Shown piece by piece: positions 1-64,000 of a DNA stretch of 64,000 nt. The position numbers and the translations under genes were made by a program. Origin of the DNA: Mobula hypostoma. Taxonomy: Eukaryota. The stretch's first letter is position 1. Every line of letters begins with the position of its first letter. The DNA is taken from positions 102,114,001 through 102,178,000 of the forward strand of contig NC_086105.1 of the NCBI RefSeq assembly GCF_963921235.1, read 5' to 3'. Below the pieces are notes generated by a model. That model searched no databases. It was not told where the DNA came from and was given only the letters and a program-made list of their open reading frames with translations.

Positions 1-586
1 CCATCAGGTTGGAGCCTACCCAGATGGCCACACATTTTAATTCCACATCCCATTCCCATTCTGACATGTCTATCCACGGCCTCCTCTACTGTAAAGATGA
101 AGCCACACTCAGGTTGGAGGAACAACACCTTATATTCCGTCTGGGTAGCCTCCAACCTGATGGCATGAACATCGACTTCTCTAACTTCCGCTGATGCCCC
201 ACCTCCCCCTCATACCCCATCTGTTACTTATTTTTATACACACATTCTTTCTCTCACTCTCCTTTTTCTCCCTCTGTCTCTCTGAATATACCCCTTGCCC
301 ATCCTCTGGGTCCTCCCCCCCCCCGTCTTTCTTCCCGGACCTCCTGTCCCATGATCCTCTCGTATCACTTTTGCCTATCACCTGTCCAGCTCTTGGCTCC
401 ATCCCTCCCCCTCCTGTCTTCTCCTATCATTTTGGATCTCCCCCTCCCCCTCCAAGTTTCAAATCCCTTACTCACTCTTCCTTCAGTTAGTCCTGACGAA
501 GGGTCTCGGCCTGAAACGTCGACTGCACCTCTTCCTAGAGATGCCGCCTGGCCTGCTGCATTTGCCAGCAACTTTTATGTGTGTTA
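1..586 (+). mobile_element. Penelope-like element (PLE) 3' end: GIY-YIG C-terminus plus pseudo-LTR (pLTR) with hammerhead motif
   Basis: ORF 9..194 ends THFNSTSHSHSDMSIHGLLYCKDEATLRLEEQHLIFRLGSLQPDGMN and is near-identical to the copies at ~19310-19856 and ~23290-23835. It abuts a CR1 RT at ~587. Confidence 0.9.
488..525 (+). ncRNA. minimal type I hammerhead ribozyme motif in PLE pLTR
   Basis: TAGTC-CTGACGA-A-GGGTCTCGGCCT-GAAAC-GTC-GACTG: stem I UAGUC/GACUG, CUGANGA core, stem II, GAAA, GUC cleavage triplet. Confidence 0.75.
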
Positions 587-2950
587 CAGTACTCCAAGTG
601 TGGCCTAACCAGAGCTTTATAGAGCTGCATCATTACATCGCGACTCTTAAACTCTATCCCTCGACTTATGAAAGCTAACACCCCATAAGCTTTCTTAACT
701 ACCCTATCCACCTGTGAGGCAACTTTCAGGGATCTGTGGACATGTGCCCCGAGATCCCTCTGCTCCTCCACACTACCAAGTATCCTGCCATTTACTTTGT
801 ACTCTGCCTTGGAGTTTGTCCTTCCAAAGTGTACCACCTCACACTTCTCCGGGTTGAACTCCATCTGCCACTTCTCAGCCCACTTCTGCATCCTATCAAT
901 GTCTCTCTGCAATCTTTGACAATCCTCTACACTATCTACAACACCACCAACCTTTGTGTTATCTGCAAACTTGCCAACTCACCCTTCTACCTCCACATCC
1001 AGGTCGTTAATAAAAATCACGAAAAGTAGAGGTCCCAGAACAGATCCTGGTGGGACACCACTAGTCACAATCCTCCAATCTGAATGTACTCCCTCCACCA
1101 CCACCCTCTGCCTTCTGCAGGCAAGCCAATTCTGAATCCACCTGGCCAAACTTCCCTGGATCCCATGCCTTCTAACTTTCTGAATAAGCCTACCGTGTGG
1201 AACCTTGTCAAATGCCTTACTAAAATCCATATAGATCACATCCACTGGTCACCTCCTCAAAGAACTCTATCAGGCTTGTTAGACACGATCTGCCCTTCAC
1301 AAAGCCATGCTGACTGTCCCTGATCACACCATGATTCTCTAAATGCCTATAGATCCTACCTCTAAGAATCTTTTCCAACAGCTTTCCCACCACAGACTTA
1401 AGGCTCACTGGTCTATAACTACCCGGACTATCCCTACTACCTTTTTTGAACAAGGGAACAACATTTGCCTCCCTCCGATCCTCCTGTACCATTCCCGTGG
1501 ACAACGAGGACATAAAGATCCTAGCCAGAGGCTCAGCAATCTTCTGTCGCCTCGTGGAGCAGCCTGGGGAATATTCCGTCAGGTCCCGGGGACTTATCTG
1601 TCCTAATGTATTTTAACAACGCCAACACCTCCTCTCCCTAATATCAACATGCTCCAGAACATCAACCTCCCTCATATTGTCCTCACCATCATCAAGTTCC
1701 CTCTCATTGGTGAATACCGAAGAGAAGTATTCATTGAGGACCTCGCTCACTTCCACAGCCTCCAGGCACATCTTCCCACCTTTATCTCTAATCCGTCCTA
1801 CCTTCACTCCTGTCATCCTTTTTTTTCTTCACATAATTGAAGAATGCCTTGGGGTTTTCCTTTACCCTACTCACCAAGGCCTTCTCATGCCCCCTTCTTG
1901 CTCTTCTCAGCCCCTTCTTCAGCTCCTTTCTTGCTTCCCTACATTCCTCAATAGACCCATCTGATCCTTGCTTCCTAAACCTCATGTATGCTGCCTTCTT
2001 CCACCTGACTAGATTTTCCTCCTCAGTTGTCACCCATGGTTCCTTCACCCTACCATTCTTTATCTTCCTCACTGGGACAAATTTATCCCTTACATCCCGC
2101 AAGAGATCTCTAAACATCGACCACATGTCCATAGTACATTTCCCTGCAAAAACATCATCCCAATTCACACCCGCAAGTTCTAGCCTTATAGCCTTATAAT
2201 TTGCCTTTCCCCAATTAAAAATTTTCCTGTCCTCTTTGATTCTGTCCTTTTCCATGATAATTATAAAGGCCAAGGAGCGGTGGTCACTGTCCCCCAGATG
2301 CTCACCCACTGAGAGATCTGTGACCCGACCCTGTTCATTACCTAGTACTAGATCTAGTATGGCATTCCCCCTGGTCGGCCTGTCCACATACTGTGACAGG
2401 AATCCATCCTGGACACACTTAACAAATTCTGCCCCATCTAAACCCTTGGAACTAATCAGTTGCCAATCAATATTAGGGAAGTTAAAGTCACCCATGATAA
2501 CAACCCTGTTATTTTTGCACCTTTCCAAAATCTGTCTCCCAATCTGCTCCTCTGTATCTCTGTTGCTACCAGGGGGCCTATAGAATACCCCCAGCAGAGT
2601 AACTGCTCCCTTCCTGTTCCTGACTTCGACCCATATTGACTCAAAAGAGGATTCTGCTACATTTCCCACCCTTTCTATAGCTGTAATAGTATCCCTGACC
2701 AGTAATGCCATCCTTCCTCCCCTTTTCCCATCCTCTCTATCCCTTTTAAAGCACTGAAATCCAGGAATATTGAGAATCCATTCCTGCCCTGGTGCCAGCC
2801 AAGTCTCTGTAATGGCCATCATAATTCCATTTATGTATCCAAGCTCTCAGTTCATCAACTTTGTTCCTGATGCTTCTTGCATTGAGGTACACACATTTCA
2901 GCCCTTCTACCTTACTGTCTTTACGCCGTTTATTCTGCTTCTCTTTCCTC
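587..2950 (-). mobile_element. CR1-clade LINE ORF2 (APE endonuclease + RT), frameshifted, 3' end cut by the PLE
   Basis: Motifs [84 protein letters not shown] spread over several frames. Confidence 0.95.
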
Positions 2951-4672
2951 AAAGCCTCTCTATATATTAGATCAATAATAACAATAATAAACCATGTTAC
3001 CAAATGTTAAGCTAGGAAGATAGGAAATAACCATTTTCAGGAAAGAGGAATTGTTTGAATGGAAGTCAGCAATAACAGCTAGTAACTCCTTAACTTTCCC
3101 TCTCAAACCTCCAGCAGGCTAAAACAGAAATCATTAGCCGAATTACATTACAAAAAATCCAAGGTTGCTCATGATTACATCTCCTTTTGTACCTGGTCAG
3201 AGTGGAAAATCAGGTAAGAGAATTTATCCATAACAGTACTTTGAGACATCGCCATTCTGCTACTGCACTCTGAGCAGTGCAGCAGCAGTAAGTAATGAGA
3301 CATAACACTAGTACTGTACTTGTCGATGTTTAGGATCTGTATTAATCTCTGTAGCTGAAATTGTTCCAAATTTGCTTGTGCTTAGATAGATAACCCAGCA
3401 AGATTACAGCCATTATCTTTTCAAATATTATATTGAGCAGATAATGGACAAGACATTGGTCAAGCAGTGCCTTTTTTCTGGTTGACTCATGTCCCAGAAT
3501 GGCTGAAGCAATATTGTTTTTTTTAAGCATTAAGCATTCAGTCTATTCCTGTGTCAATTAGCCATTGCCTCAGTTTGTATTGAATTTATATAAAACCTTC
3601 CACATCCTCCCAACAGAAACAAAAAAAAATATTGACTGGGAAACCTTCCTCCACTCAGATCTTTATATATCCTTCAGAAAATAGGCAGGACATTGGTTTG
3701 ATGTCTGAACCAAAGATCACACTATAAGATGATGGCACCTGTAAGGCACCCGAGAAACTATAATCAACATTTTGAGATTGAAGTATGGTAGCACATTGCA
3801 GGGAGAATGTACTTTGAAGCACTGGCAGCTCAAAAATTCTTCCTCTTTGAGGTTTAAGTCTCATTCTGTTGAATGAACATCCAAGTGGATATGGTTCCTC
3901 CCATGAGCTCCCCCACACTTCAGTCTTCCAGCAGCCGCCCAGTTCTGTCTGTCATTTATGAAATCTTCGACGGGAAGTGCCCATTAACGTATGCATGTCC
4001 AGAAGAAATTAGTTATCAACTCATCTGAAACCACTGCAAGTCCCTTAACATAGTCCGTAACTCTAGACTGGAAAACCTACTCAGTGCAGAGGGTCTGATA
4101 TCATATGTTTGTTTGGTTTATCTGGGTTTCAAGCCATGTCAATAGAACAGAAGGGCTTGTCATCCAGTACGCAGTAACAGGGTATCATGGAGACTATGGG
4201 ATGCCAAAATAATTCAAGTATCCAAAGGGCCAGTCAAAATAAAGGAAACTCACATGTTCTTGTTAAAACTTGTTGAAATCAATCTAACATTTCACACCCA
4301 TCATTCAGAGGAAAATAAAAAAAGCACATGTAGATCTTATTTTCAAACAGTTGGCGTGTTTACTGTTTCCTCCTGAGCTGGCTTCATTAACTTTGCCTGC
4401 TGAAGATGTATTGGGCAGCTTTTATTTTGCATTTATACGATGATTCATATTCAGCTCTGGAAAAAGAACTGGCCTTAATTCACATCTCCCACAAGAGGTG
4501 GCATTTCTAACAGTATAATGCTCAGAAAAGCAAAGGATATCAGCATGGTTTATATTTTAAGAATTTGTTCTAGATCTTGTATTTGTGACCTTTGCACTCA
4601 GAGTTGGTAAAACCTGAAGAGTGCAGCTAAACTATCATTTCTGATGATATAACTGATGACTCTTACAAATGA

Positions 4673-5146
4673 CACACATCAAAGTTGCTGGTGAACGCAG
4701 CAGGCCAGGCAGCATCTCTAGGAAGAGGTACAGTCGACGTTTCGGGCCAGGACCAAATTTGATGTGTGTTGCTTGAATTTCCAGCATCTGCAGAATTCCT
4801 CGTGTTTGCGTTTTTAAATTCACTACTGCGAAGCCTCTTCTGGTGATGCCTACACTGAAGAAGTTTAAATCTTCTCTTCGCTCCCCATCTCTCGCCGCTC
4901 CCCATCTGTAATTTCTTCGGCTCTTCAACTTTTCGACCACATTTTGACTCAGACTCGCTATCACAGCCATTTTGCCTTTCTTGGAACGTGCCTCTGTCGC
5001 CAACTTACTCCAGTTAGACAAAGGGTCTCGGCTCGAAACGTCGACTGTACCTCTTCCTAGAGATGCTGCCTGACCTGCCGCGTTCACCAGCAACTTTGAT
5101 GTGTGTTGTTTGAATTTCCAGCATCTGCAGAATTCCTCATGTTTGC
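4673..5146. mobile_element. PLE-derived composite insertion (inverted pLTR piece + pLTR/ORF-start + pLTR)
   Basis: 14-bp TSD ACTCTTACAAATGA at 4659-4672 and 5147-5160; pLTR sequence in both orientations. Confidence 0.85.
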
Positions 5147-5503
5147 ACTCTTACAAATGATTGTGTCATTAGAATTTAACCAGCAAAGAACAATAAAATT
5201 ATGTTACATTGTAAAAGACAAAATATGTCCAATTCTTCCAATCATTTGTTGAAAACTGTTTGTGGTTAATATCTGGTCTTTAGTTTTGTGCTCTGTTTTA
5301 TGATCTCGAAGTTCACTGCCAAGATGATACAATATGTCCTTAAAAACACTTGAAAATGTGTAATGAATATTTGGCCTTTTCCTGAAGAAAATTATGGTAG
5401 ACAACATTTTTCTCAGTATATTTTGCTCTAATTCCACAACTATGTAATTATAAACACAAGAATAAGCAGAGAAAACAACAGTACGTAAGTTCAACTTGCA
5501 GAA

Positions 5504-5509
5504 TTTATT
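5504..5509 (-). terminator. probable polyadenylation signal of cox6b
   Basis: AATAAA on the minus strand about 60 nt downstream of the stop codon. Confidence 0.6.
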
Positions 5510-5570
5510 TTGCTATAAGATGCAAGTTTTAAAACCACAGTAATAGTTTTAATATGGTTGCAATAATTGC

Positions 5571-5624
5571 TTAGATTTTTCCAGGAAATGTGCCTTGTTC
5601 CAACTGATCATCCCATTTCTTTAT
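5571..5624 (-). CDS. cox6b: cox6b last coding exon ([17 protein letters not shown])
   Basis: ttttag acceptor at 5625-5630; TAA at 5571-5573. Confidence 0.95.
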   Translation of the reverse strand: MKKWDDQLEQGTFPGKI

Positions 5625-8600
5625 CTAAAAGTACAAAATAACAAAAGTTATTTCACAGTAAATAATTAATGGATTCAGTAAAATTTGATTTTAAATTGAT
5701 CACCTATCTATTTTCTGTAATAAATATAAAATGAAATGCTAAATGTGATCAATTTAAAGTATTAATGTAAAAATTTTAAAAAAACTACTGGTTTAAACTG
5801 GTTAACAAATTAGCCAGTTTGATTTTTAACTTTATAAATGCAGATTATTGCATCACTTACCCATGAAATGGGGCAGATTGACTTGAACACCCTGTGATAC
5901 CATTCACAGGGAGAAGTATCAACACCTTTTGCAGTCAATGCCTTGGTACAACGATGGAAATCTGTAAAACAATTGCAAATATAGCTTGGCTATAATTATC
6001 CAATCACATTCTGTCCTGCCCAGACTCAATTTTGAAATTGACTTTCCTCAATACAGGTGTCTCCCGCTTTTCGAACGTTCACTTTACGAAACCTCCCTGT
6101 TACGAAAGACCTACATTAGTTACCTGTTTTCGCTAACAAGGTGTTTTTCACTGTTACGAAAAAAGGCAGCACGTGCCCCGAGCAGCAAAGCTCCTCCCCC
6201 GGAATTGCATTCTAGCCGGCATTGCTTATACATGTGCCTGTGAGCAGCCGTTTGCAAGATGAGTTCTACGGTATCAGAAAAGCCTAAAAGAGCTCGTAAG
6301 GGTGCTACACTTAGCGTAAAACTAGACATAATTAAGCGTTTCGATTGTGGTGAACGAAGTAAGGACAAAATGAGTTTGGCTTGTGGAAGTTGACGAAGAT
6401 GATGTTGAAGAGGTTTTGGCATTCCATGACCAAGAACTGATAGATGAAGAGCTGCTGCAATTGGAAGAGGAAAAGATAAGAATCAAAACCGAATGCAGTA
6501 GCGAACGGACCGAAAGTGAAGTCGTCCAGGAACTGAACGTGAAGCAACTGCATGAGATGATAGAAAAATGCGCGAGGCTAAGCAGTCAAGCATACTGTCA
6601 TTTTTCAAGCCTTCCATATCAGTCACAGCAGAGGACGAACCCCGACCTTCGACATCGAGGCAGGCAGATATAGAAGAAGATGACCTGCCTGCCCTGATGG
6701 AAACAGACGATGATGACATGACACCCCAGTGTACCACCACCCCAACCCCCGGGCCGCAGACCGATACTTCGCTGCGGAGAATGCACCGGTAGCCGGGACG
6801 CACCCAGCAGATCTTTAAGAAAAAAAGCCGAAATAAACAAGCTCATTAATTACGTGCCGGGCAGCACCTAATTAATTAGCTTGTTTATTTCGGCTTTTTT
6901 CTTAAAGATGTGCTGGGTGCGTCCTGGCGACCGCTGCATTCTTCACGGATTGGTATCGGTCGGCGGCCTGGGGGTTGGGACGACTGCACCACCCCAACCT
7001 CCAACAACTCAGCCTAACAAACCAACATCAGTGTGCTCGATGCTGTCTTCCCAATTCTGGTAAGTGATACTACACTGTACATAACATTATTTCTACTTTA
7101 TATAGGCTGTGTATTTTTATGTGTTATTTGGTATGATTTGGCAGCTTCATAGCTTAAAGGTTACTGGAGAGAATGTTTCTGCTGAGAGTGCTTGCGTGAG
7201 ATTTTCACTACAGAGAACAGTGCAGCAATGATTGTAGAAAAGTATTTCTACTTTATATAGGCTGTGTATTTATCATATCATTCCTGCTTTTACTATATGT
7301 TAACTGTTATTTTAGGTTCTATGTGTTATTTGGTATGATTTGGTAGGTTATTTTTTGGGTCTGCGAACGCTCATAAATTTTTCCTATTTAAATAAATGGT
7401 AATTGCTTCTTCACTTTACGACATTCTGGCTTACAAACCGTTTCATAGGAACGCTCTACCTTCTGATGGTGGGGGAAACCTGTATTATAAACATGTTGAT
7501 GACACAAAGGTTGGGGATGTTGAGGTTAGTGTGGAGGGCTGTCAGAAGTTATAGTGGGACATCGATTGGATGCAAAACTGGGCTGAGAAGTGGCAGATGA
7601 AATTCAACACAGCTAAGTGTGAGGTGGTTCATTTTGGTAAGTCAAATATGATGGCACAATATAGTATTAATGGTAAGACTCTTGGCAGTGTGGAGGATCA
7701 GAGGAGTCTTGGGGTCCGAGTCCATAGGACACTCAAAGCTGCTGCGCAGGTTGAATCTGTGGGCAACCGTGTATTGGCCTTCATTAACCGTGGGATTGAG
7801 TTCAAAAGCCGAGAGGTAATGTTACAGCTATATAGGACCCTGGTCAGACCCCACTTGGAGTACTGTGCTCAATTCTGGTCACCTCACTACAGGAAGGATG
7901 TGGAAACTATAGAAAAGGTGCAGAGGAAATTTAAAAGGATGTTGCCTGGATTGGGGAGCATGCCTTACGAGAATAGGTTGAGTGAACTCGGCCTTTTCTC
8001 CTTGGAGTGATGGAGGATGAGAGGTGACCTGATAGAGGTGTATAAGATAATGAGAGGCATTGATCGTGTGGATAGTCAGAGGAATTTTCCCAGGGCTGAA
8101 ATGGCCAACACGAGAGGACACAGTTTTAAGGTGCTTGGAAGTTGGTACAGAGGGGTTGTCGGGGCAAGATTTTTTTTAAACGCGGAGGGTGGTGGGTGCA
8201 TGGAATGGACTGCCAGTGACTGTGGTGGAGGCAGATACAATAGGGTCTTTTAAAAGACTCCTGGATAAGGACATGGAGCTTAGAAAAATAGAGAGCTATG
8301 GATAATCCTAGGTAATTTCTAATGTAAGTACATGTTCGGCACAGCATTGTGGGTGCTGTAGGTTTTCTATGTTTCATGTTTTAAAAAACTGTCTATTATA
8401 TGACACCTTGTCAAAAAAAGCCTTGCTAAGTTCCACAAAGGCTATTACAAATTGCCCAATCTTAGATGATTCATCTTCAAAAGCAGATCTCCTAAACAAA
8501 TCCAAGCTGACAGTTCTTCAAGAATCTATATTTCCTATGTAGATTGATATTAATGGTACAGTTATGCTATTGTCAAGATTTTTTTTCAATAATTTGTCCT

Positions 8601-11600
8601 CCAGCAGTATAAGGCTGACCTATAGTTAAGAAGTGAACCCCTTTCTTTTGAATAAAAATAGTTCTGCAATTGTAGTTGTCCAATCCCTCACACCATACCA
8701 GAAGGGATTGGAAATTGAAGCTCAGGGCCTCTGTTCCTTCCCTTAACAAGATTTTATATGGACTCGATTTACCTACTCATAAAAATACAATACACTTGAA
8801 ATTTTACCCATGCATATTCTATAATTTAAAATTGATGCAGTATCTACTCATTGGTATTTCTCAAGTTTCTTTCACACTCTAAATACTTTGATTTCCAGGG
8901 GCCTTTGGATTTGAGTTCCACTCTTCATCTGACTTCTATTTGCCCTAAAAACCTGCTATCTCTGCCTCAAATGCTTGTTGCTACTGTAAGACTCAAAAAA
9001 ACTTCAAGTAACTGCTTCCAGACTACTTTGGTAAATTATATTAGACGGCCTTCTCCAGACTGAACTTTACCTACTTATTTCTTTCCAATAACAATCTACC
9101 TAAATGACCAAACTTTCTGCCATAATGGTCTCTTACTGGATTTTCCCCCCCGGTTTCACTCATTAAAGCTTCCACAACAGCCTCTCCTTTAACTGAACAC
9201 TCCACACTAAGTTCTAAATGTAAGAAGTTGGTGTTATAACACCAATTTTACTCCAGTTAATTGGCATGGCCAAAAATGCCTTTTATTCCTTCCCATTAGT
9301 ACTGTACTCAGAAATCTGCCTACATAACTCCTCTTCTCACTCCCTTTGCCATTTTACTTGGAGGAGGGTAGATATCATGGGGCAAATTCATTTACTACTT
9401 GCGACACACACACAATACTGAAGGAACTCAACAGATCAGGCAGCATCTATGGATAATGGATGTTTTTGCCAGAGCATACAAGCTCCTGGGACTTGATCTA
9501 AACATCAAGAAAATCCAAGTCTTGCACCAGCCTGCTCCAGATCAAGCTCCTCACCCTCCAATGACCAAATTCACAATATCTCCCTGCAGAACACTGATCA
9601 TTTCCCATATCTCGGCAGCGTACTTTCTCCAAGAGCCAAGATTGACCTTGAAATAAATAGCAGAATACGCTGTGCAAGTGGAGCTTTTGCCAGGCTGAGA
9701 AACAGTGTTTCTGAAGATCAGGATATCAAGACCAACACTAAGCTTCTGGTCTATTAGTCAAGTCAAGTTTATTGTCATCTCAACCATAAGCTGCTGGTAC
9801 AGTACACAGTAAAAATGAAACAACATTCCTCCAGGACCATGGTGCTACATGAAACAACACAAAACTACACTAGACTATGTATAAAGTTATAGTCCTCCGC
9901 TCCTGCTACATGGACAATATACACTTAAATCCCTAGAAACTACCAACAAAGATGCCGCCGAAAGATTCTGAGAGTTAGCTAGAAGAACAGGTGTACTAAA
10001 TTCAGCATCCTGGAGGAAGCGAACTAACTCCATAGCTACAATTGTGACTCAACACCAATTGAGATGGGTCAGCCCCATCATCCATATGTCTGACTCCTGC
10101 CTCCCGAAACAACTTCTGTTTGACCAACTCAAGTACGCAAAGTGCACTCCTGGAGGGCAGAAAAGCGGTTCAAGGACAATATCAAGACCTACCTGAGGAA
10201 GTGCCACATCAACCTGAATGGATGGGAGAAGTTAGCACAGGATAGGAAAAGCTGGAGAATGGCTGTCTATGAGGGGACTGCACAACTCAAAGAATACCTC
10301 CACTGTGCCGCTAAGACTAAGCGGCTTCAATGTAAGGACAGGCTGGGAAATGCCCAACCAGCTATATCTTTCACCACTTCAATGACCTACACCTGCCAAC
10401 ACTGAATAGGACTTGTGGATCACGGATCAGCCTCTTCAGTCATCTCAAGACCCACAAGTGACCAAATCAACCACAAGAATTATACTTGACTACAAGGGAT
10501 CACTCTTAATGATGATGACTGATGGAAAAGAGTAAACAGCTGACATTTCGGGCCGAGACCCTTCATCAGGACTGATCCTGGTCAGGAGTCCTGATGAAGG
10601 GTCTTGACTGAAACGTTGCTTGTTTGCTATTTTCCATTGATGTTGCCTAAATTGCTGAGTTCCTCTAGCGTTTTTTGTGTGCGGCTTGGATCTTATTACT
10701 TCCTCATTTCAATTAATAATCCCTGATGGTCAATAATTAATTAACTAATGCCCCAATCGCCCTACTCTCACTAATTTGAAAACCAAACAGGAAATTGTGT
10801 TTTTCTTGACTTTTTAAAACAATGTTTCTGTACATACTACTTTCTCCCATGTATTCTCAATTTGTTTGTCTTGCATGATACATTAAACAATACACTTTTG
10901 TTGTCTAGTTTCTTCCCAAACTTAATTAAACTTCCAAACATGCCCATGTTAGAGAGGATGCTGATTAGTGTATTCAGTTCTAAAATAGGAATGCTGCTAT
11001 AACTATCTCCCTCAAAAATGAAACAAAAGTCAAGCTGTTCTCTCAATATTTCAAATTAAGAAAAATAGTGAATCAAGTTAAATATTTAAGACTGAAAAAT
11101 TATGATGAATTCCAATCCCTGTTTTGTTGCATTACTTTGATGAATACATAAAATTCTTTTGATGGTTTAACATTATTAATGTTTCCATCCATATTTCAAA
11201 CTAATTTAGCCACCTCCTAACATAAGTAGCAAATTTCCCAAGATGGCACCATTGAGGGTTTGACCCATCCGACTTCTACAGCTCCTAGCTCCCTTGGAAC
11301 CAGTCCCATTCCCCAGGAGAGCCCCTCCTGCAGCATCTCTCTTCTTGGGTAATATATACATTATCCTCCTATTTCTATGCTCAGTATTGCAATCATCATC
11401 ATCATCAGGTGCCATGCGCAGTTTGAGCTTTGACTGCCATGGCCCACACACTCCTGTTTCGGGTCAAGTGGATCAATTCATTGGTATTCATTTCCAGTTC
11501 TCTGGCTGCTGTCTCCATCATCATTTGTCTTTGTCTTCCTCTTGCTTTCTTCCCTTCAATCTTTCCCATAATTACCGTGCATTCTAACTCCTCTTCCCTA

Positions 11601-14600
11601 ATCACAAGTTACGTTGCCTTTTCATGATCTCATACATTATTTCTCTTTTTGTGTTTGCTCTGTTCATGACATCCTCATTAGATATTTGTTTCGTCCATGA
11701 TATTCTTTGCATCCTCCTCAAAAACCACATCTCTGCTGCTACAATTCATTTCCTAGATTTTGTCCAACATTCTGAGCCATATAACATAACTGGATAAACA
11801 TAACATTTCAGTACTCTGAGGCGGGTTGTCAGGCCTAGTTTAGTATTGGTCAGTACACTCTTCATTCTCATAAAGGTGTCTTTTGCCATCCCTGTTCTTC
11901 TTTTGATGTTCATGTCACACCTGTCATCTGAAGTCACCCAGCTTCCGAAGTAGCAGAAGTTCTGTACTTGTTTTATGTCTTCCCCATTTATTCTAAGCCT
12001 GCAAATAGGATTCTCCTTCTTTTTGGATATCACCATACATTCTGTCTTTTTGCAATTGATAGATAGACCCATTTTTGCACTTTCTTCAACAATTATGTCA
12101 ATAAAGTTTTGTAGTTCTTCCTCCATACTTGCAATTAACAATGTCATCTGCATATCTGAAATTATTGATGTTTTCACCACCAGCTTTGATTCCCAAGATG
12201 TCTCTTATTTTTTGTAATATTGTTTCACTGTACACATTAAAAAAATCAGGGGAGAAAACACACCCTTGTCTAACGCCTCTCTTGATTTTCGTAAACTGAC
12301 TCACTTCTCCATCTATTCTTACAGCTGCATTTTATTCCCAGTACAGATTTCTGATTAGGCAGGGGTCTTTTGAATCTAGATCTAGAGTTTTCTGTAATAT
12401 TTCAAATAACTTATTGTGCTTCACTTTATCAAATGCTTTTGTGTAGTCCATTAAACAAACAAATCTTTTTGCACTTGAATAGCTCGTTCTGATGGTATCC
12501 TTAACATCAACAGTGCATTTCTTGTACCTTTGTCTTTCACAAAACCATTGTTCTTTACCTATTTCAGCTTGTATCTTACTTTTAGTTCTTGTCAACAAAA
12601 TTCTTAGAAGTATCTAGGTTTTTGATTCTTTCGTTTTTTAAGTTTTACTTTTACATGACATACTACTGGGTTATGGTCATTATTACAGTCTGCACCTGGA
12701 TATGTTTTGCAATGAGTCACTGAGTTTCTAAATCTTTGGTTTATAGTAATAAAGTCAATTTGATTTCTAGTGTTATCAGCCAGACCAGACTCTTCCAGGT
12801 CCACAAGCATCTTGGATGCTTTTTAAAGTAGGTATTCATAATGACCAGATTATTCATCTTGCACCATTCTACCCATTTCTCATCTCTTTCATTTCTTTCC
12901 CCTAGTCCAAATTTTCCTATGGTATTTCCATCAGCATCTTGTCCTACTTTAGCATTTAGATTCCCCATGACAATAACCATACCTTGAGATTTGCATCCAT
13001 TCTTTGCTTGTTCAAGCTCTTCATAGAATTTGTCTATATCCTCATTTCTTCTATCTGTTGTTGGTGCATATACCTGTATAATTGCTAAATCAAACGGTTG
13101 TCCTCTGAATCTAACAAGGAGCACTCTTTCTGATATTGCCCAATGTCCTAAAACACTTTTTGCCATGTTTTCATCCATAAGCATTCCTACTCCGTTAGTA
13201 TGGGATGTTCCACAAGAATAAATTAGTGTTTTATTTCTATTCTGACATGTTCCAGCACCAATCCAACGAACTTCGCTAATTCCCATGATGTTCATCTTTA
13301 GTCTTTCCATTTCATTTATCACATTGTCCAATCTTCCTGCTTGATATAGGGCTTTTACATTCCAAGTGGCAATAATTTTCTTTTGTGTTACTTGAATTTT
13401 ATGAGCAGTAGCTTGGTGATGGTTGGGGATCCCCTGCTGACCAGAATCAACCCTACCGAGTGAAGCATCTTCAGAATTGTCCTGAAGATGCTCTTGACGC
13501 TGTTGCTGTGTGATACACGTCAAGTTTGACCTTGATTTTGTTAGCAAATTGCAACGGTGGTTTGCTATTGCCTACCGTTGGGCAAACTAAAGAAATCACC
13601 ATTTCTCTTCCCAAATGTTCATCTGCCTGTACTATAGCCGTTGACATTTGAGGTCCTAGCTCATCTGCCTTTTCCGTCATAAGTTCAGTTACTGAACCTG
13701 CCAGATCTGCCGTTGGCCTTCGCTCGTATCCTGAGCAGGAACCCTTGCAGGTGTTACCGTTCCGGGTCAGAGCGGCCCTGGGAACAATGAATGACTAAGG
13801 GGTAACTCCACTTTCCCCAAAGCTCTGAAAGTCCCCAGTCAGAGCCTCATCACCGGTTGCAGTTTAGAGTCATATCCAGGACAGAGTACTGCAATACAGT
13901 ATTGTTAAACAGCTATGAAATCATTTTACCTTCAAGTAGTTGTTTCCTGACCATTTTAAGTTATTTCGTAACTTAATAAAGTAGACCTTTTGCAAGAAGT
14001 GACATCAAATGTAGCCTATTTTGTTCTCACCATAACTACATTATGAACTCTACTGCCAAAATCTTCTCCCACGGATATTTCTTGGTTCTATTTGCCGAGT
14101 TTCACACATCTTATTTTGATGTACATATTAATCTTTGTGAGCTCCCTAAAATCTGCCTACAGGACCCAATTTCTTCCTTCCACTTAACTCAACAAATCAT
14201 GAGCTCTAGCTCTACCTCACTGTCCAAATGCAACCCTCTATCCTTACAAACTCTCAACTTCACAAAACGTTTTGCAGCCACTGTAAGATCCCTAATCCTA
14301 TTACAAGAGGAAGAAGTCATCCTAGAATCGCATTTGCAGCCACTCCCTTAATTATAGAATCACTTTTGCTTTCCTGTTCTTCCTCATTTACTATACACCT
14401 GAACTATCTATACTGGCATGATTTTGCATTTATTCTGAGCAAAGTGTAGGTATGGGACTCCTTGATTGCTTGTTGGTTACCCACTCTCTGACTGTCTGCA
14501 AGTGAGAGGTGTCCACTTCCTGAAAAATCCTCTCTTCTAATGCCTAACCTAGTGAATAGATTACAGTGATATCAACTGCTATTGAAAATTCAAAGCCAAA

Positions 14601-17386
14601 ACCTTGGACACACAATGGATTCCAATTAAGTGGGATACATCAGGACCAGTACATTTTGGCCCAATTAAGCTGCTGCCCCAATTATTCAAGATTCATAGAA
14701 ATAGCTTTAAAAAAAGACAAACTACCGCTTAACTGAGTTACAAGTACTGTATTTAAATGAAATTCAGAACAAATTAGAATACTTCCAATATTACTACAGT
14801 ATTATAAAACATAGTTCCTAATAATTATTGCGGAATCCACGAAGTGTACGCTGCCGTGTTCTTTTGATTGCCTATAAATGAACAAACTCCAGTGCACACA
14901 CCTAGTGCAGATAATGGATTGCCTTCATTGCCTTCCTGCATATAGTGTCAAAACTCACTGCTTTTTAATTCGGCGTCGGTTGGCCTAAATAAATAACAAA
15001 TATACGCAACTGGTGCTATTTAAATCTGATCGCTCCAAGCTTGATGTAGTGTCTAACGACCACATAAGTGCACATGACTGAGGCTAGTTAGAAACTGTTG
15101 GATCCTCCAAATCTTCATTTTCATTGTAACAAACAAGATTATTGTAGATACATTCAAATTCTTCATAGTTCCTAATTTGCTGAAGTACTGAAGTTGTTTC
15201 ATTTTCACTCCCAGCAGTTTATGACATCTCCAAGCCTGAATGCTTGAAATCACAGTGAGCAAAACAGTTCTGAATTGTCTTACTGCTTATTTCAAGCCAG
15301 CTATCAGTGACAAAAATAACTGATTTTTGAACACAGACAGATGCAACTGACACTATTTAAAAACTGTTTGCTCTAAGCATGATGTGGTGTCTAATGGCCA
15401 CAATACGTACACACAACTGATGCTAGCTAGGGGTTGTTCAGCAACAGTCTCCTGTCCCAATTCAGCAGCATAGTGAATGGTGAGAGGTCCTGGTAGAGTC
15501 AATGTGGAGATGATGTTTCTTACGGTGGGAGAGTCTAAGACCAGCGGACACAGCTTCAGAACAGATCCTTTTAAAAGATCTTATCCTTTTAGAACGGAGA
15601 TGAGGAGAATATTTTTAGCCAGAGAGTGGTGAATCTGTGGAATTTGTTGCTACAGATAGCTGCGGAGGCCAAGTCTTTAAGAGTACTTAAGACAGAGGTT
15701 GATAGATTCCTGATTGGACAAGGCACGAGCGAATATAGGGAGAAGCCAGGAGACTGGGGCTGAGCAGAAAAATGAATCAGCCATGATGAAATGGCAGACC
15801 AGACCCAATGGGCCAAAGGACCTAATTCTGCTCCTATATCTTATGGTCTTAATTTACATTAGTTCACTCTGACATTTTAGAGTGACTATTTATGCAGCAA
15901 AACCAGAGCATTTGAGGACAAATTGAATTTGCTAATTCAGGGCAAGTAAATATGCAAAAATACTGTTTTTGAAGCTCAGTTAAAACAGATAACAGTGACT
16001 TCCTCTTCAGCTCCCACATCATACATGCAAACTAAGAAATTTTATAACTCGAGGCCCTCGAGTTGGGGTTGACCATGGACGTAGCGTTGCAGCTGTCTAT
16101 GTGATTCACAAACCAGGGCAGTACCATATGGAGAGCAAGCTGTTGCTCATGTAGCAAGCTTCACCTCTTTGTGCACCTGATGAACCCAATGGGCAACAGA
16201 GACCAATACATTTTGGCACCAGCAGCATCACAGGAGATGCCAGTGTTGAATTCAACATAGGACTGCCTTAAGGACTCCAACTCTGGACTTTTCCTCAGGG
16301 TTTACTCCCAAAGCCTTGGCCATGAGCAGGTAGAGCCCCAAGGCAGTGGAGGTTTGAGATCAGAATTTTCCTTCTCCCAGATGAAATGTCAACCAGGCTG
16401 ACAAGCCCCATCTGACCAAAGCAACTGGCTTTATAGTGCCAGTAACTTGTCTTTGCCCCTTCTCCTATCAGTAGAAATAGTTTCGCTGGGGTTAGTAGCT
16501 AAGCCACACATGAAGCAAGGAGCTGGACTTGGTCATCAGAGGCTATTTGAGATGCACGCCATAGAGAGCATTTACTAGGTAGTGGGAGCTTATTCCCACT
16601 GCCAACCTCGGCTGTAACAACCATAAGGAATCAGACACAGATGTTTATAAGAAGATGCAATGGGTATATGAGAAATGCAACTAAATTTCTTGGGAAAGGT
16701 GCTCAAGTAAAACAATTAGACACCTGTCACACAATACACAATGTATCATTTTCTCTTCTGGGTCTTTGTATGACAATTTGCTGTTCTACAGACCTAAACA
16801 TGTAGAATGAGGTCCAACATATGATTGGTACCGTGATAAGGCCAAATTCAGTTCCAGTTAAAGGTTACCAGTCATGGACACCAGCTGCACGTACGAAGGA
16901 ATTTGCCCATCAAGCAATTTTCACAGACACAATATGCTCTCCATTAAAATCTCTAAATCCTCTGTGATCATAACCTCAATCGAGAGTAGCTAATCTAATC
17001 AACCAGTCTGCACTGGAATAAAAGCCTCACCACCAACTCATGGCAGGCTTCTCTTATGTGTCCCAATCAACACATTCCTGTGATTTATCTTCAAAACAGG
17101 AATGGTGTTTATTATGTTAATGGCACATGATGCATGGGCCTTATGCATAAGAGAGTTTTACAGCGAAGAACTTCAAATAAAAATTCTATTGCCCCACTCC
17201 ATATACACATTATTAATTTAACATACTTTCCTGAGGCCAGTCTATTTCTAAGCTCAAGTCTCAACAGAACATTTTCTTACCAACATAATTTTGGAAGCAG
17301 TTCCTAGTTTGGTTTTGATTAGGAAACCTTGCATCAAAAGGAGCAGTCTTATAGTTCTTCAGCTTGTCATCAATGGTGTCTGCCAT
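5571..17386 (-). CDS. cox6b: cytochrome c oxidase subunit 6B; CDS complement(join(5571..5624,5861..5961,17281..17386)), 86 aa
   Basis: Spliced translation [90 protein letters not shown] introns, coding exon lengths 106/101/54 nt, Cx9C-Cx10C pattern, Kozak GCACCATGG. The paralog number (6B1 or 6B2) cannot be resolved by eye. Confidence 0.96.
5861..5961 (-). CDS. cox6b: cox6b coding exon 2 ([34 protein letters not shown])
   Basis: cag acceptor at 5962-5964; gtaagt donor at 5855-5860. Confidence 0.96.
6054..7482 (+). mobile_element. Tigger/pogo-type non-autonomous DNA transposon (internally deleted transposase)
   Basis: TA TSDs at 6052-53 and 7483-84; imperfect TIRs CAGGTGTCTCCC / CAGGTTTCCCCC. 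HTH start [28 protein letters not shown] joined to an acidic C-terminus (ORF 6383..6673). A second copy lies at 47463-49012. Confidence 0.9.
7490..8382 (+). mobile_element. CR1 LINE 3' fragment (RT C-terminus + 3' UTR)
   Basis: [36 protein letters not shown]; tandem-repeat tail. Confidence 0.93.
9400..10692. mobile_element. palindromic PLE-pLTR element split by an RTE insertion (halves ~9400-9453 and ~10520-10692)
   Basis: pLTR sequence stops at ~9453 and resumes at ~10520; an inverted pair of hammerhead-like cores lies at 10537-10618. Confidence 0.7.
9455..10519 (+). mobile_element. RTE-clade LINE 3' fragment, with a short minus-strand LINE tail inserted at ~9756-9880
   Basis: [36 protein letters not shown]-terminal C..C..H motif; GATGATGA tail. 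Confidence 0.85.
11394..13884 (-). mobile_element. RTE-clade LINE with 5' UTR, APE endonuclease and RT; central deletion near 12610
   Basis: [51 protein letters not shown]; (TGA)n tail at 11392-11406; imperfect TSD AGTA(T/C)TGCAAT at 11383-11393 and 13885-13895. Confidence 0.92.
14613..15475 (-). mobile_element. Tigger-like DNA transposon remnant
   Basis: Reverse-complement similarity to 26351-26870; degraded transposase C-terminus; boundaries approximate. Confidence 0.65.
15476..15850 (+). mobile_element. CR1 LINE 3' fragment
   Basis: [12 protein letters not shown]-type C-terminal motif and CR1 3' UTR with tcttatggtctt tail. Confidence 0.8.
16050..16630. repeat. interspersed repeat (RTE 5'-UTR-like), copy 1
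   Basis: Colinear with 37740-38245; family assignment tentative. Confidence 0.7.
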
Positions 17387-17391
17387 GGTGC
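17281..17391 (-). CDS. cox6b: cox6b first coding exon (ATG at 17386)
   Basis: tttttcag acceptor at 17392-17399; gtaag donor at 17276-17280. Confidence 0.96.
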
Positions 17392-17881
17392 CTGAAAAAA
17401 GATTTGAAAAAAAAATTTTACAGAACATATTTCTAAATTTTTTGTATCTGAAGAAGAATAAACACAAAATGCCATCTGGATAACAGGATATCAAAAAGGC
17501 TCTGCCACTTTCACTGAAGGAAGCTGCTACAGGTGTCTTTCTGCATGTCAAATTCAGTGGCCTGCTGCTAAGCCTCTCATTCCTCTTCACCTCTCATTTC
17601 TCTTTGAGTGAATCTAAACAGGAAGCCTAGATCACAGCCAGAGTAACTGCCACCAACATATGTGTAACACAAGGCAGGCAGTCACAGGTCCAGCTGATAA
17701 TTGGAGATCGTTGTTCCTTTCGAATATTTTTTGAGTAAAGCCATCATGACAATTTACCAAGAAATAACATTAACGAAATGACAAAAACAAGATTCCCTCC
17801 AACCAGCAGATCTTAACCATTTGAACGTTTAATGTATCTTAAGTATATGAAAGCAAAATAAATCAAACTCCAGCTTAATAA

Positions 17882-19856
17882 CGCGAACACGAGGAAATCT
17901 GCAAATGCTAGAATTTCAAGCAACACACATAAAAATTGCTGGTGAATGCAGCTAACCAGACAGCATCTATACGAAGCCGTACAGTTGACGTTTCGGGCCG
18001 AGACCCTTCATCAGGACTAACTGAAAGGAGAGATAGTAAGAGATTTGAAAGTGGGAGGGGGAGGGGGAGATCCGAAATGATAGGAGAAGACAGGAGGCCT
18101 TATTCTGCTAGACGGAGCAGAGTGGTGGTAGAGGGGAATCCAAAAGGAAACGGAGAGCTTTAAGACCTTCCTGGTGGGGGATGGAAGTATATAGGGACTG
18201 GACATTACCACCACTCTGCTCCGTCTAGTGGAATTAGTCCTTACTCTTAATAATTTCTCCTTTGGCTCCTCCCACCTCCTCCAAACTAAAGGTGTAGCCA
18301 TGGGCACCCATATGGGTCCCAGCTATGCCTGCCTTTGTGTTGGCTTTGTGGAACAATCCATGTTTCAAGCCTATACTGGTATCTGTCCCCCACTTTTCCT
18401 TCGCTACATCCACGACTGCATTGGCGCTGCTTCCTGCACGCACGCTGAGCTCGTTGACTTCATTAACTTTGCCTCCAACTTTCACCCTGCCCTCAAGTTT
18501 ACCTGGTCCATTTCGGACACCTCCCTCCCCTTTCTTGATCTTTCTGTCTCTATCTCTGGAGGCAGTTTATCTATTGATGTCTACTATAAGCCTACAGACT
18601 TTCACGGCTACCTGGACTGTCTCTTGCAAAAATGCCATCCCCTTCTCGCAATTCCTCCGTCTCCGCCGCATCTGCTCTCAGGATGAGGCTTTTCATTCCA
18701 GGACAAAGGAGGATGTCCTGGAATGAAAAGCCTCATCCTCATCCTTTTTTAAAGAAAGGGGCTTCCCTTCCTCCACCATCAACTCCGCTCTCAAACGCAT
18801 CTCTCCTATTTCACGCACATCTGCTCTCACCCCATCCTCCTGCCACCCCACTAGGAATAGGGTTCCCTTTGTCCTCACCTACCACCCCACCAGCCTCCGG
18901 GAGGTCCAACATATTATTCTCCGTAACTTCCGCCACCTCCAACGGGATCCCACCACTAAGCACATCTTTCCGTCCCCCACCCTGCTTTCCGCAGGGATCG
19001 CTCCCTACGCAACTCCCTTGTCCATTCCTTCCCCGCCCATCCCTTCCCATCGATCTCCCTCCTGGCACTTATCCTTGTAAGTGGAACAAATGCTACACAT
19101 GCCCTTACACTTCCTCCCTCACCACCATTCAGGGCCCCAGACAGTCCTTCCAGGTGAGGTGACACTTCACCTATGAGTCGCCTGGGCTGATATACTGCAT
19201 CCGGTGCTCTCGATGCGGCCTTCTATATATCGGCGAGACCCGACGCAGGCTGGGAGACGGTTTCGCTGAACACCTACGCTCTGTCCGCCACAGAAAGCAG
19301 GATCTCCCAGTGGCCACCCATTTTAATTCCACGTCTCATTCCATTCTGATATGTCTATCCACAGCCTCCTCTACTGTAAAGATGAAGCCACACTCAGGTT
19401 GGAGGAACAACACCTTATATTCCGTCTGGGTAGCCTCCAACCTAATGGCATGAACACTGACTTCTTTAACTTCCGTTAATGCCCCACTTCCCCTTCGTAC
19501 CCATTATTTTTTTTCTCTCTCTCTCTCTCTCTCCTTTTTCTCCCTCTGTCCCTCTCACTATACCCCTTGCCCATCCTCTGGGCTTCCCCCCTCCCCCTTT
19601 CTTTCTCCCTAGGCCTCCCGTCCCATGATCCTCTCATATCCCTTTTGCCAATCACCTGTCCAGCTCTTGGCTCCATCCCTTCCCCCTCCTGTCTTCTCCT
19701 ATCATTTCAGATCTCCCCCTCCCCCTCCCACTTTCAAATCTCTTACTAGCTCTTCTTTCAGTTAGTCCTGACGAAGGGTCTCGGCCCAAAACGTCGACTG
19801 CACCTCTTCCTATAGATGCTGCCTGGCCTGCTGCGTTCACCAGCAATTTTTATGTG
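17882..19856 (+). mobile_element. 5'-truncated Neptune-type PLE (RT, Cys-rich linker, GIY-YIG) with inverted 5' pLTR/RT segment
   Basis: RT motifs QTKGVAMGTHMGPSYA, RYIHD, LPFLDL; linker CKWNKCYTC; GIY-YIG LIYCIRCSRCGLLYIGET. Segment 17882-18205 is in reverse orientation. 13-bp TSD TCCAGCTTAATAA at 17869-17881 and 19857-19869. Confidence 0.93.
17982..18019 (-). ncRNA. minimal hammerhead ribozyme motif, sense to cox6b pre-mRNA
   Basis: TAGTC-CTGATGA-A-GGGTCTCGGCCC-GAAAC-GTC-AACTG; one stem I mismatch. Confidence 0.65.
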
Positions 19857-20115
19857 TCCAGCTTAATAAGTAATTATTTCAAAATACCATTACCCAGGAT
19901 GTAAATACCTTCATTTGAATTCAAAACATGTTGAAAAATAAAAAATATGGGTGGTATAAATTTAACCAACACTTGACAATTCAAACATGAATCAATACAT
20001 ACAGTATTATCAAAGAAAGATTACTATTTTAGGGATTTGAAAGAAATAGATTCCAAGCTCTACTTTTATGTTATTTTTCTAGTACTTACGCAAAACCCCA
20101 TCTGACTATAGAGCT

Positions 20116-20214
20116 CAAACACGAGAAAATCTGCAGATGCTGGAAATTCAAGCAACACACACAAAATACTGGTGGAACGTGTGGAGGCAGCGTTCCACCA
20201 GCATTTTGTGTGTG
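20116..20214. mobile_element. 99-bp hairpin insertion made of PLE pLTR termini
   Basis: 13-bp TSD TGACTATAGAGCT at 20103-20115 and 20215-20227; inverted arms cacacaaaatactggtggaacg / cgttccaccagcattttgtgtg. Confidence 0.8.
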
Positions 20215-21099
20215 TGACTATAGAGCTAACTGCACCTCAAACTACATCGAATGCTCTGGTGTGTACACAGGTAACTGCAGTGATGATAGCACTTTTACGA
20301 GGGTTCACTCTGTGAGTTTTGCACCAGCGATTTAGTAATGTTCCTCCCCATTTTAAATAAACGTAAACTGGCAGTCCTTTGAGGGTGAATTTTATTACAT
20401 GATGGCTCAACGCAGTTACGCTTAATTGGATTCTGAGGCCGCGAAAGATTGGGCATAAAAGTCTAGCCTTCTTGCTCCTTTTTTAAACCATTCATCAATT
20501 TCGTATGCACCATTCTTTATGCATACGGTAGTTCCTGTTTACAGTTCGCTATTCGCGTATCAGTTTTAACACCCAGTGACTGGAATCTCTGGCGCCACCA
20601 CCTGATTCATATGTCCACATAAGGTCATTTCCCCACAAGGAACAGGAATCATGATCTATTTCTTAATAATTTACCGTATAAACCATGAAATCAAATGCCC
20701 GATCAAAATCCCTCCTATTAGTTCGGAGCATGGCAGTTGTGAAAAGAACGTCATTCCGTTCCGCACTCTTTCAAAAAGCCAAAACACCAAGTGAATTTTA
20801 AGTTTTGTCAACACTTGCAGTAAGGTTGATTCGCAAAAAAAGATTTCATGTTTAAAAATTCCATCTAGTTTGAACCCGTCTTCCTTAACTCTTATCAGTA
20901 AAACTGCCGATTCATCCTAGCACTGTTGTAGTACGTTTCTAGGACACGCAAGGGCAAACTAAAATTACGCAAATTAAAATTCCAGGATGGGATGGGTAAT
21001 TCTGGACTATGGTCCTTGGGGCTATCCGGTTAACAGCCGAAGTGTGGGGCATCCCATTCCTCACACTATTAGGTCGAGGGCCCCAATTTCTCAAGGTCA

Positions 21100-21990
21100 T
21101 TGTTCAAGTACAACCGCAATCGATTGTCAAACACACGGCGCCAACCCCTATCCTCGAAAGGTGACCCGAGTGTCTCCCCGGGACCCAGTCCACCTACCCC
21201 ACCAGGAGAAACATCAGAGCCACCCACTCCCACCCCACCCTTCCCCAGGAGAAACATCGCGAATCGTTGGACTCACGGCCGTCTCAGCTACAACGACTCG
21301 CCTTCACTTCCTTCCTCACCGCTGCTGCCCGACAACCAGCTACAGCTCCGTGCGCAGTCAACAATACTGCATGCCGGAGCAGGCGGGGTACGGAAGGGGC
21401 GGGGGTTGGGGTGAGGATGGAGGGCGCAGGGCACAGGGAAGGGAGCAGCCGATGGTGGCGAGGGGAAAGGATGAAGGTCGACGGGGATGAGGGGAAGACA
21501 GGTGGCGAAGAGAGGGGGATGGCGAGTGGACGGGTTGAGTACAGGAAGGTTAGAGTGGGCGTACAGACCAGGTAGTCACTAACTCACGCACCTGCCGGTC
21601 TCAATTTAACCCAACTCCTGAGAGCGGTACCTTTCCCTGGCTTCAACTCGCTCTGCGTCAGTTCTCCGCCCCCGGCTGCCTACACTACGATCAAGTCCAA
21701 GCGCAAACCGGAAAAGGCGCGACGGCTGCAAGCCGCCTGGGACGCGAGGTGGCGGCGGGCGCCACGTGCCGGACCGGTTCGCCGTCACCTTCCCACCAAA
21801 GCGGGGCTTGGCGGCGACGGCGGCGGCGGCGGGAACAAAAAAACACCTTCAAGCCGTTGGTTGGTTTCAAGGAGCCCCGCACCGCACGTGGCCAACGGTG
21901 GGGTGGGGGGGCCTCGAACTCTCCGACCCCACACCCAGACCGTCCGTCACCGGAGGACCGGAGGCGCCCGCCTGGTGCCCACAGTTCCCT
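21100..21990 (-). promoter_or_regulatory. CpG island promoter of cox6b with ETS/GABP-like CCGGAA (~21708) and CACGTG E-boxes (~21763, ~21885)
   Basis: Sharp local rise in GC and CpG in otherwise AT-rich DNA, upstream of cox6b. Confidence 0.8.
21588..21680 (-). other. cox6b: probable non-coding exon 1 of cox6b (TSS approximate)
   Basis: GTGAGT donor at 21582-21587 inside the CpG island; the first coding exon has an acceptor 5 nt before the ATG, so an upstream exon is required. Confidence 0.65.
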
Positions 21991-22704
21991 CTCACACAGT
22001 GGTATTTTGTGCCTAGTGTTAGCTGAAAATGAACCCGGAAAAAAGGTCCGCAGATGATGGAAATCCAAGGCAACACACACACACAAAATGCTGGAGGAAC
22101 TCAGCAGGTCGGGCAGCGTTTTGAAAATGAACCTCCCTCCCACCCAAAACCAAAACCATGAGCACCATTGCAAGTTAAGGATTCAAGCTTGTCAGCATCT
22201 TTGCTACCCATTCCCAACCATGCTCCCATGTCCACAGGGCCAATTAAAACAAATCTATTTAGAGATACAACACAGAACAGGCTCTTTTGACCCAGAGAGT
22301 GGAATTGCCCAGCAATTAACCCATTTAACCTAGTCTAATCTCAGGACAATTTACAATTACCTTGTCTCTTTTGGTCTCTGCATCACTGTAAATAAAACAG
22401 TGGACGATATACCATTAAAGTTCACAGGCTTCCCAGCTATCTCAACCTCCTACCTCATCTGGAAGGATTCCCATCAATTTCTCTCATTTACTGTTCTGGC
22501 CGTGAGACTTTCCACAGTAGTTTTTCTGGTTAAGTCTTTTTCCTTACCTGTACCCTTCCTTACACTGCAGTTGACAGGACTGCATCCGAGCCCTGATGCA
22601 AGGTTTCAACTGAAACAGATAATCCCACCTATGCTGATTGACCCAATAAATACCTCCAATAGATTGTTGCTCCAGATTCTGCAGTCTCATGTCTTGTTTC
22701 AACA

Positions 22705-23835
22705 GCTTGTTTCCAGGATGAAGGAGATGTCCTTTTTTAAAGAAAGGGGCTTCCCTTCCTCCACCATCAATTCTCTTCTCAAACGCATCTCCCCCATTTC
22801 ACACACATCTGCTCTCGCTCCATCCTCCTGCCACCCCACCAGGAATAGGGTTCCCCTTGTCCTCACCTACCACTCCACCAGCCTCTGGGTCCAACATATA
22901 ATTCTCTGTAACTTCCGCCACCTCCGACGGGATCCCGCCACCACTAAGCACATCTTTCCCTCCCCCCCACTTTCCACAGGGATCGCTCCCTACGCGACTC
23001 CCTTGTCCATTTGTCCCCCCATCCCTCCCCACCAATCTCCCTCCTGGCACTTATCCTTGTAAGCGGAACAAGTGCCACACATGCCCTTACACTTCCTCCC
23101 TCACTACTATTCAGGGCCCCATACAGTCCCTCCACGTAAGGTGACACTTCACCTGTGAGTCGGCTGGGGTGATATACTGTGTCTGGTGCTCCCGATGCGG
23201 CTTTCTATATATTGGCGAGACCCGACGCAGACTGGGAGACCGCATTGCTGAACACCTACACTCAGTCCGCCAGAGAAAGCAGGATCTCCCAGTGGCCACA
23301 CATTTCAATTCCACCTCCCATTCCCATTCTGATGTCTATCCACGGCCTCCTCTACTGTCAAGATGAAGCCACACTCAGGTTGGAGGAACAACACCTTTAT
23401 TCTGTCTGGGTAGCCTCCAACCTGATGGCATGAACATTGACTTCTCAAACTTCTGCTAATGCCCTACCTCCCCTTCGTACCCCATCCGTTATTTATTTAT
23501 TTATATACACACATTCTTTTTCTCTCTCTCCTTTTTCTCCCTCTGTCCCTCTCACTATAGCCCTTGCCCATCCTCTGGGCTTCCCTCTCTCCCCCTTTTC
23601 TTTCTCCCTAGGACTCCTGTCCCATAATCCTCTCATATTCCTTTTGCCAATCAAATGTCCAGCTCTTGGCTCCATCCCTCCCCCCTCCTGTCTTCTCCTA
23701 TCATTTCGGATCTCCCCCTCCCCCTCTCAAATCTCTTATCAACTCTTCTTTCAGTTAGTCCTGACGAAGGGTCTCGGCCCGAAACGTCGACTGTACCTCT
23801 TCCTAGAGATGCTACCTGGCCCGCCTGCATTCACC
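22705..23835 (+). mobile_element. PLE 3' fragment (RT thumb, linker, GIY-YIG, pLTR)
   Basis: FFKERGFPSS, RVPLVLTYH, IYCVWCSRCGFLYIGETRRRLGDRIAEH; colinear with 18740-19856. Confidence 0.92.
23756..23793 (+). ncRNA. intact minimal hammerhead ribozyme motif
   Basis: TAGTC-CTGACGA-A-GGGTCTCGGCCC-GAAAC-GTC-GACTG; predicted cleavage 3' of 23788. Confidence 0.8.
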
Positions 23836-26350
23836 AGCAACTTTTATATGTGCTTGTATTCCCTTTCCCACACTTTACTCTCTCTCCATCTCCTACTCAA
23901 AGCAAAGATAGGGTAGCCCTATCTACCCCTCCAACCTCCGTATTCAATGGACCAATTTCTGGCACATTCAATGAGATGCTACTAGCAATATTCCAAATGG
24001 ACTGTTGCCTTCTTGACCTACTGGTTACTACACAGGCAGAACTAGACCAAATGGCCCCTTAAGCTTGCCCTATCATTTAATCATTGCTGCCTTTCCTCAG
24101 CCCTCAACCTCCTCTCATGAGCTGGTATGCAAAACTACCACCTGTGTTGGAGACTTGCTCACTGCCTGTAACGTAATATGTGTTTTGAAACTGATTCCAT
24201 TGCATTACTATGATTCATGAACACAAGGTCACAACGCATTGAAAAAATAACCAAGTTATAAGAGAACAAGTTATTCAGCAGGATAAAACAGGAATTTATT
24301 ATGAATCACATTTCTCTCACAGTATTTCTCATCTTTGATACAATACAAGAACACCATTGTAAAACATGAAAATAAGTTCAATCTGCCATTATATCTAAAT
24401 ATTATAACGTACCCAAACCATAAGCAGTTAATTTCAAAACACATTAAACTACATATGGTAAAATGAATGTTGATTAAAATCAGTGTAGCGTTTTGGAGTA
24501 CATACAAAGAAAACCACACAGCACAAAGTAATAATATTGTCACATTCTCAAGGTAACTGGTACTCTGCACATACAAGGTCACCAATGAAGAAATACAGTT
24601 TTGAAATTTTAGTACTTTAGTAATGTGAACTTCTGTTTCATCTAAAATTAAGTTTTCTATCTTTGTATTAATTCATCTGCCTACAAAGGTAGGTTGGATT
24701 AAATTGGCAATCTGTTTTTGGCATGTTTAATTTAATGATTTTTAATCAGTGAATGCGCAAAATGTTGACATCTGTGTAATCAATTTGTGTCATTGTCTAA
24801 CACAAAAGAGGTTAAGATTGCAAGTATGTAATACAAAATAAGCAGTGAGAATACACATCAATAAATTAGTCATACAGATACAATATATCAACCATTTTGT
24901 AAATGTATATAATCATTAACTAGTACTCTTTGGAGGCATTTAAAACTTAATTAGAATATTGAGTTTATTAATTTAAAACCTGAAGCATAAAGTTCATGCC
25001 GATAGCAACAATTCATTTTGCTGCGATCATTAAACTGAATTTTTATTTACACCAACATCCAGTTGCTCATGAAAGAAGAAACAAAAAGTGGCCTTTTTCA
25101 TGACTTCAGAAAATTGTACAGTGCTTATAGCCCATGAATTATTTCTGAAATCCGGTCACTACTGTAATATCGCAAATAAGGCAGCAAATTTATATAGCAA
25201 ACTTCCAGAAACAATGACAAAGTAACTTAAAAATACCCAAATTATCTATTTTATTCCTTGAAGAATAAATATTGGCAAGTACATCAGGGTGAACGGCTCT
25301 GCTTTCTAGAAATGTCACGGTATATTTTAATTCAAGAAATCCAATTCAACATTGCATCCAAAAAACGCATTAGTCACTGGAGTCAATCTACTGTACTAGA
25401 CTGAATGATATGGTTCTGGCTCTGAAATGAGTCTTAAACTATAACCTTATGACTCAGACAAAAGTCTGACAGCCAATCAAGGCAGAAAAATTACTGTGCA
25501 TTGTTTTTGCAACTTCAGCCATTAGTTTTTTCTTGTAATTTGTATATTGAAGTATTATAGATCTTTTCCCACATATTAAAATAACCTGCTCAATACTGGC
25601 AATCAATAACTTAAGGCCATTTGGCATATCTTCAGCCACAGCTGCAGAAATATTTTATTGGTAAAGATGGCACATTGACACAATATAATCACAAATCAGA
25701 GCTTCTTGATTTCCCAGTGTTTTTTTTTAATAAATTAATTGACCTGTTTTAAAATGGAAACTTATTTTCTCCACAACTCTTTTCAAAAGTGCACTGAAGC
25801 TTCTTTGCTCAGCCAGGTTTCTTCATTAATAAAGATCTAGGAGGAGCAATAAGTTTGTAATTAAATGCAATTAAAATGCTTCTTTATATTGTAGTTAGCA
25901 TAATTTTAAACAAAACACCATATACAAATTATAATACAGAGCAAGGTTCACAGTATTCATCATCGATTGCCTGATAGAAACCCTGTTCTTAAAGTCAGAT
26001 TTTGTGAATGTCATTTTTGGGTACCCTTAAGTATCAAAAATGATACAATTTGTAAAAAGATACTTTTCAGAATGTCAAGACAATTTAAAGTAAAAATAAA
26101 TCCTAGCAAATCCATCAACGTGCATTTTCTGTCATTTTTTTTCCAAATCTGGGATGATCATATGTAGTGGTTTGAAACCACCTACCTATCTATATTTGAC
26201 TTGAGCACATAAAAGGTTACATTTTATATAATTACAACTCCCTAAATTATTTTGGTCTAAAATTGGAGTGCAACAATACATGGAAGCAGTAAGCAAAATA
26301 CATTATTCCAAGTCATCTTTATCTTACATTCCTCTGGCATCATACAAATA

Positions 26351-27450
26351 CAGTGCATTCCAGTTAATTGGTCCATCAGTTAACCGGAGCAGCCGCTTAT
26401 TTGGAACAACTCTTAAAGAACAAACACTAACCAAGAAATAACCAGCATTCCCTTTGTTTATTTGGGACGCTTAGTTGGGACAGGACGTTGTTGCTGAGCA
26501 GTTTCTAACTAGCATCAGTCACATGAACTCTATGGCCATTAGACACTACACTGTGCTTAAAGTCACTGATAGTTGGAGAGAAATAAGCAGCAAGACAATT
26601 TTGACTTATTTTGCTCACTGCAGTTTCAAGCATTCAGGCTTGGAGATGCGAGAAATGGCCGGGAGTGAAAATGAAATGATTTTGCTACTTCAACAAGTTA
26701 GGAACTACAAAGAATTTGAAGATATTGACAATAATCCTGAATTTTACAATGAAAATGAAGATTTAGAGGATGCAATCATCAAAAGCATTATATGAAGGCA
26801 GTCCATTATCTGTACTAGGCGTCTGTGCTAATTTTGCTCATTTACAGTCACTCAAAAGAACATGGCAGTGTGTTAAATGTCATATCTGATGATCATCATG
26901 AAATCTGTGTGGAGAGTTTTTAATGCGGAAAAGCTGTTGTACTGGGACAGTTCCACTCTCTTGACCTTGGAAGTCCAGGTCCAGTGGTACAAGTAGTCAT
27001 CACAAAATGGGGTCTTCTTTGGTTGCAGTGAATAACCATGACTTTGTCAGTGCCTTATCATGTCCTTCACTCTCCATGAAGCATTGCAAAAACACCTGCT
27101 TGGACATTGGATCTCATCTGCTCTGTCTGCCGGAGCTGACTTCATGCACTAGGACAGGAATGTCGCTCTTTCACTGGGGTATGAAGCCCACTGGCTACCC
27201 TCACCTGGTTTAGCCTGCCTGTTGAAGCAGTCTACTGGGGTGTGGCCACTGTCGCATGCAAACAGAAATTTGGAGCTACAGGTGAGAGTTAAGTGTCCGA
27301 TGGGGACCAAAGGTGAGTTGTCCCAGAGCGGACATGACAATTCCCTCCACCACAGGTAATGTTCCCCCGCCCCCAGACATTCCATACATGGCAGCAAACA
27401 CTGGATGAATTCCTCCATCAATAACAATGAGGAGCTAATGCTAAAGAATT
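26351..27450 (+). mobile_element. Tigger-like remnant interrupted by another repeat (~26885-27375)
   Basis: TA-CAGTGCATTCC start; ORF 26475..26795 resembles a Tigger transposase C-terminus; boundaries approximate. Confidence 0.6.
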
Positions 27451-28418
27451 TTGGCTTTAAGTGTTGGCTGTTGGGATTTTGTGGACATAACTCCATAATG
27501 ACCCCATTTGATTTGAATGATTACATATAATTTTAGTTTCTTTAATACAATGGGTATTAATTTTGAAAAGGGGCATTGAGTTTCTTCTCTAAAGTACTCT
27601 TGCAAATATATTGAGTTATATTTGAAAATCCTTATTGAAAGTGCAGACTTACCATTGCCAGATTCCAATGTATACAAAGAAGACCCTAAAACCTATTCCA
27701 CTCAGGTGTAAGATTTACTTAACTTTGTATATCTTTTTTTAAAAAGAAATAATTGTATATCTCCAAGCAATTGGCAATCAGGTGGAAATTAGCAGCAGTA
27801 TTATTTTCAACCCCTAATTTCCCATGATCATATATACGAATATACGATCATATTAGAATTCACCCTGAAGAAACAATTATTTAGAATATAACTTAAGTAC
27901 TAATTAAAATATTGAAAAGATTCTAAAGCTGCCAGATAATTAGGATTGTGTACACTGCTCTAACGAAGCAATATCTTATTTTATTTGCATTCACAGTTAA
28001 ATAAAATACACACAATTTCAGGAGAGACTTTTTAAATTAAAGGCCTTCTGATTTGGGACTATTATTATTTCTGCATGTGAACAGCATTTTATTTTACAAA
28101 TCAAAACAAGTTTTTAATTTGTAATTTAAAATCCTTGTATTGGATTAATAGATGTTAGCAAGTTTGCTCCATGCAATACATTGATGAACTGTATATTACA
28201 GCCCACTGCAATAAATCTTATGTTTTTCATGAGGGTGGGTGAAGATCCTCATTTATTGCTATCATTATAACTCTGCATTACTTTACCACATCATTATTTT
28301 ACAATATGAAGAATATTGAAATGCACATTAAATATCAGGTCAAACTTCAGAGCTTTTGGTTAGCAAGAGATGAAAAAATTTGCAGTAAATAAACCTTCAA
28401 TGATTTTACAATTTACCA

Positions 28419-28627
28419 TTAGCTGCTGTATCTCATTCTGTAAAAATATTCTTTAAGTTCATCATCACCAAAGTCATCATGTCCTTTCTTTAGACGTCTA
28501 ACCCTGCTCACACTGATGATGTCTTTCAGTTTTTGTTTGATTATCTTCAAAGGTCCTGGTTTGTTTCCCAAAGGCTGCCCCAACAACAGTACACTCCCTG
28601 CATGTCTGTTTGGTTCAAATAAGGCAG
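28419..28627 (-). CDS. fam234a: fam234a last coding exon (ALFEPNRHAG...RMRYSS*)
   Basis: cag acceptor at 28628-30; TAA at 28419-21. Confidence 0.93.
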
Positions 28628-31600
28628 CTGGAATAAAAAAATAGGGATATTAGTAATTTTTTTTTAATACATTGATTTTTTTTCACTATCTGATAAAGAG
28701 TAAAAACAATAAATTACCACTAGCTATGTATTTTATGTTATCAATAGATTCTGGCATAGTTCCAGAGGACTGGAAAATCGGAAATATAGGAAAAAGAAAG
28801 GAAACTATAGGCCAGTTAGTCTGACCTCAGTGGTTGAGAAGATGTTGGAGTTAATTGTTAAGGATGAGGTTTTGGAGTACTTGGAGGCACGTGATAAAGT
28901 AGGTCCAAGTCAGCATGGTTTCCTCAAGGGAAAATCGTGCCTGACAAATCTGTTGGAATTCTTTGAGGAAATAACAAGCAAGATAGACATAGATGTTGTG
29001 CACTTGGATTTCAGAAGACCTTTGGCAGGTGCTGCACATGAGGCTGCTTAGCAAGAAAATTGCCCATGGTATTACAGGAAATATATTAGCATGAATAGAG
29101 TATTGGCTGATTGGCAGAAGGCAATGAGTGGGCATATAGGACAATTGCCGGTGACTAGTGGTGTTCTGCAGGAGTCGGTGTTGGGACTGCTTTTTATATC
29201 ATATACTAATGGTTTGGATGATGGAATTGATGGCTTTGTGGACAATATGATGCCAGGTGGAGGGAGAGACAGTGTTCAGGAAGGACAGAGGCTACGGAAG
29301 GACAGAGGCTGCAGAAGGACCAAAGACAGATTAGGAGAATGGGCAAAGAAGCGACAGATGGGTGTCAAGAAGTGTATGGTCAAATGGGTCAAAATTCTGC
29401 TCCTATGCCTTACGTAATCACTAAGTATTCTCCACCACTTCTCCCCTCATTTTCGTCTGTGGATGTTCATCAGGCTTTCAGGCTTAATTTTTCAATCTAA
29501 AGCAGTTGTTTCAATGTGACAACTATCAATAACATTTAAAAAAATCAATTAAAGGGGACCAGGGCCTTTCTAACCCAACAAATTTGGCAGGAACAGGTTG
29601 ACAAAAAAAATTACATATTAAAAAAAATGGGGGGGGGGGCAGGGAACATTTATGTGCAGATTTCCCAAAGAATGCTGTAGAATGTAATTGGAAATAGCAA
29701 ATGGGTTTTCTTCTCTCTTGTCCAAGATGCTGCATATATTAGAAGTTTTAACCTTTTTGATTAATTGAGCCTGATGCTATTTTGACTAAATTTATTAAGT
29801 GAATTACATTAAAAAAAAAAGCAGCATCCATCAAAGATCCTCACCACCCAGGACATGCTCTTTTCTTGCTGCTGCCATCAGGCAGAAGGTGCAAGAGCCT
29901 CAGGACTCACACCACCAGGTTCAAGAACAGTTACTACTTCTCATCCATCAGGTTCTTGAACAAAGGAGGATAGCTTCTCGCATTTAAGGACTCTGTTATA
30001 TTGTATTTCATGCTTCTTATTTATTGCTATTTATTTATATCTGCATATGCACTGTTTGATTACAGTTAACAATTCCTGATGGTTACAGCTTACAGTTATT
30101 GTTCTATAGCAACCTCTTAGTCCTGGAGAAGCCCTTGAAGTAATTTTCAGGTCTCAGGGAACCCCTGCGTAAAACTTATTATACCTACAGCTCACGGTAC
30201 ATTAGCCTGATCAGTAAGTTGTAGATATGATAATCCAAAAATAATTGTCAATGCTCTTTTTGAGTAGTGAGTGAATTTTGAGTCAACCTTGCTTGAAAAA
30301 AAACCAGGTAGTTAAACTTAGTTTACCTTTCTTGAAATTAATCTCTTTCTTTTCCTTTCATAAATTTTAAAAACTCATAAGGCAAACATAATAAATTTCT
30401 TTTAAATAACTGGTTTAAGCTAAAATGGGAGTTAGTTTTTCTAAAGATGGGCTCGGTAGATTTAATCTAAATAAAGGTTGTAAATTGATTTTAATTAATG
30501 CTACTTACGACATGAAAATTTATTGACAATGTTGAATAGCAAACGCTACTAAAAACCATAAACCAAAGGCATATAAATAACTAAATGAGAAAACTGCAAA
30601 AAATATGAACAATTCACAATACAATTCACTTCTAACCTACACAAACCACCTTTTGCAATGTCTACAACAACAGCAAAGTGGCAAACCAGCAACTGAGTTG
30701 CAGTGCATTAAAGTTCCTTCTTTAGAATGAAAATTTCCCTCCAATTCTAAACTACAACCGGTAGAGATTGTTTGCTCCCTTAAGTCATTCAGCGGCGCGC
30801 AAGGGCAAGTTGGGGAAGGTTATTCGCGAGGGAGAGGCTGACGTCATAGCTCGAATTGGGCAAGTCCATTCAATGCTTGGAAAACACAACTTCACGCACC
30901 TCATCAGCCTACTGTCCTTCCTTCATGCATTACAACACTCACCAATTACCAGTCTATTGTGCCCCCTCCATGCAATACAGCACTCAACAATTATCAGTGG
31001 CCTCCCCTATCTCACATCCAAAACTGAGAATGGACTTAACCAAACAAGCATGGTCCTACTGCGCACTGCCATATTGGGCTGAGAGACCGCTAACGAGATT
31101 GCTGCTCGGTCACTGCCCACCACCGCGAGCACTAGCACCACGTAACATGCAAAGTTCAAAAAACGCCGTGTTTTTTTTTAAACTATGATCTCTCGCAGAA
31201 CCCCTAGCGACCTCTCATATCACCTCCGGTTGAGAAACACTCTTCTATAGATTTGCTAGGTATGCCTACAGAGAAAGAATCTCAGGGTTGTACGTAGTGA
31301 CATGTATGTACTCTGGTAATATATTCTACTTTGAACTTTTTTTTGAACTTCGATTAGTAAGTTAATTGGTTATTGTAAATTGTCCCACGATTAGGTTAGG
31401 GTTAACTTGAGGGTTGCTGGGTAGTGCTGCTCAAAGGGACTATTCCACACTGTATCTCTAAATAAATAAAAGTATATATGGCCAAGAGACCGAACCTGCA
31501 GAAGTACATCAAGTATGGTCTTGCCAAGCTCTTGTATAACTGCGATAAGAAATCCTTTACTCTTGTATTTAAATCATCTTTTAAAGAAGGCCCACATGCC

Positions 31601-34600
31601 ACTTGCCTTACTAATTCCAGCTGAACTTGCACGTTAGTTTTCGGTAGCTTGTGTAAAGCATATCCAGTTCCCTTTGAATATTAAAATTATCCCATCTCTC
31701 CATAGTGAAAATATTCAGCTTTGTGTTTATTCTACAGAAGTAGATAACATCACAGCCTTCCACCGCCTTCTCACCCGAACAAAAACCATGCAAGAGCCCA
31801 TTCCTGAGCTTCTATATGTGGATGACTGATGACTGTGCTCCTCTCATGCACACAGAGGCTGCAGTCACTCAGTTTGCCAAGGCTGCAAGGGTTTTCAGGT
31901 TAACAGTCAATCTGAAGGAAGCAATGATCCTCCATCAGAAGCGCCCCCCCCCATGGTGTTTACAACCCACCTCGTGTCACCACTGACGACCACCCTCTCA
32001 CCACAGTTGAGCAGTTCACCTACCCGGGCGGTGTCATTTCCAACGATACTATGGCAGTAAGGGATGTTGACAATCAACTCACCAGAGCCAGCAGTGCCTT
32101 CGGGCACCTCCAAAAATATGTGGGAAGAACCACCAGCTGCGGCTGTCCACAAAAATCCGGGTGTACGGGGCTGCCGTCGTCACAACACTGCTATACGGCT
32201 CCGAAGTCTGGGTTTTGTACCGTAAGCAAATCTGTCTGCTCGAGCACTTCCATCAACGCTGCCTCCACTCCATCATGGGTATCAGCTGACAGGATTGTGT
32301 CTCCAATGACGAAGTCCTGGAGAAGGCTCAACATCCAAGCATTAAAGCCACTTTGCCACTCTAGCAGCTCTGCTGGCCAGGCGAAGTGCCTCACAAGGAC
32401 GACTCCAGGTTACCAAAAGCAGTACTCTACGGAGAACTCTCAGGGCAAGAGAGATCAAGGTGCCCCATGCAAGAGGTACAAAGACCAACAGCAGCTCTCT
32501 CAGGCAAATATAGAGGTTAGCAAGTGGCAACAGCTGGCTTGTGACAGAGACCGCTGGAGTACGCTGATCCATGGAGCAGTCAAGAATTCTGAAGAACCCA
32601 GAACAGCGACTGCTGAAGAGAAGAGGAGATGCAGGAAGGATCCTACTACGCAAATGCCTGTATCCGTGTCCCTACTGCTCCAGAGTCTGCGGATCCAGAA
32701 TTCGCCTCTACAGTTACCAACGATCATGCCGCCACTCCTGAGGATTCTTCCTCCCTCCTGATCTTCGCAAGCGAAGAACTAGCCATCACCATCAGATAAC
32801 ATCAGTCTTCCACTTTGTACGCTGTCTGTCATATTTTTGCCCACTCACTCAGATTGTTTTAATCCCTTTGAAGCCTTTTTGCATTCTTGGCACTGCTCAA
32901 GATCCCACTTCATTGCATCTCATCAACAAACTTTGCAATAATATATTTGGCCCAGTGATGTAGATTGCAAACATCTGGCTCCACACACTGATCTTGGTGG
33001 TACCCATAGCAAGGATCCATTTATTCTTACTTTGTCTATATAACCGCAGTTCTGACATGTTCCAACCTTGTTTTACAGTCTCAAGAGCAGCATTGTCAAA
33101 AGCCTTCTGAAACTCTAAATAAATCACAAAGGGTACAGTTCAAGGTAAGAGGGAAAAGATTTAAAAGGGACCTCAGGGGCAACCTCTTTGTAGAGAGGGT
33201 GGTGCATAGATAGAACAAGCTGCTGGACAAAGTAATTGAAGCAGATACTATAACGTTTAAAAGACATTTGGATAAGTATATAGATAGGAAAGGTTAAGAG
33301 GTATGTGGACCACATGTGTGCAAATGTGATTAGCTTAGGTGACTGAAATACCATTAATCTACTCTAATAGATGCATCCTCAATAGACTAATAGATTTTCA
33401 TTTCACAAATCCACATCAAGTCTGCTCAGATATTTTCTAAATGTCTTGAAATCAAATCCTTAGCAATAGACTCCAGCACTTTTTCTACTACCAATGTCAT
33501 GCTAATAGATCGGTAGTTCTCTGCTTTCTCCTTCCTTCCATTTTTAAAAGTGAGGTCACATTTACCACTCTTCAATCTGCAGGAGCCATTCCAGATTTAT
33601 TCATGCTCTTAACAAATTTAACCTGTCAAATCAAAGTACATTTGCAGATAGACAAAGGTTAAATTACACAAATTACAGAAAAGCTGTATAGGATTACAAG
33701 CAATTCATCATTATTTTCTACAAGTTATCATGTAAGATAAAATATAGTAATTTAAATTAATTATTTATAACCGGCAATAGGAGGACTTACTGGTGAATGC
33801 AATCACATTCTCAGTGCTATTTCTTAACTCCAGAATGACATTTGGGTGTGATGGATGAACCATATAAAGGTTATAACTTTTCTCAGAGAAACCTTCCTGT
33901 AACTGAGAAAATAAAAATTCACAAATTATTTTAGAAGAGGACCTATAGAAAGGTGTATGGGGATGAAGTTAGATGAGATGCTTTATTAGAGAAAAAAATC
34001 CAAAGAATCAAATTTCTCTTGATTCTATAAGTACATAAAAAAAATTAATGTTTTAAAGAGACCGGAAATAAAAAAATGAATAAAATGTCAAATATATAAG
34101 AGGCAACATTCTTCAAAATAGAATGGATTCATAGTAGGAAAGAGATTGCTAGATACAAAGTATTCATTCATTAGCTTTAGACTTGGAAGTAGACTGATAG
34201 GGTTCTCACTTACTCTGGGGAAGCATCAATCCTGCATGTACCCCATCACATTGGTGCCAAAAGCATGATTAAATTGATGTCCACTGTTCTGACCCATACT
34301 AAATTATTTTGTATCCAAGCCAGCAGTCTATCACTTATTCAGCATGCAATTAAGATAGATTAAGGCATCACAATTAATTCTATTCTCATCCTTATTTGAT
34401 GAGCCCAGAAATCTAATTCTAAGAGACAGCACTGAATGGAAGGATATCCAATCAGCCTTTTGACCAGAGGCACTGCAGCACAATTTTGTTGCCCATTTGC
34501 TAAAATCAAAAGATGCAATTTCACATACATCGTAAGTTTAGGGCTAATCACAGTAGTGTCTCTATAGTGTAAAATGATCATGGGTCACTGGTCAAGATAT

Positions 34601-37600
34601 CTTATTATTGAGGATCAACACAGGAATAAACACAGCCCAAAATTACATATTTTTAAGGGTAACCCCCAAGATTGATTTTTCTTTCACTTCTTTACTGGAC
34701 CATTAGAAGGTATGGCACTTTCTATACATTCTTCAAGTAGTGTTTGTAATAAAGTAAAATATTAGTAATGAATACATATGGCATAAGATCTATTTCTGAC
34801 AGTATGAAAATGCATTACTGCACTATCAGAATATCAGAGCTGAACATCCTAGTTGCAACCTTTTATTTGTACAATTCTATTTAAAAAGGTTGAGTAAACA
34901 ACAATCTGAGCAGTTAAATATGTAGTTGTTTATGCTATTAACAATAGCTAAAACAATCTGCTTTAATTATTACAGTAATTGAACAGAGTAGTAAATTATT
35001 TTCTTTTAATACTTACAGAAACATTGTTTTGTGTTGGAAGTTCACCCCAGAAAAGAAAAATTGACCGGGACATGGTGTTAATGGAAGATGGTTTTGGACA
35101 GTTCTCCCTGCATATTAATTCTTCCTCCCATAGTATTTTGCCACTTTTACCATCCACAATAGTAACCTAGAGAACAAATCAATATCATGTATTGATATTC
35201 CTAGCAAAAAATATATACCAAGTCTTAAAAACTACTTTCTAAATTAATGTTGATCTTATTATTTAACTTCATATGGTTAGTAGCTGCTTTACGTTCTTCT
35301 ACCAGACACAAATTCCTCCTTTTCTAATTCTGTCTACTCTTCTGTCCCTACAAACTGTTCCCCATTTTATGACACTTTCCATGCAACCAGAGATACAATT
35401 CCTCTTCTTTCACCACTTCCCTTTACATATTCAGGGACTCTAAAATAGTCTTTCCAGGAGAAGCAGCAATTGGCATGCACTTCCAGTAGAGTGTACTACA
35501 TTCAGAACTCTTCTACAGTAGAGAAACCAAATGCAGATAGGGTGATCACTTTGACAAGTACCTACATTTAGTCCATAGGCGTGATCCTGAGTGTCCAATT
35601 GTCTGTCACTTTAAATTTCCATCCCACTCTCCTTCTGACTTAACCACCGATGGCTTCCTGCACCGACCCTCAGGAGCAACCACAAGCTGGAAGAATAACA
35701 CCTTTGTGGTCCGTAACGATGGTTTTGGGGGTCAGAGAAAGTTTAGGAAGAGGGATGTGGGGAACTAGAGGACGTGCTGGAGTCTAAGTCTCCGCTCCGC
35801 ATTCAAACACCAGCGGCAAGAGCACGGTCAGATTTCGGGCCCACAGACCAGTGAGTATATTCGAGGTCCTGTCAGTAGCAAGACAGGAGTTCGAGGCCTG
35901 GAGTTCAGGCTCTCATCCCGGGTCCTCATTCAACATTATCTGCAAGTCCTGGATTGACACTGCAGATCCAAGCCGAAAGGTTGATCAGCTGTCTGGATCG
36001 AAGTCCAAAGGTCTATTGGAGGTTCAGATCAAAACCCAAAGGTTGATTGGAAATCCAGAAGTCAAGGCCCAATAGCTGGAGCACGTGTCTTTGAATCTCT
36101 GTGAGTATGCCGGGGAAGACAGGGCCCAGTAACTGCGAATCCACAAGTCCACCAGAGGCTGAAGAAGACAGCCTGTCCTGGAGTTAGAGGACTACAAGTT
36201 GCATTGGGGGATGGGTGGGAAGGAGGGAAAACACAGCTTGTTCCACTGGTATTGCTTTGTTGCTTGCTATCTTCTAGTTTGTTGTCTCTTGTTGTTCTGC
36301 TAAACATTGTGAACATGCTATATTGGTGCTGGAATATGTAGTGATACTCCCTTGCACATTCACAAATATTTCACATTTAGAACGGCACATTTTACCATAT
36401 GTTTTGACATTCACGTGAAAAGTAAATTAAAATCTAATCCAATATCATCTTCCAAATAGACACAACACAGTCTTCTGGTCTCAATTTTACATAACTCCTT
36501 TCATTCTGAATCGGAACTGGCAACTTCTGCCATGCATCCGTTTTTTTCTGTTTGGCTCAGTTTTTCTCTTTCTCTATTTTTACAGCCTATAAGAAACTTA
36601 ATCTGCTTTTAACTGCTACACTAGCCATTTGGTCTCACCCAATGTCATATTAGATTTTTTAAAACAATGACTGAATGTCTGTCAGGTCAAGCGACAACTC
36701 AACTCTTTCTAAACTCTACAGCATGTGGTGTCTGTAGGTCTGTAGAGTAAATGAGTAACCATTAAAATGTGAATGTCTGTGAGTGGATAAACACTAAGAA
36801 TGTCTATCTGCATTTGGGCTTATTGTTTATGCATGTAAACGTTAATATGCTTTTGAAAGTCCAAGGAACATTGTGTTGGGACATGAGTTAATGAGGCAAT
36901 GTCTCGTTGATTTATGACGACTGTGTTAATGGACAGGCTGTGTTGAGACAAAAGATCAAAGAGTTTCTCTGGTTCTTGTGAGGCTTGTGACTATATTGGG
37001 CTGCGTTTTCACAATTTTCTTTGAACTTCAAGTGGAGCCGGATTGCGATCAGCGCCTGTGACCAAGGGGTGATTTCATGAGCAAGTCAGAAATGACAGTT
37101 CCCCTGCCAACAGCAACAATCAAGTGGTGAGTAAGAAATGTGAGCCCAGAAATCTTTGTGACTTGCTATGTAGTACTTTATGCTTTCTATTCTATGATAA
37201 TAAATTAGACTTAAGTTAATTTGTTGTGCCTGTATGCTTATTATCACATTTAATGGACACTTGAATGGTTGGGTCTGATTAAACAAGCCCATTACACCCT
37301 ATCACAAATACTTTCTTTCTTCGACTCACCCCACATCCCATCTTCTCTGCAACTGAAAACTAAACTTGCCTCTTTCCCAGTTCTGACGAAGAGTCTGGGA
37401 CTTGAAACATTCTTTTCCTCTTACCACTGAAGCTATCTGATCCATTTCCTGTGTTTTCTGTTTTATTCAGATTTCCAGCAGCTGCAGTTTCTTCTTGATT
37501 TTCACTTAAAACTCTAGGCTCTTCTCAGCAGGGAGCTCAATTTAGAGTGCTATAGGAATGGATTCACATCCAATCTACTAGAGTGCCCAGCTACAGACAA

Positions 37601-40600
37601 TTCTGTTTCAATCAGAATTTAGTGCAGTTAATACAAACACTCTACTTATTTAAAATGGCATTTAGACATAATGTTTAATGAACGTGACTAGTTGTTGCTC
37701 TTATGCACAGCATGCAGATCCAGAATTTAGGAGACACTCTCCGTTGGTTGGGGTTGGAGTCAACCATGGATGTTTCGTCCCATCTGTCTATGTGATATGC
37801 AAGCCAGCTCAGTATGATATGGAGAGCAAGCTGTTGCCCATGTAGCAGGCACCCCCTCTCCGTGAACTCAATGTGGGACTGCATTAGGGACTTCAGTTCT
37901 GGATTTTCCCCCGGGGTTTACTCCCAAAGCCTTCCCCATGAGTGGATAGAGCCACAGGGCAGCGGAGGTTTGCGATCAGAGTTTTCCTTCTCCTTATAAG
38001 CTCTCAACCACAGCTGATGAGCTCCCTCTGCCCAAAGCTACTGGTTTTAAGGCCCATAACCTGCCTTTACCCCTTCTCCTATCAGGAGAAACACTTCTGC
38101 TCAGCTTAGTAGTTAAACTACACATGAAGGCCAGGAGCTGGACTTGGTTGTCAGAGGTTATTTGAAAAGCACGCCATTGGGAACATTTGATAGGCAGTGG
38201 GAGATTATTCCCACTATCAAACCCGGCTACAACAACCTTACGGGATTGTCCAGAATTTAAAATGTTCAAATAATAGCTACAGTTTATTCCTACCAATCTC
38301 CCCCTCCCATCCACACACCCAAACCCCAGAAATGAAAACCAAATTAATTAAAAATTAACATTGTTTTGCTTGAATTTTCTAAAACCCAAAAGTTTCCCAT
38401 GTATCTTTGACAAATACAGATGTTTCTTTATGATATGGTTCTTATACAACTTCAGCCCAATACAAACATTGTTGACTCTGAATTTATTGCTACTCAGTCA
38501 CATTAACCAACCGTATATAAATTTGCACTGAATGCTGATTTTGGCAGGGATATCTGTATTTTGAGAATAAGGATCACAAATTGGACTGATTAAATTATCC
38601 CTATGAATGGCAGTGATTAAACCATTATAAAGATTGCTAAAATATCATTATTGCCTAACTGAATGGGGAGGGGGAGAGGTTGATGCTTTGCTGCTGCTTC
38701 TACGTGGGAGGGGAGAGGAGGGGGCTTTGAGGTTCTAACATTTTTACTGTCATTCATTCTTTTGGGTACTCTTCTGTTTTCATGGATGTCTGCGAAGAGC
38801 AAGAACTTCAGGTTGTATATTATATACATTCTCTGATATTAAATGGAACTATTTGTTTTGTTAATTCATAGAAATATTCCAAGTGATATTACATAAAGGT
38901 ATTTATTATAATCAAACCTTCTTCTTGTCCTTTTCAATGAAATCTTCAATTAAAAAATCAAACACATCATCCATGTTAAAATAACCAGGTAATGGCACCC
39001 TGTAAATAAAAATCTTGCATCATTCCAAAAAGTATTTTTATATACTATTTTTAAATAAATGCTGTATAAAGTTATCTTGTCAAAAGTAATCTACTCTTAT
39101 TTCCTTCAACTTAAAAACAATATATCGTAACGAATCAACACATTTTGAAATGCCGTTCATCACTTTTTCTAAAAACTTTCAGTAAATGCTTGGCAAAGAA
39201 TCCCAAAATATTGGCATAAAATAAGGCAATTTTTCCCACAAAGTCTATGCTGGTTCTATGTAAAAACAATGCAGCCCATCCCCCTCCCTGCCTGCTCCCC
39301 ATAATGCGGAAATATTTTTTCTATTTATCCAGTTAATATGGCAATTGAATTTATTGCCATTAATTTTCCATCAGTGCATTCCAGATTGTGATAACTTACT
39401 TCATTAAAAACCAGCCCTGAAGTATATTGGAGGGTGTTGAGTTATATTCTCTCTCAATCTTCAACGGTTTAATGGATACAAGCTCAATCTTTTCTCGTAC
39501 AACAATCCTATCATTCTGGGAATCAGTCTGGTAAGCATTAACTGCATTCCCTCAATGGCATGAAATACTTTCTTTCTTAGATAACGAGACCACGACTACA
39601 CACAATACTCTAAGTGTGGTCTTACCAAAACCCTGTTCAAATGAGCCTTGCAAGACTAGTTGTTCAGTTGTTATTAAACTATTACTTTCATCTTTTTCCT
39701 GCTTTCTTTGACTCTTCCTTTCTCTTTGTACAAGTTCTGGGTTTGACTGTGTTTCCTGCATGCACCCACAATGCAACCAAACCACCTCCTTCCTAAGGTC
39801 CTCCCTTTGTTCAAGTAGTTTTGCATGCTAATCTTTAATGCCAATTTAAACAGAAAGTGCTGGATACTAACATGTTGGTTAATGTTTCAGTTTGTGACCT
39901 TTCATCAGAACAGGTAAAGTTCAGAGATAAGAGTAGTTAGAAGTCGCAGCAGAAGAAGCAGTGAGGAAAATGAAGATAAGATGAATGGTAGAATAAAGAC
40001 CAGTAAAGATTGCAATACTAATGTGGAGGAGGAGCCAGATGAAGGAGGTTGATGGTAAAGTTAACAACAGAGGACAAGCAGATGCTAGAGGAGATGCAAG
40101 CAGGTGTTGTTACCAGAAGAGGAAGAAACTAAGCCTGAGGTACAAAGCTGGAATGGCTGAACTGAATGTTAAGCCCAGAGGATTATAATGCATTTAACCA
40201 AAATATTTTTCTGGGCTCGACAATGAGCAACTGAATCAGCCAAGAACTGATGAAATATCAATGGCCTGGAACTATGTTTTTCTTTCAGATATTACCTTTC
40301 CTGACACATCTGCTATCCATTTTATCTTCTATACCAGATTTTCAGCATCTGCAGGCTTTTATTTGCCCTTTGATTCCAATTTGCCAAATCAGATTATTAA
40401 GATTGGCTTTCGGTTCACCTACTTTTCTCATAAAGTAGTCCATATCAATTTCATAACGATTGTAAGCTCATGATATAATGCTTGTTGCTTCCCAACTCTT
40501 CCACCACAGAATCCTGTTCCACATTTTTGTACAGAAGCAAGTCCTCCTTCCTGCTGGGCCAGATATCCTCCTGAACACACCATTATTTCCTTACCCGCTT

Positions 40601-43600
40601 TGCCTCTTTTATTATCTTTGTCCATATGAACAGATGAATCCCCTCACAAGGCTAACAATCTCAGAATTTGGATGTTTCTGTGACTTTCCAACAAATTTGC
40701 TCCTCCTTTTCCTTTTCGTTGTCGAGCAATCCATAGAATACATCCATTGATGAAATGGTATCTTTATAGATTCTCCACTCTTACCAATTAGATTGTGCTT
40801 CCCTGTCTGGGCAAACTCCCTCTCCAAAGATGTGATATTCTCTAAATGAACACTGCCCCTGAATGCCACCCATCCTTCCCCATGTACCATAACACCCCAA
40901 TCCTGCCTTCTCCACCCCAGCCATGACTCTGTTATTATTATAACAGATGAATCCTACTTGACTATTTATTATGAGAGCCATTGTTTTCTATTAATATATG
41001 ATCTCTGGAGCAGGATAAGAATAGCACAGCCACTTACTGACTCACAGCTGACACCACTGCTTACATCTCTGCTTTATATAACCACACAAGTACAACCAGC
41101 CAATACAAATCAACTGAGGGTCTACAGGATAATAATAAACTTGAGAAAGTAAGGTCCTAAACTTTTAATATTGTCATTAATACCCACATCTACTGTCTTA
41201 GTTGGAAATTAAATAAAAATTTACCCTTGAATCTGCGATAGATTATGATACCAACAGGTCTGCAAGCTCTGTCCATCCAAAAGCTCAACTGTATCATTTG
41301 TGCTAATTAGCAGTTTGCCAGCATTCTTTCCCGGGACATGCACCTGCTGAAGATATTTAGTAGTCTGGGAGCTGGAAGGGAGAAAGATGAAGGGACAAAA
41401 TAATAAATGTTTTAAAAGTTAACAATTCAGACATTACTCCAAATTGCTATTAGTTATATTTAATTACACTGATGACCAACAATTGTTAAATGTTCTCATA
41501 TAAAAAGGCATTAAGTCTTCAAAAAAGAACTCACCAAATAGAAGGTATTTTCCTTTAAAATATTGTAAGTTTTGTTTTCAAAATAACTAACTTGATTTAA
41601 TTTATGGTTTCATTGTTAGTTAGCAGTAAGAACCTAATATTAGATATGCACAAACAGAAACTCACCTGTACACTTCTACCATTCCAGACATGGTATCAGT
41701 CTTTTTCTCCCATTCGGGATCCGATTTCTTTAATATTGGATTCAGTTTTGACGTTGAAAGTGGCAATCCAGTTGCTTGAGCATAAATATCTTTTAGTGCC
41801 ACTCCTTGCCCATTTCCTGGAAATTTAGAAAATTAATTTGCTATTTTAACTCCATGCACTAGATGGTCTATGATCTGCATATAAAGATAAGTAGGTGGCA
41901 AGAGGCCAGGCACATTTAAATATGTCAAAAGTTCAAAGTGAATATACGTACTTTGATAATAAATTTACTTTGAACTTTCGACATACTTAACCAATTACCT
42001 TGCTATGGAAAAGGTGTGTTACCCCCTAGAAATTTCTTCATATTTATACTTCAGTGAACATCACTAATACATGATTGATTGACTGGTGAATATTATGTTC
42101 CTGTTTGTGGGAATTGCTGTACACAGGCAGGTTTAGGCTACTTACAAAAACTAAAGAGTTTACTTGGTTATTATCATTTAGCCAATCCTATCACAATGTC
42201 CTGAACATATGGATCAATATTGTGCTTTCTTAAAGAAATGTAGTACGTATCCTCACTCTATAGTAACAGTCATGATCCAGTTTACAACGATAGTTTTCTT
42301 TATTCATCCCATTAAATGCTGGAAGGGAGAAAGATGGAGGGAAGAAATAACAGATGATCTTCTTTCAACCCAATCTGCTTTAGTGATAACCCTCGCGGTC
42401 TCTCACTACGTACAACTTCTTACCCAGTTTATGATCAATGCAGACCTACAGGACATTACTGTTGTTAGCAAGTACAAAATGATTTTTGCTTTACAGATAT
42501 ATAGGCTCATATAATTTAAGCTTCCTACCTCTTCTTTGCAACTCAGACACATTTTTTTTAGTTGTTCATTCCACAATTTAAGTAGGTCCTTAATGATCAT
42601 CTATTGTTGTTTACCAGATAATATACTAACCACTAGATAGCTTTCGAAAAGAACTCCAGTCAACTTCAATATTAAATGGCACCCCCCCCCCCCAGTACTA
42701 GATATGATTGTACGTTACTTTAATGTCAACCCCATCCAACTTTCCTCAGAAGACGACAGTAACATCCTTTTCTGAAATAATGTTTTGGCACTAGAGTTTC
42801 AGGAAAAAAAAGCAAGTTCTACATGAACTGGGAAGAGATTGACTAGGTGGGCCCTGACAAAGTTTGAAGGTAGAGCAAGCCGGGACAATTTTCCATGTTA
42901 CCAAATCAAGGATGTTGTCATAATCTCTCTTGAAGCAGGTGAAGAACATCTGCAGGTGCAAATCTTCAGCAATACAGATGTGATCTTATCAGAATCCAAA
43001 CCTTCATTTTATCTCTATACTTTTTGGTGTCACATTGACTGAACCAACCTGGCTGGATGTTTGAATGTGCAATTGTAGAGATCATGGGTGGCACCATCCA
43101 CTTGGGATATGTGGACAAAGGTGCTCAAGGATACATCCAGCTAGTTCTCAGTATGCACTTGGTAATCAGTACCTTAGCTGATGAAGGGATATTTTATTCT
43201 GATTTGTAGGATCATTTTCCTCTGACTACAAAGACGCTGCTTTTGGTATTTAGCATGCATCTCTGTGTTGCAGCATCACAGGATAGCTGTAATTCACTGT
43301 TGGGTTGAACTGATTGGTTGTTAAATCAAGAAAAAATAAAGTATGCGCTCATTTCACAACTAACCTCAATCCCCAATGTTCACAGCACATTACTCAAAAC
43401 CATTAGGAAGGTGCTATTTCTGGAAAACCTTTTAATCACCTAATCAAGCATTGTACAGCCGATGAATAAATTGAAATTCAATGACAAATGTTTTGTGAAT
43501 GAAAGCAGCTTCATACTAAGAAATAAGCAGCTTGATGATTTATTTTCATTGTGTCTGTTGAAAATGAATGTTGGTCATGCTCTTAAGAGAATTTCTCAAT

Positions 43601-46600
43601 CATTTTTCACAAAGGTAGGCAGAGAGAGCTGAAGTTTAACATATCAATAAAATACATACTTTTCTAATTGTTTACCATTGTAAAGTACAAGTGAAATGGG
43701 CCATTGGTCTCCAACAAAGGCTCACAATGATCCCAGTCAAAACTACCAACTACACATAGACCCCAAACAACAGAGAATCTGCAGATGCTGGAAATCAAAG
43801 TAATACACACAAAATGCTTCAGATGCTGCCTGGCCTGCTGAGTTCCTCCATCGTTTTGTATGTATGACTACACATGGAGGCAAGTTTTGCTATTGATGCT
43901 TCATTGTCAAAAATCCAACACCTGGTGTTTTGGCCCACCTGAAGAAAATGGAATGAGCTTTTCCAGAACCTTATTAATTGTGTAAATGTATTTCAAGAAA
44001 TTAAAAGTGGCAATAAGCACAAATAGAAACACAAATATCTTAGCAGTTACCTTGAATAAAGAGAATATAGTAGGCCCCAGTATTGGTAATATGAATCAGG
44101 GGACTGGAAGGCATGAAACCTTTGGTAATATTGCGGTACACTTTTTCACCAATGGGATCTCCATTCTTTCCAGATATTAGCAGGAAAATCAATGTATTAA
44201 CTGAGATACCCTAGAAGCAAAAACACAGAACTCATTCTAAATGCATATGTACGGCTATAGACAAACCCTGCTCCTCAGTGTCTAGGGAAACCCCACAACC
44301 AGCCAACCACGTAAGCCAGTTTATGTGGAGGCTGCATAAACGCCCAATTCACAGATCAGACAGAACATCATAAGCGGTTCAATACGTACACTTTATAAAT
44401 CTTGCCGTGAATATCGGTTAACAAAGAATACACTCTAAAAGAAAAACAAAGGAAGGCGCCAAAGTTCAAATGGAGTTTTAAAAGTCAGTGCACTTAAGGT
44501 TTTGTTGGAGCTCAATATCCCGCAGAACCTCAACCCTCCGTCCTCGGCCTCCGACGACCCGCACGGGACCACTCCTCGGGTGGTCAACCAGAGCGCCTCC
44601 GATTGCGACCTTCCTCCGTCTTCTCCACCCGATAAACCCGCCAAACCACATGGTCCCCAGCCATATGAGACAGAATATCACCCACAAAAAGAATAACATG
44701 GACACCCATTGGTTCGTTCTCCCCCTTATCAATTATATAACCCAAACAAGCAGGGGAGAGAGAGAACTCCTTACATCGCAGTTATTATTCAGAAAAGCCA
44801 TTTTATATAACATACAAAGAAGCCATTTTAGACACCTCAGCAGCCAGTGTAACCAAGACCCAGTTACACTCTGCCCCCACCAAATAAAGTCATGTCCCCA
44901 TGACATTAAAGGAGTTCACCAATCCTCCTTGCAAAACACATAACCCAACCCAGGTGCATAAAGCAGTGACATAACTTCCCAGGGCGGTAGAGATCACACC
45001 TTGTTCTCCCCGTGCTACATAGGTCAACCTCTCCGGGGGGCGGGGGGGGGGGTTCCTACTTCTCTGAGACCTCTGTACCTCCTCTGGTGACCCTTCCGGC
45101 TCAGACACCACTGGAGATATCTCGGGTCTGCTTGCCAAATCCTCTCTGAGTCTCTTACTCATGCCCCCACTGCAACCTGGAGCCTCCTGTCCTGTGTCTA
45201 GGCACCCGTCTCTCCTTCAGGGTCCTGCAGTAACCCAGGTTGCCCACAGCTAGCCCCCCCAGCCCCACCTCACCTGCCTCAGTGGGCCAGGAGTCTCTTC
45301 ATCAGCAAGGGGAAGTTAGTGAAAAGCGGCATGCAACACACCTTCATCTCATCATCCTTTGAATCCACATTCTTCTCCTTTTCCTTGATTTGTAGCTGCT
45401 GTTTGGTTTTCTCCAAACTGGAGCACTTGGCCTGAGCTGCCTCTGCCGCCTCTTCAGCCTCCTGCAAATCGAGACGTCAGCTTCTTCACTGACTCCTCTG
45501 CTTCCAGCCGCAGTAGTTCAGACTCACGCTTTGTGTTCATCTCTATCTGGGACGCAGTTACACCACCAGCTTCTTCCAAGCTGTTCTGGATCAATTTCTC
45601 CAGTTTCTGCTGATCATTTCGAAGGTTGGTCATTGTTTCATCTCTCTGGATTACTTCACCAGTAAATGACCGCAGTTTCAGCTCGGAATTCAGTTTCCCC
45701 GTCTTCACTTTGACAAGCGTAGACTCCAATTCTTCAATCTTTGTCCCAAAATTGCAGCACTCAGTCTCCAGCCTGCATCCCTGAGCGTTCAGTTCAGCGG
45801 TGCAAATTTCCTCTCTCAGCAGAACAGTCACGAGCTGCGTCCTTCTCCAGACTTGGCACTCATCCAACTAAAGTTTTACTTCGTTAACCCCTAGTCGCCT
45901 GGGATCCCTCACTCGCCTCGCTTCATAGTCGTCCAAGGCGAATCCCACAGAGACACACCAGCACTGATTTAAACAGGGCAAACATGCAGCATCCTACAAA
46001 AATCCATATTCCGGACGAGCCCCCAGAATGTAAAGCTATAGACAAACCCTGCTCATCAGTGTCTAGGGAAACCTTGCAACCAGCTAACTACGTAAGCCAG
46101 TTTATGTGGAGGCTGCGTAAATGCCCAGTTCACAGATCAGACAGAACACCATAAGTGGTTAAATACGTACACTTTATAAATGTTACTGCGAATATCGGTT
46201 AACAAAGAATACACTCTAAAAGAATAAAACAAATGTAACTGGGTCTTGGTTACACTGGCTGCTGAGGTGTCTAAAATGGCTTCTTTGTATGTTATATAAA
46301 ATGGCTTTTCTGTAATAATATCTGTGATGTAAGGAGTCCTCTCTCTCCCTGCTTGTTTGGGTTATATTATTGATAAGGGAAGGAACGATTCAATGAGTGT
46401 CCATGTTATTCTTTTTGTGGGTGATATTCTGTCTCATATGGCTGGGGACCGTGTGGTTTGGTGGGTTTTTCGGGCAGAGAAGACGGAAGAAGGTCGCATT
46501 CAGTGGTGCTCTGGTCGACCACCTGAGAAGTGGTCCCGAGCAGGTCGTCGGAGGCCGAGGACGGAAGGTCGAAGTTCTGCGGGATATTGAGCTCCAACGA

Positions 46601-49600
46601 AACCTTAAGTGCACTAACTTTTAAAACTCTATTCGAACTTTGGCGCCTTTCTTTGTGTAAGGAGTTTCTTCTTTCATGTTACTTGCTGAGGCTAATAAAA
46701 TGGTTTCGCTGTAGTGTTATAATAAAATGGCTTCTCTGTAATTTTAACTGATGTGGTAATGTTCTCTGTAGCGGCATGTTTAGGTTATAATTAGTGATAA
46801 TGGGACTTGTATTCGTTTGCTAACCAACCGGGATAGATGTTATTCTTTCTTGTGTATGTGAAAGCTGTTGTTCGCGCGGGATTTGAGGGAAAAGGTGCGA
46901 GGAGGATGAAGAGAGAAGAGGTGGCTTGAGGAGACGGTTGCCAGACCCGCTAGGCCTGGGCTTGGGGCAGGACCCCGGGGCCAACTAGCGGAGGAGGATC
47001 AGCGAAAGGGCATCAGTGAGCTCCAACGTTTGTGCACTGGACATGTTTATGAGATTATTGGTGCCTTTTATTTGTTTTCCTTTTCTTTTGTTTCTCTACT
47101 AACCCCGTACTTAGATATAAAATCTTAATCGTTTAACCACACATTGTGGACTGAATGTTATTTTGGGGTACTGATGTTACACAGGGGACACAACATGCAG
47201 CATCCACCCAAACAAGAGTGCTAAAGTTTGGCCAGGGAGGGGGCCCCACCCCCGCGATCATGCCACTAGGTGCAATGAGTCTTACACATACATATCTGCC
47301 AGTCATATTCAACGCAACCACCTTGTACAAAGTCAAAAGTGCACGTGCTTGAAGTTATTGTAGTAATTATCAATTACCTTACAGTTTGCTAATTCTTTAT
47401 ATAAATGACCACACGGTATTGACTTCTTAAAAAATTTTATTTAGTGATAACAGTTTGGAGTACAGGTTTCCCCTGCCATCCGAAGGTAGAGCGTTCCTAT
47501 GAAACGGTTCGTAAGCCGAAATGTCGTAAAGCGAAGAAACAATTACCATTTACTTATATGGGAAAATTTTGTGAGCATTCGCAGACCCAAAAATAACCTA
47601 CCAAATCATGCCAAATAACACATAAAACTTAAAAATAACGGTAACATATAGTAACAGCAGGAATGATATGATAAATACACAGGCTATATAAAATAGGAAT
47701 ACTTCTCTACAATCATTGCTGCACTGGTCTCCGTAGCGAAAATCTCATGCAAGCACTCTCGGCAGAAACACTCTCTCCAGTAACCTTTAAGCTATGAAGC
47801 TGCCAATTCATACCAAATAACACATAAAAATACACAGCCTATATAAAGTAGAAATAATGTATGTACAGTGTAGTATCACTTACCGAAATTGGGAAGACAG
47901 CGCCAAGCACACTGATGATGGTGTTAGGCTGAGTTGTTGGAGGTTGGGGTGGTGAAGTGGCCCCCAACCTCGGACTGCCGACCGATACCGATCCGCGAAG
48001 AATGCAGCGGTGGTCGGAACGCACCCAGCACATCTTTAAGAAAAAAGCCGAAATAAACAAGCAAATTAATTAGGTGCCACCCAGCACGTAAATGTCGGCC
48101 CAGATCAGAGGAGACACAATTGGCAATCGCCTCTGATCTAGGTCGACATTTACTTGCCGGGTGGCACCTAATTAATTAGCTTGTTTAATTTTGGCTTTTT
48201 TTTCTTAGATGTGCTGGGTGCCTCTCGGCTACCGCTGCATTCTCCACAGCCCAGGGGTTGGGTTGCTTTGTTTCCATCAGGGCTGGCAGGTCATCTTCTT
48301 CTATGTCTGCCTGCCTCAATGTTGAAGGTCGAGGTTCGTCGTCTGCTGTGGCCGATGTGGAAGGCTTGCTTGACTGCTTAGCCTTGCGCATTTTTCTATC
48401 ATACAGTTCTTTGTAAGCACTCAAACCATCTTGCAAATATGCCCTAAACCGACATACCCTTTCAAAATTAAAGTCGTACTTTATCATTGCAGCGAAAATC
48501 TCACGCAGTTGCTTCACGTTCAGTTCCTGGACGTCTTCACTTTCGGTCCGTTTGCTACTGCATTCGATTTCGATTGTTATCCTTTCCTCTTCCAATTGCA
48601 TCAGCTCTTCATCTATCAGTTCTTGGTCAAGGGATGCCAAAACCTCTTCAACATCATCTTCCTCAACTTCCACGTGCCAAACTCACTTTGTCCTTACTTT
48701 GTTCACCACGATCGAAATGCTTAATTATGTCTAGTTTTACACTAACACCCAACGAGCTCTTTTAGGCTTTTCCAATACCTTAGAAGTCACCTTGCTAACG
48801 GCTGCTCATGGGCACGTGTTTAAGCAATGCCGGCTAGAATGCAGTTTCGGGGGAGGAGCTTGGCTGCTTGGGGCACATGCTGCCTTTTATCACGCGCTGC
48901 TTTTTTCGTAACAGTGAAAACACCTTCTGTTAGCGAATTCTGTTAACTAATGTAGGTCTTTCATAACAGTGAGGTTTCGTAAATCAAACGTTCGAAAAGC
49001 GGGGGACACCTGTACCATTTCCTACTTCCGGTCTTTTGCACCACGCTGCCACAGCAACCCCCAACAGACTGGATTAACCCAAACCTAACCATAGGATAAT
49101 ATACAATGACCAATTAACCCACCCGCTATGTCATTGGACTGTGGGAAGACACCGGAGCACCCGGAGAAAACCCACACATTCCACAGGGAGGACATACAGA
49201 CTCTTTACGGAGACCGCTACAATTTAACTCCAAAATACAGAACGCCCCCGAGCTGTAAAATAGTCGTGCTAACAGCTACGCTACCGTGGCGCGCTAATAA
49301 ATGGCATTGATAAATTTTGAAATCTACATGGCAGTCCAATGATACCAAGCTTAGAGGTTTATCAATCAACTTGCAAGTTAGAGATAGGCCAGAAGAATGT
49401 GCAGACAAGTGGCAGATGGAATTTAACACAAAAATAGATGCAATTCACCAGCAAAAGAAATGGGAAGTGGCAACGTATACCACATGTCATAAATCTAAAG
49501 ATTTGTGCAGGAACAGAGGGTCTGGGGATTGAGTGCATTGAACTTTGAATACGGCAGAACATTAGGAAAGAGTAGTCAATGAATCATGTGGCATCTTGGG

Positions 49601-52600
49601 TTTCATAAATAGATACACGAAATAAAAATATAATTATGTTACAGAAGAGCTTAGGAAAGCCCTGTTTAAGTTATCAGAAAAATCTCATTTGGTTCTGGTC
49701 ACTACACCTTAGGAAAGGTCCTCAAGTATTTGAGATGATGTAAGGCAAGAGATCTAGCAATAAGGTTAGGCTAGAGAATCTGTTCTCCCTAGGGAAAAGG
49801 AAGCTGAGGGGAGATTTAATTGATGTGTGTGAGATTATAACAGATGTAGACAAGGGAGACAAAACAAAAGCTGTTGTTATGAGCCAGTAATTGAAGAGCC
49901 AATGGACACAAACTTCACACTTCGGGCAAAAATATAGAGAAATGTGAGGAAGAACCCACAGTTTGTTTTTATATAGCAAGTGGTATCAAACTGGCATTCT
50001 TAGCCTATACGAGTCACTGAAGCAGAGACTATTAATGATTCAAGAAGAAAATTAGATACGTAGATCATCAATAACTTTGCAAGGCTAGGTGGCCAGAGCA
50101 GGAGAATGAAACCCATAGGATTGTTCTACACAATTCTAACATGGCTCGAGTGGGCAAATGACCATGTGGCTCAAGATGGCTTTGGTAACTTCTAAGTTAA
50201 AGAAAGGCAAACTACTTATTATTATTGTTTCTCCACACAAAAAAGTTGCATATTTGGTATGCAACAACCACAGACATTCACCTTGTTGCAGTCAAAGTAA
50301 TTATTTCCCATACCTGATCAGCAGGTACAAGAAACAGCAAAAAATCTCCAACTTCATCACCATCTAGATCTGGAAGCACCAGTGCAGGACTAATCACTGA
50401 AAGGTCAGCAGTAAGACTGGTATTGAGTCTCCACAATGTTTCACCTTAAATATAATGCACAAGGCAAAATTTTTAAGTATTCATGAAAAATCAAATGCCA
50501 AATAAAGGTATAGATTGGTTTTAGAAATTACCAGCAATCAACATGCTGGATTATCCACTGCTCTTATAATTAAACCATTAAAATCTTAATTTTTACATTT
50601 TCTGCTATTGTATTAAGGTGGACACAATGCAAAATTAAAGTACATGAAATGCATATTGAGTAACTTGACAGAATCTAAAAAAAACTGCTTATGTGAAAAT
50701 TAATGGGCCAGATCACAAGGAACCACACATCATTCAATCTTGGGCTTCGCAGCACACCTACGTTTGTAAAACACCTACAGGTTCACAATAAAAGCAAGTG
50801 TTGCACTTCACCATCTCTGATTACTAGGTGATATCCTCTCCTCAGTAAGCAGAGAAGAGGTACTCAACTCCCCATTCTTTGCCATCAAAGTGAACAGGAG
50901 CTGGAAGGAGCATCGTGGCTGCTCATTCTTTGGCCATCATTAACACAAGAATATCTCCAAGTCAGAGGAAGGACATATCGCAGACCAGTCCCTAACGAGT
51001 TGAAATGTTGCCACTTCTGCTATTTCTTCCTGCATTCTTACCACCCCTCCAATTTCCCTGTTTCTTCGCACTTCTACCAGCATCCCATCTCATCTCTCTC
51101 TTATCCCTCTCCTTAAACTCTTAAACTCTCTCATCATCTCTATGCATTGGCCTTTCAATTCCGTAAGTAAAAAAAACTTACTGCTCTCCAGTTTTAGTTA
51201 ATAGGTTATGAACCTTTTCATATTTACAGAAATCTTAGTTTATCTAATCTATTTAAATAACTGCTCCATGATTTTGTCTCCGTAAATATTCAAAATATTT
51301 ATGATAAAGTCCTTCAGAGAACACTATCATGAAGTTAAATATATTCTAAATCTATGTCAGAGGAACTGATTGTAGAAAGGTAATGATTGATTCCGATAAC
51401 TAGGCATCCTGAAGACCATCAAGATTTTGTAGACGACATTCAATGTGTTGAATAGAAATATCACTGAACTTAACAGGCAAAATCAGAATCTGGAAAAGGT
51501 TTCACTTCACCATCCCCAATTACCAGAAGATATCCTCTTCTGAGAAGAGAATTACTAGCCTCCCACTCTTTGCCTTTAAACGAATATGAGCTAGAGAGAG
51601 CAGGGTGGTTGGCCATCATTAACAGAAGAATATCTTCTTCAGAGAACACTACCATAAAGTTAAATATACTCAAAATATATACCAGAAGAACTGATTGTAG
51701 AAAGGTATTGGTTGATTCCAATAACCAGGCACCCTGAAGACTTTGTACCACCAAGATTTTGTAGCCCACATTCAATGTGTTGAATATCCTCTGTTAGAGC
51801 TGTCTTCCAAAGGAGGCTCCCATTTGTTCCGGAGAGAAGTGTTAGATGTGCACAAGGATGGGAAAGGCCCTCTGAAAAAGCAAGTCAGAATAAAATTTAA
51901 CTGGGAATTAGTTATTATACCATTGAGTATTTACATAGACAAGGAAATTAAAAAGCATTGTTTAAAAAAAAACCTCTCCTTTGCAGCTCAATTTCAGCAG
52001 GAGATTATGAAAATATAAGATGTAAAATTTCAAAGTAAAAAAACACACTTGATATTGTAAACCCACCAGTTCACAATTACACCAATTTGTCATAGAATCA
52101 TACAGTGTGGAACCAGGCCCCAGAGCCCAACATATCCATGTCAATTGTGTTGTCCAGTGAGCTAGTCCCTTCTGCCTGCATCTTTCCCACAGCCCTTTTC
52201 AACTCTCTGATCCAGTACTTATCTAGGTGGCTTTTAAATGTTGCTAATGAACCCATCCCAACCACTAGTTCTGACAGCTCATTCCAAAATATGGAGCACC
52301 CTTTTCAAAGGGAAGCTGCCCCTGATGTCCCTTTCAAATCTCTCACCTCTGATCTTGAACTTATGCCCTCATTTTTCACACACCTCCCTGGATAAAAGAC
52401 TATGTACTTTCACCCTGTCTGTGTCACTCATGATCTTATATTCCTCTATCAGGTTATAGAATCATACAGCATGGAAACTGACCCCTTGTCCCAACTGGTC
52501 CATTCCAACCAAAACATCCCACTTTCTAGTCTCAGTTGCCCGTGTTTAGCCCATAATACTCCAAACCCTTCCCCGCCATATTCCTATCCAAATACTTCTT

Positions 52601-55023
52601 AAATGTTGCAGCTGTACCTGGCTCAACTACTTCCTTTGCCAGCTCATTCCAGGTACTCACTATCCTCTGTGGAAAGAAGTTACCTCTTGGGTCCCTTTTA
52701 AATCTCTGCCCTCTTATTGTGTATGTGCCCTCTGCTTTGGACTCCCCAACCCTGAGGAAAAGACTATGACCATCCACTTTATCCATGCTTCTCATGATTT
52801 TATAAACTCCTGAGGCCACCTCTCATTCTCCCATCTTCCAAGGAATAAAGATCCAGTGTTGCCGACCTCTTCTTCCAACTCAGACCCTCTAGTCCATGTA
52901 AGATTGTTGTAAATCTTTTCTATACCCTCTCCAGTTTGACAATGTCCTTCCTATAACAGGGCGACCAAAACTGTACACAATTCTCCAAGTGCAGTGTCAC
53001 CGATGACATACAGCTGCAACTTAATACACCTTCTCCTAAACTCTAGGTCTTGTCTGACCAAGGCGAGAACGTGAAATACATTCTTCACCACCGTCTACTT
53101 GTGTGGCTGCTTTCAGCAAACTATGCACCCCTAGGCCCCGCTGTTCTACAACACCAGCCATGGCCCTAACATTCACAGTACAAGTCCTTTCCTGGTTTAA
53201 TGTCCCAAAAAGCGCTATCTCACATTTTTTTCTGAATTGAAAGCCATTTGACAATCTTCAGTTCACATATCTAGCTAACCAAATTCCCTGCCTGTAATTT
53301 TTCATAGCCTTCTATATTACATACAGTACTACCTATTTTAATATCATTTGCAAACTTACTAACCATGCCTTGTACATTAATATCCAAGTAACTTATATAA
53401 AGTACAAAATACAAAGGTCTCAACATCAACACCTGTGACACACCACTGGACACAGGCTTGCAGTCTGAGGAACAACTCTTGACCATCATCCTCTGCTTTC
53501 TACCATGGGGCTAATTATAAATCTAATCTGCTTCCAGACTAGCCTGCCATGAATGATCACATCAAGATCTTGCAACACACTTCAAAGTTGCTGGTGAACG
53601 CAGCAGGCCAGGCAGCATCAATAGGAAGAGGTACAGTCGACGTTCCAGGCCAAGAGCCTTCGTCAGGACTGACGAAGGGTCTCGGCCTGAAACGTCGACT
53701 GCACCTCTTCCTAGAGATGCTGCCTGGCCTGCTGCATTCACCAGCAACTTTGATGTGTGTTGCTTGAAATTCCTGCATCTGCAGAATTCCTCGTGTTTGC
53801 AACATCAAGATCTTGCTAAGGTCCATATGGACACCAGCCAATGTCCCACTCTCATTTACCACTTGGTTACCTCCTCGAAGAACTCCAGGAAAGGACAGTA
53901 AGAAAAATGTAAGCTGTTTCACTGAGATTGTGATATACAGAAATTAACTACAAATTTTTGGAATATGCCAAGATATTTTTCAGAAAAGAGTGATATTTTA
54001 TAATTTTCTTCATTCCTTCATACAAATTAGTACAATGAGAAAACTCTGAATTTCATTATACTGCCCTCAAATTATATTCTAATTAAATGGAAAAGTGGTA
54101 AAGCTAATCGGTGAGAATACCAAGGGAAGAGAATATTGTTAGGTTCACTATCAATAACTTTTCAAAAGGTTCAGGACCTTCAATACATAAAGAGCCAGCT
54201 TGATTTAATTATGAAAATCAGCAATCTGTATAATTAAAGTGAAGGCATCAAGTTAACAGCAAACTGAAGTAATACAGAAATTGGAGTACCAATATAATAA
54301 AAGCAAAACAAAAATATCATGCACAACTACGATAGTCCCTTACCGTCATATGAACACGATCCATTGTTAGTGTCGTTGGCGTCCTTGAATGCAAACATCA
54401 CATCTGCAACTTTGTCTTTGTTCGCATCCCACAGTGTGAGAAAAGGGTAAGTTACTGAAATACGATAAATGAAAAAATATTTTCAGGTCTCAATATCTTA
54501 TTTCTGTTTAATGAATTGAGTATGTTTGTATCTTCTCAAATAGCAAGAACTCAAGAAAATATAACCAAACTGCTTTTAGAAATCTTGAAATTATTGACCT
54601 GTCAATAAAACTAACAAGTAAAATTTAACATATAAAAAAGTAATATTTCTTTAAAATGATAAACATTTAAATCCATATTGCTCTTATTATTTTGCATAAT
54701 TTAATGTAATTATCCAAGTCTCAAGAATGATAAGAAACACATTTAACTTTACCTGCATTTTCAAATGTTCCGGTCCATGTCCTTTGTGATGAAGGCCTCA
54801 CTGGGCAAGGAATTACGAAGGAAAATGCAAACACCACCACAAGGCATAAAAATAAGACCAAGAAAAAAGCAGCGGTTCTCCACCAGGAAAGCTGACGAAA
54901 TTTTGTAACCTTTTTGGACTTGGTTTCTTTGGGCTTGTCAGAAGCTTCATTCAAGTCTTGAGTTCTGACTTCTTCATTTTTCAGAGGATGTATCTCTGCC
55001 TCTAAATCTTTGTTTTCAGTCAT
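28419..55023 (-). CDS. fam234a: FAM234A / ITFG3 type II membrane beta-propeller protein; complement(join(28419..28627,33791..33902,35017..35166,38918..38999,41225..41371,41666..41816,44051..44210,50314..50444,51683..51871,54344..54454,54753..55023)), 570 aa
   Basis: Eleven GT-AG exons join in frame (1713 nt). N-terminus MTENKDLEAEIHPLKNEE; TM segment WRTAAFFLVLFLCLVVVFAFSFVIPCP; FG-GAP-like DANKDKVAD and PDLDGDEVGD; C-terminus FYRMRYSS*; head-to-head with luc7l as in human. Confidence 0.94.
28730..29420 (+). mobile_element. CR1 RT fragment
   Basis: YRPVSLTSVV, QHGFLKGKSCLTNLLEFFEE. Confidence 0.88.
29820..31340 (+). mobile_element. Rex1/Babar-like LINE 3' end split by a hAT element
   Basis: IKDPHHPGHALFLLLPSGRR...RFKNSYY-type motif at 29830-29960; resumes at 31251 and ends in an actttgaacttt tail. 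Confidence 0.65.
30110..31242. mobile_element. hAT/Charlie-type non-autonomous element
   Basis: 8-bp TSD TTCTATAG at 30102-30109 and 31243-31250; right end GGTTGAGAAACACTC; left TIR partly deleted. Confidence 0.7.
31490..33600 (-). mobile_element. old CR1 fragments interrupted by an RTE and an inverted CR1 piece
   Basis: LYKSLARPYL, IYLEFQKAFDN; a plus-strand CR1 3' piece at ~33130-33340; boundaries approximate. Confidence 0.65.
31765..32793 (+). mobile_element. RTE-clade LINE 3' fragment
   Basis: ELLYVDD, FTYPGGVIS, LLYGSEVW, FHQRCL; CCATCACCATCA tail. Confidence 0.85.
33791..33902 (-). CDS. fam234a: fam234a exon (LQEGFSEKSYNLYMVHPSHPNVILELRNSTENVIAFT)
   Basis: Two in-frame acceptors (exon start 33902 or 33896); gtaagt donor. 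Confidence 0.9.
35017..35166 (-). CDS. fam234a: fam234a exon (VTIVDGKSGKILWE...IFLFWGELPTQNNVS)
   Basis: tag acceptor, gtaagt donor, 150 nt. Confidence 0.92.
35330..35710 (+). mobile_element. old degraded PLE GIY-YIG fragment
   Basis: Colinear with 23040-23410 but heavily diverged; a degraded pLTR/hammerhead follows at ~37340-37500. Confidence 0.6.
37740..38245. repeat. interspersed repeat (RTE 5'-UTR-like), copy 2
   Basis: Colinear with 16050-16630. Confidence 0.7.
38918..38999 (-). CDS. fam234a: fam234a exon (VPLPGYFNMDDVFDFLIEDFIEKDKKK)
   Basis: cag acceptor, gtttga donor; phases fit both neighbours. Confidence 0.88.
41225..41371 (-). CDS. fam234a: fam234a exon (SQTTKYLQQVHVPGKNAG...LLDGQSLQTCW)
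   Basis: cag acceptor, gtaa donor, 147 nt. Confidence 0.92.
41666..41816 (-). CDS. fam234a: fam234a exon (NGQGVALKDIY...KSDPEWEKK)
   Basis: cag acceptor, gtgagt donor, 151 nt. Confidence 0.92.
44051..44210 (-). CDS. fam234a: fam234a exon (GISVNTLIFLLISGKNG...HITNTGAYYILFIQ)
   Basis: tag acceptor, gtaact donor, 160 nt. Confidence 0.9.
44248..46655 (-). mobile_element. non-autonomous Gypsy-type LTR retrotransposon: 3' LTR 44248-44868, PPT 44869-44882, tRNA-Pro PBS 46011-46025, rearranged 5' LTR 46029-46655
   Basis: TG...CA LTRs; PBS TGGGGGCTCGTCCGG 3 nt from the LTR end; purine-rich tract before the 3' LTR; integrase-tail-like RSQRSRNPPPRPPERLTY; no RT, RNase H or integrase core. Confidence 0.88.
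45330..45867 (-). pseudogene. captured myosin heavy-chain rod fragments inside the LTR element
   Basis: AELNAQGCRLETEC...IEELESTLVKV, LEEAGGVTASQIEMNTKRESELLRL, and (after a 1-nt frameshift) LQEAEEAAEAAQAKCSSLEKTKQQLQ match separate, non-adjacent parts of the sarcomeric myosin II coiled-coil. Confidence 0.8.
46656..47286 (+). mobile_element. solo LTR of a related but distinct family
   Basis: TGTAAGG...TCTTACA ends; shares short motifs with the first LTR (gctgagg..aaaatgg, gagctccaacg, tggygcctttt); followed by CATA, which matches 44244-44247. Confidence 0.75.
47463..49012 (-). mobile_element. Tigger/pogo-type non-autonomous DNA transposon, second copy
   Basis: TA TSDs at 47461-62 and 49013-14; reverse complement of 6054-7482; ORF 48185..48673. 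Confidence 0.9.
49030..49293 (-). mobile_element. V-SINE (HE1-like, tRNA-derived head)
   Basis: Head GCGCGCCACGGTAGCGTAGCTGTTAGCAC; V-domain GTGGGTTTTCTCCGGGTGCTCCGG..CCCACAGTCC. Confidence 0.75.
49320..50170 (+). mobile_element. old CR1 3' fragment
   Basis: ADKWQMEFN; LRGDLIDV. Confidence 0.7.
50314..50444 (-). CDS. fam234a: fam234a exon (GETLWRLNTS...PDLDGDEVGDFLLFLVPADQ)
   Basis: aag acceptor, gtatgg donor, 131 nt. Confidence 0.92.
51312..51454 (-). pseudogene. degenerate local duplicate of the 3' half of fam234a exon 51683-51871 plus adjacent intron
   Basis: Aligns to 51637-51786; 7-bp deletion; GT donor lost. Confidence 0.85.
51683..51871 (-). CDS. fam234a: fam234a exon (EGLSHPCAHLTLLSGTNGSLLW...CLVIGINQYLSTISSS)
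   Basis: cag acceptor, gtatat donor, 189 nt. Confidence 0.92.
52092..53890 (-). mobile_element. CR1 LINE fragments (two tandem 3' ends)
   Basis: FFPQRIVSTWNEL, VSKFANDIKIG; atagaatc tails at ~52092 and ~52456. Confidence 0.8.
53574..53801. mobile_element. palindromic PLE-pLTR element with head-to-head hammerhead motifs
   Basis: 15-bp TSD ACATCAAGATCTTGC at 53559-53573 and 53802-53816; ~95-bp inverted arms centred at ~53667. Confidence 0.88.
54344..54454 (-). CDS. fam234a: fam234a exon (VTYPFLTLWDANKDKVADVMFAFKD...SCSYD)
   Basis: cag acceptor, gtaagg donor, 111 nt. Confidence 0.93.
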
Positions 55024-55119
55024 ATTCCTAGTCTACATCACAATACGAATAGCTGAGTTTCTTATTCAGAACGTTCTTCTCCTCTTGGAGCAACTCTCCT
55101 CACCTTGCCAGTACACTTC
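54753..55119 (-). CDS. fam234a: fam234a first coding exon (ATG at 55023; 5' UTR 55024-55119)
   Basis: cag acceptor at 55120-22; gtaaag donor; encodes the cytoplasmic N-terminus and TM helix. Confidence 0.93.
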
Positions 55120-57004
55120 CTGTAAGGGTTAAAAACAGAATTTACACAATACAGAAATCTTTTTGTCACTGTGAACATCAGGTGAAAGAATATGCATTCA
55201 GCAGTAAGTAATCTCTTCTATTTGCTCATCATCATTTTGCAAAAATCTTCCAGAAAATATAATTTCAAGTCCCAAACAACCACAGTTTATTAGACTCACC
55301 AACAGAAGACAGAAAGGGAAGTTACACAACACCACAAGAAATGTAATCAGTACACTTACGTCACTGGTGCAACAGAAAAGTCTATTAAGCGACATGAGAA
55401 AACCTATTTACAACAGAAACAAGTTCTAGATATTCAAGTATTACTTTTGGGAACATGAAAAACATGAATTAGGCCATTTGGCCCGTCAAGTCTGCTCTGC
55501 CATTCAATCATGGCTGATCCTCCCCCCCCACCTTAACCCCAGTTCCTGGCCTTCTCCCTGTAACCTTTGATGCCATGTCCAATCAAGAACCTATCAATCT
55601 CTACCTTAGTAAGACCATAAGACATAGGAACAGACTTAGGCTATCTATAGTCCAATTAGCAACAAAATCCAAACTGCTGGAGGAAGTCAGCAGGTCAGAA
55701 AGCATCTGTCAAGACAAAGGGATAGTTGATATTACAGGTTGAGACCCTACATCAGGACGAGATTTTGTATCAGAACTCTGGCCCATTGACTTCCACCAGT
55801 AATTTGTTTTTGGTCAGATTATAGCATCTGCTGCCTTTTGTACCTGAATCACCCATTTTGCAGCAACAAACAATCTGCTGGAAGAATCCAGCGGGTTAAG
55901 CAGTATCTGTGGGACGAAAGGAATTATCAATGATTCAAGTCAAAACACTACATCAGGACTAAAGTCTTCCAGAGGATTTTTTTTTGCTCCAGATTCCAGC
56001 ACCTGCTGTCTCCTGTGTAACCCAATCTGTGTTTGGTTTCTCCAGAGCGGAGGTCATATTTTTGTCAACCATCCCTCTCTTCCTTTTTGATTTATCTGTA
56101 TATTCTAGCCTGCTGGCATGTCATGAATTTCACAACAATAGTAATACATAAAGAAGTTACTGCCTTTAACAGCCACACTATTTCACTCTATTGTAGAAAC
56201 TTCCTTTGTTGCCCTCCTCTGTTACCTAAGGTAACCAATTTTCTTTCTTTCTCTGTTTTGAGGCTTATAGACCCACTGAACTGTTGCTACATTTTCTACT
56301 TTTATCTAGATTAGTTCCATTTAAGCTTTTTCATAAACACCAACGATTCAAAAAGACATTGACCCAACAAAAGCAACGACAGAAAAAATTTATTTAGTAA
56401 CATTTCAGATACATTTATCTAGTAATATTTGCAACATGAATAATATGTTATATTATTCAAGTCTATGCTGCATTTTTCCATGTTTAAAATTGAAAGTGAC
56501 GGTATAAATTTAAATAAGAAATCAAACAAGTTCATCTTTATGAAACACATCTTTCATTCCATTTAGAAATCTCACCATATTTCGAGAATCGTGCGCCCTG
56601 ATATATATGCATATGGTTTTTGAAATACAGTGGATATATAGACACAAACGCACACGCAATGTGTAAAAATTCTATAAAGTGAAGATGCTTTCATAGTTAT
56701 AGAACAGTACAGCTCATAAACAGGCCCCTCGGCCCATTTACTCCATGCAGAATCACTTAAACTGGCTACTCCCATTGACTAGCATCGGGACCATGGGACC
56801 ATAGTCCTCCATATACCTACTATCCACGTAAATTTCCAAACTTCCCTTAAACACTGAAACTGAGCACACAAGAACCTCTTACACTGGCAATTCACTCAAC
56901 ACTCTCACGATCCTCTGATGAAGAACTTTCCCTTCATGTTCTCCTTAAACATTTTTACCTTTCACCCTTAACCCATGATCTTTAGTTGTAGTCCCACCCG
57001 CCCA

Positions 57005-58295
57005 TAATGAAATGAAACGTTTCTAAATATCAAAAAAAATACTAGAAGGAGCAGTAAATGGTAAAAAAAAACTAAATCAAATCAATATTTGGTGTGACCA
57101 GCCTTTGCCTTTACAATTGCTTCAATTCTCTTAGCACTGTTGTGTTGTTTTATAAGAAAATCTGCTGGTAGGTTGTTCGAAGCATCTTGGAGAACATGCT
57201 ATAGTTCTTCTGCACAGGTGGTGTGTTTGGAGTCATTGTCATGCTGCAGAATGAAGTTAGGACTGATCAGACACCTCCCTGATGGTATTGCACAATGGAT
57301 GAGAATCTGTTTGTACTTCTCAGTATTGAGGATTCCTTTGATTCTCACCAGATCACAAACTCCATTTGCTCCAAACCTGCAGGGAACCTCTGCCATACTG
57401 CACTGTTGGCTTCAGGCACTTATCCATGTAGTGATCTTCAGCTCTTCAACAGACAAACTGCTCCTGTTTGCGTAAAAATGTAAAATCTTGACTCGTCAGT
57501 CCAAGCACTTGCTCCCTTTGTTCAGTACCCTTGTCTGTGTTTTTGTGTGTAGGTGAGTCTTTTGGCTTTGTTACCACCTCAGAGGAATGACTTTTTGGCA
57601 GCAACTCTTCCCTGAAGACAACTTCTCCGGACTGTAAAGGGGTGTACTTGGGTTCCAGTGGTTTCTCTTAGTTCAGAACTGATAGCAGTGCTGGACCTCT
57701 TCTGATTTAGAAGATGTATCTCTCATCTGCTGCACTCAGTTTCCATGGATGACCACCACTGTGTTTCTGGTCCTCATCCTTGCCTGCTTCTTTGTGCTTC
57801 TTCAAAAGAGCTTGGACAGCACATCTTGAAACTCACATCTGCTGCAAAATTTCTGCTTGGGAGAGACATTGCTGATACACAATGGCCACCTTGTGTCTTG
57901 TTACTAGGCTCACTCTTACCAAGGTGTAAGATTTGATGATTTGAAGACTAAATTGTCAAATCTGCCACATCCTCACCTTTTAAGTTTGGTTGGCTTTTGC
58001 CCAGTTTGATTCCTCCTACACCCGTTTCTGTTTCAATTTATCATTTAGTTCATTCAACTCATTATGTCATTGATCATTAGCGTCCTGTTTGCTATTTTTA
58101 TTTAACCATACCTATAAAGTAATCAAGTTTTTATTTGAAAAGTGGACATTACTTAATATGCTAGTTAATGAAACAGAACAAAATTCTCTGTAATATTAAT
58201 TTTTATGGAAATGATTGTTTATAAATCTAACGTGCTCTTTTCTAGTGGCACATGAATGCAGAAGACAAAACATAAAAATCTAAAACAAAATTATA
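57005..58295 (-). mobile_element. degraded Tc1-like transposon
   Basis: ORF 57199..57396 GILNTEKYKQIL...FILQHDNDSKHT matches the Tc1 transposase QQDND.KH motif; boundaries approximate. Confidence 0.8.
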
Positions 58296-58589
58296 AAAAT
58301 TTATATATACACACACGTGTGTGTTACTCTAGATTTCCAGTGTCAACTGAATTTCTTGCCTTTATTCCCTTTAAGTTGTGAATCATCTTCAACTGATCTC
58401 AATACACATTTTTAATTGGTAAACTTCTTATCAGGAGATTTACAGGAGTCATTCCATAACAGGCTCAGAGGTATAAAATGACACCAAAATAAAATCGTCA
58501 TTCTTCCAACCCAAAGAGACCAAAATGATAGTACAAATAACAACCACCCCTCTGCATAATATTTAAACATTTGTCCAACAATTCCTTAC

Positions 58590-58665
58590 TGCAACCACCA
58601 GCAGTCACCGACTCCAATTCTCCACCCAATGCTTTCAACCACTGTCACGTCCGTTTCCTCGTCTA
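58590..58665 (-). other. fam234a: probable non-coding exon 1 of fam234a (TSS approximate)
   Basis: GTAAGG donor at 58584-58589 at the edge of the CpG-rich promoter. Confidence 0.6.
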
Positions 58666-58830
58666 GAGGCCGAGCACTGCGCATGCACGCTTGGTTCACG
58701 ATACTCTCTGGGTATTGTAGTCCATTTCCGGACAGGCTACAACACAAGATCTTTATATATACTACAACTCCCAACAACCCTCACGGTTTGTTCGTTGTGA
58801 GAGTGCCCGGAAGGTTGGTACGTTACCGAG
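58665..58830. promoter_or_regulatory. bidirectional fam234a/luc7l promoter
   Basis: NRF1-like TGCGCATGCA at 58678-58687; two oppositely oriented ACTACAAnnCCCA (ZNF143/THAP11-type) motifs at 58704-58721 (-) and 58761-58780 (+); ETS CCGGAA on both strands (~58726, ~58807). Confidence 0.82.
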
Positions 58831-58931
58831 GGAGAGCGCCGACTAGGCCTCGGATTCACGGCGCAGTGTTTCCGACATTTATGCAGTAACATTTTGTTTT
58901 ACAATTAACAAAATAATCTTGAAACAATAAA

Positions 58932-58992
58932 ATGTCTGCTCAAGCTCAAATGAGAGCGATGCTGGACCAGTTAATGGGCACATCCAGGGACG
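58932..58992 (+). CDS. luc7l: LUC7-like U1 snRNP-associated splicing factor, coding exon 1 (MSAQAQMRAMLDQLMGTSRD)
   Basis: Characteristic LUC7 N-terminus; 61-nt coding exon; gtaagt donor; luc7l assigned by synteny with fam234a. Confidence 0.93.
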
Positions 58993-60824
58993 GTAAGTAT
59001 GAACATCTACCTGTGACTTTTCTATCAGGTCGTGCCTTGTTTCTTTCGTATTCAATTTTCTCTCAAAAAAAATCAAATAATTAGTTAAAAAAAATAAAGT
59101 CCGTCAAGTTCGTCGTAACGAAGAGGAAAATAGACAACAGTACCCAAGGTGTTCTTCACTCGAATCGAAGGCCGTCGGGTCTGGGCTAACTTGTAGCTGA
59201 CCTGTACAAATGTGCGGACGGAGGCCACATGTGATAATGTGCGCCTCGTAGGCCATAGCTGGTACACCCTCACTTTAGTGTTGAAACTGTAGTTGTGTGC
59301 AATTTTAGATAACGAATTCGGGCTGAACAAAATGGTTGAAATTAATTACGGAATATACATGGAATTTAGAGTTACTAGTTCCAAAGCAAGATTTTTAAAT
59401 GAGGTAGAGTCAGCTCGCAAGAATATACTTTTGTAAATAGCTGTAACTATCCTGTGGATCAGGCAGTATCTGAGAATAGAGAAACCATGAGTAATGTTTC
59501 AGATGGATAATCTTTCACTAGAGCTCAGAAAAAGCTAGAAAGCACTTTTCTAACTTTTCCTGGTTCTGGTCATTTCTGTTTCTCTCACCACAGGTGATGA
59601 TTGAAATAGTACCAGTATGTTATATACTTCGCATTTCCAAAATCTGCAGCTTATTTTTTGCAATTTTGGTGTCATTTGAAAGATTGATTGCAAAAAGACA
59701 TAGAGATTGGAATTGTTATAGTAAACAGTCAGCTGAGATCAGTGAAGATTCAAAATACATTCATTATGGAAGAATATATAAATTATACACTTTGAGATTT
59801 GTTTGCTTACAGGTAGCCACAAAGCAAGAAACTCAAGTAACCCAATTTTAAAAAGAAAGAAAGACCATAACTACTGCGCTGAGAAAGAGGGGAAACACAC
59901 ACAAACCATGCAAATGATAGGAGCAAGCTGCAGCATTCCGAACCAGATTGAGTCCTTAGATCCACTCCCATGTCTCGATCTCAGTTCATCGTATTAGTGA
60001 GGCAAAAATACTGCAAAACTCACAGAGACAGATAAAACAAGATGCAAGTGGGTACTCAACCAAACGAAGTGTGAATTTTGAAATAAAAGTACCCAGAATA
60101 TTAAAGTGCTGAGCAGGTCAAGTTGTGTCTGGAGAGAGAAGCAGTCATTTTATATTCACTCTGAAAGACTATGATTTTTTTTCTCTTCCTTTCCACTTAT
60201 TACTGCTTAACCTGCCTGGTAATTCTTCGGCATTTTTTGCTTCTTATTTCAGGTTTCTGACAATTTTTTTTCTTTATTATCTGAATTTGTTGCTTGCTAA
60301 CGTTTTAATGTTCAAGAGAATTCAAGTCCATTTTCCATGGCAAGCATTTAGGACTATTCTGTATGATATACGATAATAATTGATAAATACTATTTTTGCC
60401 CAAATATTGATGCTTCAGAGAACATGCAATTCTTAGTATCAGAATTGGAGCCAGTGGATGAGAAATTATTTGGAGATTCAGAAAGCTTTCAATTGGGTGT
60501 CAGTCAAAGGGATGTTAAGCAGGTAACTGAGATTGAGAATGATATTCTGGTACAAATTATAAACTGGTCTTTAAAATAAAAGCAGGTCATCAGTGAGTTG
60601 TCAGGCTATGACTAATGGTTTGTTTCAGCATTGGTATTGTTCAGTCTATTTTGTAAATTTGGATGAGGAGATCAAGTTTTGTTGATGAGATGAAACTGGG
60701 TAGCAGAGATGGCTGTGGGGAGGATGTGGATGCCCAACTTAATGGGCAAGGCATGGCATATGGAATAAGATCTGCAGAAAAAAATGCAAGATTTTGATCT
60801 GGAAAAATAGAAACTTTTATGCAG

Positions 60825-60910
60825 GCAACACACATCAAAGTTGCTGGTGAACGCAGCAGGCCAAGCAGCATCTATAGGAAGAGGCGCAGTCGACATTTCA
60901 GGCCGAGACT
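60825..60910 (-). mobile_element. short PLE pLTR insertion within an old CR1 fragment
   Basis: 13-bp TSD AACTTTTATGCAG at 60812-60824 and 60911-60923. Confidence 0.8.
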
Positions 60911-62687
60911 AACTTTTATGCAGCTTGGGTCTGTACTCCTTTGAATTTAAAAAGATGCAGGAAAATATAGAAACAAATTAAATGCATGTGGGGTTTGACA
61001 GTGGATGCAGAGATTGTGTTTCCCCTGGCTGTGATGTCCAGAGTTGAGAGTTAGTTTCAACACAAAAGAATCATTCAATACTGAGATCAGAAATATCTAG
61101 AGAATAGTGAATCTTTGGCATGTTCCACACTGGTGGCTATTCAAGATAGATTAACAGCTGTTTGAATATGTGGAGAATGGAGGGGTATGGTGTTTGTTCA
61201 AGAATGTTGCACTGAAGTAAAAGATGAGCCATTATCTGTATGGTTCATACTTGTTCTAAGTAGAAGAGGCCCAAAGGCCTGTATCTTATTTGGATTTTCC
61301 ATATTTTTTTATAACATCAGATAGAGACATTTTATGCTTTAAACACAAATAATTCAATTAATAAAAAAGATGGAAGTGTCCTGTCATTATTTTAAATATT
61401 CATGAATTTAAATTCTTTTGATTAGGTCCGCTGAATGTACCTTTATTTTAATACTTAATCCATAAAATGTGTAAAATATAAGAAAGTGTTGTGCAGTAAT
61501 GTGAATCTCTAGACAACACTGAGAAATTTTAATGTAAAATATTTTTCTGAAAATTTCATAATAAATGATATTGGTTCAATGTCACAGTGTATTAGGTATA
61601 CTTACTATTATATTGAAACCAAAATTTGTTAAAATCTTTGAAAGATCTTGGAGTTGTAGCAAAAATCCCAAATATTTTCCAAAATAAAATTGCTATTGAG
61701 TGAAATGTGATAAGTGTTTCCTCTTTTTGCTGCACTTGTGACTGTTACTCCAGTAAAATAAACATAACAAGACTAATGAAACTTGAAGAAAAACCATCTT
61801 TGGTTTTGGCCTATTTATAGAGGATGAAGTTGTCCTTTAATAATATGCCCAGGACTAAATTCCAGTAAATAACAGCAGCCCTTTGAAATTGCATCTTGTT
61901 GAAACACGGAAGCAGAATATAACTGCAGTTTAATAAGTCATGCACATAAAGATTAGGCAGATCATGTTTTTAATGTCAAAAGTAAGCACTGAAAATATGT
62001 ATGAGGAAACTGCTTTTGAAAGTTTCTAAGGTGATCTTTCTGTTCTCTTTGATAGCAAAATTCTTTCTGCCGTGATGGGACACATGGGTACTGTTGATTT
62101 ATTTTCACTACTCTCGTACATTGCATTGTGTATGCTTTGGTACAAAATTTTTATTATTGTAGATAATATCTGATTTTATTTGAACATTTTGTTTAGAACT
62201 TTTAAAAGGAATTTTCATTCCATGATTTATAGTGAAGAAAATCCTTAAGGTTGTGTATCTTTTAAATGTAATATCTTTCAAAATAGTTTGGTGAAATGGA
62301 ACTTTTTAAGATGGTCTTGCAGTTTTTTTTTCTTTTTGAGAAGGCAAGAGAAACATGTAATTTTAAGGAGATTAAACCAAGCAATGATGCTTCCCATTTT
62401 TAACTTGTTAAATGACTGCAATTATTAGTAGTTTGTTCTTTCACTGATTGTCAAATGTTTGATTTTTGTCATCTGTTTCCCGTACTGAACTGAAAGGCAC
62501 TAGGTATTATCTGGATGTTCCTTTTGTAGGAATTTGGCTTTTAACAGTGTAGTGCAAATTAATGGCTTGCACTTCAATTTCTTACAGGAAGCTCAGTTAT
62601 GTTTTATTTAGTTACATTTGAAATTTGCTTCCCATATCTCTATTCATACAAACTGAACAATTGTGGCCCCTTGTTTTATTTATAAAG

Positions 62688-62758
62688 GTTCAATGTATCT
62701 TTGCCTGCCTACATCAATCTGCAAGGGAGTTGCAGAAAAGCCTCATGTTCATCGAGCC
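62688..62758 (+). other. luc7l: 71-nt alternative poison exon in luc7l intron 1
   Basis: ttttatttataaag acceptor, gtgagt donor; inclusion shifts the frame to a TGA at 63556-63558. Confidence 0.8.
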
Positions 62759-63534
62759 GTGAGTCATGAATAATTTTTAAAGCTGTTATGAATATCAAAA
62801 AAAGTGTTTGCTTTTCAAAAGTAATTAATATAAACAACATAGTTTAGACTAAATAAACTGCATACAGTGGGAGCACTACATGGTATTTGGATGCTTGCAG
62901 ATCTAGAGAAATTATATTTAAATATTACACATTTATCATATACACAAAATATCATTAAAATTATCACCAGTTACATTTTACCTTTCCTTTGAACACCTTG
63001 CTACATGGTGTGGCTCAGAAAACCTTTTTTTTTTACAGCAAGTATAATTCTTTGCAGATGAGGCGCAAAGGTTGCGAATGCTGTGTGGTATCTTTTGGAC
63101 GCTCATTGTATATTCAAACCCTAACCTGAGTTTTTTGTCTCTGAAAGTGTTGGACGCTGTCATGTGCTGTCAGTAAAAGTGGACTCTGCCCATCATTCAC
63201 TTAAAGTACTTAAACCTACTTTGGGTAATCATTTTGACATTTTGCAATGTTTTTAAAAGGCATGCCTTTGTTGGAATTTCTGTATAATATGATTAGAGTA
63301 CCACATTCCAGAGGTCCAAGATTAAGAAGAATATTTTTCCAAGGTGTTGCAATGAATTGTGTGTGTACTATCCAAAGACCGTTTGCATTCTGCAGTAAAA
63401 TGAGGAATTAGTCCCATTATTACATGCAAGAAGCCATAGTACATTAATTTGCTTCAAAAACAGCCTCATGATGTCCAATTATTCAGTCGTTTTGATAATT
63501 TTGATCTCATTAGCTTTAAACTGCCTTGTTTCAG

Positions 63535-63629
63535 GAGATGCAACACGACAACGTGTGAAATTCTCAGATGATAGAGTTTGCAAGAGTCATCTTCTTGGTT
63601 GCTGTCCTCATGATATCCTTTCAGGAACG
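63535..63629 (+). CDS. luc7l: luc7l coding exon 2 (GDATRQRVKFSDDRVCKSHLLGCCPHDILSGT); the gene continues beyond the window
   Basis: tttcag acceptor, gtatgt donor, 95 nt; start of zinc finger 1. Confidence 0.95.
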
Positions 63630-63693
63630 GTATGTAGTTTTAATTTTTTTTTACTGATCTGGGAGATGAGAAAAAGTAACACTATTTTCACAT

Positions 63694-63920
63694 GACACAC
63701 AAAATGCTGGAGGAACTCAGCAGGCCAGGCAGCATCTATGGAAAGAGAGTACAGTCGAAGTTTCAGGCCATGACCCTTCATCAGGCCCTTCCTGCTGAAG
63801 GGTCTCGGCTGGAAACGTTGACTATACTCTCTTCCCATAGATGCTGCCTGGCCTGCTGAGTTCAACCAGCATTTTATGTGTGTTGCTTCGATTTCCACCA
63901 TATGCAGATTTTCTCCTGTT
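63694..63920. mobile_element. palindromic PLE-pLTR element
   Basis: Inverted arms around ~63787 with degraded hammerhead cores on both strands. Confidence 0.8.
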
Positions 63921-64000
63921 ACTATTTCTGGTTTCTTTCTGTTCTCAGCTTTTAGAATGGATGGTCTGTGCTTCAGATTTCTCTGATTGCCGTATATTCT

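What the first reader, a model, noticed from the sequence alone, without database searches (positions are those of the whole stretch)
44244..47290. Base-exact fossil of an integrase reaction joining two LTR families: inverted 5' LTR and a composite with two U5 ends
Seen in sequence: the intact LTR-A is 44248-44868 (-). The other LTR-A is cut in two. Its U5 part (46029-46233) is on the minus strand, and its U3 part (46234-46655) is flipped to the plus strand and begins exactly at the TGTAAC terminus. The 4 bases at the cut occur on both pieces (CAAA 46230-46233; TTTG 46652-46655). One copy joins LTR-A's own TG end and the other joins the TG end of a different LTR-B (46656-47286). The whole composite is flanked by CATA (44244-47, 47287-90). 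Established knowledge: integrases join CA-3' ends to staggered target sites, and autointegration can invert segments. Inference: the U3 ends of two different cDNAs concertedly attacked A's own LTR, the two remaining U5 ends inserted into the genome, and B later collapsed to a solo LTR. This would imply co-packaging or cross-mobilisation, with B a possible helper family.
Basis: partly seen in the sequence, partly recalled or inferred. Interest (0 to 1): 0.7.

Follow-up and report, generated by a model that had tools for sequence, protein, structure and literature searches.

The report
Crossed-end insertion of two retrotransposon copies
A dead jumping-gene insert joins pieces of two related families at their exact ends, and it likely formed when two DNA copies from one shared particle swapped partners, so that the two 'front' ends cut into one of the copies and the two 'back' ends went into the chromosome.

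Summary
Real and as described. All four joints sit on LTR termini confirmed by other copies. Both families make 4-bp duplications. A relative's contig shows the empty site with one CATA. Both are Ty3/Gypsy families.

New here: element A's interior is a single-crossover mosaic, B-type from the primer site to 45130 and A-type from 45115. None of 19 other A-type copies with interior in view is B-type. This points to A and B RNA sharing a particle.

Best reading (0.65, inferred): crossed pairing, U3(A)+U3(B) into A's own LTR and U5(A)+U5(B) into the chromosome; B later became a solo LTR. Main rival (0.25): ordinary nested B insertion plus an inversion through the 5-bp TGTAA/TTACA terminal repeat, which gives an identical sequence.

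No second copy with the full signature was found; no contig spanning the inner joints was seen. The scan earlier noted related inverted-LTR copies in this genome and in others. Eight paper searches found no such integrated two-family product.

The parts
44244..44247 (.). Left target-site duplication CATA
   Evidence: single CATA at the empty site in organism D
44248..44868 (-). Intact 3' LTR of family A (621 bp); its U5 end faces host DNA
44869..44884 (-). Polypurine tract next to the U3 end of the intact LTR
   Evidence: sequence; same position in L049, L056, L068, L071
44869..45115 (-). A-type 3' interior
   Evidence: 32 of 32 diagnostic columns A-type
45115..45130 (-). Interval holding the B-to-A crossover (inferred template switch)
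   Evidence: last B column 45130, first A column 45115
45130..46007 (-). B-type leader and interior, no integrase; closest relatives carry LTR-B
   Evidence: 35 of 36 diagnostic columns B-type over 45130-45371; leader alignment
45454..45867 (-). Open frame with captured myosin heavy-chain rod fragments, shared with B- and C-type elements
   Evidence: L063 homologue to Myosin-4/7, best E 9.4e-09; 111 of 150 residues matched in the window
45941..45947 (-). 7-bp microhomology at an internal deletion of about 1.6-1.7 kb relative to L133 and L135
46008..46025 (-). Primer-binding site (tRNA-Pro type; the tRNA name is recalled, not tested)
   Evidence: sequence
46029..46233 (-). U5-side part of the cut 5' LTR-A (LTR positions 419-621), still next to the primer site
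   Evidence: 18 differences in 199 compared bases
46230..46233 (+). First copy of the 4-bp cut site (CAAA), joined to A's own U3 terminus
46234..46655 (+). U3-side part of the cut LTR-A (positions 1-422), inverted
   Evidence: 33 differences in 421 bases, none in the first 79
46652..46655 (+). Second copy of the 4-bp cut site (TTTG), joined to the U3 terminus of LTR-B
46656..47286 (+). Solo LTR of family B (631 bp); U3 end inside, U5 end facing host DNA
47287..47290 (.). Right target-site duplication CATA

Best explanation
The insert is one 3.04-kb unit between a single duplicated CATA, made of an A/B mosaic Gypsy copy whose 5' LTR is cut and partly inverted plus a solo LTR of the integrase-less family B, and it likely arose when two DNA copies from a shared particle paired their ends crosswise. 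Steps: (1, inferred) A and B RNA were packaged together, and reverse transcriptase switched from A to B about 240 bases into the interior, giving a copy with A LTRs and a B interior. (2, inferred) A second DNA with B LTRs was in the same complex. (3, inferred from the shown joints) Integrase held U3(A) with U3(B) and inserted them 4 bp apart on opposite strands at positions 419-422 of A's own left LTR, inverting the first 422 bases and fusing the two DNAs. (4, inferred from the shown target duplication) It held U5(A) with U5(B) and inserted them at CATA. Steps 3 and 4 could have come in either order. (5, inferred) The B copy later recombined down to a solo LTR. The product is dead.
For: All four joints are on family termini with 4-bp staggers, the length both families make. 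One insertion unit: empty site with one CATA. Independent sign that A and B RNA met: sharp mosaic, 35 of 36 B columns then 32 of 32 A columns, with a B-type leader behind an A-type U5 end. In one search, 10 of 10 other A-type 5' LTRs with a leader have an A-type leader and 9 of 9 other 3' LTRs with long interior are A-type. 0 of 29 other loci from the junction search repeat the mosaic. B has no integrase and so must borrow one. B is a small family: 49 exact hits to one 21-mer. Assuming 100-1000 B sites, an independent B hit inside a given 621-bp LTR has a chance of 2e-5 to 2e-4, and here it would have hit the one A copy that carries B interior. Ages are compatible: A pair 51 of 620 different (0.082), B pairs 0.070-0.112, window B with 36 of 613 minority letters, so B is not younger. 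Like ends can flank a target duplication in this group: L138 has two outward U3 ends between TACA repeats. Recombination of co-packaged RNAs (PMC5668417, passages) and opposite-strand autointegration (PMC7197481, PMC2644782, passages) are established.
Against: The rival nested-plus-inversion route gives identical letters. No second example with the full signature: 1 of 72 A-type U3 termini, 1 of 65 B LTRs, 0 of 40 C/B-type termini, the one being the window itself. L138's inner joint is not at a terminus, so it is not a clean second case. Trees are star-like: they show neither that the two A LTRs are sisters nor that LTR-B and the B interior come from one copy. Ordinary nesting into related LTRs does occur (L157, L196). 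The collapse of B to a solo LTR is assumed and left no trace. No contig spanning the inner joints was seen.
Confidence: 0.65

Rival explanations
1. Ordinary nesting, then an inversion. A normal B complex inserted B in sense into A's 5' LTR at TTTG, most plausibly while both DNAs shared a particle. The composite integrated normally by A's two ends. Later the stretch from A's U3 terminus to B's U5 terminus flipped through the 5-bp TGTAA/TTACA inverted repeat, by template switching or microhomology repair.
For: It gives exactly the observed letters. It needs only normal end pairing. Nested insertions into related LTRs occur (L157, L196). Inversions near LTR ends exist in this group (L137, L138). 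A same-particle origin would also explain the mosaic and the equal ages.
Against: It needs an extra event with both breakpoints inside 5-bp windows at two termini. The inversions seen elsewhere have imprecise joints. No LTR flipped precisely at both termini beside a primer site or purine tract appeared in the both-strand screen of 264 loci, some overlapping. As two independent genomic events it needs a 2e-5 to 2e-4 coincidence. Organism B shows B's U5 end at the right joint, by 29 letters.
Confidence: 0.25
2. A miscopied DNA plus repair. Fold-back or multiple template switches in reverse transcription, or host repair of a half-integrated copy, assembled the pieces; integrase made only some joints, and the inner 4-bp match is partly chance.
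For: Miscopied elements are present in this group: L138, L137, L234, L106. Host-made joints occur with one-ended integration (PMC5041404, passages).
Against: Those copies have ragged joints. Here both inner joints are on exact termini with a 4-bp stagger on opposite strands, which copying or repair has no reason to make. Template-switch complexes in PMC1950507 (part 1 of 2 read) are two elements sharing a third LTR, with no cut LTR described in the part read.
Confidence: 0.08
3. Assembly artefact joining two repeats.
For: Repeat-rich region. The inner joints were not seen bridged by outside contigs. The first 79 bases of the two inverted U3 copies are identical.
Against: The empty site fixes both outer ends. 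The outer joints recur in a second organism. The LTR pieces differ by 8% overall. An assembler has no reason to create a 4-bp duplication at two termini.
Confidence: 0.02

Closest known systems
Autointegration ('suicide') inversion circles of LTR retroelements (Arabidopsis SISYPHUS, PMC7197481, passages; HIV-1, PMC2644782, passages; Ty1, Garfinkel 2006, seen only as cited in PMC7197481)
   Same: LTR termini joined to opposite strands of the element's own DNA, inverting part of it.
   Different: There the product is a non-productive circle. Here both attacking ends are U3, one from another family, and the product is linear with two U5 ends, fixed in the germ line.
Recombination between co-packaged LTR retrotransposon RNAs (Onsen, PMC5668417, passages)
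   Same: A single-crossover mosaic copy from two parents; explains the A LTR / B interior.
   Different: Shown within one family and giving ordinary two-LTR copies; no second DNA fused by integrase in the passages read.
Three-LTR complex insertions (template switching, Sabot and Schulman 2007, PMC1950507, part 1 of 2 read; tandem LTR elements, PMC11899658, passages)
   Same: Three LTRs between one target duplication, so one insertion event.
   Different: Those are two elements sharing a third LTR, or tandems; here one LTR is cut and half inverted, the outer LTRs face opposite ways and belong to two families.
Alternative transposition of DNA transposons (Ac/Ds, VANDAL21; PMC12312487, passages)
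   Same: Works like it: ends of two different elements are used in one complex, giving inversions and composites.
   Different: A transposase acting on chromosomal ends; here an integrase acting on free DNA copies is inferred.
Aberrant one-ended retroviral integrations (PMC5041404, passages)
   Same: Rearranged inserts with extra element DNA in either orientation.
   Different: There one end is joined by host enzymes with large duplications or deletions; here all four joints are exact with 4-bp staggers.

Membership tests
Ty3/Gypsy LTR retrotransposon (families A and B) | pol order protease-RT-RNase H-integrase | tested here: met
   RVT_1 (27.4 bits, under the 29.6 cut-off), RT_RNaseH and rve in that order along L062; protease placed by eye, no Pfam hit; PNMA-type gag in L061 and L063
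Ty3/Gypsy LTR retrotransposon (families A and B) | TG...CA LTRs, primer site, purine tract, fixed-length target duplication | tested here: met
   4-bp duplications in 10 of 29 B and 7 of 29 A loci, none longer
Endogenous retrovirus | retroviral-type gag/pol, env gene | tested here: inconclusive
   PNMA gag and Gypsy-type RNase H Pfam hits point away from it; no RT tree was built and env was not searched for
Autointegration inversion product | LTR termini joined to opposite strands of own DNA with the family's stagger | tested here: met
   4-bp overlap, both joints on termini
Autointegration inversion product | U3 and U5 ends of the same DNA attack; product is a circle without free ends | tested here: not met
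   both attacking ends are U3, from two families; the product sits between a target duplication
Template-switch three-LTR complex insertion | one target duplication around three LTRs | tested here: met
Template-switch three-LTR complex insertion | near-identical outer LTRs and two complete interiors sharing an inner LTR | tested here: not met
   outer LTRs are inverted and of two families, alike only about 74% over about 120 bases; one interior
Ordinary nested insertion | inner element flanked by a direct duplication with the host element collinear on both sides | tested here: not met
   the duplication is inverted (CAAA/TTTG) and B's U5 end meets host DNA; met only if a later inversion is added
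Co-packaging recombinant | sharp crossover between two parental types in a homologous region | tested here: met
Co-packaging recombinant | both RNAs shown in one particle | not testable with these tools
   old, decayed copies; inferred only
Autonomous helper family (claim for B) | encodes integrase | tested here: not met
   0 of 10 B-LTR loci match the integrase core or C-terminus; 3 of 3 A/D loci do

The most novel reading that the evidence does not exclude
One particle holding an autonomous A RNA and a non-autonomous B RNA made two reciprocal recombinant DNAs in a single cycle. Their four ends assembled into two crossed integrase complexes, turning a normally suicidal self-integration into a heritable insertion. 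Gypsy particles would then yield two DNAs, integrase would not enforce U3-with-U5 or same-molecule pairing in vivo, and crossed pairing would be a route to inverted-LTR elements such as L138 and to chromosome rearrangement.
Probability: 0.35. Interest if true: 0.72.

Novelty: new variant of a known kind. Interest (0 to 1): 0.5.

Why it matters
Self-integration is described as a dead end that gives circles. If the best reading holds, this locus records a case in which ends from two different DNA copies, of two families, were used together in a germ line, so the product survived. It also gives physical evidence, in one locus, of a non-autonomous family riding in its helper's particle, and it identifies A as a likely helper of the myosin-carrying B family. 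The structure defines a searchable signature: inverted outer LTRs, one target duplication, and two U3 termini at an inverted 4-bp repeat. A census of long-read assemblies could then measure how often integrase pairs ends across molecules. The element itself is a single dead copy with no sign of function.

Tried and rejected
B as helper family: rejected. Mosaic as a spreading subfamily: no second copy among 39 interior hits (29 fetched), 29 junction loci or 72 A-type termini; searches score only the best 40 candidates, so this is a sample. Inverted motif pair on C1 (L140): two independent solo LTRs, 78% alike; the other 4 close pairs among the 100 listed matches were ordinary elements. L137/L053, L234, L106: rearranged copies without exact terminus joints. 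A direct genome search for inverted LTR pairs was not possible, so the census is a sample, not complete. Gene conversion in the 79 identical bases: 0.6% of 351 random A pairs are identical there, but no rare letter is shared by the two window copies, so inconclusive. Sister tests by tree: unresolved. Pfam found nothing for the myosin-like frames; the match came from solved structures. No tRNA gene in the window. Lack of contig cover at the inner joints is not evidence either way. Garfinkel 2006 (PMC1676259) was not held. No supplements were read. Eight paper searches found no integrated two-family crossed product; subscription papers are not covered.
Full report
Observation. The sequence reads CATA, LTR-A reversed (44248-44868), interior reversed (44869-46028), LTR-A positions 419-621 reversed (46029-46233), LTR-A positions 1-422 forward (46234-46655), LTR-B forward (46656-47286), CATA. 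A purine tract lies beside the intact LTR and a primer site beside the 419-621 piece, so the cut LTR is the 5' one. The two pieces share exactly four bases. One copy is joined to A's own TGTAAC terminus and the other to B's TGTAAG terminus.

Families. LTR-B is a real LTR: 23 of 29 other fetched loci align end to end, 10 of 29 have an exact 4-bp flanking repeat and none a longer one, and the purine tract and primer site fix 46656 as the U3 end and 47286 as the U5 end. Family A behaves alike (7 of 29 with exact 4-bp repeats). Long A elements carry PNMA-type gag, RT, RNase H and integrase in Gypsy order. Exact-motif counts were 72 for the A-type U3 start and 49 for a B motif, against 1326 for a motif shared by the wider B/C group.

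One insertion. In organism D a 1438-base contig joins 44243 to 47287 with four ambiguous letters, so the ancestral site has one CATA (two runs of one sample). Organism A (0 differences; it may be the assembly's own source, so not independent) and organism B (6 differences in 459 bases at the left joint) carry the left joint. No listed contig spans the inner joints.

The interior is not A-type. Its closest relatives carry LTR-B or related LTRs, and none of 29 carries LTR-A. The leader behind the primer site is B-type although the U5 end in front of it is A-type. Diagnostic columns run 35 of 36 B-type up to 45130 and 32 of 32 A-type from 45115 (profile). Among the other A-type termini, 10 of 10 leaders and 9 of 9 long 3' interiors are A-type. 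None of 29 junction-search loci repeats this mosaic; L118 is a different mosaic. By established reverse-transcription logic this is what a minus strand primed on A RNA gives if it switches to B RNA after the purine tract. Recombination of co-packaged RNAs is documented for Onsen (PMC5668417, passages).

Who helps whom. No B-LTR locus (0 of 10) and no C-type locus (0 of 4) matches the integrase core or C-terminus; L061, L062 (the query source) and L144 do. B carries myosin rod fragments in that region. I saw the myosin before the look-up; earlier scan notes prompted the integrase test. B is therefore the dependent family.

Age. The A pair differs at 51 of 620 bases (0.082). Other A pairs differ by 0.061 and 0.083, six B pairs by 0.070-0.112, and the window's LTR-B has 36 of 613 minority letters against a family median of 0.064 (end branch 0.074 against a median of 0.057). 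B is not younger than A, but the two families overlap in age, so this test is weak.

Mechanism. If integrase made all four joints, the pairing is forced: U3(A) with U3(B) at the inner site and U5(A) with U5(B) at the host site. Opposite-strand self-integration is known but gives circles (PMC7197481 and PMC2644782, passages); a second DNA's end makes the product linear and insertable. B's reduction to a solo LTR is assumed; most B LTRs show no interior beside them. The same letters result if B nested normally in A's 5' LTR and the stretch from A's U3 end to B's U5 end later flipped through TGTAA/TTACA. As two independent events this needs a B hit in a given LTR (2e-5 to 2e-4 for an assumed 100-1000 B sites), in the one A copy with B interior. 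With B inserted from the same particle it needs only the extra precise inversion. I weigh these 0.65 to 0.25. The weights are judgement, not computation.

Other copies. The full signature occurs in 1 of 72 A-type termini, 1 of 65 B LTRs and 0 of 40 further termini; the one is the window. L138 has two outward U3 ends inside a TACA duplication and LTRs 42 of 663 apart, but its inner joint stops about 26 bases short of the U5 end. It shows like ends at one target duplication, not the whole reaction. L137, L234 and L106 are rearranged with ragged joints. L157 and L196 are nested in related LTRs, which helps the rival.

What is known. Nearest are inversion-type autointegration, co-packaging recombination, three-LTR complexes (PMC1950507, part 1 of 2; PMC11899658, passages), one-ended aberrant integration (PMC5041404, passages) and, by analogy, alternative transposition (PMC12312487, passages). 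It works like autointegration but fails its membership test. Eight searches found no integrated two-family crossed product; subscription journals and supplements were not seen. Earlier scan notes describe U3-U3 inverted copies in this genome and self-inserted inverted copies in fungi; they are unchecked leads. That the host is a ray comes from those notes, not from my calls.

Verdict. A real, single, dead insertion; a new variant of a known kind; interest 0.5. It is stronger than first read on co-packaging, wrong on the helper, and not uniquely decodable.

Noticed in passing
window 45454-45867 (-); L063:5178-5837; L064-L067, L133-L136, L141-L142: B- and C-type elements carry fragments of a sarcomeric myosin heavy-chain rod and lack RNase H and integrase matches; already noted by earlier scan findings.
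   Followed up: partly
L138:2491-6333 (G000:C64:8376990-8380832): Inverted-LTR element with two outward U3 ends in a TACA duplication; the inner joint is not at a terminus.
   Followed up: partly
L234:1211-1546 (G000:C1, near 26814110): 28 bases of a U3 start followed by about 38 bases that look like the 3' part of the primer tRNA (recalled likeness), then a reversed U5 and reversed interior: possibly a captured strong-stop DNA with its primer copied.
   Followed up: no
L137:1466-2916 (G000:C1:10702965): LTR-A joined tail-to-tail to the reversed 3' interior, a few bases short of both termini.
   Followed up: partly
L118, L104/L139 and L107-L131: Further mosaics among related LTR types (A-type U3 start on D-type LTR bodies; B-type interior with A-type 3' end in L118): recombination among these families seems common.
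   Followed up: no
window 44790-44868 and 46234-46312: The first 79 bases of the two inverted U3 copies are identical while the rest differs by about 9%; gene conversion or chance.
   Followed up: partly
window 46695-46750; L065, L066: LTR-B has a short internal direct repeat; 'short' LTRs lacking about 37 bases occur beside 'long' ones, even within one element (L065).
   Followed up: no
window 18742-19857 / 22730-23851, 6850-7497 / 47449-48091, 53572-53763, 63695-63881: Other repeats in the window: a 1.1-kb direct pair at 88%, and several palindromic MITE-like elements, one just right of the composite.
   Followed up: no
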